Assembly: GCA_964016885.1 (NCBI GenBank)
Contig: OZ024743.1
Location: 84,940,001 to 85,004,000, forward strand
Reading direction: 5' to 3'
Length of the DNA stretch: 64,000 nucleotides
DNA from: Eledone cirrhosa
Taxonomy: Eukaryota
The stretch's first letter is position 1. Every line of letters starts with the position of its first letter. Of the stretch, positions 1 through 64,000 are shown one piece after another. The notes below the pieces were generated by a model. That model was not told the DNA's origin. It worked only from the letters and a program-made list of their open reading frames with translations, and did not search any database. A program made the position numbers and the translations under genes.

Positions 1-223
1 GTGGGTTTCTGGTAGGTAGGGCAGGTATCAGTGGGGTGGGGTGAAACAGGTGTAGTGTACAGCTATCTCATCCATGGTTATACAGCGTGGAGTGGGGTGA
101 AACAGGTGTAGTCTACAGCTATATCACCAGTGACCATGTAGGGTGAGAGTGGGATAGTGGTGAGGTGGGTGGAACAGGTGTTGTGTACAATAAATGAACG
201 TAAATGCTGATTTCTATTTGCAG

Positions 224-402
224 TTTTGACAAAAGTGGAAGATTCTCACATGACCCTCAACGAAAGCGATTTAAATGAAAAGATTGACATAGAAATTAAA
301 GAGACTGAGACATACACATTGTTTGAATTAATTACTACCTGTGTCCTGGAGGATACTGAAGAGGCTAAGTTGGTTGAGAAAAGAAATGAAATTTATCGTG
401 AG
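224..402 (+). CDS. DNAI4: DNAI4 exon a (LTKVEDSH...RNEIYRE)
   Basis: ttgcag acceptor, GAG|gtaaac donor, ends in phase 0. Confidence 0.88.
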
Positions 403-482
403 GTAAACATATTGTATATCTGTTTACAGATATACAATAAACAGATACTGTAAATAGATATTGTATATGTGAAGAGCCAAGT

Positions 483-870
483 TGTGATATAATTATTAGT
501 TATTGTGATATTATCATCTGTTATTGAGATATCATCTGTTATTGAGATATTATCATCTGTTACTGAGATATCATCATCTGTTACTGCGATATCAGCTGTT
601 ACTATGATATCATCATCTGTTATTGTGATATCGTCAACTGTTACTGTAATATCATCATCTGTTACTGTGATATCATCACCTGCTACTGTGATATCATCAA
701 CTGTTATTGTGATATCATCATCTGTTATTGTGATATCGTCAACTGTTACTGTGATATAATCATCTATTGGGATATCATCATCTGTTACTGTGATATCAGC
801 TGTTAATATGATATTATCATCTGTCACTATGTTATCATCATCTGTTATTATGATATTATCTGTTATTGGG
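483..870. repeat. ~21-bp minisatellite (TGTGATATCATCATCTGTTAC-like)
   Basis: Tandem units visible directly; a remnant continues at ~1195-1255. Confidence 0.9.
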
Positions 871-875
871 ATAAC

Positions 876-1020
876 AGGCAGTGAATTGGCAGAGTTGTTA
901 GATACAATGCTTTGCAGTATTTGTTCCAGCACTCTGAGTTCAAATCCTGCTGAGGTAGACTTTGTCTTTCATTCTTTTAAGGTTGATAAAAAGGTACCAG
1001 TCTGATACTGGCATAAATAC
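876..1020 (+). mobile_element. Decayed tRNA-derived SINE with a Nin/Deu-like core. Other copies at ~11500-11730, 12970-13110, 13200-13355, 38670-38990, 39450-39670
   Basis: B-box GAGTTCAAATCC followed by CTTTGCCTTTCATCC..GGGGTTGATAAAATAAAGTACCAGT, repeated across the window. Confidence 0.7.
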
Positions 1021-1339
1021 TTCCTTTCTATCTCTTTTTTTGCTTCACCTCTATCACTCTGTTTTTCCTTCTCTAGAAGAAATCAATTGTGTTCAGACCT
1101 GGAGAAGGGATAGGCTCTACCTGTATATCACACCATATGTCACTATCGTACCCCTACAACTGACCAGGAGTTACGGGTCCATACATATATATTACGATAA
1201 TATCTGTTATTGTGTTATCATTTTTTATTGTGATATCATCATCTGTTATTGTAATAGTGTGTAGTGGAGCATGGTAGAAGGATTGGCAAATGAAAGAACT
1301 CATCTGATGGAGATGGCGATGTGAACACTCCTTCAGTGG

Positions 1340-2180
1340 TCCCCAGATCAACTGGTATGGAAAACATTTAGACTACACTTCCAAGCCTATCTACCTTGAG
1401 GTCACTCTGGACCGGTCCCTTAAATACAAGGACCTTATTGCAAAGACTACAGCCAAGGTGAAATCAAGAAATAACATCTTAAAGAAGCTGGCTAAGACCA
1501 AATGAGGTGCCCATACTGGGTCAATCCACACCACAGCCCTAACACTTTGCTACTCCATAGCAGAATATGCCTCACCAGTGTGGAGCAGATCATCACATGC
1601 AAAGAAAATCAATCCTGCTCTAAACAACTCTTGCAGATCAATCACTGTGTGTCTCAAGCCAACCAAAGTGGATGACCTCTATTTTCTCAGTGGAATTACT
1701 ACCCCTCACATCAGAAGGACAGTCCACTCCCAACTTGAGAAGTTGAAGCAGGAAACTGACCCTCGTCAGCCACTCCAGGGCTGTGAACCAATGACAAAGA
1801 GGCTCAAATAAAGACACAGCTTTAGCTTTCTACACTCAGTTGAACCACTGAACAACAGCTTCTAGTCAGTGCCTGTCCCTGTGGTGCAGCCACCTTAATA
1901 ATGTGGAACACAGGTTCTCTCTAAGCCCTACAGAATCCCTCCCCTGGCCCCAGTGATGCTTGGCCCTTCTGGTCTTGTTTGAATTGCCTCCAAACAGCTG
2001 TTGGTTGCTGTAGAGCAAGGGGGATATGACACCGATGATGATTCCAACTGTCAATTGGCAATTACAAACTATGGAGTACCTTCTAGTTTTCCCCAATGTT
2101 GAAGATTTATGCACGCTTCACCCCAGGCAAGGCTCTCAGCGCAACACTAGATGGGTGTGGTGAGCGACTTGATAAGAAGA
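1340..2180 (+). mobile_element. Decayed 3' part of an Ingi/Vingi-like non-LTR retrotransposon
   Basis: Translates to YLEVTLDRSLKYKDLI..RNNILKKLA..TALTLCYSIAEYASPVWSRSSH with stops; short AAG-type tail. Confidence 0.7.
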
Positions 2181-2292
2181 GATCTGCTATTATGATATCA
2201 TCTGTTATTGTATAGATGCATACACACTCTTTCTTTCTCTCTCTCTACATTATCAGCCACTTCTTCTTCTCACTCTCTCTCTCTCTCTCTCT

Positions 2293-3548
2293 ATCATCAT
2301 CATCATCATCATCATCGTTTAACGTCCATCTTCCACGCTAGCATGGGTTTGGACGGGAATTTTCCCACTTGAGGCAAGAGTGGTTGTCTTGCTCGTATAG
2401 GACTGCCTGGTGGGTTTTCTACGGCTGGATGCCCTTCCTAACACCAACCACGTTTACAGTGTGGACTGGGAGGTTTTTACCGTGTTACCTACATGGCCAC
2501 ATTACAGCGTGGTCTGTGTGTTTTTTTTGTCGTGAAACCTACGCGACCTCATTTGTTTCGGACTGGATTTGTGGTACCAACATAACTTTACATTGGAAGG
2601 GGTGGTGTGGGTAGGGTGGGGGTAATGGGATGGGGGTGTATTTTTGTTAGAGGTGCCTGTTGACTGTAGGTTTCGCTTTGTACTTAGGCAAGGCGGGTCT
2701 TCTGTATTACTGTGTAGCGCCAAAGATCTCGGTCCAGTGACATTGTCTTGGAGAGGTGTAAGTGTGTGAGGTCGGAATTTATCAAGTCGTCCCAGGTTTT
2801 TCTGGGTCTACCTACTCCGTGGCTACCGTCTATTTTTATCGCCCTGCACTTTTTTATACAGCTGTCGTCTTTCATGCGCATCACGTGACCATACCAACGT
2901 AGTCTTCTCTCGAGTAAACAGCATCTGATTCCTCTTATTCCTAATTTCTCCCTTAGTTCGTTTATGCTTTGCCGTTCACGTATATTACTATTACACATCC
3001 AGCGGAGCATGCAAGCTTCGTTCCTCTCCAGTCTGTGTATATCCTCTGCACGCAATGCCCAGGTCTTACTGTCATGCAACATTGCTGTTTGTATGCAGGC
3101 ATCATACAGCCTGCCTTTCAATTTTAGAGAGAACCCTTTAGCGGCCAATAGTGGTATAAGCTCTCTGAACTTTTTCCATCCCGTTCTGACTCTAGTGTCT
3201 GTACTTTCAGAGCACCCTCCACCACTGCTGATTTTGTCACCCAGGTAACGGAAGGTGTCCACTATTTCTATAGAGCCATCTGTGCAATGGAATGAGCTAG
3301 TATTCTGTGGGCACTTGCTGCTACTTATTGCATCAAAGCACCGGCCACATATTAAGTCTATATTCTTAGTTAGCTTACCTGTGATCCCACTACATCTTTT
3401 ATGCACCCATACTTTGCATTTGGGACATAAAATGGAGTTTCTGCCTACTCCTTTCCTACACACTGAGCATGGCCATTTCCCAGATGGGACTGGTGCCCTA
3501 TTTTCCTTCCTACAAACTAGAACTTTAGTCTTAGACAGGTTAATTTTA
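2293..3548 (-). mobile_element. 5'-truncated RTE LINE (family A) with (GAT)n tail
   Basis: ORF 2684-3463 has FRYLGD, RLRWYGHVMR and GRPRKTW; ~370-nt 3' UTR. Confidence 0.92.
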
Positions 3549-3580
<32 letters not shown>

Positions 3581-6500
3581 ATGTGTGTGTTGATTTTATA
3601 TTTATGTATATACATATATATGTATGATTTTATAACCCCATATACATTTAGTTGAGCTCTTTCTATTGTCCATTATCCATATCACAATGGAAAAACAATA
3701 CTTGGGAACCTCTTTAAAGAATATACCAATACCTTCTAAGGATGACTTCTTACTCCTTATGATACAGAAAACTAACCAATTTATCAGAAGAGTTAGATGG
3801 AGGGCCTACCACTTCGATAAAAAATCTAAATATGCAGATAGGAAATATATGTATGATTTCAATACTTACAAGAATCCACCACACAACTCTCTACTTGAAG
3901 ACTTTGAGAAAGACCTTTTTAATTTAATTAAACACCTCAAATTTAAGAAGTATAAATCTGTCTTTCAAAAGGACCTTGATTCTACCCTATTGGACCTAAA
4001 AAAGTCTAAAAAAATCCATGTCCACTCGGATAAAACTGGAAACTTGTATCACATGGATATTGAAGATTATAATGAGTTCATATATAAAGAACTCAGGAAA
4101 AACTATAAAAAATCTAATAATGCGTCACTCACCAACATCAACAACAAAACACAACATAGTAAAAAAACTAAACATTGAAGATAGAACTGAACCTTTGGCA
4201 TTGAAAAGACCACACTTCAACCTGAAGGATCATAAATCAAACTTTAACTCAAATCCTTCTATAAGACTTATATGTCCCTCCAAATCTGATATTGGAATAA
4301 TTAGCAAAAAAATTTTGGATAGAGTCATCCCACAAATAAGAAAACATGTTAATTTACCACTCTGGGAAAACACTTCCCAGGTAATTAACTAGTTTAAAAA
4401 TATTAGATGTAAATCTTCTGCTTCATTTCTACAATTTGATATAGATAATTACTATTCTTCTATATCACCTATACTCCTGAACAAAGCTTTGATATTTGCT
4501 AAAAATAGATCTAACTTAACTTTGGATGACATTAATATTATTACACATGCTAGACTAACACTTATTGAATTTCAGAATGAATACTGGACCAGAAACACAT
4601 ATAGTAATCTATTTGATATTACTATGGGTTCAAGCGATTCTGCCCAAATTACTGATCTTGTGGGCCTCTTTCTTCTTTTCAACATAAATGCTTCCTTTCC
4701 CCACCTTAAAGGTGGTTTATATCGTGATGACTGTCTTCTTCTTTCCAACAACCTTAGCCTCTCAGAAATAGAAAAAAACAAAAAGCTTATTAGAACTTTC
4801 CTTAAAGACTATTATAGTCTTCATATTACTTTTGAAAACACAAGTAAAGTAGTTAATTTCCTAGATATAACTTTAGACTTAGCTACGGGTATCTACCAAC
4901 CTTACCATAAACCCAACCAAAACTTACACTACATACACTCACAATCTAATCACCCTAAATCTATCCTTAAAAACCTTGCATATAATATATCACTTAGAAT
5001 TTCTAACCTTTCGTCTAACCAAGATGTATTTGATAAAAATGCGACCTTCTATAACGAAGCTCTAGATAGAAGTGGCCACAAAAATAGATTAGAATATATA
5101 CCTTCTACTAAAAATACTATAAACATACAACCTAATATTACCAACAAACACCAAATGAAAAGTACACACCTAAATGCCACCCACACTATACCCCAAAATA
5201 CCAACAACTCCTCTAATATAAAGTATAGTAACTCTCAAAAAACTACTCATCATACAACTCTAATAAATGTTAATAATAAAACTCCTAATAAACAAGATAA
5301 AACACCTAAATCAATAAATCTAACTAAAAATGTGCGTGGTGAGGTCATTAACATTAATCCTCCTAGTAAACATCACGATACAACCTATAAAAATAATAAA
5401 CAACATAGAAACCGTAATAGACGAGTTACTTGGTATAATGCTCCATTTAATTTACAAATTAAGGATAATATTGCTAAAATATTTTTTTATATCCTAGAGA
5501 AAAACTTCCCGCCAAACCATCAAATCTTAAATAGGTCAACAGTTAAATTCTCATACTCAACAACCAAAAACATAAAACAAAATATAAGTGCCTATAATGC
5601 ATATAAATGTAAAAAAACCATAAGTATACCACCAATACATCAAACTAACCATAATATCTCCTCAAATACAGAATTAACGAAAGGTTGTAACTGTAGAAAC
5701 AAAGCAAACTGCCCATTAAAAGGAAATTGTCTTGTTAACAACATAGTTTATAAATGTAAAGTTAAAACTAAAGATTCTATTTGCTCATATATAGGAGCTA
5801 CTTCTAACAATTTTAAGGTAAGGTTTAATACCCACAAACATAGTTTTAAAAATGCCGCACTGGCTAATACAACATCTCTAGCAGAAAAAATTAATAGTTA
5901 TAGAAATAAGAATATAGAATATGATATGACCTGGAGTGTGCTCAAAAGAGCCACCCCTTATCAAAATAATAGAAATGAATGTAGATTATGTTCCCAAGAA
6001 CTATTTGAAATAATGAAATCTAAGGATATCCTATTAAATAAGCGACAGGAATTAATTATATCGTGTAATCATAAACTGAGAAAAACATTTAAATATTATA
6101 AACCTAATTAATAATATATATTTTAGAAATTAATATATAATTTAATTTAAATGTAGTTAACCTATAAATTTAATTTAATTAAAATTCTAATACAGATGAG
6201 ATTAAAAAATATTGTGTAATCATAAATAGTGAAAAACTTTTAAATATTATTAACATAATTAATATATACTTTGTAAATTAATTTATAGATTAATTTTAGT
6301 TTATTTAACCTTTTATTAAAATTCCTTTACAGATGAAATATAACAAAATATCGTGTAATCAATAACAGAGAAATATTTTTTAATATTATAAACCTAATTA
6401 ATGTACAATTTAGAAACTTATTTATAAATTAATTTTAATTTAGTTAACCTATAATTTTAATTTAATTAGCTTAAAATTAAAATTCCAATACAGATGGATT

Positions 6501-7239
6501 GCAGAATATCATGTAATCATAAACTGAGATAAATTTTTAAATATATACCTAATTAATATATTCTTTACAATTAAATATATATATATATATATATCATCAT
6601 CATCATCATCACCGTTTTACGTCCGTTCTTCCACGCTAGCATGGGTTAGACGGGTTGTCCTGTTGTGGGCAGTGTCTGGTCGGCTGATATATATATATTA
6701 TTTTTAATTTTTGTTAACCTATAATTATATTCTACTATAGATAAAATACAAAATCTGCTTTAATTATTATAAACCTAATTAACATATACTATAGAAATTA
6801 ATATATAATTTTTTAATTTAGTTAACCTATAATTTATATTCTACTACCGATGAAATACTTGATTTGGTTTTCCCTATTACTAAATTCATTTCCTAATATT
6901 GATACCATAATGTTAATATTTTAATTTAGTTATGATATAATTAATACTCTACTACTGTTTAACTTCAAAATTCCGCTTCAAATATTATAAACCTAAGTAG
7001 TATACACCTTAGAAATCAATATATTAACTAATTTTAATTTAGTTAACCTTTAATTAATAGTCTACTTATATTAAAATGCATAATTTTGCCTTCTTTCTTA
7101 CATTTCCTAATACTGAAACTACTATGTAAACATATATTATGATCTAAATGCAGATTAATATTCTATGTTCCTTGAAACCTATATTTACTATTTCCCACTA
7201 ATAATTTTAATCCCCCCCCCCCCCATAATTATTTGTATT

Positions 7240-7343
7240 TGTAAGCGTGGATGAATGTATGTGTATGTAAGTAGGTATGTATGTTTGGGTGTTTATATGT
7301 GAGTATAAAAATACATATGTGTGCATGTAAATAAGTGTCTATG

Positions 7344-7386
<43 letters not shown>

Positions 7387-7590
7387 ATATATGTATATAT
7401 ATGTATATATATGTGTGTGTATATATATGTCTATATATAAGTATGTGTGTATGTATATATGTATGTGTGCGTGTGTATGTGTGTATATATATTTGTAGAG
7501 ATGTGTGTATGTATATATATATATATGTGTGCATAATTGTCTGACTGTGTATTTATTTATTTATTTATTTATTTTTTATATATATTTATA

Positions 7591-7641
<51 letters not shown>

Positions 7642-7658
7642 ATATACATTTATGTGTA

Positions 7659-7703
<45 letters not shown>

Positions 7704-8640
7704 ATATGTGTGTATGTATATCTCTTTATGTATGTCTGAGTTGTTGAGCGTGTGGTTGTATGTGTATATACATACATGGATATGTGTATGTGTGTGTATA
7801 TATACGTATATGTGTGTGTGTGTGTATATATATATGTGTGTGTATGTATATATATATGTATATATGTGTGTATATATATGTGTCTGTATGTATATATGTG
7901 TATATATATATGTGTGTGTATGTGTGTGTACATATATGTGTATATATGTATGTGTGTTGTGAATATATGTATATATATATGTGTGTTTGTATGTGTGTCT
8001 ATGTATTTATATATGTATATGTATGTGTCTCTATGTATGTATGTGTGTATGTATATGTGTGTATATGTATGTGTATATATATATATATATATATATGTAT
8101 ATGTGTATGTGTATATATATATATATGTATATCGGTGTGTATTTTATGTATGAGTATATATTTTACTTGTTTATATTTTTTTTAATATATTTCTTTTTAT
8201 TTCTAAATTTATAGATACATTTTATAAATAGGCAGTTCTCTGACACCCTTAGTAACTACTGACCCCCTTACCCACTTCTGCATTTGGATGTAAAAATATA
8301 TGTGGCAGTGTTTATGTGTGCGCCTAAATATCCATATAGTTATAATAATAATATATACATATGTGTGTGTGTGTGTGTGTGTGTGTGAGTGTGTGTGTGT
8401 ATGTTCGTGGGTATGTGTATGTTTATGTGTATATGCGCGTGTGTGTGTGAATGTATATATATGTGTGTATATATGAATCTATATATGTTTATATGCGTAT
8501 GTGTATTTTATCTAGATTATAAACATACAGAGACATTAGCCCTGAATTTTTGTATTTACATACATTTTTTCGACATGCGTATGCATGTGAACATATATTT
8601 TTATGCATATCTGTGAACGAAGTTACTTACATATATACAC
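7240..8640. repeat. Compound (TA)n/(TG)n microsatellite. Others at 8965-9025, 37780-37930, 51503-51752, 56497-56550
   Basis: Dinucleotide runs seen directly. Confidence 0.95.
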
Positions 8641-8751
8641 ACACCTAACTGTATTTTCTTGATATATTTTTGTGTATTTCATTGGTCAATTTGAACTCTG
8701 TTCCCAAACAGACCTGTAATTTTGAATTGTTGTTATTATCAATAAATATAT

Positions 8752-8904
8752 TTCATTATTTCTGAAGACGGCATATGTATGTGTTGGTATGTATATTATA
8801 TTTGATAATTTGTATAATTTTGTATAATTTTGTACATAGATCTGTTGAATATGCATACCAATTCTAACACATATATGTCCTAGAAACGATCGTTAAATAA
8901 TGAA
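8752..8904 (+). ncRNA. Type I hammerhead ribozyme motif with long stem II
   Basis: TTCATTATTT-CTGAAGA-(~115-nt hairpin)-GAAAC-GATC-GTT-AAATAATGAA; 10-bp stem I. Confidence 0.75.
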
Positions 8905-8958
8905 CTTTTTTTGTTTAATATAAGGAACTGTTTCATTGTTTTATTCATTATTTTTTTA

Positions 8959-9028
<70 letters not shown>

Positions 9029-9195
9029 CATGACTTTTCCATCTACCCCCTTCTTCTGATAACTATATTAAAGTTATGTGATTAGAATGTCTAAGGAAAG
9101 AATCACAGGACAGATTTACAGGTAAAGCCAACTAGCAGGATACCGAAGAATCCTGGTGAGACTTAGTAAAATAACAAGCTAATCTTTAGAACATA

Positions 9196-10180
9196 TTTAG
9201 CAGCATAGTGTACAATGATAGAAAAAAAATGAATTTCCATATAATACAGTTTAAAAAAAATAAATGTCCAAAATAAATGCCTGAAAAAAAAGGAAGAAAG
9301 AAAGAATTGTTTCTTTTCTTTTAACAAAAATTTTGCTTTTCTCTTCTTTGAAATTTCTTTGGGATCGCTCTTACTAAGGAGCTAGTAGAGTTGTTGTTGT
9401 TGTTAAAGCAAAGTCACAATGAATCTTCTGTAGAGTCGAAGTCGAGCGTTGAAGAACCTAGAGTCACCAATATGGCAACCACGTCTGACGCCATAGTGGT
9501 GAGAAGACTAATGTCTTAATTTCTCGAGTCCTTGTGGTAATGAGACAGACGGTATGGTGGTTGCGTCGGTAAAGTTACAAGCCATTCTCTGGTGTTGGTT
9601 AATAGTTAGCCATGTGTTGCTGCTGATGGCTGGTACTTGGTGGTAGCCGTTTTGAAATTTCGTCGTGGCGTATATTTTTTTTTTTTTTTTTTTTTTTTTA
9701 CCGCATACACTGCCAATTTTAATTTTATTTCAAAAGGAATATTTTGAACTGAAAATATTCATCACGTCGGGTTCACCACTTTTAGCAGCATAGTGTATAA
9801 ATGTTTTTGAGACACGAGTAACATAATAATGATGTCAACAGCAGAAATTAGAGATGAAATGTATGTTTATTTTTGTTGTAGCACAAATAATGTTTGTTAA
9901 CTTGTATGGTTGAAGTTACACATAAAATGAGGTTACAAAATGGAATGTGCCATTGTGCCGGAAAGCCGGCAGGCCAAAGTGCAAAATCTCACCGTCACAT
10001 GTTGTACATGTTGCTGGTTCGAAGTTCCGGGTGCGAGAGAGAGATTCTTCAAATCTTCGCGGGGATTTTCTCCCTCAGGGCGCATAGGGATACATCCTCT
10101 TCTACTGCCGCTGATTGGCTGAGCTGAGCCAAATCACGCACAGAGAATGTATGTGAGCCCGCGGAATGTAGGTCACTACA
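9196..10180 (-). mobile_element. Deleted non-coding LTR retrotransposon: 5' LTR 9781-10180, tRNA-Trp PBS 9761-9778, 3' LTR reduced to ~20 bp
   Basis: LTR begins TGTAGTGACC; PBS TGGTGAACCCGACGTGAT; TTTAGCAGCATAGTGTA occurs at both 9196 and 9781; 4-bp TSD CATA. Confidence 0.75.
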
Positions 10181-10544
10181 CATACATACCAAAAATGTTT
10201 TTAAATACAATTATGATGGAGGGTTCTTATTTTGATATGAGCACTTTAAAATGGACAGCCCTCTGATTTTATTGTCATAATAAAATACACCCAGTGCACT
10301 CTGTAAAGCTTTAGTGCTGGTGCCATGATAGAATGCACCCAATATACTCTGTGAAATGGTGGTGCTGGTGCCATGATAGAATGCACCCAGCACACACTGT
10401 AAAATAATGGTAATGCTGGTGCCATGATAAAATACACCCAGTACACATTGTAAATGGTAATGTTGGTGCTATTATTAAAATATTTTCATCAATGTCACTT
10501 TATTTTGTTCCTTCAATATATCTTTTTTTATTAATATATTTCAG

Positions 10545-10652
10545 TTGGTGGGAAACCGAGATGGCAATGATCGTTATATATCGAAGGGAGTGAATACTTT
10601 CAATGATGCCCGTAAACTGAAATTTGTACAGACTATGCCTATCAAACTAGTG
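10545..10652 (+). CDS. DNAI4: DNAI4 exon b (LVGNRDGNDRYISKGVNTFNDARKLKFVQTMPIKLV)
   Basis: tttcag acceptor, GTG|gttagt donor, 108 nt, phase 0/0; resembles WDR78 RLGNDLY..QTFN. Confidence 0.88.
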
Positions 10653-11778
10653 GTTAGTTAATGTTTGACTTTTGTTTTTGTAAACAATGTGTTGGACAGT
10701 TGAAAACAAGGATTGACATGATCAAGTTTGATCTTGAGCTAATATCTGATCCTCACATATATGGTGTCTGCTGTTGGAACTATGAGTGGCTGATAATATT
10801 TGTGTTGGATGTTTGTGATCACCATACATAGGTGGTTTTTGATTGCAATGTTATGGATACACCATATATAGACACCATATATTCTGTTATGGAGCCAGTA
10901 TATATATATATGGTATCTATTGTTGAGATTGTGATAGGCTAAAAATATCTACATTCTGTGCTTGCTGTGTATGGGTGATCTCTATTTGTGATGCTATAGG
11001 TGTATTGGTTGGAGCCAGTATATATATGGTATTTGCAGTTGGAATCATGATTGGCGGACAATATCTACATCAGATGTCTGTGGTTGCTGTGTATGGGTGA
11101 CCTCTGTGATGTTATGGATACACTGGTTGGAGCTAGTATATATAGTGTTTGTTGTTGAAATCACGATGGCTGACAATATCTGCATCATACACCTGTGATC
11201 ACCATACATAGGCTCCTTCTGTTTGCAATGTTGTGGAGATACTGATTGTAGCCTCTATATATGGTGTCTTGTTGGGATCCTGACTGTCTGACAATATCTG
11301 GACATCTATGATTGTTTGTGATGTTAAAGCATTTGCTGGAGATTGCTCAACCCACCTTGAGTGAACACCAATACAAGTACAAGTTAGTACCAGTTAAATA
11401 CTGGGGTTAATTTAATCTACTAACCCCACATCACAGCACAGCACAACGCATTTCTTGTGTTATGCCTATGTTAGAAACAATTATTATTATGATTATAAAA
11501 ATGGGTGGTGGATTAGCAATATTGGTAGGGTGTTGGACAACATGCCTAGCAGCATAGTTATGTTATGAGTTCAAATCCTGCTGAGGTTAGCTTTGCTTTA
11601 TGAGGTTGATAAAATAAAGTACTTTGCTTTACAGGGTTGATAAAATAAAGCACCAGTACTGCACTGGGGTTGATTTAATCAACTTTCCCCTCCCCACAAA
11701 ATTGTTGGCTTTGTACCTAAATCAGAAACCATCATGATTATAAAAATGAGATTTTCTTTGTTTGTTTTTTCTCTGAAG

Positions 11779-11845
11779 GATACTGGAGCACAGGCATCTT
11801 GTTGGGATATGTATGATGTATATCGAATGAATAAGAAAGAAGTTT
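11779..11845 (+). CDS. DNAI4: DNAI4 exon c (DTGAQASCWDMYDVYRMNKKEV)
   Basis: Pyrimidine tract plus gaag acceptor, |gtaagt donor, phase 0/1; WDxYD motif. Confidence 0.88.
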
Positions 11846-11962
11846 GTAAGTGAAATTTATTTCTCCTACACTAATAAATATGACAGAGCAGTGGCCTTCT
11901 CTCTCTCCTTGACCTCGTGTCTCCATCCAGTCCGTCCTTCATGACAGGCAGTGTGAAAGTAG

Positions 11963-12155
11963 TTAACCCTTTAGCATTTAAACCGGCTGTATCCTACCGG
12001 ATTTCTCTCACCTCTTTCTGTTCAAACTGGTTGTAACTGGCTGCTCATACTGATGTAAAGGTATTGTTCTCAAAATAAATAACATCATTAAAATCTCATA
12101 GATTTGATATTATCTGAGATAAAGCCTTTACCACGAAAATACAATAGTATATACA
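11963..12155. mobile_element. piggyBac-like MITE, truncated copy
   Basis: TTAA-CCCTTTAGCATTTA end; body matches the copies at 15822 and 54880. Confidence 0.7.
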
Positions 12156-12294
12156 GAACAGTATCTTACCCCATATCTTCTCCTTTCCCTTAGAAACTAA
12201 ATCAAAATATGGAATGTATAAGCAAGGTGTTGTATTTGAACCATCTTGTCTCCAACTGTGGCAACCCATCTAATCCATGCCAGCATGGAAATCA

Positions 12295-12552
12295 TTTCAT
12301 CATTTCATTTTATGTCCGCTTTTTCCCTGCTTGCAAGGGTGGGACAGGAACTGATTCTGGCTTGATTTCTACAGCTGGATGCCCTTCCTAACACCAACCT
12401 CATTTACAGTAAGTGCTGGGTGCTTTTTTGCCGTGGCACCTCCACAACCACTTTGCAGTGGAATGATATGGACCCCAGTCCCTATCATCTCATTTCTACA
12501 GCTGAGTAAACTGGAGCAATGTGAAATAAAGTGTCTTGCTCAAGGAAACAAC
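12295..12552 (-). mobile_element. Partial CORE-type SINE with RTE tail
   Basis: Nearly identical to 57570-57815. Confidence 0.8.
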
Positions 12553-13354
12553 GTGAACATAAAATGATGATGAATATTATACGTGTATTGTAAGAAAATG
12601 TAATTCTTCATACCAAATGTATGCCTTTCCCTTACATAAGCTGGAAAAGGCACACATAAATAATTTTTCTTGGATATTTCACCACATACTAGGGTGGTGG
12701 ATTGGCAGAATTGGTGGACCATTGATAAAATACCCTTGTGGTATTTGTTCTGGCTCCTGACATTCATCATCATCACCATTTAACATCCATTTTTTCATGT
12801 TAGCATGGGTTAGATGAGTTGTCTCGTTGTGATACAAGGCAGGTCAGATGACCGTGTCTTGCTTATACAGAACTGATTTTGGTTTGGTTCTATGGCTGGA
12901 TGCCCTTCCTAATGCCAACCACATTTGCAGTGTGTACTGGGTGCTTTTTGTCATGACACCTACACAATACTGAGTTCAAATCCTGTTGAGGTCAACTTTG
13001 CCTTTCAGCCTTCTGGGGTTGAAATAAAATATCAGTCAATTACTGGAATTGATTTAATCAACTTTTCCCTTCCCCCAAAGTTGCTGGTCTTGTGTCTAAA
13101 TTAGAAATCAATATTTCACAAAACATCACTTCTGGTGAATATCAAGGGTTGTTGCAGTTTTTAAAAAATTATCCTTAAAAAAGATGAGATTAATCTTTGA
13201 GGCTGTGAGTTGGCAGAGTCATTAGAACGTCAGAATGTTTAGCAATATTTCTTCCAGCTCCTCACTGCTTTGAGTTCAAAATGCACTGAGGTCAAATTTG
13301 CCTTTCATCCTTTTGGGGTTGATAAAAATATATCACTCTAGTACTGAGATCGAT

Positions 13355-15783
13355 TCTTCCACTCTATCTCTTGCTCACTTCCTCTCTATCTCTTGCTCAC
13401 TTCCTTTCTATCTCTTGCTCACTTCCTCTCTCTCTCTCTTTCTCACTTCCTCTATATTTCTTTCTCACTTCCTCTCTATCTCTTGCTCACTTCCCCTCTC
13501 TCTCTCTTTCTCACTTCCTCTATATTTCTTTCTCACTTCCTCTCTATCTCTTGCTCACTTCCTCTCTATCTCTTGCTCACTTCCTTTCTATCTCTTGCTC
13601 ACTTCCTCTCTCTCTCTCTTTCTCACTTCCTCTATATTTCTTTCTCACTTCCTCTCTATCTCTTGCTCACTTCCCCTCTCTATCTCTTGCTCACTTCCTT
13701 TCTATCTCTTGCTCACTTCCTCTCTCTCTCTCTTTCTCACTTCCTCTATATTTCTTTCTCACTTCCTCTCTATCTCTTGCTCACTTCCCCTCTCTCTCTC
13801 TTTCTCACTTCCTCTATATTTCTTTCTCACTTCCTCTCTATCTCTTGCTCACTTCCCCTCTCTCTCTCTTTCTCACTTCCTCTATATTTCTTTCTCACTT
13901 CCTCTCTATCTCTTGCTCACTTCCCCTCTCTATCTCTTGCTCACTTCCTTTCTATCTCTTGCTCACTTCCTCTCTCTCTCTCTTTCTCACTTCCTCTATA
14001 TTTCTTTCTCACTTCCTCTCTATCTCTTGCTCACTTCCTCTCTCTCTCTCTTTCTCACTTTCTCTATATTTCTTTCTCACTTCCTCTATATTTCTTTCTC
14101 ACTTCCTCTCTATCTCTTGCTCACTTCCTCTCTATCTCTTGCTCACTTCCTCTCTCTCTCTCTTTATCACTTCCTCTCTATCTCTTGCTCACTTCCTCTC
14201 TATCTCTTGCTCACTTCCTCTCTCTCTCTCTTTCTCACTTCCTCTATATTTCTTTCTCACTTCCTCTCTATCTCTTGCTCACTTCCTCTCTCTCTCTCTT
14301 TCTCACTTTTTCTATATTTCTTTCTCACTTTCTCTATATTTCTTTCTCACTTCCTCTCTATCTCTTGCTCACTTCCTCTCTCTCTTTCTTTCTCACTTTC
14401 TCTATATTTCTTTCTCACTTCCTCTCTATCTCTTGCTCACTTCCTCTCTATCTCTTGCTCACTTCCTCTCTCTCTCTCTTGCTCACTTCCTCTCTCTCTC
14501 TCTTGCTCACTTCCTCTCTCTTGCTCACTTCCTCTCTCTCTTGCTCACTTCCTCTCTTTCTCTCTTTTTCTTACTTCCTCTCTATCTCTTGCTCATTTCC
14601 TCTCTCTCTTGCTCACTTCCTCTCTATCTCTTGCTCACTTCCTCTCTCTCTTTCTTACTTCCTCTCTCTCTCTTGCTCATTTCCTCTCTATCTCTTGCTC
14701 ACTTCCTCTCTCTCATTCTTACTTCCTCTCTATCTTTTGCTTACTTCCTCTCTATCTCTTGCACACTTCCTCTCTATCTCTTGCTCACTTCCTCTCTCTC
14801 TTGCTCACTTTCTCTCTATCTCTTGCTCACTTCCTCTCTCTCTCTCTCTTTCTTATTTCCTCTCCCTCTTGCTCACTTCCTCTCTATCTCTTGCTCATTT
14901 CCCCTCTCTCTCTCTCTTTCTTACTTCCTCTCTATCTTTTGCCCACTTCCTCTCTCACTTTCTTACTTCCACTCTATCTCTTGCTCACTTCCTCTCTATC
15001 TCTTGCTCACTTCCTCTCTCTCTTTCTTACTTCCTCTCTATCTTTTGCTTACTTCCGCTATCTTTTGCTTACTTCCTCTCTATCTCTTGCTTCCTCTCTA
15101 TCTCTTGCTTACTTCCTCTCTATCTCTTGCTCACTTCCTCTCTATCTCTTTCTTACTTCCTCTCTATCTCTTGCTCACTTCCTCTCTCTCTTGCTCACTT
15201 CCTCTCTATCTCTCGCTCACTTCCTCTTTCTCTCTCTTTCTTACTTCCTCTCTATCTCTTTCTTACTTCCTCTCTATCTCTTTCTTACTTCCTCTCTATC
15301 TCTTTCTTACTTCCTCTCTATCTCTTGCTCACTTCCTCTCTCTCTTTCTTACTTCTCTATATTTTGCTCACTTCCTCTCTCTCTTGCTCACTTCCTCTCT
15401 ATCTCTTGCTCACTTCCTCTCTATCTCTTTCTTACTTCCTCTTTCTCTCTCTTTCTTACTTCCTCTCTATCTCTTGCTCATTTCCTCTCTCTCTTGCTCA
15501 CTTCCTCTCTATCTCTTGCTCACTTCCCCTCTCTCTCTCTCTCTTTCTTACTTCCTCTCTATCTCTTTCTTACTTCCTCTCTATCTCTTGCTCACTTCCT
15601 CTCTCTCTTTCTTACTTCTTCTCTATATTTTGCTCACTTCCTCTCTCTCTTGCTCACTTCCTCTCTATCTCTTGTTTACTTCCTCTCTATCTCTTTCTCA
15701 CTTCCTCTCTATTTCTTTCTCACTCCCTCTTTATTTATTTCTCACTTCCTCTATATCTCTTTTTCACTTCCTCTCTCTCCTCT
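13355..15783. repeat. 2.4-kb pyrimidine-rich minisatellite (CTCACTTCCTCTCTATCTCTTG variants)
   Basis: Tandem ~20-26-bp units with strong strand asymmetry. Confidence 0.95.
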
Positions 15784-15821
15784 GGAATAAATTGGCTGAG
15801 AGGAGATGGGCTCCACCAGGT

Positions 15822-16041
15822 TTAGCCCTTTAGAATTTAAACTGGCCGTATCCAGCCAGAATTCTCCCACCTCTTTCTGTTCAAACCGGCCGTAACAAGC
15901 TGTTCATACTTATGTTAAGGTATTTTCTTTAAAATAAATAATATAACAATCTCGATATTATGTGAGATATTATGTGAGATAAAGTGTTTGCTGTGAAAAT
16001 ACAATAGTAAATATAGAGTAATGTAAATACTAAAGGGTTAA
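15822..16041. mobile_element. piggyBac-like MITE
   Basis: TTAG-CCCTTTAGAATTTA ... TAAATACTAAAGGG-TTAA inverted ends. Confidence 0.75.
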
Positions 16042-16516
16042 AATGTGCAAGAGATGTATATCACTATGGTGCCCTACCACTCTATCAGGTGTTACATTTA
16101 ATGATAATCTTTAAAATATGTAAAAAAAAATTTTAATTTTTAATAGAATGTTGTAGTTTGCTTGAAACATTATGTATAGTGTATAATGTAGAAAATGATA
16201 TGAATTGGCAGTCATTAGAACGTCAGATAGAAAGCTTTGCAATATTTGTTCCGGTTCCATTGTACTCTGAGTTCAAAACCCATAAGACCAGAACGTTTTG
16301 CTCTGAGAGTTCCCCACATTCCGAGGAAAGGATTTTTAAGTTCCAAAATAACAGGACATAAAACAAAAGATAAACAAATTTATACCAGTAACAAACTTTT
16401 TCATTGCCTTCATTTTACTGTCCATTTCACATTGTCTTAGCCTTCTTAAACGTGTCATTTTCTACATTATATTTAAATGTTTATTCTTTAAGTAAAATGT
16501 ATTTCTTTAAATTTAG

Positions 16517-16642
16517 TGAGAAAAGATAACTTAGAACATGAAGACAAGATAGAAAATGATTCTATGCTAGATGTAAAGACCACGGAAACAGAAAATGGGC
16601 TGCCATTTATTGAATCATCTACATCAGGAAAATTTGAAGACA
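16517..16642 (+). CDS. DNAI4: Probable DNAI4 exon d (RKDNLEHEDKIENDSMLDVKTTETENGLPFIESSTSGKFED), GC donor
   Basis: tttag acceptor and an open acidic frame in the poorly conserved linker. Only the A|gcgagt donor gives the required phase 1/1. Confidence 0.6.
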
Positions 16643-16869
16643 GCGAGTATCATTTTAGTAGTTAAATCTTCATAAATTGCTAACATCATCATTATCATCA
16701 TTTTTATATCCACTTTTCCATGTTACAATGGGTTGAATGGGACTTTTTGAGGCAATGTTTTACAGCTGGATGCTCTTCCTGACACTAACCTTTTTAGTTG
16801 CTTCTTATGATATGTGGGGATACAGTGTACCTATTCTAAACTGGATATAGATGGTTCAATTATATCCAT

Positions 16870-17365
16870 CCATCCACTGTATCTATCTATATAGTCAACA
16901 ACTATACACTGTATCTATCTATCCTGTCAACATCTACACACTGTATCTATATAGTCAACATCTACACACTGTATCTATCTATACAGTCAACATCTACACA
17001 CTGTATGTATCTATACAGTCAACATCTACACACTGTATCTATCTATACAGTCAACATCTACACACTGTATCTATACAGTCAACATCTACACACTGTGTCT
17101 ATCTATACAGTCAACATCTACACACTGTATCTATCTATCCTGTCAACATCTAGACACTATCTATATAGTCCACATCTACACACTATCTATCTATCCTGTC
17201 AACATCTACACACTATCTATCTATACAGTCAACATCTACACACTGTGTCTATCTATACAGTCAACATCTACACACTGTGTCTATACAGTCAACATCTACA
17301 CTGTGTCTATCTGTCCAGTCAACATCTACACACTGAATCTAGTTATCCACACATCTACACACTAT
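16870..17365. repeat. ~25-29-bp minisatellite (ACAGTCAACATCTACACACTGTATCTATCT)
   Basis: Tandem units. Confidence 0.9.
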
Positions 17366-17624
17366 TCACAATTTCTCTGTTCAGTTACCTGCTCTAGATT
17401 TTATCTAGTTGGCATGTGTGACCGAGTTATCTCCCCTACACGTTATCGGTATTTACCCTTTGTCTTTATAATCCACCCCTGATATTTCCACCTCAACCCA
17501 GAGTTGTTAATAACCAGTACATTATATCCCACCAACGTACATTCTGTCAATAACCCCGCAATAAGGGTGTGGGTGAAGTGGGCTTAGGGATGTCTAGATG
17601 GCAACAGTACTCTTTATCTTGGGA

Positions 17625-18350
17625 GGTACACTTTATCTTGTGTGGTAGACTTAATCTTGGGTAGTGGTAGACTTAATCATGGGTTATGGTAGACTTAATC
17701 TTGGGTTATGGTAGACTTAATCTTGGGTAGTGGTAGAGTTAATCTTGGGTTGTGGTAGACTTAATCTTGGGTAGTGGTAGACTTAATCTTGGGTTATGGT
17801 AGATTTAATCATGGGTTATGGTAGACTTAATCTTGGGTTATGGTAGACTTAATATGGGTAGTGGTAGAGTTAATCTTGGGTTGTGGTAGATTTAATCATA
17901 GGTTATGGTAGACTTAATCTTGGGTAGTTGTAGAGTTAATTTTGGGTTGTGGTAGACTTAATCTTGGGTAGGGGTAGACTTAATCTTAGATGGTAAATTT
18001 AATCAGTCACACTGTTCAGTTGTGTTGTGAGGTGAATGCATACCCTGTGTTGTGAGCTGAATCCATACCCTATACCCTGTGTTGTGATGTGATCCTATAG
18101 CCTGTGTTGTGATGTGATCCCATAGCCTGTGTTGTGATGTGATCCCATAGCCTGTGTGGTGATGTCAATCCATAGCCTGTGTTGTGATGTGATCCCATAG
18201 CCTGTGTTGTGATGTCAATCCATATTGAGGTGAATAGAATCTTGGGTTGTGGGGTAAATACATACCCATTATTGTGAAGTGAATCCATAGCCTGTATTGT
18301 GATGTGAATATATACCCTGTGTTGTGATGTGAATATATAGCCTCTGTCGT
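17625..18350. repeat. Two adjacent minisatellites: 21-bp TGGTAGACTTAATCTTGGGTT and ~22-bp CCTGTGTTGTGATGTGATCCCATAG-like
   Basis: Tandem units; the second array runs up to the exon e acceptor. Confidence 0.9.
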
Positions 18351-18363
18351 GGTTTTGTTTTAG

Positions 18364-18485
18364 AAGCCGACCTAATTAACTCAACATCGTTAAGTTCTAA
18401 TATCTCATCTCAGACCAAAGTTATGACACTGGGCAAAGAAATACTGGAGGATGAACCTGAGAAAATTGACGATAAAATATTACAG
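18364..18485 (+). CDS. DNAI4: DNAI4 exon e (ADLINSTSLSSN...EDEPEKIDDKILQ)
   Basis: ttttag acceptor (tandem TAGAAG), CAG|gtaaat donor, phase 1/0. Confidence 0.8.
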
Positions 18486-18491
18486 GTAAAT

Positions 18492-18790
18492 ACCACCACC
18501 ACCTCCTCCACCACCACCACTACTACTACCACCACCACTACCACCTCTACTACTACCACTAGCACCACCACCACTACCACTTATGCTACCATCACCACCA
18601 TCACTACTACTACTACTACCACCATCACTACTACTAATATCACCACTACCACCACCACCACCATTACCACTACTACTACCACCACCACTATTGCCACAAC
18701 ACCACCATCACCATCATTGCCACCATCATCACCACCGCCATCATCACCACTACCACAATCACCACTACCACCACCACCACCACTACCTCA
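18492..18790. repeat. (ACC/ACT)n trinucleotide tract; a similar (ACA/ACC)n tract is at 54508-54870
   Basis: Seen directly. Confidence 0.9.
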
Positions 18791-18850
18791 TATATATATA
18801 TATATGTATATAAATATATATCTATATCTATCTATCTATCTATCTATCTA

Positions 18851-19725
18851 GAGCAAATGGGCGACTGGCACATCGAATGTGCTCAGGCGCTCACAGTCCT
18901 CTGGCAAACGGACCCGGCGATCAGTGGAGACTCCACTTCGACATTCTATAGAGGGTTGGTCCGCAGCAAGTGTGACGACACGCTCGGAGAAACTCTAGGC
19001 GTATAGGAGGACGAACTGGCCAGTCTCTTTGGTAGGACCTTCCACCCAGGACCAATGGACAACTTCCAAAAGTCCCTGGCTTGGCAGTGCTACCGAGGAG
19101 CTCTACCGTCGCGCACGCATTTGTACACTGCCTGGGCGTTACCGACCTGTGGGGCTATGTAGAATGACTATTGTCGCGGGTGGGACCAATCCGGTTGACC
19201 ACCGAGTCCATTGTCATGATCAAACCGCCACCCTCCTTCATAAACGAGGGAGAGGCGGTTTTCCTATGTGTTATGGCTATGGTGAAAGAGGTTATATGGT
19301 GGACGAGGTTAAAAGGGCTGAGGTCAGACACCTTTCTCTCCGGCGAGCAACTGATTCGTTTTTTCAAATATCATTTTGGAAGAAGAATCAGGATGGAGAG
19401 AGAGGTGTTGTACCCCAGCAAATTTTATAAAAAGTGGGTGAATGTGGCAAAGATGGCCCGAGTGGTTGGGCCTTCTCTCTATATAAGCCTGTAGGTTGAG
19501 GAAAAAGAAGAGAGGAGGGGAGTACTCACTCTTGGTGCTCTTGGAGATGAGGGTTGTACATTTTTTTGTGGTGTGTACAACCCCTGTGTAACACCTCCCC
19601 TCCTATTGGGGATTTCAATTGTTATTTGTTATTGTATTAATAGTTTTATTTTCATATACTTGTATGTAAACTCCCCATTCGTATTTGTCCCCTTCTTTTG
19701 TGCCCTTGTGGCTAATAAAGAAATA
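18851..19725 (+). mobile_element. 5'-truncated Tx1/L1-clade LINE 3' end
   Basis: Homologous to 24035-24757 (AVFLC.MAMVKEVIWWTRL); ends AATAAAGAAAT; embedded in (TATC)n. Confidence 0.85.
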
Positions 19726-19744
19726 TATCTATCTATCTCCCTAT

Positions 19745-22700
19745 CTGCCTGACGCGTGGAACATCGCTAGTAAGCTTTTTTGTAAATTTCTATACAAAAA
19801 ACTGAACAAATTGTTTGAAAAAACATATCATTTTGTAGATTAACCCCCAAGCTGAATTGTCAGCTGGGTGGTAATCCTATTTTTCGCCGCTTTAGGGGTG
19901 AAAATTTCATTTAAAAATTGTTTTAAAAAATCAAATTTTGCCAACTATAAAACATGAATAGCTCGGAAAGAACGCTAGAGAACATCGACAGAGAGAAGAG
20001 AGGTAGAGAGGCAGATATTAACGTTATATTTGCTTCTACTACTATGGACGTAGCCATGAATATGACTGTCACCACTTGAAGATTTTAAAATTTCTACCGT
20101 CGAAGCGGAGAAAAAGAACACACAGGAAAACACAGGAATTAAACCTATTAATATACACACACATGAAAAAGACAACAACAACTCCATAGATACATCTACA
20201 CATAAAGTTTCACCTCGTCAAGAAATTGCGATTTCCAACACCGATGCTAACAACGATAACAACAACAACAACAGCAACACCACAAAAAAATATGTCTTTC
20301 GCTGAAACTGAACAAAAAACAAGATTTTATAAAGCTTGACATCTCCAATGCAAGAGATATGCTCCAGCAAGGGAGAAAATTTGTAACTTTCAAAGACAAG
20401 GGTGAGTTTAGAATCAACTCACCCCTCGAAATAAAAGAAGAGACAGTTCGAAGTACAGTGACCTTCAGGACTGTCTCAAACACAACGAGAAAACCAACAT
20501 TTGTGAGTCAAGCAGACATAGAAGCCACCTTGAAGGAGATTCTAGCAAATATTGTTTTCTTCAACGAGGAAAACAGTACGGAAGTATTTCTGTACTGTTT
20601 AAAAGCGAAGCACTCGCCCCAAAACATTCTGTGACACCAATGGTGTCAAAAGCATTCACCTTTTTCCCTACGTACATGGGAAAAAGGACACAAAAAATAA
20701 AAATAAAAAATATACCACCAAACATTAACATCTGGTGGATCTTGGCTGGCTTCGTAGAGCCAGAGACTGATGCTATTCTTTCAATACGAAAGTCTATTAG
20801 ACAAAGGTGGGCGGGTACTGATTTGGAGATTCTGATGCAAATGAAACCGGAGAGAGTCTCCAAAATACCCGAAAAAGTCGTCATCGACGACAACAACAAA
20901 ATAGACATTTCGGTGGAGGGGCGTAAACTTCATTGCTTTCGCTGTGGTAGCACAACACACCTAAAGGCCTCCTGCCCTTTACAAACACGATCAACCAAAA
21001 TAATACAAAAGAAAGCACTGTTACCAACACCAACACCAAAACAACCACCACCACAACAACAACAACTCACAAAACAAGCAAACGCACCAAAACAAACAGC
21101 CACTCAACCAACAACAACAGAAAAAACACAGACAACACCCCTGAAGAACACAGCCCCACTCCATCCCACTCCATCAAACACTACCACAAACACACACACC
21201 GAAACACCACCACCACACAACATACCCCTACCCCACACTCCTGACGATGATTATTCAACAACAGATGCGGCTGCTTCCCCTTCTTTAAGTGAAGAAGAAG
21301 GAGAGCCTCGGAAATCTAAAAAACAAAAAAAGAGACACCACAAAACCCCCAAAACTCCAATCACCAACACCAACACACAACCACAGACACAAACAACAAC
21401 ACAAACAACACCACAGTCAAACATCCTCCTACCAGCAAAACCAACACCAACACAACCCCAAACACAAGCACCCACCATAAAAAGAAAACTGGACGAACAA
21501 CAAACTAAAACAACACAACAAAAACACAAACAACAAGAGTTTGATGGAGGTCATCTCCCAAAACCCCAAGGTGGAGACAGAGGGCAAAACTTTTGTCAAA
21601 GCAGAATCATCTCCACACCTTAAACTTATAAGGGTTTCTATGGAGACCTATAGTGACCTGAAAAATAAATTTTCGCAAGACATGGGCAACCCCTGCCAGA
21701 AACCCATCAACCGCGTCCTGTTAAAATGTTTCCCCACTCCACCCAACACCCCTCCAGTACCCAAATGGAGATTGAACAACCCAATCTCCAGTAAACAAAA
21801 AGGTAAGTGCAACTTTTCGTCCTTTTTCTCCAACTCTTCACCAACATGGTTAGTTTACGAGTTGGAAGCGTGAATGTGCGTGGCCTAGGGATACCCTGGA
21901 AACAGGGCCAACTTTTAAACGACCTTAGGTCACACGGTATGGATGTAATAGCCATCACCGAGTCCAGGATCCACAACAGGCAGCAACTAACCCCCATCTT
22001 CGAAGACTTTGAGATCTACGCATCTCTTTGTCAGCCAGGAGGTGGAGGGGGACTGGCTGTCATATTTCGGAAGAACCTGAACGTCGAAGTACAGCAAGTA
22101 CACTTGGACCCGGAGGGTAGACTGGTTGTCCTAGACGTGAACAGTATTGGAGGTGGAGCCTTCAGACTGGTGGCTGTTTATGCCCCGACCGGGTAATCGC
22201 AATCACGGCCAGACTTCTTTAAGCGTCTAGAGTCTTTTCTGGGAACATCTCGCTCCTTACTTTTAGTGGGGGACTGGAATGGTATCCTAGATGCACGATG
22301 GGACTATGTGGGAGCATGTCCGAGTAGAAGGAGGTGCAACAGCCTCAAAACTTTAATCGGCCAATTCCAACTGGCCGATAGGTATCGACTGGATTTCCCG
22401 ACTGCACCACAGTGGACGTGGGCAAACCGCAGCGGGACATCTAGATCGTATTTAGATAGGTTCTTCATTAGAGAAAAGGAAAGGAGATGTTAAGCTGTCC
22501 ACAAATGCGCATGGTTGCCTACTCAGATCCCAAATTAGTCATCTGCTTAGTCAACCGTGATAGAACACATAGACAGGGACCTGGATACTGGAAGCTGAAC
22601 GCGTCGTTGCCGGCACGTAATGCTTTCAGTGAACGGATAAGTAGACTAGACAAGCAGCAGTTAACGGGAGCCATCGTCAACAATAGATGGTGGTACTCTC

Positions 22701-24757
22701 TCAAGAAAGCAATTAGAGTAGAATCGATAGGGTTTAGCAGAGAGTTAGCCTTAGAGAAAAACAAAATAGAAAGAGAACTAGTAGCCAAGGTAGAGGAGGC
22801 ACTTAGAAATGGTAACGCGGCTAGAGTGTTAACGTCGCGAACGGCACTAGACAAGTTCTTTGACGTGAAACATGAAGGCTGATTGGTCAGAAGCAAAACA
22901 CATGCTTTAGGAAACGAAGGAGCGAAAGCTGTCAGCTGGGCCTGAGTGGCGGAGGCAAAAAGTGGCAACAAGTCCACGATTCGGTCTTTGAAAGACCAAA
23001 ACGGACGTGTGCTACTTGACCCCGAGCGAATGCGTGCGGCCTATCAGCAGCACTTTGTACAACTGTTTGAGCAGAACGACGGTGAGCCAAATGGGGCAAT
23101 GGACTTTAGTTCATACCTAGGCAGCCTGACGCATCTCTCGAACACGGACGCCGAGGACGCCGAGTTCTGCGAAAGACCGATCACGGACACTGAGATATGG
23201 GACGGTCTGGGCCGCTGCGGGAAACGGTCTAGATGGTCTACCCTATGAGTTTTACATAGGCATGCCGGACTTGTTCTCTGGCATCCTCGAAGCCGTCTAC
23301 TGCAATTGGCAGCAGAATGGGAGAATTCCCAGTTCTGCAGGCAAGGGCGTAGTAATTCTGATCAGGAAAGACGAGAACAAGGGGGACGAAATTAACAACT
23401 TCAGGCCCATAACTCTGCTCAACACAGAGTTAAAGATTTTGGCCAAGGTGCTAGCGACGAAGTTGGCGCTTGTCGTCGAGAACCTGGTAGGGAAAGCGCA
23501 AACGTGTGCAATCTCGACCAGGTCCATACATGACAACCTCCACCTCATGCGATACATCATAGAGAGGGTGGGTAGTAAACTCGGCTTCGGTGGGTCTCTG
23601 ATCAATTTGGATCAGTCTAAGGCATTCGATAGGGTCGACCATCGATACTTGAAAGCGGTTCTCAAGGCGGCCGGTTTCGGTCCCGTTTTCAGAGGCTGGA
23701 TTGAGGCGATGCACACCAGCATCTGCTCGAGGGTCAAGGTGAACGGCTACCTATCGGAGCCGTTCGCAATCACGCGTTCCATTTGACAGGGATGCCCTCT
23801 CTCCTCCATTCTGTATGTATTGACTCCAGAGCCACTACTGCGGAAATTGGAGCTGTTGCAGGGCATCCCTCTAGAACCGGGACTGCGCAAAGCGCCGTCA
23901 GCTTATGCCGACGACGTGACAGTAATAGTATCGAGCACCTCGGAAATCAGGGTGATTGGCAACTTACTGAAAGAATACAAAACGCTGACGGGAGCAAAAC
24001 TAAACCTGGACAAGTCTGTCGGTTTGCAACTCCTGGCCTGGCAGTGCTACCGAGGAGCTCTACCAGTTTGTGACAAGATCTTCAGGCACGGGCGCCCCGG
24101 CAGGGATCCTTCCAAAAGGACGTGTCCAAGATGCGCGCAGGACATTGAAACCGTCCTGCACGCAATTGTACACTGCCCGGGCATAACCAACTTGTGGAAC
24201 TATGTAGAACAACTGCTGTCGCGTATGGGACAAATCCAGTTGACTGCCGAGTCCATAGTAAGGATCAAACTGCCAGCCTCTTTCAAAAACGAAAGGGAGG
24301 CGGTTTTCCTCTGTACAGTGGCTATGGTGAAAGAAGTTATATGGTGGACGAGATTGAGAGGACTGAGGACAGATGCCTTTCTCCCTGGACAACAATTGAT
24401 TCCCTTCTTTAAGTATCATTTTAGAAGGAGAATCAGAGTGAAGAGAGAGGCACTGCACCCTAGTAAATTTACTGAAAGGTGGGTTAATGTGGCAAAAATG
24501 GCCCGAGTGATTGGGCCTTCTCTGTTTATAAACCTGTAGGTTAAAGAAGAAAGGAGCACTTGCACAACATGCTCCTGAAGTTGAGGGTTCTATCGACGGG
24601 GTATTAAACAACCCATTTGTGGCGCTTCCCCCGTATTGGGGATTTCGATTGTTATAATTGTTTGTTTTATATCTTTTACACGGCTGTATGTAAAATCCCC
24701 AGCATGTCTTTGTATTGTCCCCTTTTCTTGTGCGCCCTTGTGGTAAATAAAGAAATC
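19745..24757 (+). mobile_element. Decayed full-span Tx1/L1-clade LINE: ORF1 with CCHC knuckle, ORF2 with APE and RT, internal deletion near 24033
   Basis: CFRCGSTTHLKASC; SVNVRGL, AVYAP, GDWN, NFRPITLLNTELKIL, LDQSKAFDRVDH, QGCPLS, AYADD; several stops; followed by (CT)n. Confidence 0.92.
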
Positions 24758-24782
24758 TTTCTCTCTCACTCTCTCTCCCTCC

Positions 24783-24822
<40 letters not shown>

Positions 24823-25082
24823 GTATATGTGTGTGTAAGGGAATCATTCTGTTATTACCATAACAGAAGTCCAATGAGCTTTTGATCCAGAGTTGGGTCC
24901 GATCGATACAGATTGAACCTTGAGTTGATCAATCACGAAACGCGTGTCAAATTTCAATAAATGTAATGAAAATTTAACATCTCGTCATATATATATATAT
25001 ATATATATAAATAACCAAATATTAATATGGTATTGAACCATCAAGACTGTTGAGGTATGTCATTATGTCATACATCAATTCA

Positions 25083-25150
25083 TGTATATTATCTGACGAG
25101 GACGTACTGAAAAAACAGCACAGTACCTTCGAAATATATATAATAAAACA
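25083..25150 (+). ncRNA. Minimal hammerhead-like motif (Penelope pLTR remnant)
   Basis: CTGACGA-GGACGTACTG..CAGTACCTTC-GAAATATATA; stem I imperfect. Confidence 0.5.
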
Positions 25151-25286
25151 TATTTTGATTATGGGAATGTCTTCATTTATTAATATTTTGAATAATATAT
25201 ATATATATATATATATATACGTTATTCCGGGTTGAATCGGAGGTAACCACAGTAAGTAAGGTACTCAATACATAGCAGAGTATAAC

Positions 25287-25423
25287 AGTTTTAATATAGA
25301 TGAGATTCTACAGGACTAGAACTGTTTCATTCATTAGAAATCATCAGGAATCTCAGGAGATTCCTGATGATTTCTAATGAATGAAACAGTTCTAGTCCTG
25401 TAGAATCTCATCTATATTAAAAC

Positions 25424-25424
<1 letters not shown>
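25287..25424. ncRNA. Perfect palindrome (68-bp arms, 2-nt spacer) with a hammerhead motif on each strand
   Basis: GAGATTC-CTGATGA-TTTCTAATGAAT-GAAACAG-TTCTAGTC-CTGTA-GAATCTC and its mirror copy. Confidence 0.8.
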
Positions 25425-25460
<36 letters not shown>

Positions 25461-28400
25461 GTCCCAAATGCAAAGTATGGGTACATAAAAGATGTAGTGG
25501 GATCACAGGTAAACTATCTAAGAACATAGACTTATAGCAAAATACTGGGTTGTATGGATATAACAAGGAGATTTGGTTTGTGTGTATAATATTTAATAAA
25601 CAATATGTGGATATATAGAACAGTATAGTTGACATGTCAAAGAAATAGATGAGAGAATGAAACAAAGTTATTAGTTACCGCTTGGTTGCCAGGGTTACAC
25701 ACGTCCAAGGCCAGGAGGCGCCTGACCGAAAAGGCGAATGAGAGATAGGAAGCTTAACGTTATTAGTTTTATAGGGTTCTGACCGGAAGTTACAGAAAGG
25801 GTTCTACTTCCTGTCTAAAGAGCGTTAATCTATTGGGGTTGTGAGTGTCACAACAAGGGAGGCAACTCCTGCTACATTACTTCCCGCCAGATTTTTAAAA
25901 TATAAAAATCAAATGAAATATGTATGTAGCAAGTTGGCGAGAATGTTGTAACAGGCATGAAAATTACGAAAAAAAAAAAATAATGTTTGCAAAAATCAAT
26001 GATAGATATCAAGGTAGCCAACCGTTCTTGGCCAGAGAACGACTGGACTTCTATCTATCCATCACCCAAAGATACAATGTAATAAAGTAAAAGAGCTCAA
26101 AGTTCAAATGTACAAAATATAGTTCACAGGTGTGCAATCACATGACAGCAGGAAAGAAAGTGTGTTCCAGAGAATGAATGCAGGTGGTTTCTGTTCTGTG
26201 GTATATCGTGAAACTTCCAACCTCCGAATGGATTTTCTCACAGGAAGAGTGCTCAAAAATAAATTCTCTGGCTTGTTCTGCTGGTTTTGGTTGTTGATGA
26301 AGCTGTGTTGCTGTTGATGTTGTTGTCTCGCGGAGTGAGCATATTCGATGTTTAATTTCACAGTAAAGAAAATTTTTTCAGAAAAAATGAGTTTCGCAAA
26401 GTGCTAGAAATAACAGCTGAAGTTGATGGTCGATGTTGAGAATGCGTTGACCTGGAAGGGTCAAGAGGCCAGCGACCAAAGAAATAAGCATTCTGAATAA
26501 ATGCGCAGTTTTCAACGGCAAATTTACGTGGTAAATTTTTAACCGGCAAATAGGAGAATATAGCTTAAGGCTGAAGAATCCTTGGCGAGAAACGTTATCC
26601 CTGGCGTGCGGCTATCTCTGTGAGTCGAGATATCTCCGTGAATCGAGAATCCTACACGTGCCAAAACAAGGTTAAGTTGAAAAAATAATATTTCTAACAC
26701 GCGAGAAAATGGCGCGAAAATGAAAATGCGACAGGTCGTTGGCAGCCATTTTGAAAAAATGTGTGTGTGAAAGTGACAATGATGAAAAAGAAAGAAAGGC
26801 TTCACTTAGCATAACAAATATGGCGAGTTCAATTTGTTTTTTTTTATTTTTGGTGTGAACTTTGAAAAAAACTTGAACGATGAAGAAAACGATGGAAAAA
26901 AAGGCAATGGTTGAGGTTCATCGAAAATAAATGTTCCTGTTGAAATGTTTTAAAAAAAAAAAAAAATCAAATTTATTTTTTTTTGTTTGTTTTTAAAGTG
27001 TTCGTTGTAAGAAACGAGAAACATATATATATATATCGTGAAATGCGACAGTTAGTTGATGCGTGAGAGAAAAAGTCTGTCTGAACGCGAATTTCACATG
27101 TGCGTGGTGTGTTCGTTTCTTGGTTGCGTATTTTCGTAGTTTGTCAATAAAATTTTGCTGTGTATTCGTAATGTTACTCACACAACACCAGATTCTGCTA
27201 TTTTTTTCTTTTTTCGGGGTCACCAATTATAACAATGAACGGCTGCGTGTTCGTATCACGTCGCGGTCACCAATTATAGCGAAATACTAGTGTGTATGAA
27301 TGTAACAAGGAGACGTGGTTTGGGTGTATAATATTTAATAAACAATATGTGGATATATAGAACAGTATAGTTGACATGTCAAAGAAATAGATGAGAGAAT
27401 GAAACAAAGTTATTAGTTATCGCTTAGTTGCCAGGGTTACACACGCCCGAGTAAAGACTCCTGGCCAAGGCCAGGAGGCGCCTGACCGAAAAGGTGAATG
27501 AGAGATAGGAAGCTTAACGTTGTTAGTTTTATAGGGTTCTGACCGGAAGTTACAGAAAGGGTTCTATTTCCTGTCTAAAGAGCGTTAATCTATTGGGGTT
27601 GTGAGTGTCACAACAAGGGAGGCAACTCCTGCTACAGACTTTATATGTGGCCGATGCTCAGGTGCAATAGGTACCAAGTGTCCACAGTTGGCCACAAAAG
27701 GTTTCTCTCTAAAAATGAAAGGCAGATTGTATGATGCTTGTATACGAACAGCAATGCTACATGGCAGTGAGACATGGGCATTATGTGCAGAGGACCTGCA
27801 CAGACTGGAAAGGAACGAAGCATGCATGCTCCGTTGGATATGTAATAGTAATATACGTGAACAGCAAAGCATAAATGAACTCAGTGAGAAATTAGAAATA
27901 AGAGGGATCAGATGCTGTTTACTTGAGAGAAGACTACGTTGGTATGGCCACGTGATGCGCATGAAAGACGAGAGCTGTATAAAAAACTGCAGGGCGATCA
28001 AAATTGATGGTAGTTACGGAGTAGGTAGACCCAGAAAAACCTGGGACGATCTGATAAATTCCGACCTTACACACTTGTACCTCTCTAAGACAATGTCATT
28101 GGACCGAGATCTTTGGCGCTACGCAGTTATACAGAAGACCCGCCTTACCTATGTACAAAGTGAAACCTACAGTCAGTAGGCACCTCTTAACCAAATATAC
28201 ACCCCAATCCACTACCCCTACCCTATCCTCCCACTCCCACCAACACCACCCTCTCTGTAAAGTTGGTACCACAACATCCAGTCCAAATAAATGAGATAAT
28301 GAGATCGAGATCCTGTAGGTGTCACGAGAAAAAATCACACATTCCACGCTGTAATGTGGCCGTGTAGGTAACACGGTAAAAAGTTCCCAGTTCCACACTG

Positions 28401-28570
28401 TAAATGTGGTTGGTGTTAGGAAGGGCATCCAGCCGTAGAAAACCTGCCAGATAGTCCTATATGAGCGAGAGACGGTCACCTGACCAACCTTGCCTCAAGT
28501 GGGACAACTCCCGCCTAACCCATGCTAGCGTGGAAGATGGACGTTAAACGAAGATGATGATGATGATGAT
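25461..28570 (+). mobile_element. RTE family A copy split by the LTR element (25461-25532 + 27637-28570)
   Basis: AAGAACATAGACT|TTATATGTGGCC rejoins across the LTR insertion (compare 61340-61364); RTE C-terminal ORF and (GAT)n tail. Confidence 0.88.
25533..27636 (-). mobile_element. Non-autonomous LTR retrotransposon (TRIM/LARD-like), LTRs 27275-27636 and 25533-25876, nested in an RTE
   Basis: Two similar ~350-bp LTRs (TGTAGC...GCTATA), tRNA-Trp PBS, purine-rich GGCGGGAAGTAA before the 3' LTR, 4-bp TSD GACT, no long ORF inside. Confidence 0.9.
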
Positions 28571-29182
28571 ATACATATATATATAAGTAGAAGGGGGTAT
28601 TTAATTTGTTGAAAATCCGACAAATATAAATATAAATATAAATGTTTTTAACTGATTTAGAGCACTCAACAGATTCTTCGAGTAAATATTCAATGATTTT
28701 AAATAAATGGAAACTATATTTATAAAACCATATTTATTTTATTATATATATTTCAAGGGTATCAAAAGACTTTGGTAAGCTTTCTTCAGATAAAATACAA
28801 AATTTGTTTTATAAATAGAGACATACCCAGGAAAATCATACCTTATCAGTTGGATATTCTCTGGATAGTGGAAATGTATTAGGGATTTTTCAAACTTATG
28901 GGTGCAAATGAATATATAAATAATTGAAAAACAACCGTTTATTTAAACGACTCTGGAGAGAAAGAAGAGAGAAGAGAAGGACAAAATAGTGAGAGAGAGA
29001 GAGAGAGAAGGAAAAAAACCGGGGTGGGTAGTGAGATGGGGGTGTATATTTGATTAAGAGGTGCCTACTGACTATAGGTTTCGCTTTGTACTTAGGCAAG
29101 GTGGGTTTTCTGTATTACTGCGTAACACCAAAGATCTCGGTCCAGTGACATTGTCTTAGAGAGGTGCATATATATATATATA

Positions 29183-30165
29183 CAGGATGTGGACGGTATT
29201 CGTTTGCAAGATTGCCTGGGAAAAAAAAACAATGATTTTATTTTTTTAGTATTTGCCAAACTTGGGTTAGTTTGTCTTCATGATATGTTCTGTTGATCTC
29301 ACTCGATAAACCCACTTTTGTCTTCGATGACTGCCTTGAGGTGGCCTTGGAATTGGCCACAGGACTTCTTCACTGTCTCCTGACTTAGGCCCCAGAAGGC
29401 CCTGGTGATCCTGGCACTCAGCTCGTCCTTCGTGTTGCAGCTAGATCTGTTGGTCTCTTGTTCCACCACATGTCAGACAAAGAAGTTGAGGGAGTTGTAG
29501 TCACGCAAGTTGGAAGACCAAATGTCTGGTGAAGTGTGGTCGAAGAAGTTCTCAGACACCTAGGCCTGGATCTTCTGGCTTGTATGACAGGGTGCTGAGT
29601 CTTGCTACCACATGTATGGCCTCCCTGCAGCTACCTGGTCGATCTAGGGCTTCACCACCTCACTCAGAATACAGATGTAGCTGTCGGTGTTCAGCCTGAA
29701 GCCCTTAGAAAAGAAGTAGGTTGGCATGATGTCACCTTCACTGCTGATGACACCGAAGACCACGTTTGTTGATGGAAACTTTGTTTGCATGACTCTGGGC
29801 ATGTCCTTGGGTGAGACAGCAAGCCATTTCTTATTCTGGGAGTTGATCTTCTGGTCTTGGCAGAAGTTCTTATCGAGAGAGAAGACCCACAGCATGTCTG
29901 GCTCCAGCAGGTGTTTCAACTTGTTGATCAGCTTCTTGGTGAGCTTGAGTGACTTTTCCTGCATCACCTTGAACAGAAATTGTCCCTTCCTCATCTTGTA
30001 TGAAAAGTAGCAAATGTCCTCATGCATCATCAGCCTGATGAGCTTTTCATCCACATCTTTCTCTCTTGCAATGTCATGCACCAATGTAGTGGGATCATTG
30101 TTGATGATCTCCTGGACTTCAGCGACAAACTCCAGCGTTCTGACGGCGTCAGATCGTCAATCATG
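29183..30165 (-). mobile_element. Decayed Tc1/mariner transposon, DD37D (maT-like) transposase
   Basis: LDKNF..QNKKW..VFGVISSEGD..WxQDSAPCH, with 37 residues to the third catalytic position (now N); TA-CAGG end. Confidence 0.82.
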
Positions 30166-30249
30166 GAAAATAAATTTTAAACAGTAATGATAGTGATATA
30201 TATATACACACACATATATACATATACATAAATATATATATATATGTAT

Positions 30250-31718
30250 GTGTGTAAAAGGTAAACAGAAATAACAACACAATCGGTACAGTATATGGAA
30301 GGGATATATTAGATTAACGCTTGATATAGCAGGAAGAGTGTCTTAACGTTTCGGACGCTAGTCCTTCATCAGAAGAATGAATGAGAAATAAGATAGATTG
30401 AGGGGATGGGTGAGTTGGAATTGGAAAAAATGTCTTTAGATAAAAATAACAGGTCCATTCATGTTGACATCTCTTGCAAAACTGTTGGTGCTGGCGTTTT
30501 GTGTATGATTTATTTGTTAGAAAAGTGGATGATGGAGTGCGTCTACCTGAAATGAAAAAAAAAAACGTTTTGTAAAAAGAGCTATACTTGTGCACATTTG
30601 TAAGCATGTGTGTGTGTGTGTTATTATATGTCCGTATGAAGCTAAGAAGAAATGTGTGTGTATTTGTGAGTAAAAGAGTGTGTGTGCATGTAAGTACGAA
30701 GCTATGAGCAAAAGTATGTTAATATAAGGGTGTGTATGTGTGTATACAGAGCAGTGAAGGGAAAAGTGGAGTGAGCATATATAGTCGGCATGTATTAGTT
30801 GTAAGAGAAGATGTTAATGATCAAGAGAAAGCAATAGGAATCTCGGGGTGTGATAATGGATGGGGTGTTATAGAAATTGGGGAAGTGAGTTGAGTCCAAG
30901 AGGGGAATAGGACCCAAGGCGGTGAATCAGACTTTGTTCAGTTCTGGTGCGCGAGGCCTGTGATCCATCCATGATGTAAAAGGACACCCAAGACTAAAAC
31001 ATGTAGGGAAGAATGACCAGGAGAACAGAAATGATGGGCGACAGAAGTATCCCAACTGAGTTGTATGTCCCTCAAATGTTTGGCAAAACGGTCCGCCATA
31101 CGGCGTCCCGTTTGTCTGATATATAAAGACCCGCAAAGGGAACACCAGAGGGCATAGACGACGTGGGTGGATGTGCAGGTGAAGGAATGGCGGATATGGA
31201 AAGACCCGTTGGGGCCTGTAAGAGTGGTGAGGGTGGAAATAAAGAGACAAGTGTTGCAGCGGGAACGGGAACAAGGATGAGAGCCGGGTGGAGTCGTGGG
31301 AGAGGACAAGAAGGAACTGCGAACCAGGCGGTTGCGGAGGTTGCGGGCGCGCTTAAAAGCAGTAATGGGTGAGTTTGGAGAAAAGCGAAAAGTGACGGGT
31401 CAGAAGAGGATACGGAAGGAACGGAGGATATGTCGCCGGAGTGGTAGGGTGATGGGGTGGTAGGTGAGAGGGAAAGGAACATGGGTGTTGGGAGGGCGTG
31501 GGTGAGGTGAAAGGGCTATGGTGTGGTCTGTTTCCCGGGCGTGGGTGAGAGCAGCTTGGATCAGGGGGGGGGGGGATATCCATGCTGGATGAAGCAGGAA
31601 GCCATGCGAAGGGAATGGGTTTCGAAATCGTCGTCCTGGCTACAGAGCTGACGAAGATGGAGGAATTGGGAATAGGGTAGGGAGTGTTTGGTGTGGGTTG
31701 GATGGGAGGAGGTTAAGT

Positions 31719-31720
<2 letters not shown>
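30250..31720 (-). mobile_element. 5'-truncated Penelope-like element (Neptune-like) with RT thumb, GIY-YIG and 3' hammerhead
   Basis: HPTHTKHSLPYSQFLHLRQLCS; FTCTSTHVVYALWCSLCGSLYIRQTGR..RFAKH..VAHHF. Confidence 0.85.
30341..30376 (-). ncRNA. Minimal (dimer-type) hammerhead ribozyme
   Basis: TCTT-CTGATGA-AGGACTAGCGTCC-GAAACGTT-AAGA; palindromic AACGTT stem III. Confidence 0.75.
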
Positions 31721-31752
<32 letters not shown>

Positions 31753-31762
31753 CATGCATATA

Positions 31763-31797
<35 letters not shown>

Positions 31798-31814
31798 ACG
31801 AAGGAAATGTGGTA

Positions 31815-33036
31815 AGGAACCAGATGAACCATAACACACCAAAGTACTCAATACTTAGGGTAGTAGAGTAGGTAATAGGAACGAGTAGGACCCCGACGGC
31901 TGAGCTCAAGCCGTTTCGACGGCTAATTCTGGACTAAATGAAAATTTTTATCCTGGTAAATGAATAGCTGAACTTCTCAAGGATAATTCCATATATGGTA
32001 AAAGTGATTGTCACAAGGATTGGTCAAAAGTTATTCTATGATAGAATTGGTCGATTCCGCTTTTTATAGCAGATGTGCTAGACTCCAGATACTTGCTTTC
32101 TTATCTGATTGCTGCCCCATTTCCGTGATTTCTAGATTTCTTAGTGGTATCTCTGCTTTAGTTTCTTGTATATCAGTATTTTTTTTTGCGGGGGGGGATT
32201 CTGAATTAATTTTTCGTATTAGTTTTTCATATTAGTTTTTCATATATATCGTACGAGCATTTATGTAGTTTGTATTAGAATTTATGTATTGTAGCAGTAC
32301 TCTTATATATCGTTTTAGTATTCATTTCGGGATTCTGAATTAATATTTCGTATTAGTTTTGGGACTCTGAATTATTATTTTGTATTAGTTTTTTTTTTTT
32401 AGTATTTTGGCCCTCTACTTGTTAACCTATCACTGTAAGATAGATTTGGCCAATTACTACTAACTCAAAATTCTTTCACTACAATCTCGTATTTAGTATT
32501 CCGTCCCACCTATTAAACTTTCTATAGTTTAGCAGTACCAGTGAGAGATTTGATGATTGTGGAAGGGGAATAGTAACCAGAAATTGTGTTTTTTTATATT
32601 TTTAATATTTTAAATATTTTTCTATATATTTACTCCATATAGATTTACTTATTGTTTCGACTTCCTCCCCCTACCCCTCTCTAGTATATTTCTTTCGACC
32701 TCTTATCCTTAGGATTCTGCTGTAGTTGTCACTTTCAACGCACGACTGGGTTTCCGCCACTCCCTCTCCCTCTTTCTTCTACTGGCAAGTTCAGCTACCC
32801 CTACCTTCCACAAAATGCCATGATAGAATCATGTGTCTCAACAACAAACTTTTGACCAATCCTTGTGACAATCACTTTTACCATATATGGAATTACCAGG
32901 ATAAAAATTTTCATTTAGTTCAGAATTAGCTGTTGAAACGGTTTGAGCTCAGCCGTCGGGGTCCTACTCGTTCCTATTACCCACTCTACTACCCTAAGTA
33001 TTGAGTACTTTGGTGCGTTATGGTCCATCTGTTCCT
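31815..33036. repeat. ~200-bp inverted repeats (31815-32032 and 32848-33036) around an 800-bp non-coding core, in (TA)n
   Basis: Direct reverse-complement match with one ~28-bp indel. Confidence 0.85.
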
Positions 33037-33474
33037 ATATATATATATATATGTATATATTTATTTACACATATATATACATCATCATCATCATCGTTTA
33101 ACGTCTATCTTCCACGCTAGCATGGATTAGACGGGAATTGTCCCACTTGAGGCAAGATTGATCGGGTGATCGTGTCTTACTCATATAGGACTCTCTGGCA
33201 GGTTTTCTATGGCTGGATGCCCTTCCTAACACTAACCATATTTACAGTGTGGACTGGGAGGTTTTTACCGTATTACCTACACGACCACGTTTAATTTGGA
33301 CTAGATGTTGTGGTACCAACATAACTTTATAGAGAAAGGATGGTGTTGGTGGGAGTGGAAGGATGGAGTAGGGATAGTGGGTTGGGGTATATATATATAT
33401 ATATATATGCGCACACACACATATATATATATATGTATATATATATATTTACATACATATGTATACATATATAT

Positions 33475-36297
33475 CATGATCATGATGATGATCATCATCA
33501 ATATTTTACGTACGCTTTTCCCCGCTTGCAAGGGTGGGACGGGTCCTATTCAGCACAGCATCTCTCCACTTGTCACGGTCCTTTGTCATCTCCACCGTGA
33601 GCTTCAGCGATCTGAGGTCTGCTCTCACCACCTTCGCCCATGTTTTTCGTGGTCTTCCTTTACTACGTCTTCCTTCAACTGGCATTTCTTAGCACTTCTT
33701 TACCCATCACATGTCCATACCATCGCAGTCTCCTCTCCCGCACACTACAATTTATTCTTCGCAGACACAGTTTCTCTCTCAACACATCCATGGAGAAGTT
33801 CCCATGGACAGCCAGTCTTAAATTCCTCTAGTATGGCTTGGAGGACTATATGAACAAGAGCGGGCTGAGGACCGAACCCTGATGTACTCCTACTTGTATC
33901 TGGAATTCCTCACTAAACTCCATTCCTATCCTCACTTTACTGACAGCACCTCTGTACAAAGCTTGCACTGTCCTCACAAGCCATTCCTCAACACCCAGCT
34001 TCCTTAGGGACCACCAGATGAACAATCGGGAGACCCTATCAAAGGCCTTCTCTAGCTCAACAAAAGCTAAGTATAGTGGCTTATTCTTCTCTTCTAATTG
34101 TCTCACTAAGAAGAGGGCATCCGTTGTACTTTTCCCCGCCACAAAACCAAACTGCATTTCATCTAGTTTGACCCTTTCTCTAATTAGATGCGCTAATATC
34201 TTTTCTGCCATTTTCATAACCTGATCCATCAGTTTTATACCCCTATAATTTCTCCTCTCCAGAGCATCCTCTTTACCTTTGTAGCAATTTATGAGAATAC
34301 TGCTACACCAGTCTTTGGGTATGACACCGCCATATATAGCCTGATTGATGATGCGTGCAACCAGTTTAGTGCTTACATCCCTCGACGCCTTCAGCATCTC
34401 AGCAACTAACCCCGACGGTCCAACGGCCTTACCATTTTTTATTTCCTTAATTGCCTCTTGGACCCTATATTCGTCAATCTCAATAGCTGGTAATTTCTCT
34501 CTCTCCCATTCGTTCTCCACTTTCATCAGTCTCTCATAATGACATTTCCAGGCCTCCTTTTTCTGATCATTCGTGACACTAAGTACACCCGCATCATTCC
34601 GGACACATTTATCTCCAACAACATCCTGATTTCCACTGACACACTGCCTTGCAATGCGGAACACCGCACATCTCTGATCTTCCCGTCGCAGAACATTGAC
34701 AAACCTCCTACTCTCAGCCTCCCTGCGTGCTAAGTGCACCTGACGCCTAGCTTCTCTCTTAGCGGCTGTATATCATTCTCTACTCCCACCATTTTTCCAA
34801 GCATTCCATGCTAGTCTTTTGTCTCTAATGGCCCTATCTACTGTGCTGTTTCATCACCAGCTCACTCTCTGTCCGGTTGGAGCTCTGCTCCAGCCACAAG
34901 TTTCTTCAGTAGCCTGCAGTAAGTTGTCACATAAGAAATTCCAGCTATCATCTATGTCATTCGACTCTAAATCATCATCTTTTTCGTCATACACATCTTG
35001 AAGGGCTTTCCTAAATTTGTATTTTAGTGAAAGGTCTTTTAACTTCCAGACCTTTCTTTTCCACACCTTCCTGTATGTCTCATTCCGTCTCTTGCTTACT
35101 GTGATATCACTAACGACTAACCTATGCTGTGGGGTACATACTTCCCCGGGGTATGCCTTGGTATTTGACACCATCTGTCTGTCTCGCTGCCTAACTAGTA
35201 AGAAGTCAATCTGGCTTATGTGCTTGCTTGATTTGTAGGTTATTAGCTGGTTGGCAGGTTTCTGGAAGTTAGTGTTGCTAATGGTTAGTGCACTTGCATC
35301 ACAAAATTCAAGAAGTGTCATTCCTTCTTCATTTCTTGAGCCGTAACCGTGCCCACCATGTACCCCAGTGTAACCATCCTGGAGCTGTCCAAACATGACC
35401 ATTGAAGTCCCCTGCTAGCATAATGATGTGCCTGTCCTCTGTCATTGCGGCTGTTTGTAAAAGTTGCTCGTAAAAGCAGTCTTTCTTTTCTTTGCCTAGG
35501 CCTGCCTGGGGAGCATAGGCAGAGATGATTGCAATCATCTCTGCAATTGTCAGTAGTCTCTTGTCAGTAACTAATCTAAGCTTAATTATTCTATTACTAA
35601 CTCTAACTACCTCTATTGTCTTATCGATCCATCTCTCAGCCAGGAAATTGCCTACTCCCTTTAACCCATCATCATTACCCACCCAGAAAAGCTTATAAGT
35701 AAGATGTTTGCCTGCGATTAGTCTTGCAGAGGCACCTCTCCATCTCACCTCTTGCACGCAGCACACATCCATATGCCTTCTTTCCAACATCTCCACTATT
35801 TCACTAGATCTACCTGTGAAAGTGCTAACATTAAGTGTTGCAACTCTGAGATGTGCTGTCTTCATATTCTTGTTCCTTTTCCTGTTCCTGTAGTGCGATT
35901 GCTTGATGACGGTCGGGGGTTCTCGCACATGGCCGCACCAGCGACCCCACTACCGTACGCAGCCCTAACATGGTTAGTGTTATTGCTGTTGACGCAGTTG
36001 TTGCAATTCTTATTTGTTGTGCTCATAATTTTGGCATTTAATATACTGGTTGGATGCCCTTCCTAACACCAGCACCATTTTACAGCATGGACTGGGTGCT
36101 TTTATTCATGCCACCCGCACTAGAGAGGGTGTCTTACTGGACTCAGGGGCCCTCTCTATCCCTCCATTTTACAGCATGGACTAGGTGCTTTTATTCGTGC
36201 CACCAGCACTAGGGAAGTTGTCTTACCGGACTAAGGGGACTTCTCTACTCCGCACCAATTTATTCGGAGTGTAGCTCTCCTAGACGAGTTGCCTACA
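33475..36297 (-). mobile_element. RTE LINE family B: 5' UTR, APE, RT, internal deletion at ~33790, short 3' end
   Basis: ATLNVSTF, CCVQEVRW, SAYAPQ, AGDFNGH, SQIDFLL, PQHRLVV, NYRGIKL, QFGF, LEKAFDRV, GVHQGSVLSP. Confidence 0.92.
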
Positions 36298-36363
36298 TAT
36301 ATATATATATAGTGAAAGATTGAAGAATAACATGGTCGGCTGTACAAAAAGGGTTTTATTTCA

Positions 36364-36476
36364 AGTATTAACAATTGTTTCATTGATCAGGTGAGTCTAA
36401 AGGCAGCTAATCACTCGAAGTTGCATCACTCGACCTTAAATACAGTGTTTACCTCTGATCAAATCATCGGAATACT
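36364..36476 (-). ncRNA. Degenerate hammerhead (CCGATGA core) in a Penelope pLTR remnant
   Basis: AGTATT-CCGATGA-TTTGATCAG..CTGATCAAT-GAAAC-AATT-GTT-AATACT. Confidence 0.6.
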
Positions 36477-37536
36477 GGGGGTTTTACATATGGCATTGGT
36501 ATATATAGATACAACGGAGAATCAAAACAATAGCATCAATAATAAAAGATAATAAAGAAGTAAAGAACCTAGAATGAAGATGGTACAGATGTGAAAAATA
36601 ATAAGTACAGAATACGATTGCTGATAATAGAGGTGGTGGTGGTGATTAAAGTTACAGTGGTGAGTAAGTGTATGTTTAAAAACGTGGTGAGGGTAGAGAT
36701 AATACTAACATGAAAGGCAACATTAAATACATACATACATACATGGTGGTCAAATCTCAGAGGGTTAGAGTAGAAAATAGAAAATAGAAACAAATGGCAG
36801 ATAAAAGATAAAAAAATAATAAATTAAAAATTAAGTGAGAGGGGAAGAGATACGAGGATGAGACATAAGGATGAGGAAGGAGTAGATAGGTTAAAAATTG
36901 AGGGGGAGAGTTTTGATATATGTGTGTGTGTGTGGTAAATGTCTGCCATGCTGATTGTCTTATTTTAATGGGGTTGGTGTGGCTTTAGGGAGAGAGAGAG
37001 TGAAAGAAAGGTTAGGAGATTTATGATGTTGATCTAGTGACCAGTCGGTCAGTTGACAGCTAATAACAGTGGGGTGGTATGTAGTCAGTACATTAAAATC
37101 CGGGTGGTTCAGCTCAAATTCTGAGATTGCTGGATCGAATCATGTTGGTTTGAAATTTGCGAACTTGGTAGCTGCTTAGTACCTACAGAAAATTGATTGT
37201 TCTATTTTGCTGTTAAGCAGCATTTTATTGTACTTTAAAATATGGAACAGCTCCATATTGCAAATGAAGGGTTCATTTTTGCATAATTGCAAACAAATTG
37301 AATGTTATTATTGAAAAACTCAGATTACATTTATTGTATTCAGCCATGTAGAGGAAAAATTTTTTTTTTTATTTGAATGTGGCAAAGCCACCATTTATCG
37401 CTCGTATACAAGAAACTGACTGGCCAGTCTGCTGAAATGCAAATCTGGCTGATCAGCCAGTCTGCTAATATGCAAATCAGGCAGATCAGTCACTGTATAT
37501 TTTAGAAAATATCATATATTTTCACAAGCTCAGACA

Positions 37537-37618
37537 GTTGGCAGGTGAACAGTGAGCTGTACTGATGAAGGGTAATATCCAGAAACATTAGTGTCTGCAG
37601 TTCTGTTCACATGCCAAC
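37537..37618 (+). ncRNA. Canonical type I hammerhead ribozyme, GUC cleavage site at 37593-37595
   Basis: GTTGGCAGGTGAACAGTGAGCTGTA-CTGATGA-AGGGTAATATCCA-GAAAC-ATTAGT-GTC-TGCAGTTCTGTTCACATGCCAAC. Confidence 0.82.
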
Positions 37619-37774
37619 ACAAGAGCAAGAATGAAGGGTTCATTCTACCGACATGGCTTTAAAAATGAGGCTTGTTTACATAATTGCAAATGAATTGAAT
37701 GTTATTATTCATATTCGAAAAACTCAGATTACATTTATTGTATTCAGCCATGCAGAGCGAAAAAAAAAAAAAAA

Positions 37775-37815
<41 letters not shown>

Positions 37816-38313
37816 TATATGTATGTATATATATTTACACACATATATATATATATATATATACATACACATATATATATGTATGTATATATATTTACAC
37901 ACATATGTATACATACATATATATATATATATCATCATCATCATCATCATTGTTTAGACGGGAGTTGTCCAATTGAGGCAAGATTGGTCGGGTGACTGTC
38001 TCGCTTGTATAGGACTATCTGGCAGGTTTTATATATATATATATAGTGAAGGTGTGTGGCTGAGAGGTTAGAGAATTGGATTCACAATCTTGAGGTTGTA
38101 AGTTCGATTCCTGGACCGGGCGATGCGTTATGTCCTTGAGCAAGACACTTTATTTCACGTTGCTCCTTCTACCTGGAGTTGTGACTGATAGATAGTATTA
38201 ACAACTGGAAAAACAGATGAAAACATTGTTTCCTCGGTTCGATTTGACGAAAGTCGATCGATACATATATATATATACACACACACATACACATATTTGA
38301 ATGTCTATTGCAG

Positions 38314-38416
38314 AGTTTGAATTTTGGCAAGGATCTGTTTGTGATGGAGAGGTTAATCAATTTAAATACCTATCAACCTAAGTTAGCAAAGTACCGCAAT
38401 TTACCAATCAGTTTTG
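38314..38416 (+). CDS. DNAI4: DNAI4 exon f (SLNFGKDLFVMERLINLNTYQPKLAKYRNLPISF)
   Basis: ttgcag acceptor, G|gtgagt donor, phase 0/1. Confidence 0.92.
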
Positions 38417-39721
38417 GTGAGTAATTATTCCTCCTCGTCCTCCTCCTCATCATCATCATCTCCCTCCTCTTGTTCCTCCCGCTCCTCCTCTTCCTCCTCC
38501 TCCATCACCACCACCACTGCAGTATTTGACCAGTACTTTATGTTATCAAGCTCCCTTTCCCCTGGAAGGATGAAATGAAAAATTGACATCTGCAGGATTT
38601 CAGCTCAAAATGTACAGAGCCAGAAAAAATACCACAATGGCACTTTCATATAGCATTACATGTGGTGATAAATTCAAATCCTGCTATAGTCAACTTTGCT
38701 TTCATCCATCCAGGGTCGATAAAATAAAGTACCTGTTGAAAATATATAATAATAGTTGATTTAATCAACTTTGCTTTTCCTGCAAATTTGCTGGCCTTCT
38801 GCCTAAGTTATAAACCAATATATAATTGTTTCTACTTTAGGCACAAGGCCAGCAATTACCCAATGCATTACTGGTACTTTATTTTATCGACTCCGTAAGG
38901 ATGAAAGGCAAAGTCAACTTCGGCGGCATTTGAACTCAGATCGTAAAGGGACGTAACTATGCTGGAAAGCATGGCGTCCAACCCTCTACCAATACTGCCA
39001 ATAATGATAGTGAAACTTGGGCAGTGACTGCAGAAGATATGAATAGACTGGAGAAAAATGAAGCAGCTATGCTCTGTTGGATGTGCAATGTAAATGTGAG
39101 AGAAAGGCAGAGCTTGGATGAACTGAGGGAGAAACTGGGTTAAAGAGGAATCTGAAGTGGTGTGCAAGAGAGAAGGTTGCATTGGTATGGACATGTGATG
39201 TGCATGGATGATGATAGATGGGCGAAGAAATGCCTGGAAATGACAGTGGAAGGAAGCCTCAGTGGAGATAAACCAAGAATGACCTAGCCAGAGGTGGTGA
39301 GAGCTGGCCTCAAATCACTGAGACTCATAGAAGAGATGACGAAATGCGGCGAGTTAATAGATGCTGTGCTGAGAAGGACCCATCCAACCCATGCAAGCAT
39401 GGAAAAATGATGATGATGATGAATGTTATATAATTTAGGCACAAGGCTAGCAAGGGTGGTGGATTGGTAGAATTGGTAGAGCATTGGATAAAATGTCATT
39501 TTGGTATTTGTTTTGGCTACTGACATTTTGAGTTTAAATCCTACTGAGGTCATCTTCACCTTTCATCTTTCTGAGGTTGATCAAAGAAAGTACCAGTCAA
39601 GTACTTGATTTGATTTAATTGACTTTCCCCTTCTCCCAGATTGCTGGACTTGTGCCAATGTTTGAAAGAATTACATATATTGATAACAGTTAGAAATATG
39701 TTATTGTCTGTTGTGTGTTAG

Positions 39722-39855
39722 GTGAGGATGATTTGAGCTCGGACCCTAATATCACTGAAGCAATAGCTCCAAACTTGCAGAAGCTCTGGTCCTTCTCTTG
39801 TCCATTGACGAAAGGTCGTACAGTTAGCTGTATGGCATGGAACAGGGCAAATTTG
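39722..39855 (+). CDS. DNAI4: DNAI4 exon g (EDDLSSDP...LQKLWSFSCPLTKGRTVSCMAWNRANL)
   Basis: ttag acceptor, TTG|gtgagt donor, phase 1/0; start of the WD40 region. Confidence 0.93.
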
Positions 39856-41351
39856 GTGAGTACCACTTCTTTTATGTTTTCCTCACTGTTGTTGTTGATG
39901 TACTAATTATTGAATACAACTCTCATCTCCATGACACATCACTCCCTTTTCCACAGTGCTGGTGTCGTGACAAAAAAGCACCTAGTCCACCCTGTATGGT
40001 GGTAGTGCCAGTACCATAACAAAAAGTACCGAGTCAACCCTTGCAAGGTGCTTATGCTGGTGCACTACCACTTTACAAAGTATACTGGGTGCATTTTATT
40101 GTGGAAACAATGCAAACAATATTGTCATATATTCACCCCATACTGAAGAATCCTCCCATTCCTATATTGTCTCCATTTAATCAGTAACAACACCCCCGCC
40201 CCCAAACAACCACTGCCACCTCCACCACTGTTTTTATGTCCACTTTTCCACAATGGTGTGGATTGAATGAAATGTTTTGAGATGCCCTTTCTGAAACCAA
40301 CCCTTTTAGTTACCTCTTATGACACAGAGATAAGGTGTATCTATTCTAAAACCTGGGGTACACATATACATATAGATGCATATACATACATACATACATG
40401 TATATGTAACACACACACACACACATATATATATAACAATAGAAAGTACCTAGTCCAACTTGTTAGTTGGTCATTTTGGTCATCATCATCATCATCATCG
40501 TTTAACGTCTATCTTCCACGCTAGCATGGGTTTAGACGGAAATTGTCCTACTTGAGGCAAGATTGGTCGGGTGAGCATGTCTCACTCGTATAGGACTGTC
40601 TGGCAGGTTTTCTACAGCTGGATGCCCTTCCTAACACCAACCGCGTTTACGTTTTTGGTGTCAATAAAAAGCACCTGGTCCGCACTGTATATGTGGTTGA
40701 CATTAGGAAGTGCATCCATCCGTAGAAACCAAGCCAGAAACAGTTCTGTATGAGTAAGACATGGTCACCTGATCTGACTTGTCTCACAATGGGATAACTT
40801 GTCTAAACAATGCTAGCCTGGAAAATGGATGTTAAATGATGATGATGATGATATATATCCTCATTATCATCATTTTATGTCAATTTTTCCACGCTAGAAT
40901 GGGTTAGATGAGTTGTCCTGTTGTGGGCAATGCTAGGTCAGGTGATCATGTCTTGCACATACAGAACTGATTTTGGCTTGGTTTCTACAGCTGGATGCCT
41001 TTCCTAACACCAACCTCATTTACAGTGAGTATTGGGTGCTTTTTGTCGTGTCACCAGCACAACCAATTTATAGTGAGGACTGGGTGCTTTTTGTTGTGAC
41101 ACTTCCACAACCACTTTACAGTGTGTGCTAGGGGCTTCACTAGATGCATACTGCGTACTGCCCTTGTGGGAGATGTATGGTAAGGTGGGTGAGGTAGTGT
41201 GTACAGTATATATGCTTTAGCTTCGGCCTGTGCCTGTGGGGAGTCAGGTCTTCTGTATCACTGCGTAATGCCAGAGATCTCGGTCCTTTGTCATCGCTTT
41301 TGAGAGATGCAACCAAAGAAGGTCAGCTTTTATCATATATATATATATATA

Positions 41352-44300
41352 CTAGCAGAAGTACCCGGCGTTGCCCGGGTGTAAGTCGACCTTTGGTCTG
41401 TTAGAATGTGTGAAAGTTACTTCCCGCGCATCACAGGTTCAAAACTTCGAACTTCAATGAAAAAAAATAGGTTAGTAGACACAGGTGTGTAATTTATTAA
41501 TTGTAGTTACACAGTGTATCGTTGAAATTGTTCTCTGCACGACTGACGGAAGTCAAAATTGCTTGATATTGAATGTTCAGTTAATTTATAGCAGGGTGAA
41601 AATGTCGATTACTTTCAGGGGTTTTTTTTTTTACAATTTTTGCGCTCACATGTGCAGAAGAAGAATTAAAAGGGCCTTTATCTTAACCGCGGCATAATGG
41701 CGAGTCTTTTGTGACAGTTTTTAAGAATATAGGACGTTCCTGTAAAAAGTTTTCCCATGTGTAACTTTGCCTTGTTTTTTTGCGCAAAGTTGAGCCCCGC
41801 TTCAGTTTTATTGATTTTTTACATCAATGCGTGATCTCTGAAGTAGATTTGAGTAGCTAAAAACCTGTCCCCGTAAATTTGCTATAGGTGAAAAAAAGTT
41901 GATCAAAATTGTATCTAGGGTTATTGCCCTTTGCCACAGCCTCAAGCCTCGTCTGACGGGATGTTGGTGATTCCTCCGTCAGCGCTTGTTGGCGACGAAG
42001 GCGAACATCAGCAAGCCTTGTCGTACGTGATGTTGCTGACTCAACCAGCCGGGAAAGACGTCTATCAGCGAGTCGAGATTCGCGCTCAGCAGGTGTTTCC
42101 TCGAGAAAATTAATTAATTCTACTGGTTAGCTAAGCCAATGGCAGTGTCAATAGTAAATGAGAAAAGTCTAACATGAACAAAAGGGAATCAAGGTAAGAC
42201 AATAAATTTAATATAACTACGATTAGAATGTTGTAGTTGCTTAAAAGTGGTTACAGTTAGGATAAACGCAGTACTTGCTAACATTAAGGGAGAATATTGC
42301 ATAAAGGATTAATCAATTGTGAATGAACTCATACCTGAGAACGCCTAATTCGTTGTCTCAAAGCAATAGCTGTACCTTTTTTGGAGGTAAGTCTTGAACG
42401 TTTCTGTGTGGGCATAACGACGTGTAACGAAGCTGTTAGGTTAGAGAGAGGTGATTAAATACAGAGAGAGATGACACCAGATTCGTTAGCATGGTTACTG
42501 GTGAATGGGAAGGTTTGGAAATATGATTACAATAACTTACCGAATTTTCCCGTCTATAAATTGCACTTAAAATAATTAAATTTAATCAAAAAACAGCTCT
42601 ACGCTTTATACTCCGGTGAGCCTGATGTATAAATAATACAATGGTAATCAATCACGGCTCTAACAGAAGTAATAGATCTAGACTAAAAGTAAAGAAGATA
42701 GCATTTTCTGGTTGGCCTTACACGCCGTTGCGCGGACCTGATTTTAAATGATACGCCTTATATCCTGGTGAGCCTTATAGAGCGGAAAATATCTATTGGA
42801 AAAGAATACGAATTGATGACCAAGGTGTGACAAAATAGGCGTCTATACAGCGCCTGAAACAAACTTGTCCAAAACCCTAGGATTTTTCTCGTTAAGTATC
42901 CACCCAAAAGGAACCGTGTTTTAGTTACAAAAAATAACCAAAGTGTATAGTAGCTATCATCATCATCATCATCATCATCAACGTTTAACGTCCGTGTTCC
43001 ACGCTTGCATGGGTTTGGACGGGGGTAGTCCCACTTGAGGCAAGAGTGATTGTCTTGCTCGCATAGGATTGTCTGGCAGGTTTTCTACAGTTGGATGCCC
43101 TTCCTAACACCAACCACATTTACAGTGTGGGTCTGGGAGGTTTTTACCGTGTTGCCTACACGGCCACATTACAGCGTGGACTGTGTGTTTTTTTGTCGTG
43201 ACACCTACACGATCTCATTTGTTTCGGCCTGGATGGCGCGGCACCAACATAACTTTACATAGGACGGGGTGGTGGCGTGACGGGGTGTATTTTGTTAGAG
43301 ATGCCTACTGGCAAGGCGGGTCTTCTCTGTTACTGAGTACCGCCAAAGGTCTCGGTCCAGTGACATTGTCTTGGAGAGGTGTAAGTGTGTGAGGTCGGAG
43401 TTTATCAGCTCGTCCCAGGTTTTTCTAGGTCTGCCTATTCCGTGGCTACCGTCTATCTTTATTGCCCTGCACTTTGTTATACAGCTATCGACTTTCATGC
43501 GCATCACGTGTCCATACCAACGTAGCCTTCTCTCGAGTAAACAACATCTGATCCCTCTTATCTCTAATTTTTTCCTTAGTTCGTTTATGCTTTGCCGTTC
43601 ACGTATATTACTGTTACACATCCAGCGGAGCATGCAAGCTTCGTTCCTCTCTAGTCTGCGTATATCCTCTGTACACAATGCCCAGGTCTCACTGCCATGC
43701 AACATTGCTGTTCGTATGCAGGCATCGTACAACCTGCCTTTCATTTTTAGGGAGAACCCTTTAGCAGCTAATAGTGGTATAAGCTCTCTGAACTTTTTCC
43801 AACCAGTTCTGACTCTAGCTACAGTACTTTCAGAGCACCCTCCCCCACTGCTGATTTTATCGCCCAGGTAACGGAAGCTGTCCACTATTTCTATAGAACC
43901 CTCTGCGCAATTGAAAGAGCTAGTATTTTGTGGGCACTTGCTGCTACTTATTGCACCAGAACACCGGCCACATGTAAAATCTATGTTCTTAGTTAGCTTA
44001 CCTGTGATCCCACTACATCTTTTATGCACCCATACTTTGCATTTAGGACATAAAATGGAGTTTCTACCTACGCCTTTCCTACACACCGAGCACGACCATT
44101 TCCCAGAAGGGACCGCCGCCTTGTTTTCTTTCCTACAAACTAGAACTTTGGTCTTAGCCAGGTTAATTTTAAGTCCTTTTGAGTCTAGGCCGTGCTTCCA
44201 TGTTTGGAATTTCTTCTCTAGCTCGACCATTGATTCCGCTATGAGTGTCAGGTCGTCTGCGTATAGGAGTTCCCATGGGCAGCCTGTCTTGAACTCCTCT

Positions 44301-45393
44301 GTTATAGCCTGAAGGGCAATAATAAATAGTAGGGGGCTGAGAACAGAGCCCTGATGGACGCCAACTTTTACGCTAAACTCTTCACTATATTCGTTGTTAA
44401 TTCTAACCTTGCTGACTGTTTCTTTATACATGGCTTGTATAGCCCTCACAAGCCATTCGTCAACGCCTTGATTCGTCAAGCTATATTTCTGACATATCAT
44501 GCCAAAAAGAACAATATATTAAAAAAATGTTCTAAAGTACATTCAATCTCTCTTTTTGACCGATATCTTAATAAGCAAGTTATCGATTTTTTATTGGCTG
44601 TCAGTGTCTATCTGCATGCAGGTGTGCACGTGTGCGCAATTAATTGCAAATACGCTCAACATTTAGTCGTAAGCAGAACAAAAAATGCCATTAGAGGTGG
44701 GCTAATAATGAAGACACAAACCCTGGTGAACTTACGTTTAAACACCCGAAAAGTTACTCACTTCCTGTGCAAAAGACTGTATTATAAATTAAGTAATTTT
44801 TTAGAATCTTTTGTTTAAAAAAGGAAAACATTGGTACGACGTAAATTTTTTTACTTGTATTGTATGTGTACAACACAACTTGGTCAAGGTATTATTTAGT
44901 AATTTTTTTTTCAAAAAGCATGATTATTTAAGACTGTTTGAAAATTTACTCACAGCTTTTAGGTTCACAAAAGACACCATTAAATTTGGTTCCCTTTTCA
45001 GATAGGGATAATACTGTATTTCCACTTGAATAAGGTGGAATAAGAAAAGAAACTCTTTAATGGTCGGTCGTTTACTGAGACAGCTGGGAAGACATACAGC
45101 TGGCCGTCCAATCAATAACGCACGTCCTTATATGGGCATATGAAATTTATTTTTATTGCGCCAGATGTAAACTAAGAGTTCTTGTGTTTGAATTCACATA
45201 AAATTTCATTGGAATCGAAAAACATTCTGTCATAGGGCCCGATTATCGATTTTTCGAAAATTTCAAGTATCCTATTCCACTCTACGCGTTGAGTTTTATA
45301 TATGTGTGAGGTTTCATGAAAATTGGATGAACGGTGTAGCAGGCAAGTTTGGTACACTAAACAATGTCCATCTTCCCTTTATATATATATAGA
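41352..45393 (-). mobile_element. Non-autonomous Helitron with a nested RTE
   Basis: On the minus strand: 5' A|TCTATATATATATAAAGGG, 3' hairpin CCCGGGCAACGCCGGG then CTAG|T; inserted between A and T; no TSD. Confidence 0.78.
42956..44478 (-). mobile_element. Young 5'-truncated RTE family A with an open RT C-terminal ORF
   Basis: ORF 43295-44500 has GVHQGSVLSP, LLYADDL and FRYLGD; (GAT)n tail. Confidence 0.93.
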
Positions 45394-45461
45394 TATATAT
45401 ATATACACACTAAAGTCATTAATAACAAGTTGATTTGCTCTTATATTTGAATATTTGAAAG

Positions 45462-45548
45462 GATATCATTGCTGTTGGATATGGACAATTTGAATTCAAG
45501 AACCAAAGGCCTGGCCTTGTATGTTGCTGGTCCATAAAGAACCCAGAG
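45462..45548 (+). CDS. DNAI4: DNAI4 exon h (DIIAVGYGQFEFKNQRPGLVCCWSIKNPE)
   Basis: aaag acceptor, GAG|gtaagc donor, 87 nt. Confidence 0.93.
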
Positions 45549-46055
45549 GTAAGCAGGTTCAAATCCTATAGTTTCCCATCATTTGTCTCTGAGTGAACTT
45601 CTACATCCTCACTTGACCTATTAGAAATAGCAACCAAACTACACTCAGAATCAATCCTACTGTGTGGCATTTTGGGCAAGTGTCTTTGATATAACCTTGT
45701 GTCAACTCAAACCTTTTGAGTGAAATTGGGTAGACTGAAACTGTGTGGAAGCCCATTGGGAGGAGTGTGCCTGTAATTCAAAGGTCCAACATTGTTACAT
45801 ATAGTGTCATGTTGATTTAACATGTCTGTGGAATACTCAGCCACTTACACTATTATACAAGAGGGACTGTACCTGGCCCAGTCTTAGCACATATTGTGTC
45901 ACACTGAATTGACTTGAAAATTACATTAAGGGTACACGTGTCTGTGGAATACTCAACCACTTACATATTAATTCATGTGTTGGATGTTCAATTGATTGAA
46001 CAACTGAATGCATGTCAAACCTAACAGAAGATTCAACATGTCCTAGACCAAACAC

Positions 46056-47282
46056 TAGATGTCATCTACACATGTCATCTTCAGATGTCATCTACTGATG
46101 TCATCTACAGATGTCATCTTCAGATGTCATCTACTGATGTCATCTACTGATGTCATCTACAGATGTCATCTACAGATGTCATCTACTGATGTCATCTACT
46201 GATGTCATCTACTGATGTCATCTACAGACGTCATCTACAGACGTCATCTTCAGACGTCATCTACAGACGTCATCTTCAGATGTCATCTACTAATGTCATC
46301 TTCAGATGTTCGTGTGGTACTTATACAGCTATTCATGTGGTACTTGATACAGTTGATCATGTGGTACCTAATACAGTTGTTCATGTGGTATTTAATACAG
46401 CTGTTCATGAGGTACTCAATAGGGCTGTTCATGTGGTACTTGATACAGCTGTTCATGTGGTACTTAACACAACTGTTCATCTAGTACTTAACACAGCTGT
46501 TCATGTGGTACCTGATAGCTGTTCATGTGGTCCCTGATACAGCTGTTCATGCGGTACTTGATACAGTTGATCATGTGTTATTTGATGCAGTTGATCATGT
46601 GGTACCTGATACAGCTGTTCATGTGGTATTCAACAGTTGTTTACATACTTTATACAGTTAGGCTAACATTATCCCATGTTACAGTTAAGTTAATATCCCA
46701 CGTTATAACTGAGCTAACATTATCCCAACCATCAGTTAGGCTAACATTATCCCATGTTACAGTTAGGTTAATATCCCACGTTATAACTGGGCTAAAATTA
46801 TCCCAACCATCAGTTAGGCTAACGTTATCCCATGTTACAGTTAGGTTAATATCCCACGTTATAACTGGGCTAACATTATCCCAACCATCAGTTAGGCTAA
46901 CGTTATCCCATGTTACAGTTAGGTTAATATCCCACGTTATAACTGGGCTAAAATTATCCCAACCTTCAGTTAGGCTAACATTATCCCATGTTACAGTTAG
47001 GCTAACATTATCCCATGTTATAACTGAGTTAACATTGTCCCAACCATCAGTTAGGCTAACATTATCCCATGTTACAGTTAGGCTAACATTATCCCATGTT
47101 ATAACTGAGCTAACATTGTCCCAACCATCAGTTAGGCTAACATTATCCCATGTTACAGCCGGGCTAACATTAACCCATGTTACGATTAGGTTAACATTCC
47201 ATCCTACAGTGAAGCTAACATTATCCCATGTTACAGCTGGGCTAACATTACCCCATCCTATGGTGAGGCTAACATTAACCTG
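46056..47282. repeat. Three abutting minisatellites with 12-, 24- and 27-bp units
   Basis: GATGTCATCTAC; GATACAGCTGTTCATGTGGTACTT; GTTAGGCTAACATTATCCCATGTTACA. Confidence 0.92.
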
Positions 47283-47299
47283 TTATTCTTCTGTTTCAG

Positions 47300-47377
47300 T
47301 ATCCAGAGAAAGTGTTCTCATGCACCACTGGTGTTACTGCTCTTGATTTCTGTAAAACTTACCCAAACCTTCTGGCG
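47300..47377 (+). CDS. DNAI4: DNAI4 exon i (YPEKVFSCTTGVTALDFCKTYPNLLA)
   Basis: tttcag acceptor, GCG|gtacgt donor, 78 nt. Confidence 0.92.
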
Positions 47378-47539
47378 GTACGTAACTGCAGGAACCGTGC
47401 ATTTTATCACTTACCAATTATCTTGTATGCTTTAGTTTTGCTATTATCTTTTTGCTATTATCGTTTTGCTATTATCTAACTCTATACTGAACTAGTACCG
47501 GTTGCATCTCAGTGTTCTCAATAGGTATATATATATATA

Positions 47540-48555
47540 TCATCATCATCATCATCATCATCATTGTTTAACGTCCATCTTCCACGCTAGCATGGGTAAG
47601 ATGGTTTTGTTCCATTTGGCACGGAAGTGTCTCTGGCAGGTTTTTTTTAAAGTTGGATGCCCTTCCTAACAACCAACCACATTTACAGTGTGGACTGGGA
47701 ACCTTTGCACCGTGTCTCCTACATGGCCACCTTACAGTGTAGACTGTTGTGTCATCGACACAGTGGACGGAGTGGGAGAGGGAGGCTGGGGTGTACATTG
47801 AGTTATGAGGTGCCTATTGACTGTAGGTTTGTATGCAATAGTCAAATCTTCTGTACAACTGCATGGCGCCAAAGGTCTCGATCCAGTGTCATTGTCTTAG
47901 AGAGGTGTAGGTGGGCAAGGTCAGTTTTTATCACCTTGTCCCAGGTTTTTCTTGGTCTACCCACTCCGCAGCTTCCATCAATTTTCATTGCGCTGCACTT
48001 TTTTATACAGCTGTCATCCTTCATACGCATCACATGTCCATACCAATGCAATCTCCTCTCCAGAACACAACATTTGATACCTCTTATGCTTAGTCTCCCT
48101 CTTAGTTCGTTTATGCTTCGCCTTTCGCGCACGTTACTATTACACATCCATCGAAGCATGCAAGCTTCATTTCTTTCTAAGCTATGCAGGTCTTCAGCAC
48201 ACAATGCCCAAGTCTCACTACCATGTAATATCGCTGTTCGTATACATGCATCATACAATCTGCCTTTCATTTTTAGAGAAAAACACATTGTGGCCAACAG
48301 CAGTATTAGCTCTCTGAACTTTTTCCATCACATTCTAACTCTGGCTACTACACTTTCAGAGCACCCTCCTCCATTGCTGATTTTGTCACCCAGGTAATGG
48401 AAGGTGTCTACTATTTCTATAGAACCATCTGGGCAGTTGAAGGAGATAACATCCAGTGGGTCCTTGCTACTTACAGCACCTGAGCATTGGCCACATATAA
48501 AATTTATGTTCTTAGATAGTTTACCTCTGATCCCACTACATCTTTTATGTACCCA
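47540..48555 (-). mobile_element. 5'-truncated RTE family A
   Basis: ORF 47842-48297 and (GAT)n tail. Confidence 0.9.
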
Positions 48556-48866
48556 TATATATATATATATAAATCAATTGACAACAAAAGGTACTTCAAA
48601 TCATTTTATTAATGTCTATCCGCATTTCAACTTCAGTATTACCAGGTTAAAGGTTTGTGAGGACATTAATTCGAGATTTGGATGATGCAAGCCCCAAAGA
48701 AATACAAGAATCCTTAGTTAATAAAGTAAAGAAATTGAAGAGGTTTTTTGAAGAGTTTTTTAAAAATAGAGAGAAGTTTTTGCTCTGTATTCTTCCATAA
48801 GTAGTTAATAAATTGAGCTTTTTGGCATTTGGTGATAAATGGATCTTATACCCAATTTATTCATTT

Positions 48867-48927
<61 letters not shown>

Positions 48928-48944
48928 ATGTGTATATATACATA

Positions 48945-49622
48945 TCTATATATATAAAGTTGTATTCCTGTCTGTTTGTTTGTTCACGAACTCCTCCTAT
49001 GGTTTTGGAGATGGACCCCCATAACCACATATATTCTGAAACTACATTGCCCAGGGTACTTGGATAAGTATATTTCATTTTAATCAAAGGGTTCCCCGGG
49101 GGTACAAACCCCCGCTGAAAATCTTTTCCCTTCAATTTATATGAAATTTAAACCATAGATAAATGACTAGATGTGATGACTATTCACAAAATTTCAGCAA
49201 ATTTCAATAATATTAAGACACCCTAATGGGGGTTAAACCCCCTATTAGGGTTCCCCGGAGGCACAAACCCCCCACTGAAAATTTTATTCCCTTTGATTTA
49301 TATGAAATTTAAACCATAGGTAAATGACAAGATATGATGCCTATTCACAAAAGTTTTGAATTGAGATTTCGAAAAAAATTATTTACATGAAACAAAATAA
49401 GAATAAGATTTAATAATGTAATTTTGATTTGATATATTACAAAAAATAATGTTTTCCAATTTTTCATGCATTACATTTTACATTGAGTAATATTGAAATG
49501 CAGAGTTTTTCTCTATAAATTATATCATTGATTTAAAATTAATCATCATTTTCTTACAAACAAAATATTTTACATATTTTATGTAATAAAAAAATACGGC
49601 AGAGTTACTAATTCAATTTAGT
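48945..49622 (+). mobile_element. Probable non-autonomous Helitron-like element with an internal ~110-bp duplication
   Basis: Starts A|TCTATATATATAAAG..GTCTGTTTG; 49088-49195 is repeated at 49248-49350; 3' end unclear. Confidence 0.5.
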
Positions 49623-50689
49623 ACATATATTTATATGTGATCACCATCACTGTTTTATGTCTATTTTCTATATTTCCATACACTCACACATCATCGTCAA
49701 CACCATTGTCATCATCACCATCATCATCACCACTATTATCGTCATCACCATCATCATCTGCCTGCTTTCCATGGTAGCGAGCATTGCATGGGTCCTTACT
49801 GTCTGGTTCAGTTCTTATTCAGAGATAATGCCCTCCTAGAGGGTTTGAAGACCATGTTTTCCTTGTATATTCCATATTTAGGCATGGTTTCTATGGCTGG
49901 ATGACCTTCCTAACACCAACCACTTTAGAGAGTATACTGGGTGCATTTTATTATGGTAACAAAGCTACTACATTACAAAGTGTACTGGGTGTATTTTATT
50001 ATGGTAAGAAAGCTACATTACAGAGTGTACTGGGTATATTTTATTGTGACATTGACACTACTACTTTACAGAGTTTACATGGCACCAGTACTAGAAACAT
50101 TGCATTGTACCATGCAAGACTATATAAGTGTGTATTTGTGTATGTATGTATAAATATATATACTCAAGACATGCCTTCCCATGTGCACAAACTCAAACAT
50201 ACATCTAGTAGGCACCTCTTAACCACTATACCGCTACCCACCCACTCCTGTCCACACAACCCTTACACTGTGAACAAAACATATCCAGCTCACACTGTAA
50301 AGTGGTTGTGTAGGAGTCACGACAAAAAGCATTTAGCCTACACTGTAAAGTGGTCATGTATGTGTCATGACAAAAAACACCTAGCCCACACAGTAAAGTG
50401 GTTGTGTAGGTGTCACAACAAAAAGCACCCAGCACACACTGTAAATGTGGTTGGTGTTAGGAAGGGCATCCAGCCATAGAAACCTAGCCAGAAACAGTTC
50501 TCTATGAGTAAGACATGGTCACCTGACCTAACTTGCCTCAATTGGGACAACCCGTCTAACCCATGCTAGCGTGGAAAATGGACATTAAAAGATGATGATG
50601 ATGATGATGATGATATGTATCTTTTGGTAGTTTAGAGTCTCAGGTTTGGTCATAAAGACATATCAAGAATGAAACAAAAATATCTGTTT

Positions 50690-51380
50690 ATAGATCCTTT
50701 GTGTTATCATCTCTTCTGAAACTTGGATGTGATACAAATATCACTTTAGAATGATTCCATCAAAAATGCTTCACTATATTCTGAACATAAAATGTAATTT
50801 ATTCACTCTTGACTCTGATATTCTAGCTGCATCTGGTATTTGTTCCATCCAGGCCATCATTTTTAAAAACCCATTGCATTAGTCTTGACATATTGTCTGT
50901 ATGGATGATGAATGTATCCCTAAGCAACTGATTTATGGGAAAGTTGCTCAGGGGAAAAGAAAACAGAGTAAACCAAAGAAAAGGTTTAAGGATGCATTGA
51001 AGGAGAACTTGAAGAATGTAGGAATTGACCTCAGAAACCTGGAAAGTCTTGCAGTGGATCACTCTACTTGGTATTCAAAAATATGAGCAAATCAGGCTTA
51101 ATGCAAGTAAATATTAAGAGAAAAAAAACAAAAAAACCAGCCAGTAAGGGAATATGAAATGAATGGAACTTTTTCTACTTGTAGAGTTTGGCAGAATCTT
51201 CCTGTAAGAGGCTGGACTTTGATCTCACCTAAGAGCACAATAGGGCACTTCCTACTGACTATAGAACATATAAACCAATTTACCCTTATCAATGCCACAA
51301 GATCTGAAAATCTCAAGAAGGCCTAAAGAGACATTTCAAATTTCATCAAGATACACAGGCAGTTCAAGTTGCACCAAAAC
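50690..51380 (+). mobile_element. Old decayed RTE-like fragment
   Basis: MDDECIPKQLIYGKVAQGKRKQSKPKKRFKDALK. Confidence 0.6.
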
Positions 51381-51501
51381 TAACGTGCAATTTATGAGGA
51401 TGCCTTTTTAAAAGGTATTTCTGGTCTGAAGGTCTCGTCCCAGAACTGAGTAATATGTACACTGAAGTGTGGTCAAGCTTTGTATTGAGCAGACAACCCC
51501 A

Positions 51502-51604
<103 letters not shown>

Positions 51605-51632
51605 TACATATATAAATATATATATACATATA

Positions 51633-52091
<459 letters not shown>

Positions 52092-52149
52092 ATATATATC
52101 ATCATCATCATTGTTTAATGTCTATATATTATACGGTTATATTTTGCAG

Positions 52150-52223
52150 GTAGGTTTCAATGATGGTGGAATTGCAGTTTATGATATGAAACTAAAGACA
52201 GACCAACCTCTCCAGAGTTCTTT
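52150..52223 (+). CDS. DNAI4: DNAI4 exon j (VGFNDGGIAVYDMKLKTDQPLQSS)
   Basis: tttgcag acceptor, |gtaaga donor, phase 0/2. Confidence 0.9.
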
Positions 52224-52639
52224 GTAAGATTTATTTTATGTTTTTTTAAAAATTATATTATATTTTATTTTTGTTGCTATTTTCCTCTTGCTTCCCCCTT
52301 TATTACATCGACAGTGTTGGAGTAAAAAGGGCAGGATCCGTAACCCATTTCAGGATGTTTGTGGTTTGTGAAATGAAAGGAAAAAATTGGGATATTTGGC
52401 ATGTCTGCTTACAAAAAAATAGTCCCTGCTAAAGACATTAAAGAATCTGGGGCTAGTGTTAACCCATAACATCCTGTAATGATTTAGCAAAATATATCTA
52501 AAAAACATGTTTGTTAATTAAAATGTTTATAGTATCTTTACTATAAAACAGATTGCTGTGAAAATTTATAGTATTAGAGTAAATTAAACACTACTTTTAA
52601 ATGTGATGCAGTCATAGTCCTGTTTTGTACTTTAAAGTG

Positions 52640-54170
52640 TGTGTGGGCAATGCCAGGTCAGGTGACCACGTCTTGCTCATAAGGAACTGATTTTGGCTCG
52701 ATTTCTACAGCTGGATGCCCTTCCTAACACCAACCTCATTTACAGTGCTTTTTACCATGGCGCCTACACGACCACTTTACAGTGTTGACTAGGTGATTTT
52801 TGTTGTGACACCTACACGACCACTGGGGGCATACTGTTTATATCCTTCATCTTTGGCTTGTACCCGTGGGAAGTTGGGTCTTCTGTATTATTGCGTAACG
52901 CCAGAGGTCTCAGTCCTGTGTCATCGCCTTTGAGAGGTACAATTGGGTAAGATCAGCTTTTATCACCTCATCGCAGGTGTTCTTGGGTCTCCCCACTCCA
53001 AGGGTTCCATCGACTTTTAATGCTCTGCACCTTTTTATGTAGCTGTCATCCTTCATCATCATCATCATCATCATCAACGTTTAACGTCCGTGTTCCACGC
53101 TTGCATGGGTTTGGACGGGGGTAGTCCCACTTGAGGCAAGAGTGATTGTCTTGCTCGCATAGGACTGTCTGGCAGGTTTTCTACAGTTGGATGCCCTTCC
53201 TAACACCAACCACATTTACAGTGTGGGTCTGGGAGGTTTTTACCGTGTTGCCTACACGGCCACATTACAGCGTGGACTGTGTTTTTTTTTGTCGTGACAC
53301 CTACACGATCTCATTTGTTTCGGCCTGGATGGCGCGGCACCAACATAACTTTACATAGAACGGGGTGGTGTGGATGGGGTGGGGGTGGTGGTGGTGGGAC
53401 GGGGTGTATTTTGTTAGAGATGCCTACTGGCTGGAGTAGGTTTTACTATATATTTAGGTAAGGCGGGTCTTCTCTGTTACTGAGTACCGCCAAAGGTCTC
53501 GGTCCAGTGACATTGTCTTGGAGAGGTGTAAGTGTGTGATGTCGGAGTTTATCAGCTCGTCCCAGGTTTTTCTAGGTCTGCCTATTCCGTGACTACCGTC
53601 TATCTTTATTGCCCTGCACTTTGTTATACAGCTATCGACTTTCATGCGCATCACGTGTCCATACCAACGTAGCCTTCTCTCGAGTATACACATTAAATGT
53701 CCATACCAATGCAACCTCCTCTCCTGCACACAGCATTTGATTCCTCTTATGCTTAGTCTCTCTCTCAATTCGTTTATGCTTTGCCATTCATGTATATTAC
53801 TATTACACATCCATTGGAGCATGCAAGCTTTATTTCTTTCTAATCTACGCAAGTCTTCTGCACACAATGCCCAGGTCTCACTACCATGTAACATTGCTGT
53901 TCGTATGCACGCATCATACAGTCTGCCTTTCATTTTGAGCGAAATGCCTTTTGTAGCTAGCAGTGGTAGTAGCTCCCTGAACTTTTTCCATCCCGTTCTT
54001 ACCCTGGTTACTGTACTTTCAGAACACTGCTGCTAATTTGGTCACCTAGGTAGCAGAAGCTGTCTACTGTTTCTACAGAACCCTCTCAGAGTTTGTTAGT
54101 ACTTGTTTCCTGTGGCCATTTGCTGCTTACTGTCCTGGTGCAACTGCTACATGTAAAGCCTACATTCTTA
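52640..54170 (-). mobile_element. Older RTE interrupted by a young RTE family A copy (~53054-53685)
   Basis: The older sequence rejoins across the insert; the inserted part closely matches 42956-43540. Confidence 0.85.
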
Positions 54171-54879
54171 ACAACCACATTCCATGTGGTTGTTAATTCA
54201 AATGTTCATAATATCTTCACTAGTGGATAGATTATTGCAAACATTTGCAGTATTAGAGTAAAGTAAAGACTACTTAATGTGATTCAGTCACAGTGCTATT
54301 TTGCACCTTAAAGAATGTCATGCTAATGTGGTTTCATGTGGTTTGTTAATTCAAATATTTATAGTATCTTTATTAGTAGACAGATCATTGTATTCCCAAG
54401 ACTTGTTTTCCCAGCAATTATCATCTTCAGAGAAACTTGGAGGTTATTTTTGTGGAATAAAACATGAAAGAACCACAATGATTATTGTTGGAGACTTGGA
54501 AATATGTATAACAACAACAACAATAACCATAACAGCAACAACAACCACAACAGCTATAACCACCACAACAACAATACCAACTATAACCAAAGCCACAACA
54601 ATAGCCACAATACCACAATAAGAATTACTACCTCCATCACCATTACAACAACCACCACTATCACCACCACCACCACCACCACCACAACAACACCCACTAC
54701 CACCACTGACACCACAACAGCAACAACCATTACCACCACCACCACAACAATAGCCTCTAACACCATCACTATAACAACAAAACTACCACAACAACAACAG
54801 CAGCAACAACAATCACCACCACAACAACAACCACTTCCATTACCACCACCACCACAATAACAACAACTACAAGCACAGT

Positions 54880-55090
54880 TTAACCTCTTAGCATTTAAAC
54901 TGGTCGTATCCAGCCAGAATTCTCTCACCTCTTTCTGTTAAAACTGGCCATAACTGGCCACTCATACTGATGTTAAGGTGTTGTTCTCAAAATAAATAAC
55001 ATCATCAAAATCTCATAGGTTCGATATTATCTGATATTATCATGAAAATACGATAGTATATATAGAGTAATGTAAATGCTAAAGGGTTAA
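54880..55090. mobile_element. piggyBac-like MITE
   Basis: TTAA-CCTCTTAGCATTTA ... TAAATGCTAAAGGG-TTAA. Confidence 0.78.
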
Positions 55091-55113
55091 TAGAGAATGT
55101 CTGTTATTTTCAG

Positions 55114-55271
55114 TGTGTCATCTCACAAACATACAGGAGCTGTGTCAGCACTGAAGTGGATTGAAAGAGACACAGGAGTGGAGATGTCGGAGAAGTTGGA
55201 TTTCCTTATCTCGATATCCAAGGATGGTCGCGTCAGTTCTTGGGCAATACTGAAAGGATTTGAATGTGCTG
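55114..55271 (+). CDS. DNAI4: DNAI4 exon k (VSSHKHTGAVSALKW...ILKGFECA)
   Basis: ttttcag acceptor, G|gtgagt donor, phase 2/1. Confidence 0.93.
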
Positions 55272-55514
55272 GTGAGTATTTCATCTTCTTTCAGTGGTCA
55301 GTTGATATAGCATGATGGTAGTGGTGGCGGTGGTGGTGGGGTAGTGTCATCATCATCATTTAATTTCATACACATCAGCATCATCACCACCACCATCATC
55401 ATCATCATCACCATCATCACAATCATCATCATCACCACCATCATCATCATTTAATGTCATACACATAATCATCATGATCATTAACTGTACAGAAGCCCAT
55501 CTTATATATATATA

Positions 55515-56490
55515 TATCATCATCAATGTTTACCATATGCTTTCCTAGTTAGCAAGGGTTGGACTGGTTTACATAGACTAAGTCAATACTAAAGTGGGGC
55601 TACTGACCTCCCAGGTAGGCCAAGGGGTCTGCATCTTGCCTACGTAGGTTATACATTATATTGAGTGCACAGGAGAGGTTGTCAAATCTTATGACACAAA
55701 CTGAAGAGTCCTATCAACCCCCTGGTTGGCAAGCTTTCTATGGCTGGATGCCTGGAGTCATCATACAGTCTACCCTTCACTCTGAGAAAGAAGCTCTTTG
55801 TTGTCAGCATAGGTGTCAGCTCTGTTCTGAACCTGGTTATCACACTTACAGTGCATCCTCCCTTACTGCTAAATTGATCACCTTAGTAACAAAAGCTGTT
55901 GACTATTTCTAAGGAGCCTCCCTGGCAACTGAAGGAATCTACTTCATGTGTGTGTTCTGAGTTCTTATTTTTCCTGTGCATTTGCCACATACAAAGTCTA
56001 CTTTTTCTGTTAATCTGCCTGCAATCCCACTACATCCCTTGTGCATCCATAGGTTACACTGTCTGTAACTTATAGATTTCTGCCCACCCCTTTCTGACAT
56101 ATCAAAAAAGACCATTTCCCTGATGGTATCACCCTCTTGTCCTCTTTCCTACTTATTAACACTTTTGTCTTTGCTAAGCTTACTATTAGGCTTTTCAACT
56201 CCAGGTTCTTCCATGGAATTTTGTCTCTAACTCTCCTACAGATTCAGTTATGAGGACTAGGTCATCAGCATGTGCTCCCATGGAATGTCAGTTTTAAAGT
56301 CCTGATGGACAATGATAAATGGGTAAATTGAGGACTGAGTCCTGGAGGATCCCACCTGTACTTCAAATTCATCTCTGTATTTATCTCTAACCACCACCCT
56401 ACTGGTTGCTCCTTTATACATGGCCTGCATTGCCCTCATTATCCATTCATCTACATCTAGCTCCCTAGGTTCCCACCAAATTACAGATGT
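55515..56490 (-). mobile_element. Decayed RTE fragment
   Basis: MRAMQAMYKGATSRV..FKTDIPWE; (GAT) tail. Confidence 0.7.
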
Positions 56491-56492
56491 GT

Positions 56493-56551
<59 letters not shown>

Positions 56552-56555
<4 letters not shown>

Positions 56556-58390
56556 GAAATTACATGAATCAAAGTTCAGTTTAAATCATTTAAACTGAAC
56601 TTTGATTCATGTAATTTCTATATAACTGCTCTGTAAAACAACTTATGTTATTACATTAAGCTATTTATCTTACTGGTAATAAGATAGTAATGAATTACTG
56701 TCTTTCACTATTTAGAGTTTAAAATATATATAACTATAAAAGGTTTTATTATATACATAACCATAAATAGTATCCTTAATACTATATATATATGTGAAGG
56801 TAGATAAGGTTTTGTTTATGTATATCCGGAATGAATGTTTAAACAAGAAAGTTGCTTACGAGAGAGTTTGACTTGACGGTATCCTTTGAATTGTATATCA
56901 TAAATATCCTGGACATAATCTGAACCCTCAGCAACATCCGCAGCCTCCAACACTGAGCAGACCTATACCTGCAAATACCAACGTCTCTTCCACTTTATGC
57001 GCATATCCGGAGCAACAACAAAATACCTGGAAATAACACCCCAACACTGGAACCAGGGAGGAAACCACACGCTATACATGGGCAAACTGCAACTGCAGAA
57101 ATCCCAGCAATTGTCCTCTATTGGGTAAATGCTTGTACAAAAATATCATTTATCAATGTGTGGTAAAATCTAAGCTGGGGATATATAAATATGTTGGTTC
57201 CACTTCAAATATTTTCAAGAAAAGATGGTATGTGCATACCCACATATTTAAAAACCCCAGTTTAGCTAGATCTACAGCCCTGGCGAAAAAAATCTGGGAT
57301 CTGAAATGCGCTAATATTAAATACACAACAATGGTCCATGCTAAAATTCGCCCGACCATACTGTAATGAAAATGCCCATGTGAACTATGTTTGGCGGAGG
57401 TAATTGAAATAGCGACCAGAAAGGGCCTTCTAAATTCCCAGCACAATAGGATATTCAACTGCAAACACAAGGTTCTATCCCTAATACCTAGGTTTTACTA
57501 TATCCTATTTGGTACATTTCCTGTGGCATTTGAACTTTTTACACCCAATCATCATCATGATCATCATGATCATTTTACGTCCGCTTTTCCCTGCTTGCAA
57601 GGGTGAGACGGGAACTGATTCTGGCTTGATTTCTACAGCTGGATGCCCTTCCTAACACCAACCTCATTTACAGTGAGTGCTGGGTGCTTTTTTGCCGTGG
57701 CACCTCCACGACCACTTTACAGTGGAATGATATGGACCCCAGTCCCTATCATCTCATTTCTACAGCTGAGTAAACTGGAGCAATGTGAAATAAAGTGTCT
57801 TGCTCAAGGAAACAACACATCACCCGGTCTGAGAATTGAACTCACAATCTTTCGATTGCAAGGCCAATGCTCTAACCACTAAGCCATATGCCTCCATGGA
57901 TTCAGTAATATTCAAAACAATCCCATTTTCTTAATTCCTTTGCTCCTTACCCACTCTAGCCTACTCTTAATCTCTACTTTATCTTTCTCTGTCCCTCTCT
58001 TTATACCTTCTCTACCCCTATATATGGTAAACATCAAAACCTTCACCTATAACAATGGTCAAAGAATAACTATTCCACATCACAGCACACGGATTGATAG
58101 TGTGAAACTCTTTACCCCCACTCCTTCTCCTCTCTATTATCACACTAACTGACTTAAACTTATTTACATTTTCTTAAATGAAAATCTCATTTCTGAGTTC
58201 TACCTCGTAGTGAATAGTTGAATTCCACTACTATAGGCTTTCTGATAAAGTATAATAAATAATTAAGTATTGCATATAATTGAACAATATATATTGTAGT
58301 CAGCATATGTAGACAATTTATAATAGACACAGAAACATATGCCAAAGCAAATAAATTCGTAATCTCTTCCCGCCGCTGTTTTATTTTTCT
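56552..58390 (+). mobile_element. Decayed Naiad-type Penelope fragment (GIY-YIG) with 5' palindrome, nested SINE and degenerate 3' hammerhead
   Basis: CNCRNPSNCPLLGKC..IIYQC..YVGST..CELC..CKHK; GCTTT-CTGATAA..GAAAC-ATAT-GCC-AAAGC at 58237-58348. Confidence 0.75.
57548..57896 (-). mobile_element. Full tRNA-derived CORE-type SINE
   Basis: Reverse complement of 51752-52091. Confidence 0.9.
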
Positions 58391-58426
58391 TGGTGCAATA
58401 CTTGCTTATATATATATATATGTATA

Positions 58427-58499
58427 TAGGGTGTCCCACAAAAATGTATACATACTTTGATTACTATTGAAGTGTGTATGCATTTTGTGGGACACCCTG
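58427..58499. mobile_element. 73-bp Tc1/mariner-type MITE
   Basis: AGGGTGTCCCACAAAA / TTTTGTGGGACACCCTG inverted ends with TA flanks. Confidence 0.75.
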
Positions 58500-58945
58500 T
58501 ATGATAGTATATATATATGTGTGTGTGTTTATGTTTTTCATTAGTTTGTGGTTTGACAAAATGCGATTTATAAATGAATAGCAGAATTGAAAAAATAAAT
58601 ACTGGTGTTGACATGATGAACTAAAATTCCTTCAAGGCAATGTTGAAGTATGGTTGCAGTCCATGACTGGATTAACCATTAAACAAAATAAGTTGAGGGC
58701 ATCAAAAAATGTATTTGTTATTCAAAACAAATTTTTTTTGCAGACTTTATATATGGGAGGCACCATAATATTTTAAGGTCATCAAAAGGACTAAATTTTA
58801 TTCAAATTAAATGTATTTTTTAACCCTCCTTTAATCTAGCTCTGCTACAGTTTACCGACTAAACCCATTAAAAGAATAACTGACTAAAGAAGTAGAAAAG
58901 CTTTAGACTAAACCTTCTCTAAGACATTGTTATTTCTCTTTCCAG

Positions 58946-59078
58946 ATATGATGCATCTACGTCGGATTGTTCGTACTAACAGAATTGGTATCAAGTCACG
59001 TGAGAGGAGAGTGGAAACATATATATCAAGATATGCCTGTGGGACTTGCTTCAGTTTCCAGCCTGGCTCCCCAAATTT
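58946..59078 (+). CDS. DNAI4: DNAI4 exon l (MMHLRRIV...YISRYACGTCFSFQPGSPN)
   Basis: tttccag acceptor, |gtaagt donor, phase 1/2. Confidence 0.9.
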
Positions 59079-59252
59079 GTAAGTCCCGCAGTTATTAGGA
59101 GTCACAAAACTACATACACCACTTCTCACTATACATCATTATAATCCTCATTGTACATATATATAATATAGATATCTCTATACCCACTCTGCATCTCCAC
59201 AAGCATTGAATACTCCCATGTTTAGTGGTCTGCCCAGTCTCAGCACTGCAGA

Positions 59253-59291
<39 letters not shown>

Positions 59292-59844
59292 AAGAGGGAG
59301 AGAGAGAGAGAGATTTAAAAGAGTTGAAGTCAGTGTTGTAGCATATGTACAAACTTTGCATATTACAATTGATTCGATATTGTAGTACCCGACCTCCCAT
59401 GGGTACAAGCTGAAGCATATAGACAATATGCCCCCACACCCTCCCACTGCAAAGTGGTCGTGAAGGTGCCACGGCAAAAAAGCACCCAGCCCACACTGTA
59501 AAGTGGACGTGTAGGCGCCACGGAAAAAAGGACCCAGCACTCACTGTAAATGAGGTTGGTGTTAGGAAGGGCATCCAGCTGTAGAAATCAAGCCAAAATC
59601 AGTTTCTGTATGAGCAAGGCATGGTCAGCCGACCAGACACTGTCCACAACAGAACAACCCGTCTAACCCATGCTAGCATGGAAGAACGGACGTAAAACGG
59701 TGATGATGATGATTGATTGATTCTTTTAAATTTATTTAAGCTCTGCACACTACAGCTGTAACACTGGAATAAAACCCAAATGAAATAGGCTTTGTAACTA
59801 CATTGAGTGCTTCAAACAGTGCGCTGCCTGTAACTGTTGTTACC

Positions 59845-60082
59845 ATGGTCCATAGGTGTGCTAGAAATAGCAGCTAAATAATGGGTACCTCATGGTGTCC
59901 ATAGGTGTGCTAGAAAGAGCAGCTAAATAATGGGAACCTCATGGTGTCCATAGGTGTGCTACAAATAGCAGCTACATCAGCTAAACAGGTGGAACCTCAT
60001 GGTCGCCCATAGGTGTGCTAGAAATATCTGCTAAATAGAGGGAACCTCATGGTGGCCCATAAGTGTACTAGAAATAGCAGCG
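59845..60082. repeat. ~50-bp tandem repeat (CCATAGGTGTGCTAGAAATAGCAGCTAAATA..ACCTCATGGT), about 5 copies
   Basis: Seen directly; SINE-core-like. Confidence 0.8.
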
Positions 60083-60589
60083 ACACCAAAAAATGCATAA
60101 GTGAAAACAAAACAGTGCAATCAAATTTTTATGGAAAAAAATGTGTATTTTTAAAAACTAATTATAGTGTATATATACTGTGCAGTATACACTGATACTA
60201 AATGTTAATACAGAATGTTATAATTGAATTTTTAAATAATTGTGAATGTATCGTATACTGTTATTTAGAGTAGAGTATGCAAGTGATCGTTGTTACCTTC
60301 TCCAATAGAAAATATATAGTACCTTGTGAAATATACACATCCAGAGACTTTCAATAATGACCTTTGGTCTTTCATACTCCCTCAATATATATATCTGGGA
60401 GTGTGTGTACATGTACATGTGTATATATAGATTTATATATATGTACACATACATGTTTTCAACTTGTACAAAAATTAGACTGAAGAAATGACCACTAATT
60501 GATTTTACATATGTCTTTAACCCATTGATATCAAAAATTATTTGGCCAACAGCTGTCTATGTGTAAGTATATATATATATATGAATGTG

Positions 60590-61025
60590 TATGCATGCAT
60601 GAATGAAGACAGTAAGCTATAAATTGAGACAACCAGTGATTCCAACTGTAAGCACTATCATATATTTTGGTTTCTATTAATTCTATAATAATATAATAAT
60701 AATGAAAATATTGTGTACAGTGCTCAGGTGCACTACAACTCATCAAAAGTGTATGTATAGTACATAGAGTAATGTACAAACGTCAGGAAAATGAACAGTG
60801 CATGAGTCATGATATACACGTGTGCATGTGTATGGAAGAGGACATCAGGTGTAGTTTTGGTGAATTTCGGGAAGCATGAGGGTTTTAAAGGATGCAGTGT
60901 CTTGGCAGCTAACAACTGACACAAGCAGTTTGTTCCATGCTTCAGCAACTCTAAGCGTGAAAAAATGTTTCGGAAAGTCATGGGAGCTGTGCTATTTTCT
61001 GACTTTGTTGACATGCTCAGTTTAT
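60590..61025 (-). mobile_element. CR1/L2-type LINE 3' fragment
   Basis: Frame reads KHFFTLRVAEAWNKLLVSVVSCQDTASFK. Confidence 0.72.
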
Positions 61026-61302
61026 ATTCCCGTTCAGCGTTCCGACGTTCTTTCCTGGCAAGTCGGACCGCTGAAGGGAATTGTTTGACCAAATGCTTTG
61101 CTTATTTGTTTATTTATTTAAAAAAAAGTTTATTCTTTCTCTAAGACTTTTTTAAAAGATATTTTGTGAAAGCAAAGCATTGGCTTTTAAAATACTACAG
61201 TGGGCCTCTGCAAAGCTACTGTGGGCCCCCGGGGTTAATTTGCCATTGGGCAACCTGGCAACCTGGCCAGTCTGCCACTGTATATATATATATACATATA
61301 TA

Positions 61303-62368
61303 GCATAAAAGATGTAGTGGGATCACAGGTAAGCTAACTAAGAACATAGATTTTATATGTGGCCGGTGCTCAGGTGCAATAAGTAGCAAGTGCCCTCAGG
61401 GTACTAGCTCCTTCCATTGGCCAGATGGTCCTATAGAAATAGTGGACACCTTCCGTTACCTGGGTGACAAAATCAGCAGTGGTGGAGGGTGCTCTGAAAG
61501 TACAGTAGCCAGAGTCAGAACGGGATGGAAAAAGTTCAGAGAGCTTATACCACTATTGGCCGCTAAAGGTTTCTCTCTAAAAATGAAAGGCAGACTGATG
61601 CCTGCATACGAACAGCTATGTTACATGGCAGTGAGACTTGGGCATTGTGGGCAGAGGATATGCGCAGACTGGAGAGGAACGAAGCTTGCATGCTCCGCTG
61701 GATGTGTAATAGTAATATACGTGAACGGCAAAGCATAAATGAACTAAGTGAGAAATTAGGAATAAGTGGGATCAGATGCTGTTTACTCGAGAGAAGACTA
61801 CGTTGGTAGAGTCACGTGGTGCGCATGAAAGACGGCAGCTGTTTAAAAAAGTGCAGGGCGATCAAAATTGATGGAAGCTACGGAGTAGGCAGACCCAGAA
61901 AAACCTGGGACGATTTGATAAATTCTGACCTTACACACTTACACCTCTCCAAGACAATGTCACTGGACCGAGATTTTTGGCGCTACGCAGTAATACAGAA
62001 GACCCGCCTTGCCTATGTACAAAGCGAAACCTACAGTCAGTGGCACCTCTAACAAAATATACACCCCCATCCCACTACACCTACTCCCACCCCCATCAAT
62101 ACCACTCTTTCTCTGTAAAGTTATGTTAGTACCACAACATCCAGTCCAAAATAAATGAGGTCGTGTAGGTGTCACGACAAAAAAAAACACACAGTCCACG
62201 CTGTAATGTGGTCGTGTAGGTAACACGGTAAAAACCTCCCAGTCCACACTGTAAACTTGGTTGGTGTTAGGAAGGGCATCCAGCCGTAGAAAACCTGCCA
62301 GACAGTCATATCTTCCATGCTAGCGTGGAAGATAGACGTTAAATGATGATGGTGATGATGATGATGAT
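61303..62368 (+). mobile_element. 5'-truncated RTE family A
   Basis: Frameshifted ORFs 61442-62052 and (GAT)n tail. Confidence 0.9.
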
Positions 62369-62373
62369 ATATA

Positions 62374-62715
62374 CAGAAATATATGGTGGAGAAAGCAAGA
62401 CATTTAAAATTTATTCCTTACAGTGTTTCATCATTTAAGTACATTTAATAATTCAACAGAGGAATATACGAGGTTTATATCCTACAATAGAATTGTACCT
62501 ATTACACTCTTCAGAGGAAGATTTTTTGCTCTTAATAATGTCACAAAAGGGATAATCCAAGTCTGTACAATTGTAAAATATAGGCTACACATTCAGGAAC
62601 AGTTTAGCCTTTAAAAATTCGGAGATATTATGAACACATCCATAGCCATCGTAATTTCTGTGTTTTATAAGATGGCAGTGTTTAAATGTCTTGTTTTCTA
62701 CCCCATATATTTCTG
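62374..62715. mobile_element. MITE with ~35-bp imperfect TIRs
   Basis: CAGAAATATATGGTGGAGAAAGCAAGACATTTAAA vs TTTAAATGTCTTGTTTTCTACCCCATATATTTCTG. Confidence 0.7.
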
Positions 62716-63474
62716 CATAGACCCACTCTGCTTATCCACTGTACACAAACTCCATAAATATTAACTGAAATATTTAATCTCGCATGCTTTGCTTTATCTA
62801 AGGCATCTAACATATTATATCATAATTCCTTCTCTATTCTTATGATATATGACACTTATTTTGATATCATCATCACCGTTTTACATCCGTTCTTCCACGC
62901 TAGCATGGATTAGATGGGTTGTCGTGTTGTGGGCAGTGTCCAGTTGGTCGGCTGACCTTGTCTTGCTCATACAGGAACTGATTCTGGCTTGATCTCTACA
63001 GCTGGATGCCCTTCCTAACACCAACCTCATTTACAGTGAGTGCTGGGTGTTTTTGTTCTGTGGCGCCTACACGTCCACTTTACAGTGTGGGCTGAGTGCT
63101 TTTTTGCCGTGGCATCTTCACGACCACTATTCTTCAGCTTCGGCTTGTTCCTGTGGGGGGTCGGGTCTTATGTATTACTGCGTGACGCCAGAGGTCACGG
63201 TCGTGTGTCATTGCCCTTGAGAGGTGCAATTGGGTAAGGTTGGCCTTTATCACCTCATCCCAGATCTTGTTGGGTCTCCCCACTCTGCATATTTCGAACT
63301 CAGATCATAAAGGGTCGTAACTCTGTGCTGCAAAGCATGGTGTCAGACGCTCTACCGATACTGCTAATCCACCATTACTTACTATATATCTATATATATA
63401 TAATATTTTACTATGTATATAATATCAGTGTATTTGTCTGTTGTATGTTTTAGCCTGTCATTTCCTCTTTGCAG

Positions 63475-63562
63475 CTACATGGTGGGTACTGAAGACGGCC
63501 ACATTCACAAATGTTCTCTCACCTATAGTGAACAATATGTGGATACCTATAATGCCCACACG
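63475..63562 (+). CDS. DNAI4: DNAI4 exon m (YMVGTEDGHIHKCSLTYSEQYVDTYNAHT)
   Basis: tttgcag acceptor, ACG|gtaagt donor, phase 2/0. Confidence 0.94.
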
Positions 63563-63729
63563 GTAAGTAGAAGACATCTTTGCTTGTATGAAGAGAGGTT
63601 GTTTCTGGGCCATGTTTTTTCGAAACCTTACTAAGCTGGGTTATAGAGAAAACAAGGTTGAGAATTATAGTTAGTGTTTAGTATGGTTAAAAAATAGACC
63701 CAAATTAGATTAAATAATAATCATACCTT

Positions 63730-64000
63730 TGTAGCAAGAGTTGCCTCCCTTATGACAATCACATCACCGCTCTCTAGACAGGAAGTAGCTGGAGTTACTT
63801 CCCGTTGGGGTGGCAGAACTCTTTTTGTCACTTCCGTCCTGAGACCCTATAAAAGGGATACTCAGAGCGATCTCTCTCTCCTGAACAAACCTACCAATTG
63901 AATTCCTCTCCTGACTAATCCTACCTCTCCCCATCCCCCCAAATTCTCACTTGGCTAAAAGTTCCTCCCCTGTAATTTATATTTCTTCCCATGGGAGCCA
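63730..64000 (+). mobile_element. LTR related to the 25533-27636 element, running off the window end
   Basis: Starts TGTAGCAAGAGTTGCCTCCCTT..TAGACAGGAAGTAG..ACCCTATAAAA, matching that LTR's 5' end. Confidence 0.75.

What the first reader, a model, noticed from the sequence alone, without database searches (positions are those of the whole stretch)
27214..27274. Fossil of reverse-transcriptase read-through at tRNA m1A58: a 32-nt mature tRNA-Trp copy plus a second PBS in an LTR element
Seen: next to the 5' LTR the + strand reads GGCTGCGTGTTCGTATCACGTCGCGGTCACCA (27241-27272). It matches the 3' 32 nt of eukaryotic tRNA-Trp(CCA) as I recall it, including the post-transcriptional CCA, at 30/32. 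One mismatch (27254, A to T) falls exactly at position 58 of the T-loop. A second LTR-end-like TATAAT plus a short PBS, TGGTGACCCCGA (27214-27225), follows 15 nt further in. Known: plus-strand strong-stop synthesis normally halts at m1A58, giving an 18-nt PBS, and RTs misincorporate when they read through m1A. Inference: this copy records read-through of the modified base followed by an aberrant second strand transfer, so a tRNA modification is written into the genome. The PBS at 9761-9778 is the normal 18 nt, which serves as an internal control.
Basis: partly seen in the sequence, partly recalled or inferred. Interest (0 to 1): 0.8.

Follow-up and report, generated by a model that had tools for sequence, protein, structure and literature searches.

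The report
tRNA modification scars in retrotransposon DNA
A jumping-gene family with over 500 copies carries an extra-long copy of its primer tRNA's end with a changed letter at tRNA position 58, likely written when reverse transcriptase once ran past the modified base m1A58, and dozens of unrelated copies in the same genome show errors and stops at positions where this tRNA is modified in other animals.

Summary
Observation confirmed: 27241-27272 matches the 3' 32 nt of host tRNA-Trp plus CCA at 30/32; all 17 host Trp genes seen have A58. It lies in a 2.1-kb non-coding LTR element (TSD GACT), followed by a 15-nt copy of the LTR end and a 12-nt PBS. It is not an event of this copy: 570 exact family matches (562 T58, 8 C58, 0 A58), so it is one inherited founder junction. 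Read-through is well supported genome-wide: among 35 one-off LTR-end tRNA-Trp copies of 33-50 nt, 7 differ at A58 versus 1 of 175 cells at other A columns (p 1.5e-5), 2 of 14 differ at G37, ends pile up before 37 and 26, and one snap-back hairpin carries T58 in both arms. Fly and human tRNA-Trp have m1A58, m1G37 and m2,2G26. Other families and metagenome contigs repeat the design; coding relatives are CsRn1-clade Gypsy. The parts are known (HIV strong-stop products, Ty1/Ty3 PBS non-inheritance); a germline record of them was not found in 10 searches. The modifications in this host are inferred, not measured. No earlier scan note matched.

The parts
27275..27636 (-). 5' LTR (362 bp, TGTAGC...GCTATA) of a non-autonomous LTR element
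   Evidence: 91% BLAST match to the second LTR; ends and TSD printed
27273..27274 (-). 2-nt spacer between LTR end and PBS
   Evidence: sequence; same 2-nt gap in family copies
27241..27272 (-). PBS1: 32-nt complement of mature tRNA-Trp(CCA) positions 76-45, CCA included
   Evidence: 30/32 to host gene L070 plus CCA; present in 77 of 80 sampled copies
27254..27254 (+). T in place of tRNA A58 (m1A58 site): family-wide scar
   Evidence: 562 T, 8 C, 0 A, 0 G among exact family matches; host genes A58
27264..27264 (+). C in place of tRNA G68: ordinary variant of a small subgroup
   Evidence: shared with L004, L005, L023
27226..27240 (-). 15-nt frozen copy of an LTR (U5) end
   Evidence: 10 of 15 identical to this element's own LTR end (read); identical to the LTR end of copy L007; 6 variants among 77 copies against 49 variants of the live U5 end
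27214..27225 (-). PBS2: 12-nt tRNA-Trp PBS, likely the ancestral one
   Evidence: sister element L272 and copies L150, L199 have only this short PBS followed by the same A-run
25890..27213 (-). internal region, non-coding
   Evidence: no ORF of 150 aa; three-frame translation full of stops
25877..25889 (-). polypurine tract
   Evidence: same tract before the 3' LTR in family copies
25533..25876 (-). 3' LTR (344 bp); 9 substitutions against the 5' LTR in the last 50 nt, 6 plus an 18-bp gap in the first 310
   Evidence: alignment
25529..25532 (.). target-site duplication GACT (left)
   Evidence: flanks join in other copies of the interrupted repeat, e.g. 61304-61399
27637..27640 (.). target-site duplication GACT (right)
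9761..9778 (-). 18-nt tRNA-Trp PBS of a different LTR family (normal length)

Best explanation
The 47-nt block is an inherited junction, likely made once in a founder element when plus-strand reverse transcription ran past m1A58 of the primer tRNA-Trp, likely misread it as T, stopped at G45 and re-landed 15 nt inside the LTR end, duplicating the LTR end and the old 12-nt PBS. Shown: the anatomy, the host match, family-wide inheritance, the enrichment of mismatches at 58 in independent copies, and repeats of the design in other families. Inferred: that A58, G37 and G26 are methylated in this host; that the minus strand in these elements runs through the PBS into U5 as in Ty1/Ty3, which gives the over-long plus strand a U5 stretch to land on by microhomology; and that PBS1 is now the primer site. 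Later cycles mostly pass the block on from the element's RNA; a tRNA-copied strand sometimes corrects positions 72 and 67 but stops before 58, so the scar stays.
For: Host Trp genes all A58, 17 of 17. Family: 77 of 80 copies picked by an internal 25-mer carry the block; base 58 is T in 74, C in 3, A in 0; genome-wide 562 T, 8 C, 0 A, 0 G. Search with up to 2 mismatches anywhere in a 35-mer: 45 places, 12 of 50 mismatches at position 58. After dropping 6 + 2 copies of two propagated families, 1 tRNA gene and 1 hairpin duplicate: 7 of 35 one-off junctions differ at 58 (3 T, 3 C, 1 G) against 1 of 175 cells at five other tRNA-A columns, Fisher p 1.5e-5. 2 of 14 copies that pass G37 differ there and nowhere else past position 41; ends: 23 of 35 at 35-40, 7 at 27-29, 0 at 30-34, 0 past 27. 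Fly and human tRNA-Trp carry m1A58 (read mostly as T), m1G37, m2,2G26 (PMC8062790 supplementary table). L235: copy runs to position 27, folds back on the anticodon stem, 101-bp arms with 2 mismatches, T58 in both arms, so the change predates the fold-back. A copy of the element's own LTR end follows the extension in 7 of 44 loci against 6 of 400 mismatched pairs. 17 of 30 unselected exact 18-mers end at exactly 18 nt, so the m1A58 stop is the norm here. Correction is polar: 72 alone restored 6, both 72 and 67 restored 12, 67 alone 1, neither 58; at least 8 changes are forced by starred branches on a tree of 69 copies. Sister element L272 has only the 12-nt PBS, yet its 3' LTR is trailed by an 18-nt tRNA copy.
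Against: No modification data for this host. The family is one event, and it has fixed ordinary changes elsewhere in the PBS (72 and 67 in 58 of 77 copies), so T58 could be such a change. Most one-off read-throughs read A58 correctly (28 of 35), which may mean unmethylated tRNA was copied. G45 is not a known blocking modification, so the 32-nt end is unexplained by modification. Ends near 38 and 27 also coincide with the anticodon stem-loop, so structure could contribute. Microhomology at the family's landing point is short and imperfect. The autonomous partner of this family was not found.
Confidence: 0.8

Rival explanations
1. The long PBS is a selected primer over-extension sequence: it pairs 32 nt of the primer or lets over-extended plus strands transfer, and position 58 drifts because m1A cannot pair. 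This concerns upkeep and can hold together with a read-through origin.
For: Several propagated families keep long blocks: 22 nt (L249, L260), 29 nt (L053), 32 nt (this family and coding family L080), 33 nt (L104, L236), 39-40 nt (L241 group). Three lineages end at G45 (this family, L080, metagenome L108/L119). Duplex energy -60.3 for PBS1 against -24.1 kcal/mol for PBS2, computed for unmodified RNA. PBS2 has decayed in most copies and PBS1 tolerates two proximal mismatches. Lentiviruses have such a sequence (PMC13191261 section 10).
Against: Cannot explain mismatches at 58 and 37 in one-off junctions followed by host DNA, which never replicated again, nor the hairpin L235. 0 of 570 family matches regained A58, so over-extended strands rarely use the block. 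Copies with only the short PBS exist (L150, L199, L272). The family is too young to separate selection from recent descent.
Confidence: 0.3
2. The block is a read-through product, but T58 is a later point mutation in the founder lineage and not a misread m1A.
For: The lineage fixed other PBS changes at 72 and 67; a coding family has a 32-nt block with A58 (L080); 28 of 35 one-off copies have A58.
Against: T58 is the only family-wide change in the 14 nt beyond the normal PBS; T58 also marks three or four other propagated junctions (L249/L260, L053, L090/L231, L236); A-to-T is the main m1A58 signature for tRNA-Trp in vitro. The LTR of L080's own element has no BLAST hit to this LTR.
Confidence: 0.15
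3. A tRNA fragment was inserted by LINE machinery (a tailless retrocopy) and the repeated LTR end plus PBS is its target-site duplication.
For: The 20 nt of extra tRNA are flanked by a 27-nt imperfect direct repeat; LINE-like repeats are abundant in the window.
Against: The extra bases continue the PBS in exact tRNA register; 44 of 45 long copies begin at the CCA complement, and most follow LTR-end-like sequence (36 of 45 share their upstream DNA with other loci; the one gene, L234, was dropped); the design recurs in unrelated families and in metagenome contigs.
Confidence: 0.02
4. Each replication cycle rewrites the 32-nt block from tRNA, with an RT that always puts A opposite m1A58.
For: T58 in 562 of 570 matches; 72 and 67 are repeatedly corrected to the tRNA letters. 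In the 40-nt family bases 58 and 47 vary between copies.
Against: 58 of 77 copies keep two non-tRNA letters nearer the CCA end; position 57 is G in 77 of 77 though many host genes have A57; one-off read-throughs give A, T, C and G at 58.
Confidence: 0.03

Closest known systems
Minor plus-strand strong-stop products of HIV-1 (stops at psi55, m5Um54, ms2t6A37 after passing m1A58); PMC13191261 section 10 read whole, PMC8599865 passages
   Same: RT normally halts before m1A58 and sometimes runs on to the next modified base
   Different: Those are in vitro or cell-culture intermediates, and long ones are described as unable to transfer and integrate; here they are integrated in a germline, carry base changes at 58 and 37, and founded families
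Primer over-extension sequence of lentiviruses and spumaviruses (PMC13191261 section 10; PMC8599865 passages)
   Same: Element sequence just past the 18-nt PBS matches further tRNA bases
   Different: About 4 extra nt (to position 54/55) there; 4 to 22 extra nt here, followed by a copied LTR end and often a second PBS
Ty1/Ty3 plus-strand transfer without inheritance of the primer tRNA sequence (Lauermann and Boeke, seen only through the review PMC5371799, passages)
   Same: PBS mostly inherited from element RNA; tRNA-copying plus strand is usually a dead end; transfer through R-U5
   Different: Here tRNA letters do enter in a minority of copies, in a polar way, and over-long dead-end strands were rescued by re-landing in U5
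CsRn1 clade of Ty3/Gypsy (features as listed in PMC3630058, passages)
   Same: tRNA-Trp PBS and 4-bp TSD in the window element; CHCC, GPY and 4-bp TSD in coding elements with long PBS (L080, L241)
   Different: The window element is non-coding; long or doubled PBS is not mentioned in the passages seen
Misincorporation-based tRNA modification mapping (mim-tRNAseq PMC8062790, passages and table mmc3; DM-tRNA-seq PMC5066629, passages)
   Same: Mismatch and stop signatures at 58, 37 and 26
   Different: The signature here was written by an endogenous RT in vivo and is read from genome sequence

Membership tests
LTR retrotransposon (non-autonomous) | two LTRs, PBS, PPT, TSD, no coding capacity | tested here: met
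   70 of 80 sampled copies have both LTRs
CsRn1 clade of Ty3/Gypsy | PBS complementary to tRNA-Trp | tested here: met
CsRn1 clade of Ty3/Gypsy | 4-bp TSD | tested here: met
   GACT on both sides; 4-bp TSD also in L080 and L241
CsRn1 clade of Ty3/Gypsy | CHCC motif in Gag and GPY motif in integrase | tested here: inconclusive
   Met in coding elements L080 and L241, which have 32- and 40-nt PBS; the window element encodes nothing and its LTR was not linked to them
CsRn1 clade of Ty3/Gypsy | RT phylogeny inside the clade | not tested
   no reference RTs were fetched
RT read-through product of mature tRNA | CCA complement present although genes lack CCA, joined to an LTR end | tested here: met
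RT read-through product of mature tRNA | mismatches and stops at Watson-Crick-face modifications | tested here: met
   7 of 35 at 58, 2 of 14 at 37, 7 of 7 copies past position 34 end at 27-29; positions known for fly and human tRNA-Trp
RT read-through product of mature tRNA | m1A58 present on this host's tRNA-Trp | not testable with these tools
   needs tRNA-seq or mass spectrometry
Primer over-extension sequence (functional) | extension improves priming or plus-strand transfer | not testable with these tools
   only indirect: energies, retention in families
LINE-made tRNA retrocopy | own TSD, position independent of LTR ends | tested here: not met
   begins at the CCA complement, at LTR-end-like sequence, in register with the PBS

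The most novel reading that the evidence does not exclude
tRNA-Trp-primed Gypsy elements often read past m1A58 in the germline, and their integrated by-products form a genome-readable map of primer tRNA modifications (m1A58, m1G37, m2,2G26). Over-extended strands are rescued by re-landing in U5, and this has repeatedly founded families whose long PBS became the working, selected primer site. The same screen on any primer tRNA would give modification maps, and RT error signatures, for species or extinct lineages without RNA data.
Probability: 0.5. Interest if true: 0.75.

Novelty: new variant of a known kind. Interest (0 to 1): 0.62.

Why it matters
Whether m1A58 is the in vivo plus-strand stop was debated for decades and read-through products are described as dead ends (PMC8599865 passages). 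Here one genome holds both the stop (17 of 30 PBS end at exactly 18 nt) and dozens of integrated escapes with errors and stops at three modified positions. It offers a sequence-only readout of tRNA modification and of a retrotransposon RT's behaviour at modified bases, natural support for a Ty1/Ty3-like transfer pathway in an animal Gypsy clade, and a warning that the last 50 nt of U5 inflate LTR-pair ages.

Tried and rejected
ARAGORN and Rfam on the window: no tRNA gene or RNA family at the site. Viral-contig scan: 0 hits. Search for the autonomous partner among fetched loci: LTR hits in L080 and L240 belong to neighbouring non-coding copies, not to the coding elements. Idea that the block is private to this copy: rejected. 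Idea that 32 nt is fixed for the clade: rejected, lengths run from 18 to 50 nt. TSD search around one-off junctions was unclear, so I do not say which are left or right ends except L180, L216, L272. A first arm-identity count for L235 was out of register and was redone. Ten literature searches listed no paper on genomic PBS extensions with modification-site errors; the library lacks most subscription papers and PMC1170264 is not held; bioRxiv supplements are closed and Repbase-type entries were not searchable, so prior description is not excluded. I recall, from memory only, reports of tRNA remnants at retroviral circle junctions and aberrant provirus ends. PMC12789967 passages added nothing. 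Five look-ups of earlier scan notes gave no match to this feature.

Full report
What is there. The window holds a 2.1-kb LTR element on the minus strand: 5' LTR 27636-27275, two spacer bases, a 32-nt tRNA-Trp complement (27272-27241), a 15-nt spacer, a 12-nt PBS (27225-27214), 1.3 kb without a long ORF, a PPT and a 3' LTR (25876-25533), with the TSD GACT on both sides, inserted in a repeat whose flanks join elsewhere in the window. Against a host tRNA-Trp gene plus CCA, the 32-mer differs only at tRNA positions 58 and 68. ARAGORN printed 17 Trp genes from 20 fetched stretches; all have A58, with G or A at 57, and none encodes CCA.

It is a family trait. A DNA search gave 2006 candidates, of which 40 were scored; an internal 25-mer away from the PBS has 518 exact matches. 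I fetched the first 80 of these, all on contig C1: 77 carry the block, 2 have only the short PBS, 1 is truncated. Base 58 is T in 74 and C in 3. Genome-wide, the block-plus-spacer pattern gives 562 T, 8 C, 0 A and 0 G. So this copy did not make the junction; it inherited it. A sister element (L272, 82% internal identity) has only a 12-nt PBS before a similar A-run, which makes PBS2 the likely ancestral site.

The spacer is a frozen LTR end. It has 6 variants among 77 copies while the live U5 end has 49, and one copy (L007) ends its LTR with the spacer's sequence. 70 of 80 copies have both LTRs; by eye all but four end at the U5 end followed by host DNA, so priming is at PBS1. The exceptions are L163 and L183 (repeated U5 end), L180 (3' LTR, 9 nt of PBS, then a U5-end copy) and L216 (3' LTR followed by the block and spacer, as expected from priming at a downstream site).

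Independent read-throughs. 410 exact 18-nt Trp PBS exist; 160 of them continue in tRNA register to at least 24 nt (61 A58, 90 T58, 9 C or G). Of the first 30 18-mers, 17 end at exactly 18 nt, 2 at 19 and 11 at 22-39. A 35-mer search allowing two mismatches anywhere found 45 places; 12 of 50 mismatches are at 58 (recomputed in 38). I dropped six copies of a 39-40-nt family, two of a 33-nt family, one tRNA gene and one arm of a hairpin. Of the 35 one-off junctions left, 7 differ at 58 (3 T, 3 C, 1 G) against 1 of 175 cells at five other tRNA-A columns (Fisher p 1.5e-5); the next most variable columns, 49 and 64 with 4 each, are mostly C-to-T changes. Two of 14 copies that pass G37 differ there, with no other mismatch past position 41 in those 14. 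Ends: 5 at 41-44, 23 at 35-40, none at 30-34, 7 at 27-29, none further; ends are uncertain by 1-2 nt and the search demanded a match to about position 42. Fly and human tRNA-Trp carry m1A58 (read as T in about three quarters of reads for most isodecoders), m1G37 and m2,2G26 (PMC8062790, table mmc3 rows). Against this: 28 of 35 read A58 correctly, and the anticodon stem-loop could cause the same stops.

Single telling loci. L235 copies the tRNA to position 27, folds back on the anticodon stem and copies itself; the 101-bp arms differ at 2 places and both carry T58. L089 skips 5 nt across G37 between short repeats, and L263 has an extra base at 58 in a family that otherwise has a clean 32-nt block (read by eye). 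A copy of the element's own LTR end follows the extension in 7 of 44 loci, against 6 of 400 random cross-family pairs. L249/L260 (22 nt, T58, LTR-end copy, second PBS) and L053 (29 nt, T58, tandem PBS) are other families of the same design. In metagenome contigs, 19 matches have A 15, G 3, C 1 at 58; L109 differs at 37; L108/L119 show 32 nt, a spacer and a second PBS; L116 runs to position 7 and may be a gene.

How the block is passed on. Most copies carry non-tRNA letters at 72 and 67. States among 77: neither restored 58, 72 only 6, both 12, 67 only 1. On a tree of internal regions (69 of the 80 copies; those without both LTRs or the block left out) the states need 12 changes, at least 8 forced by starred branches; four of the fully matching copies form one clade that may never have lost the tRNA letters. 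So tRNA letters enter from the CCA end in a minority of cycles and stop before 58. The 5' and 3' LTRs of one element differ by 10% in the last 10 nt (the forced end alignment may inflate this), 2.6-3.6% at 10-50 nt and 0.6-1.3% further in; 21 of 70 pairs are identical in the last 60 nt. Both results fit the Ty1/Ty3 model, in which the PBS comes from element RNA and the tRNA-copying plus strand is usually a dead end (review PMC5371799, passages). Inference: the minus strand reaches into U5, and an over-long plus strand can land there by microhomology, which yields exactly long PBS, U5 end, old PBS.

Family. Coding elements with 32-nt (L080) and 40-nt (L241) blocks have RT, RNase H and integrase domains, a CHCC motif, a GPY motif and 4-bp TSDs, the marks listed for the CsRn1 clade (PMC3630058 passages). 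The window element shares the Trp PBS and 4-bp TSD but encodes nothing, and I could not link its LTR to a coding partner, so it is filed as probably CsRn1-dependent.

Known and new. The m1A58 stop, minor longer products and a short primer over-extension sequence are known for HIV-1 and relatives, and long products are described as unable to integrate (PMC8599865 passages; PMC13191261 section 10). Ten searches listed no report of such products fixed in a germline with errors at modified positions; coverage of the library is incomplete. Whether the long PBS is kept by selection is open (0.3).

Noticed in passing
window 27275-27325 versus 25533-25583; L147-L226: The last 50 nt of U5 are hypervariable between copies (49 variants of the last 17 nt among 77) and often differ between the two LTRs of one element, which would inflate LTR-pair ages.
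   Followed up: partly
L235:1400-1610 (G000 C10 near 53,056,950): Snap-back hairpin: tRNA copy to position 27 folds on the anticodon stem; 101-bp arms, T58 in both.
   Followed up: yes
L088, L090, L097, L133, L231, L232, L241: Coding CsRn1-type family with a 39-40-nt PBS ending at G37/A38 in which bases 58 and 47 vary between copies; it may refresh its block from tRNA.
   Followed up: partly
L080, L276-L304: Second coding family with a 32-nt PBS (A58, other isodecoder) ending at the same G45; a variant at position 52 is inherited by many copies.
   Followed up: partly
L032/L098 (G000 C1 near 71,733,600): LTR, 32-nt block with C58 and T47, then PPT and another LTR directly: a tiny unit in tandem with a full copy, possibly a fresh read-through from another isodecoder.
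   Followed up: no
L043, L046, L175, L216: Copies with two 32-nt blocks and three PBS sites; the unit expands by 46-47 nt.
   Followed up: partly
G000 C14:21,370,171-21,464,587: 13 T58 matches spaced about 4-6 kb apart, all on one strand: a tandem array or segmental amplification.
   Followed up: no
L061:506-581: ARAGORN calls a tRNA-Leu(CAA) inside the Trp cluster whose sequence resembles the Trp genes: a likely decayed Trp copy with a changed anticodon.
   Followed up: no
L108 and L119, upstream of the PBS: A further tRNA-Trp-derived piece with G58 lies inside the LTR end of this metagenome element.
   Followed up: no
PMC3630058 supplement 2, CsRn1_Cv1: The fly element's short PBS is followed by bases that align to tRNA positions 58-52 with one gap, perhaps a decayed long PBS; AT-rich, so weak (by eye).
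   Followed up: no
window 20250-24760: Broken LINE-like element on the + strand with a zinc-knuckle ORF and endonuclease/RT-like pieces, by eye; a related 3' fragment at about 18860-19730.
   Followed up: no
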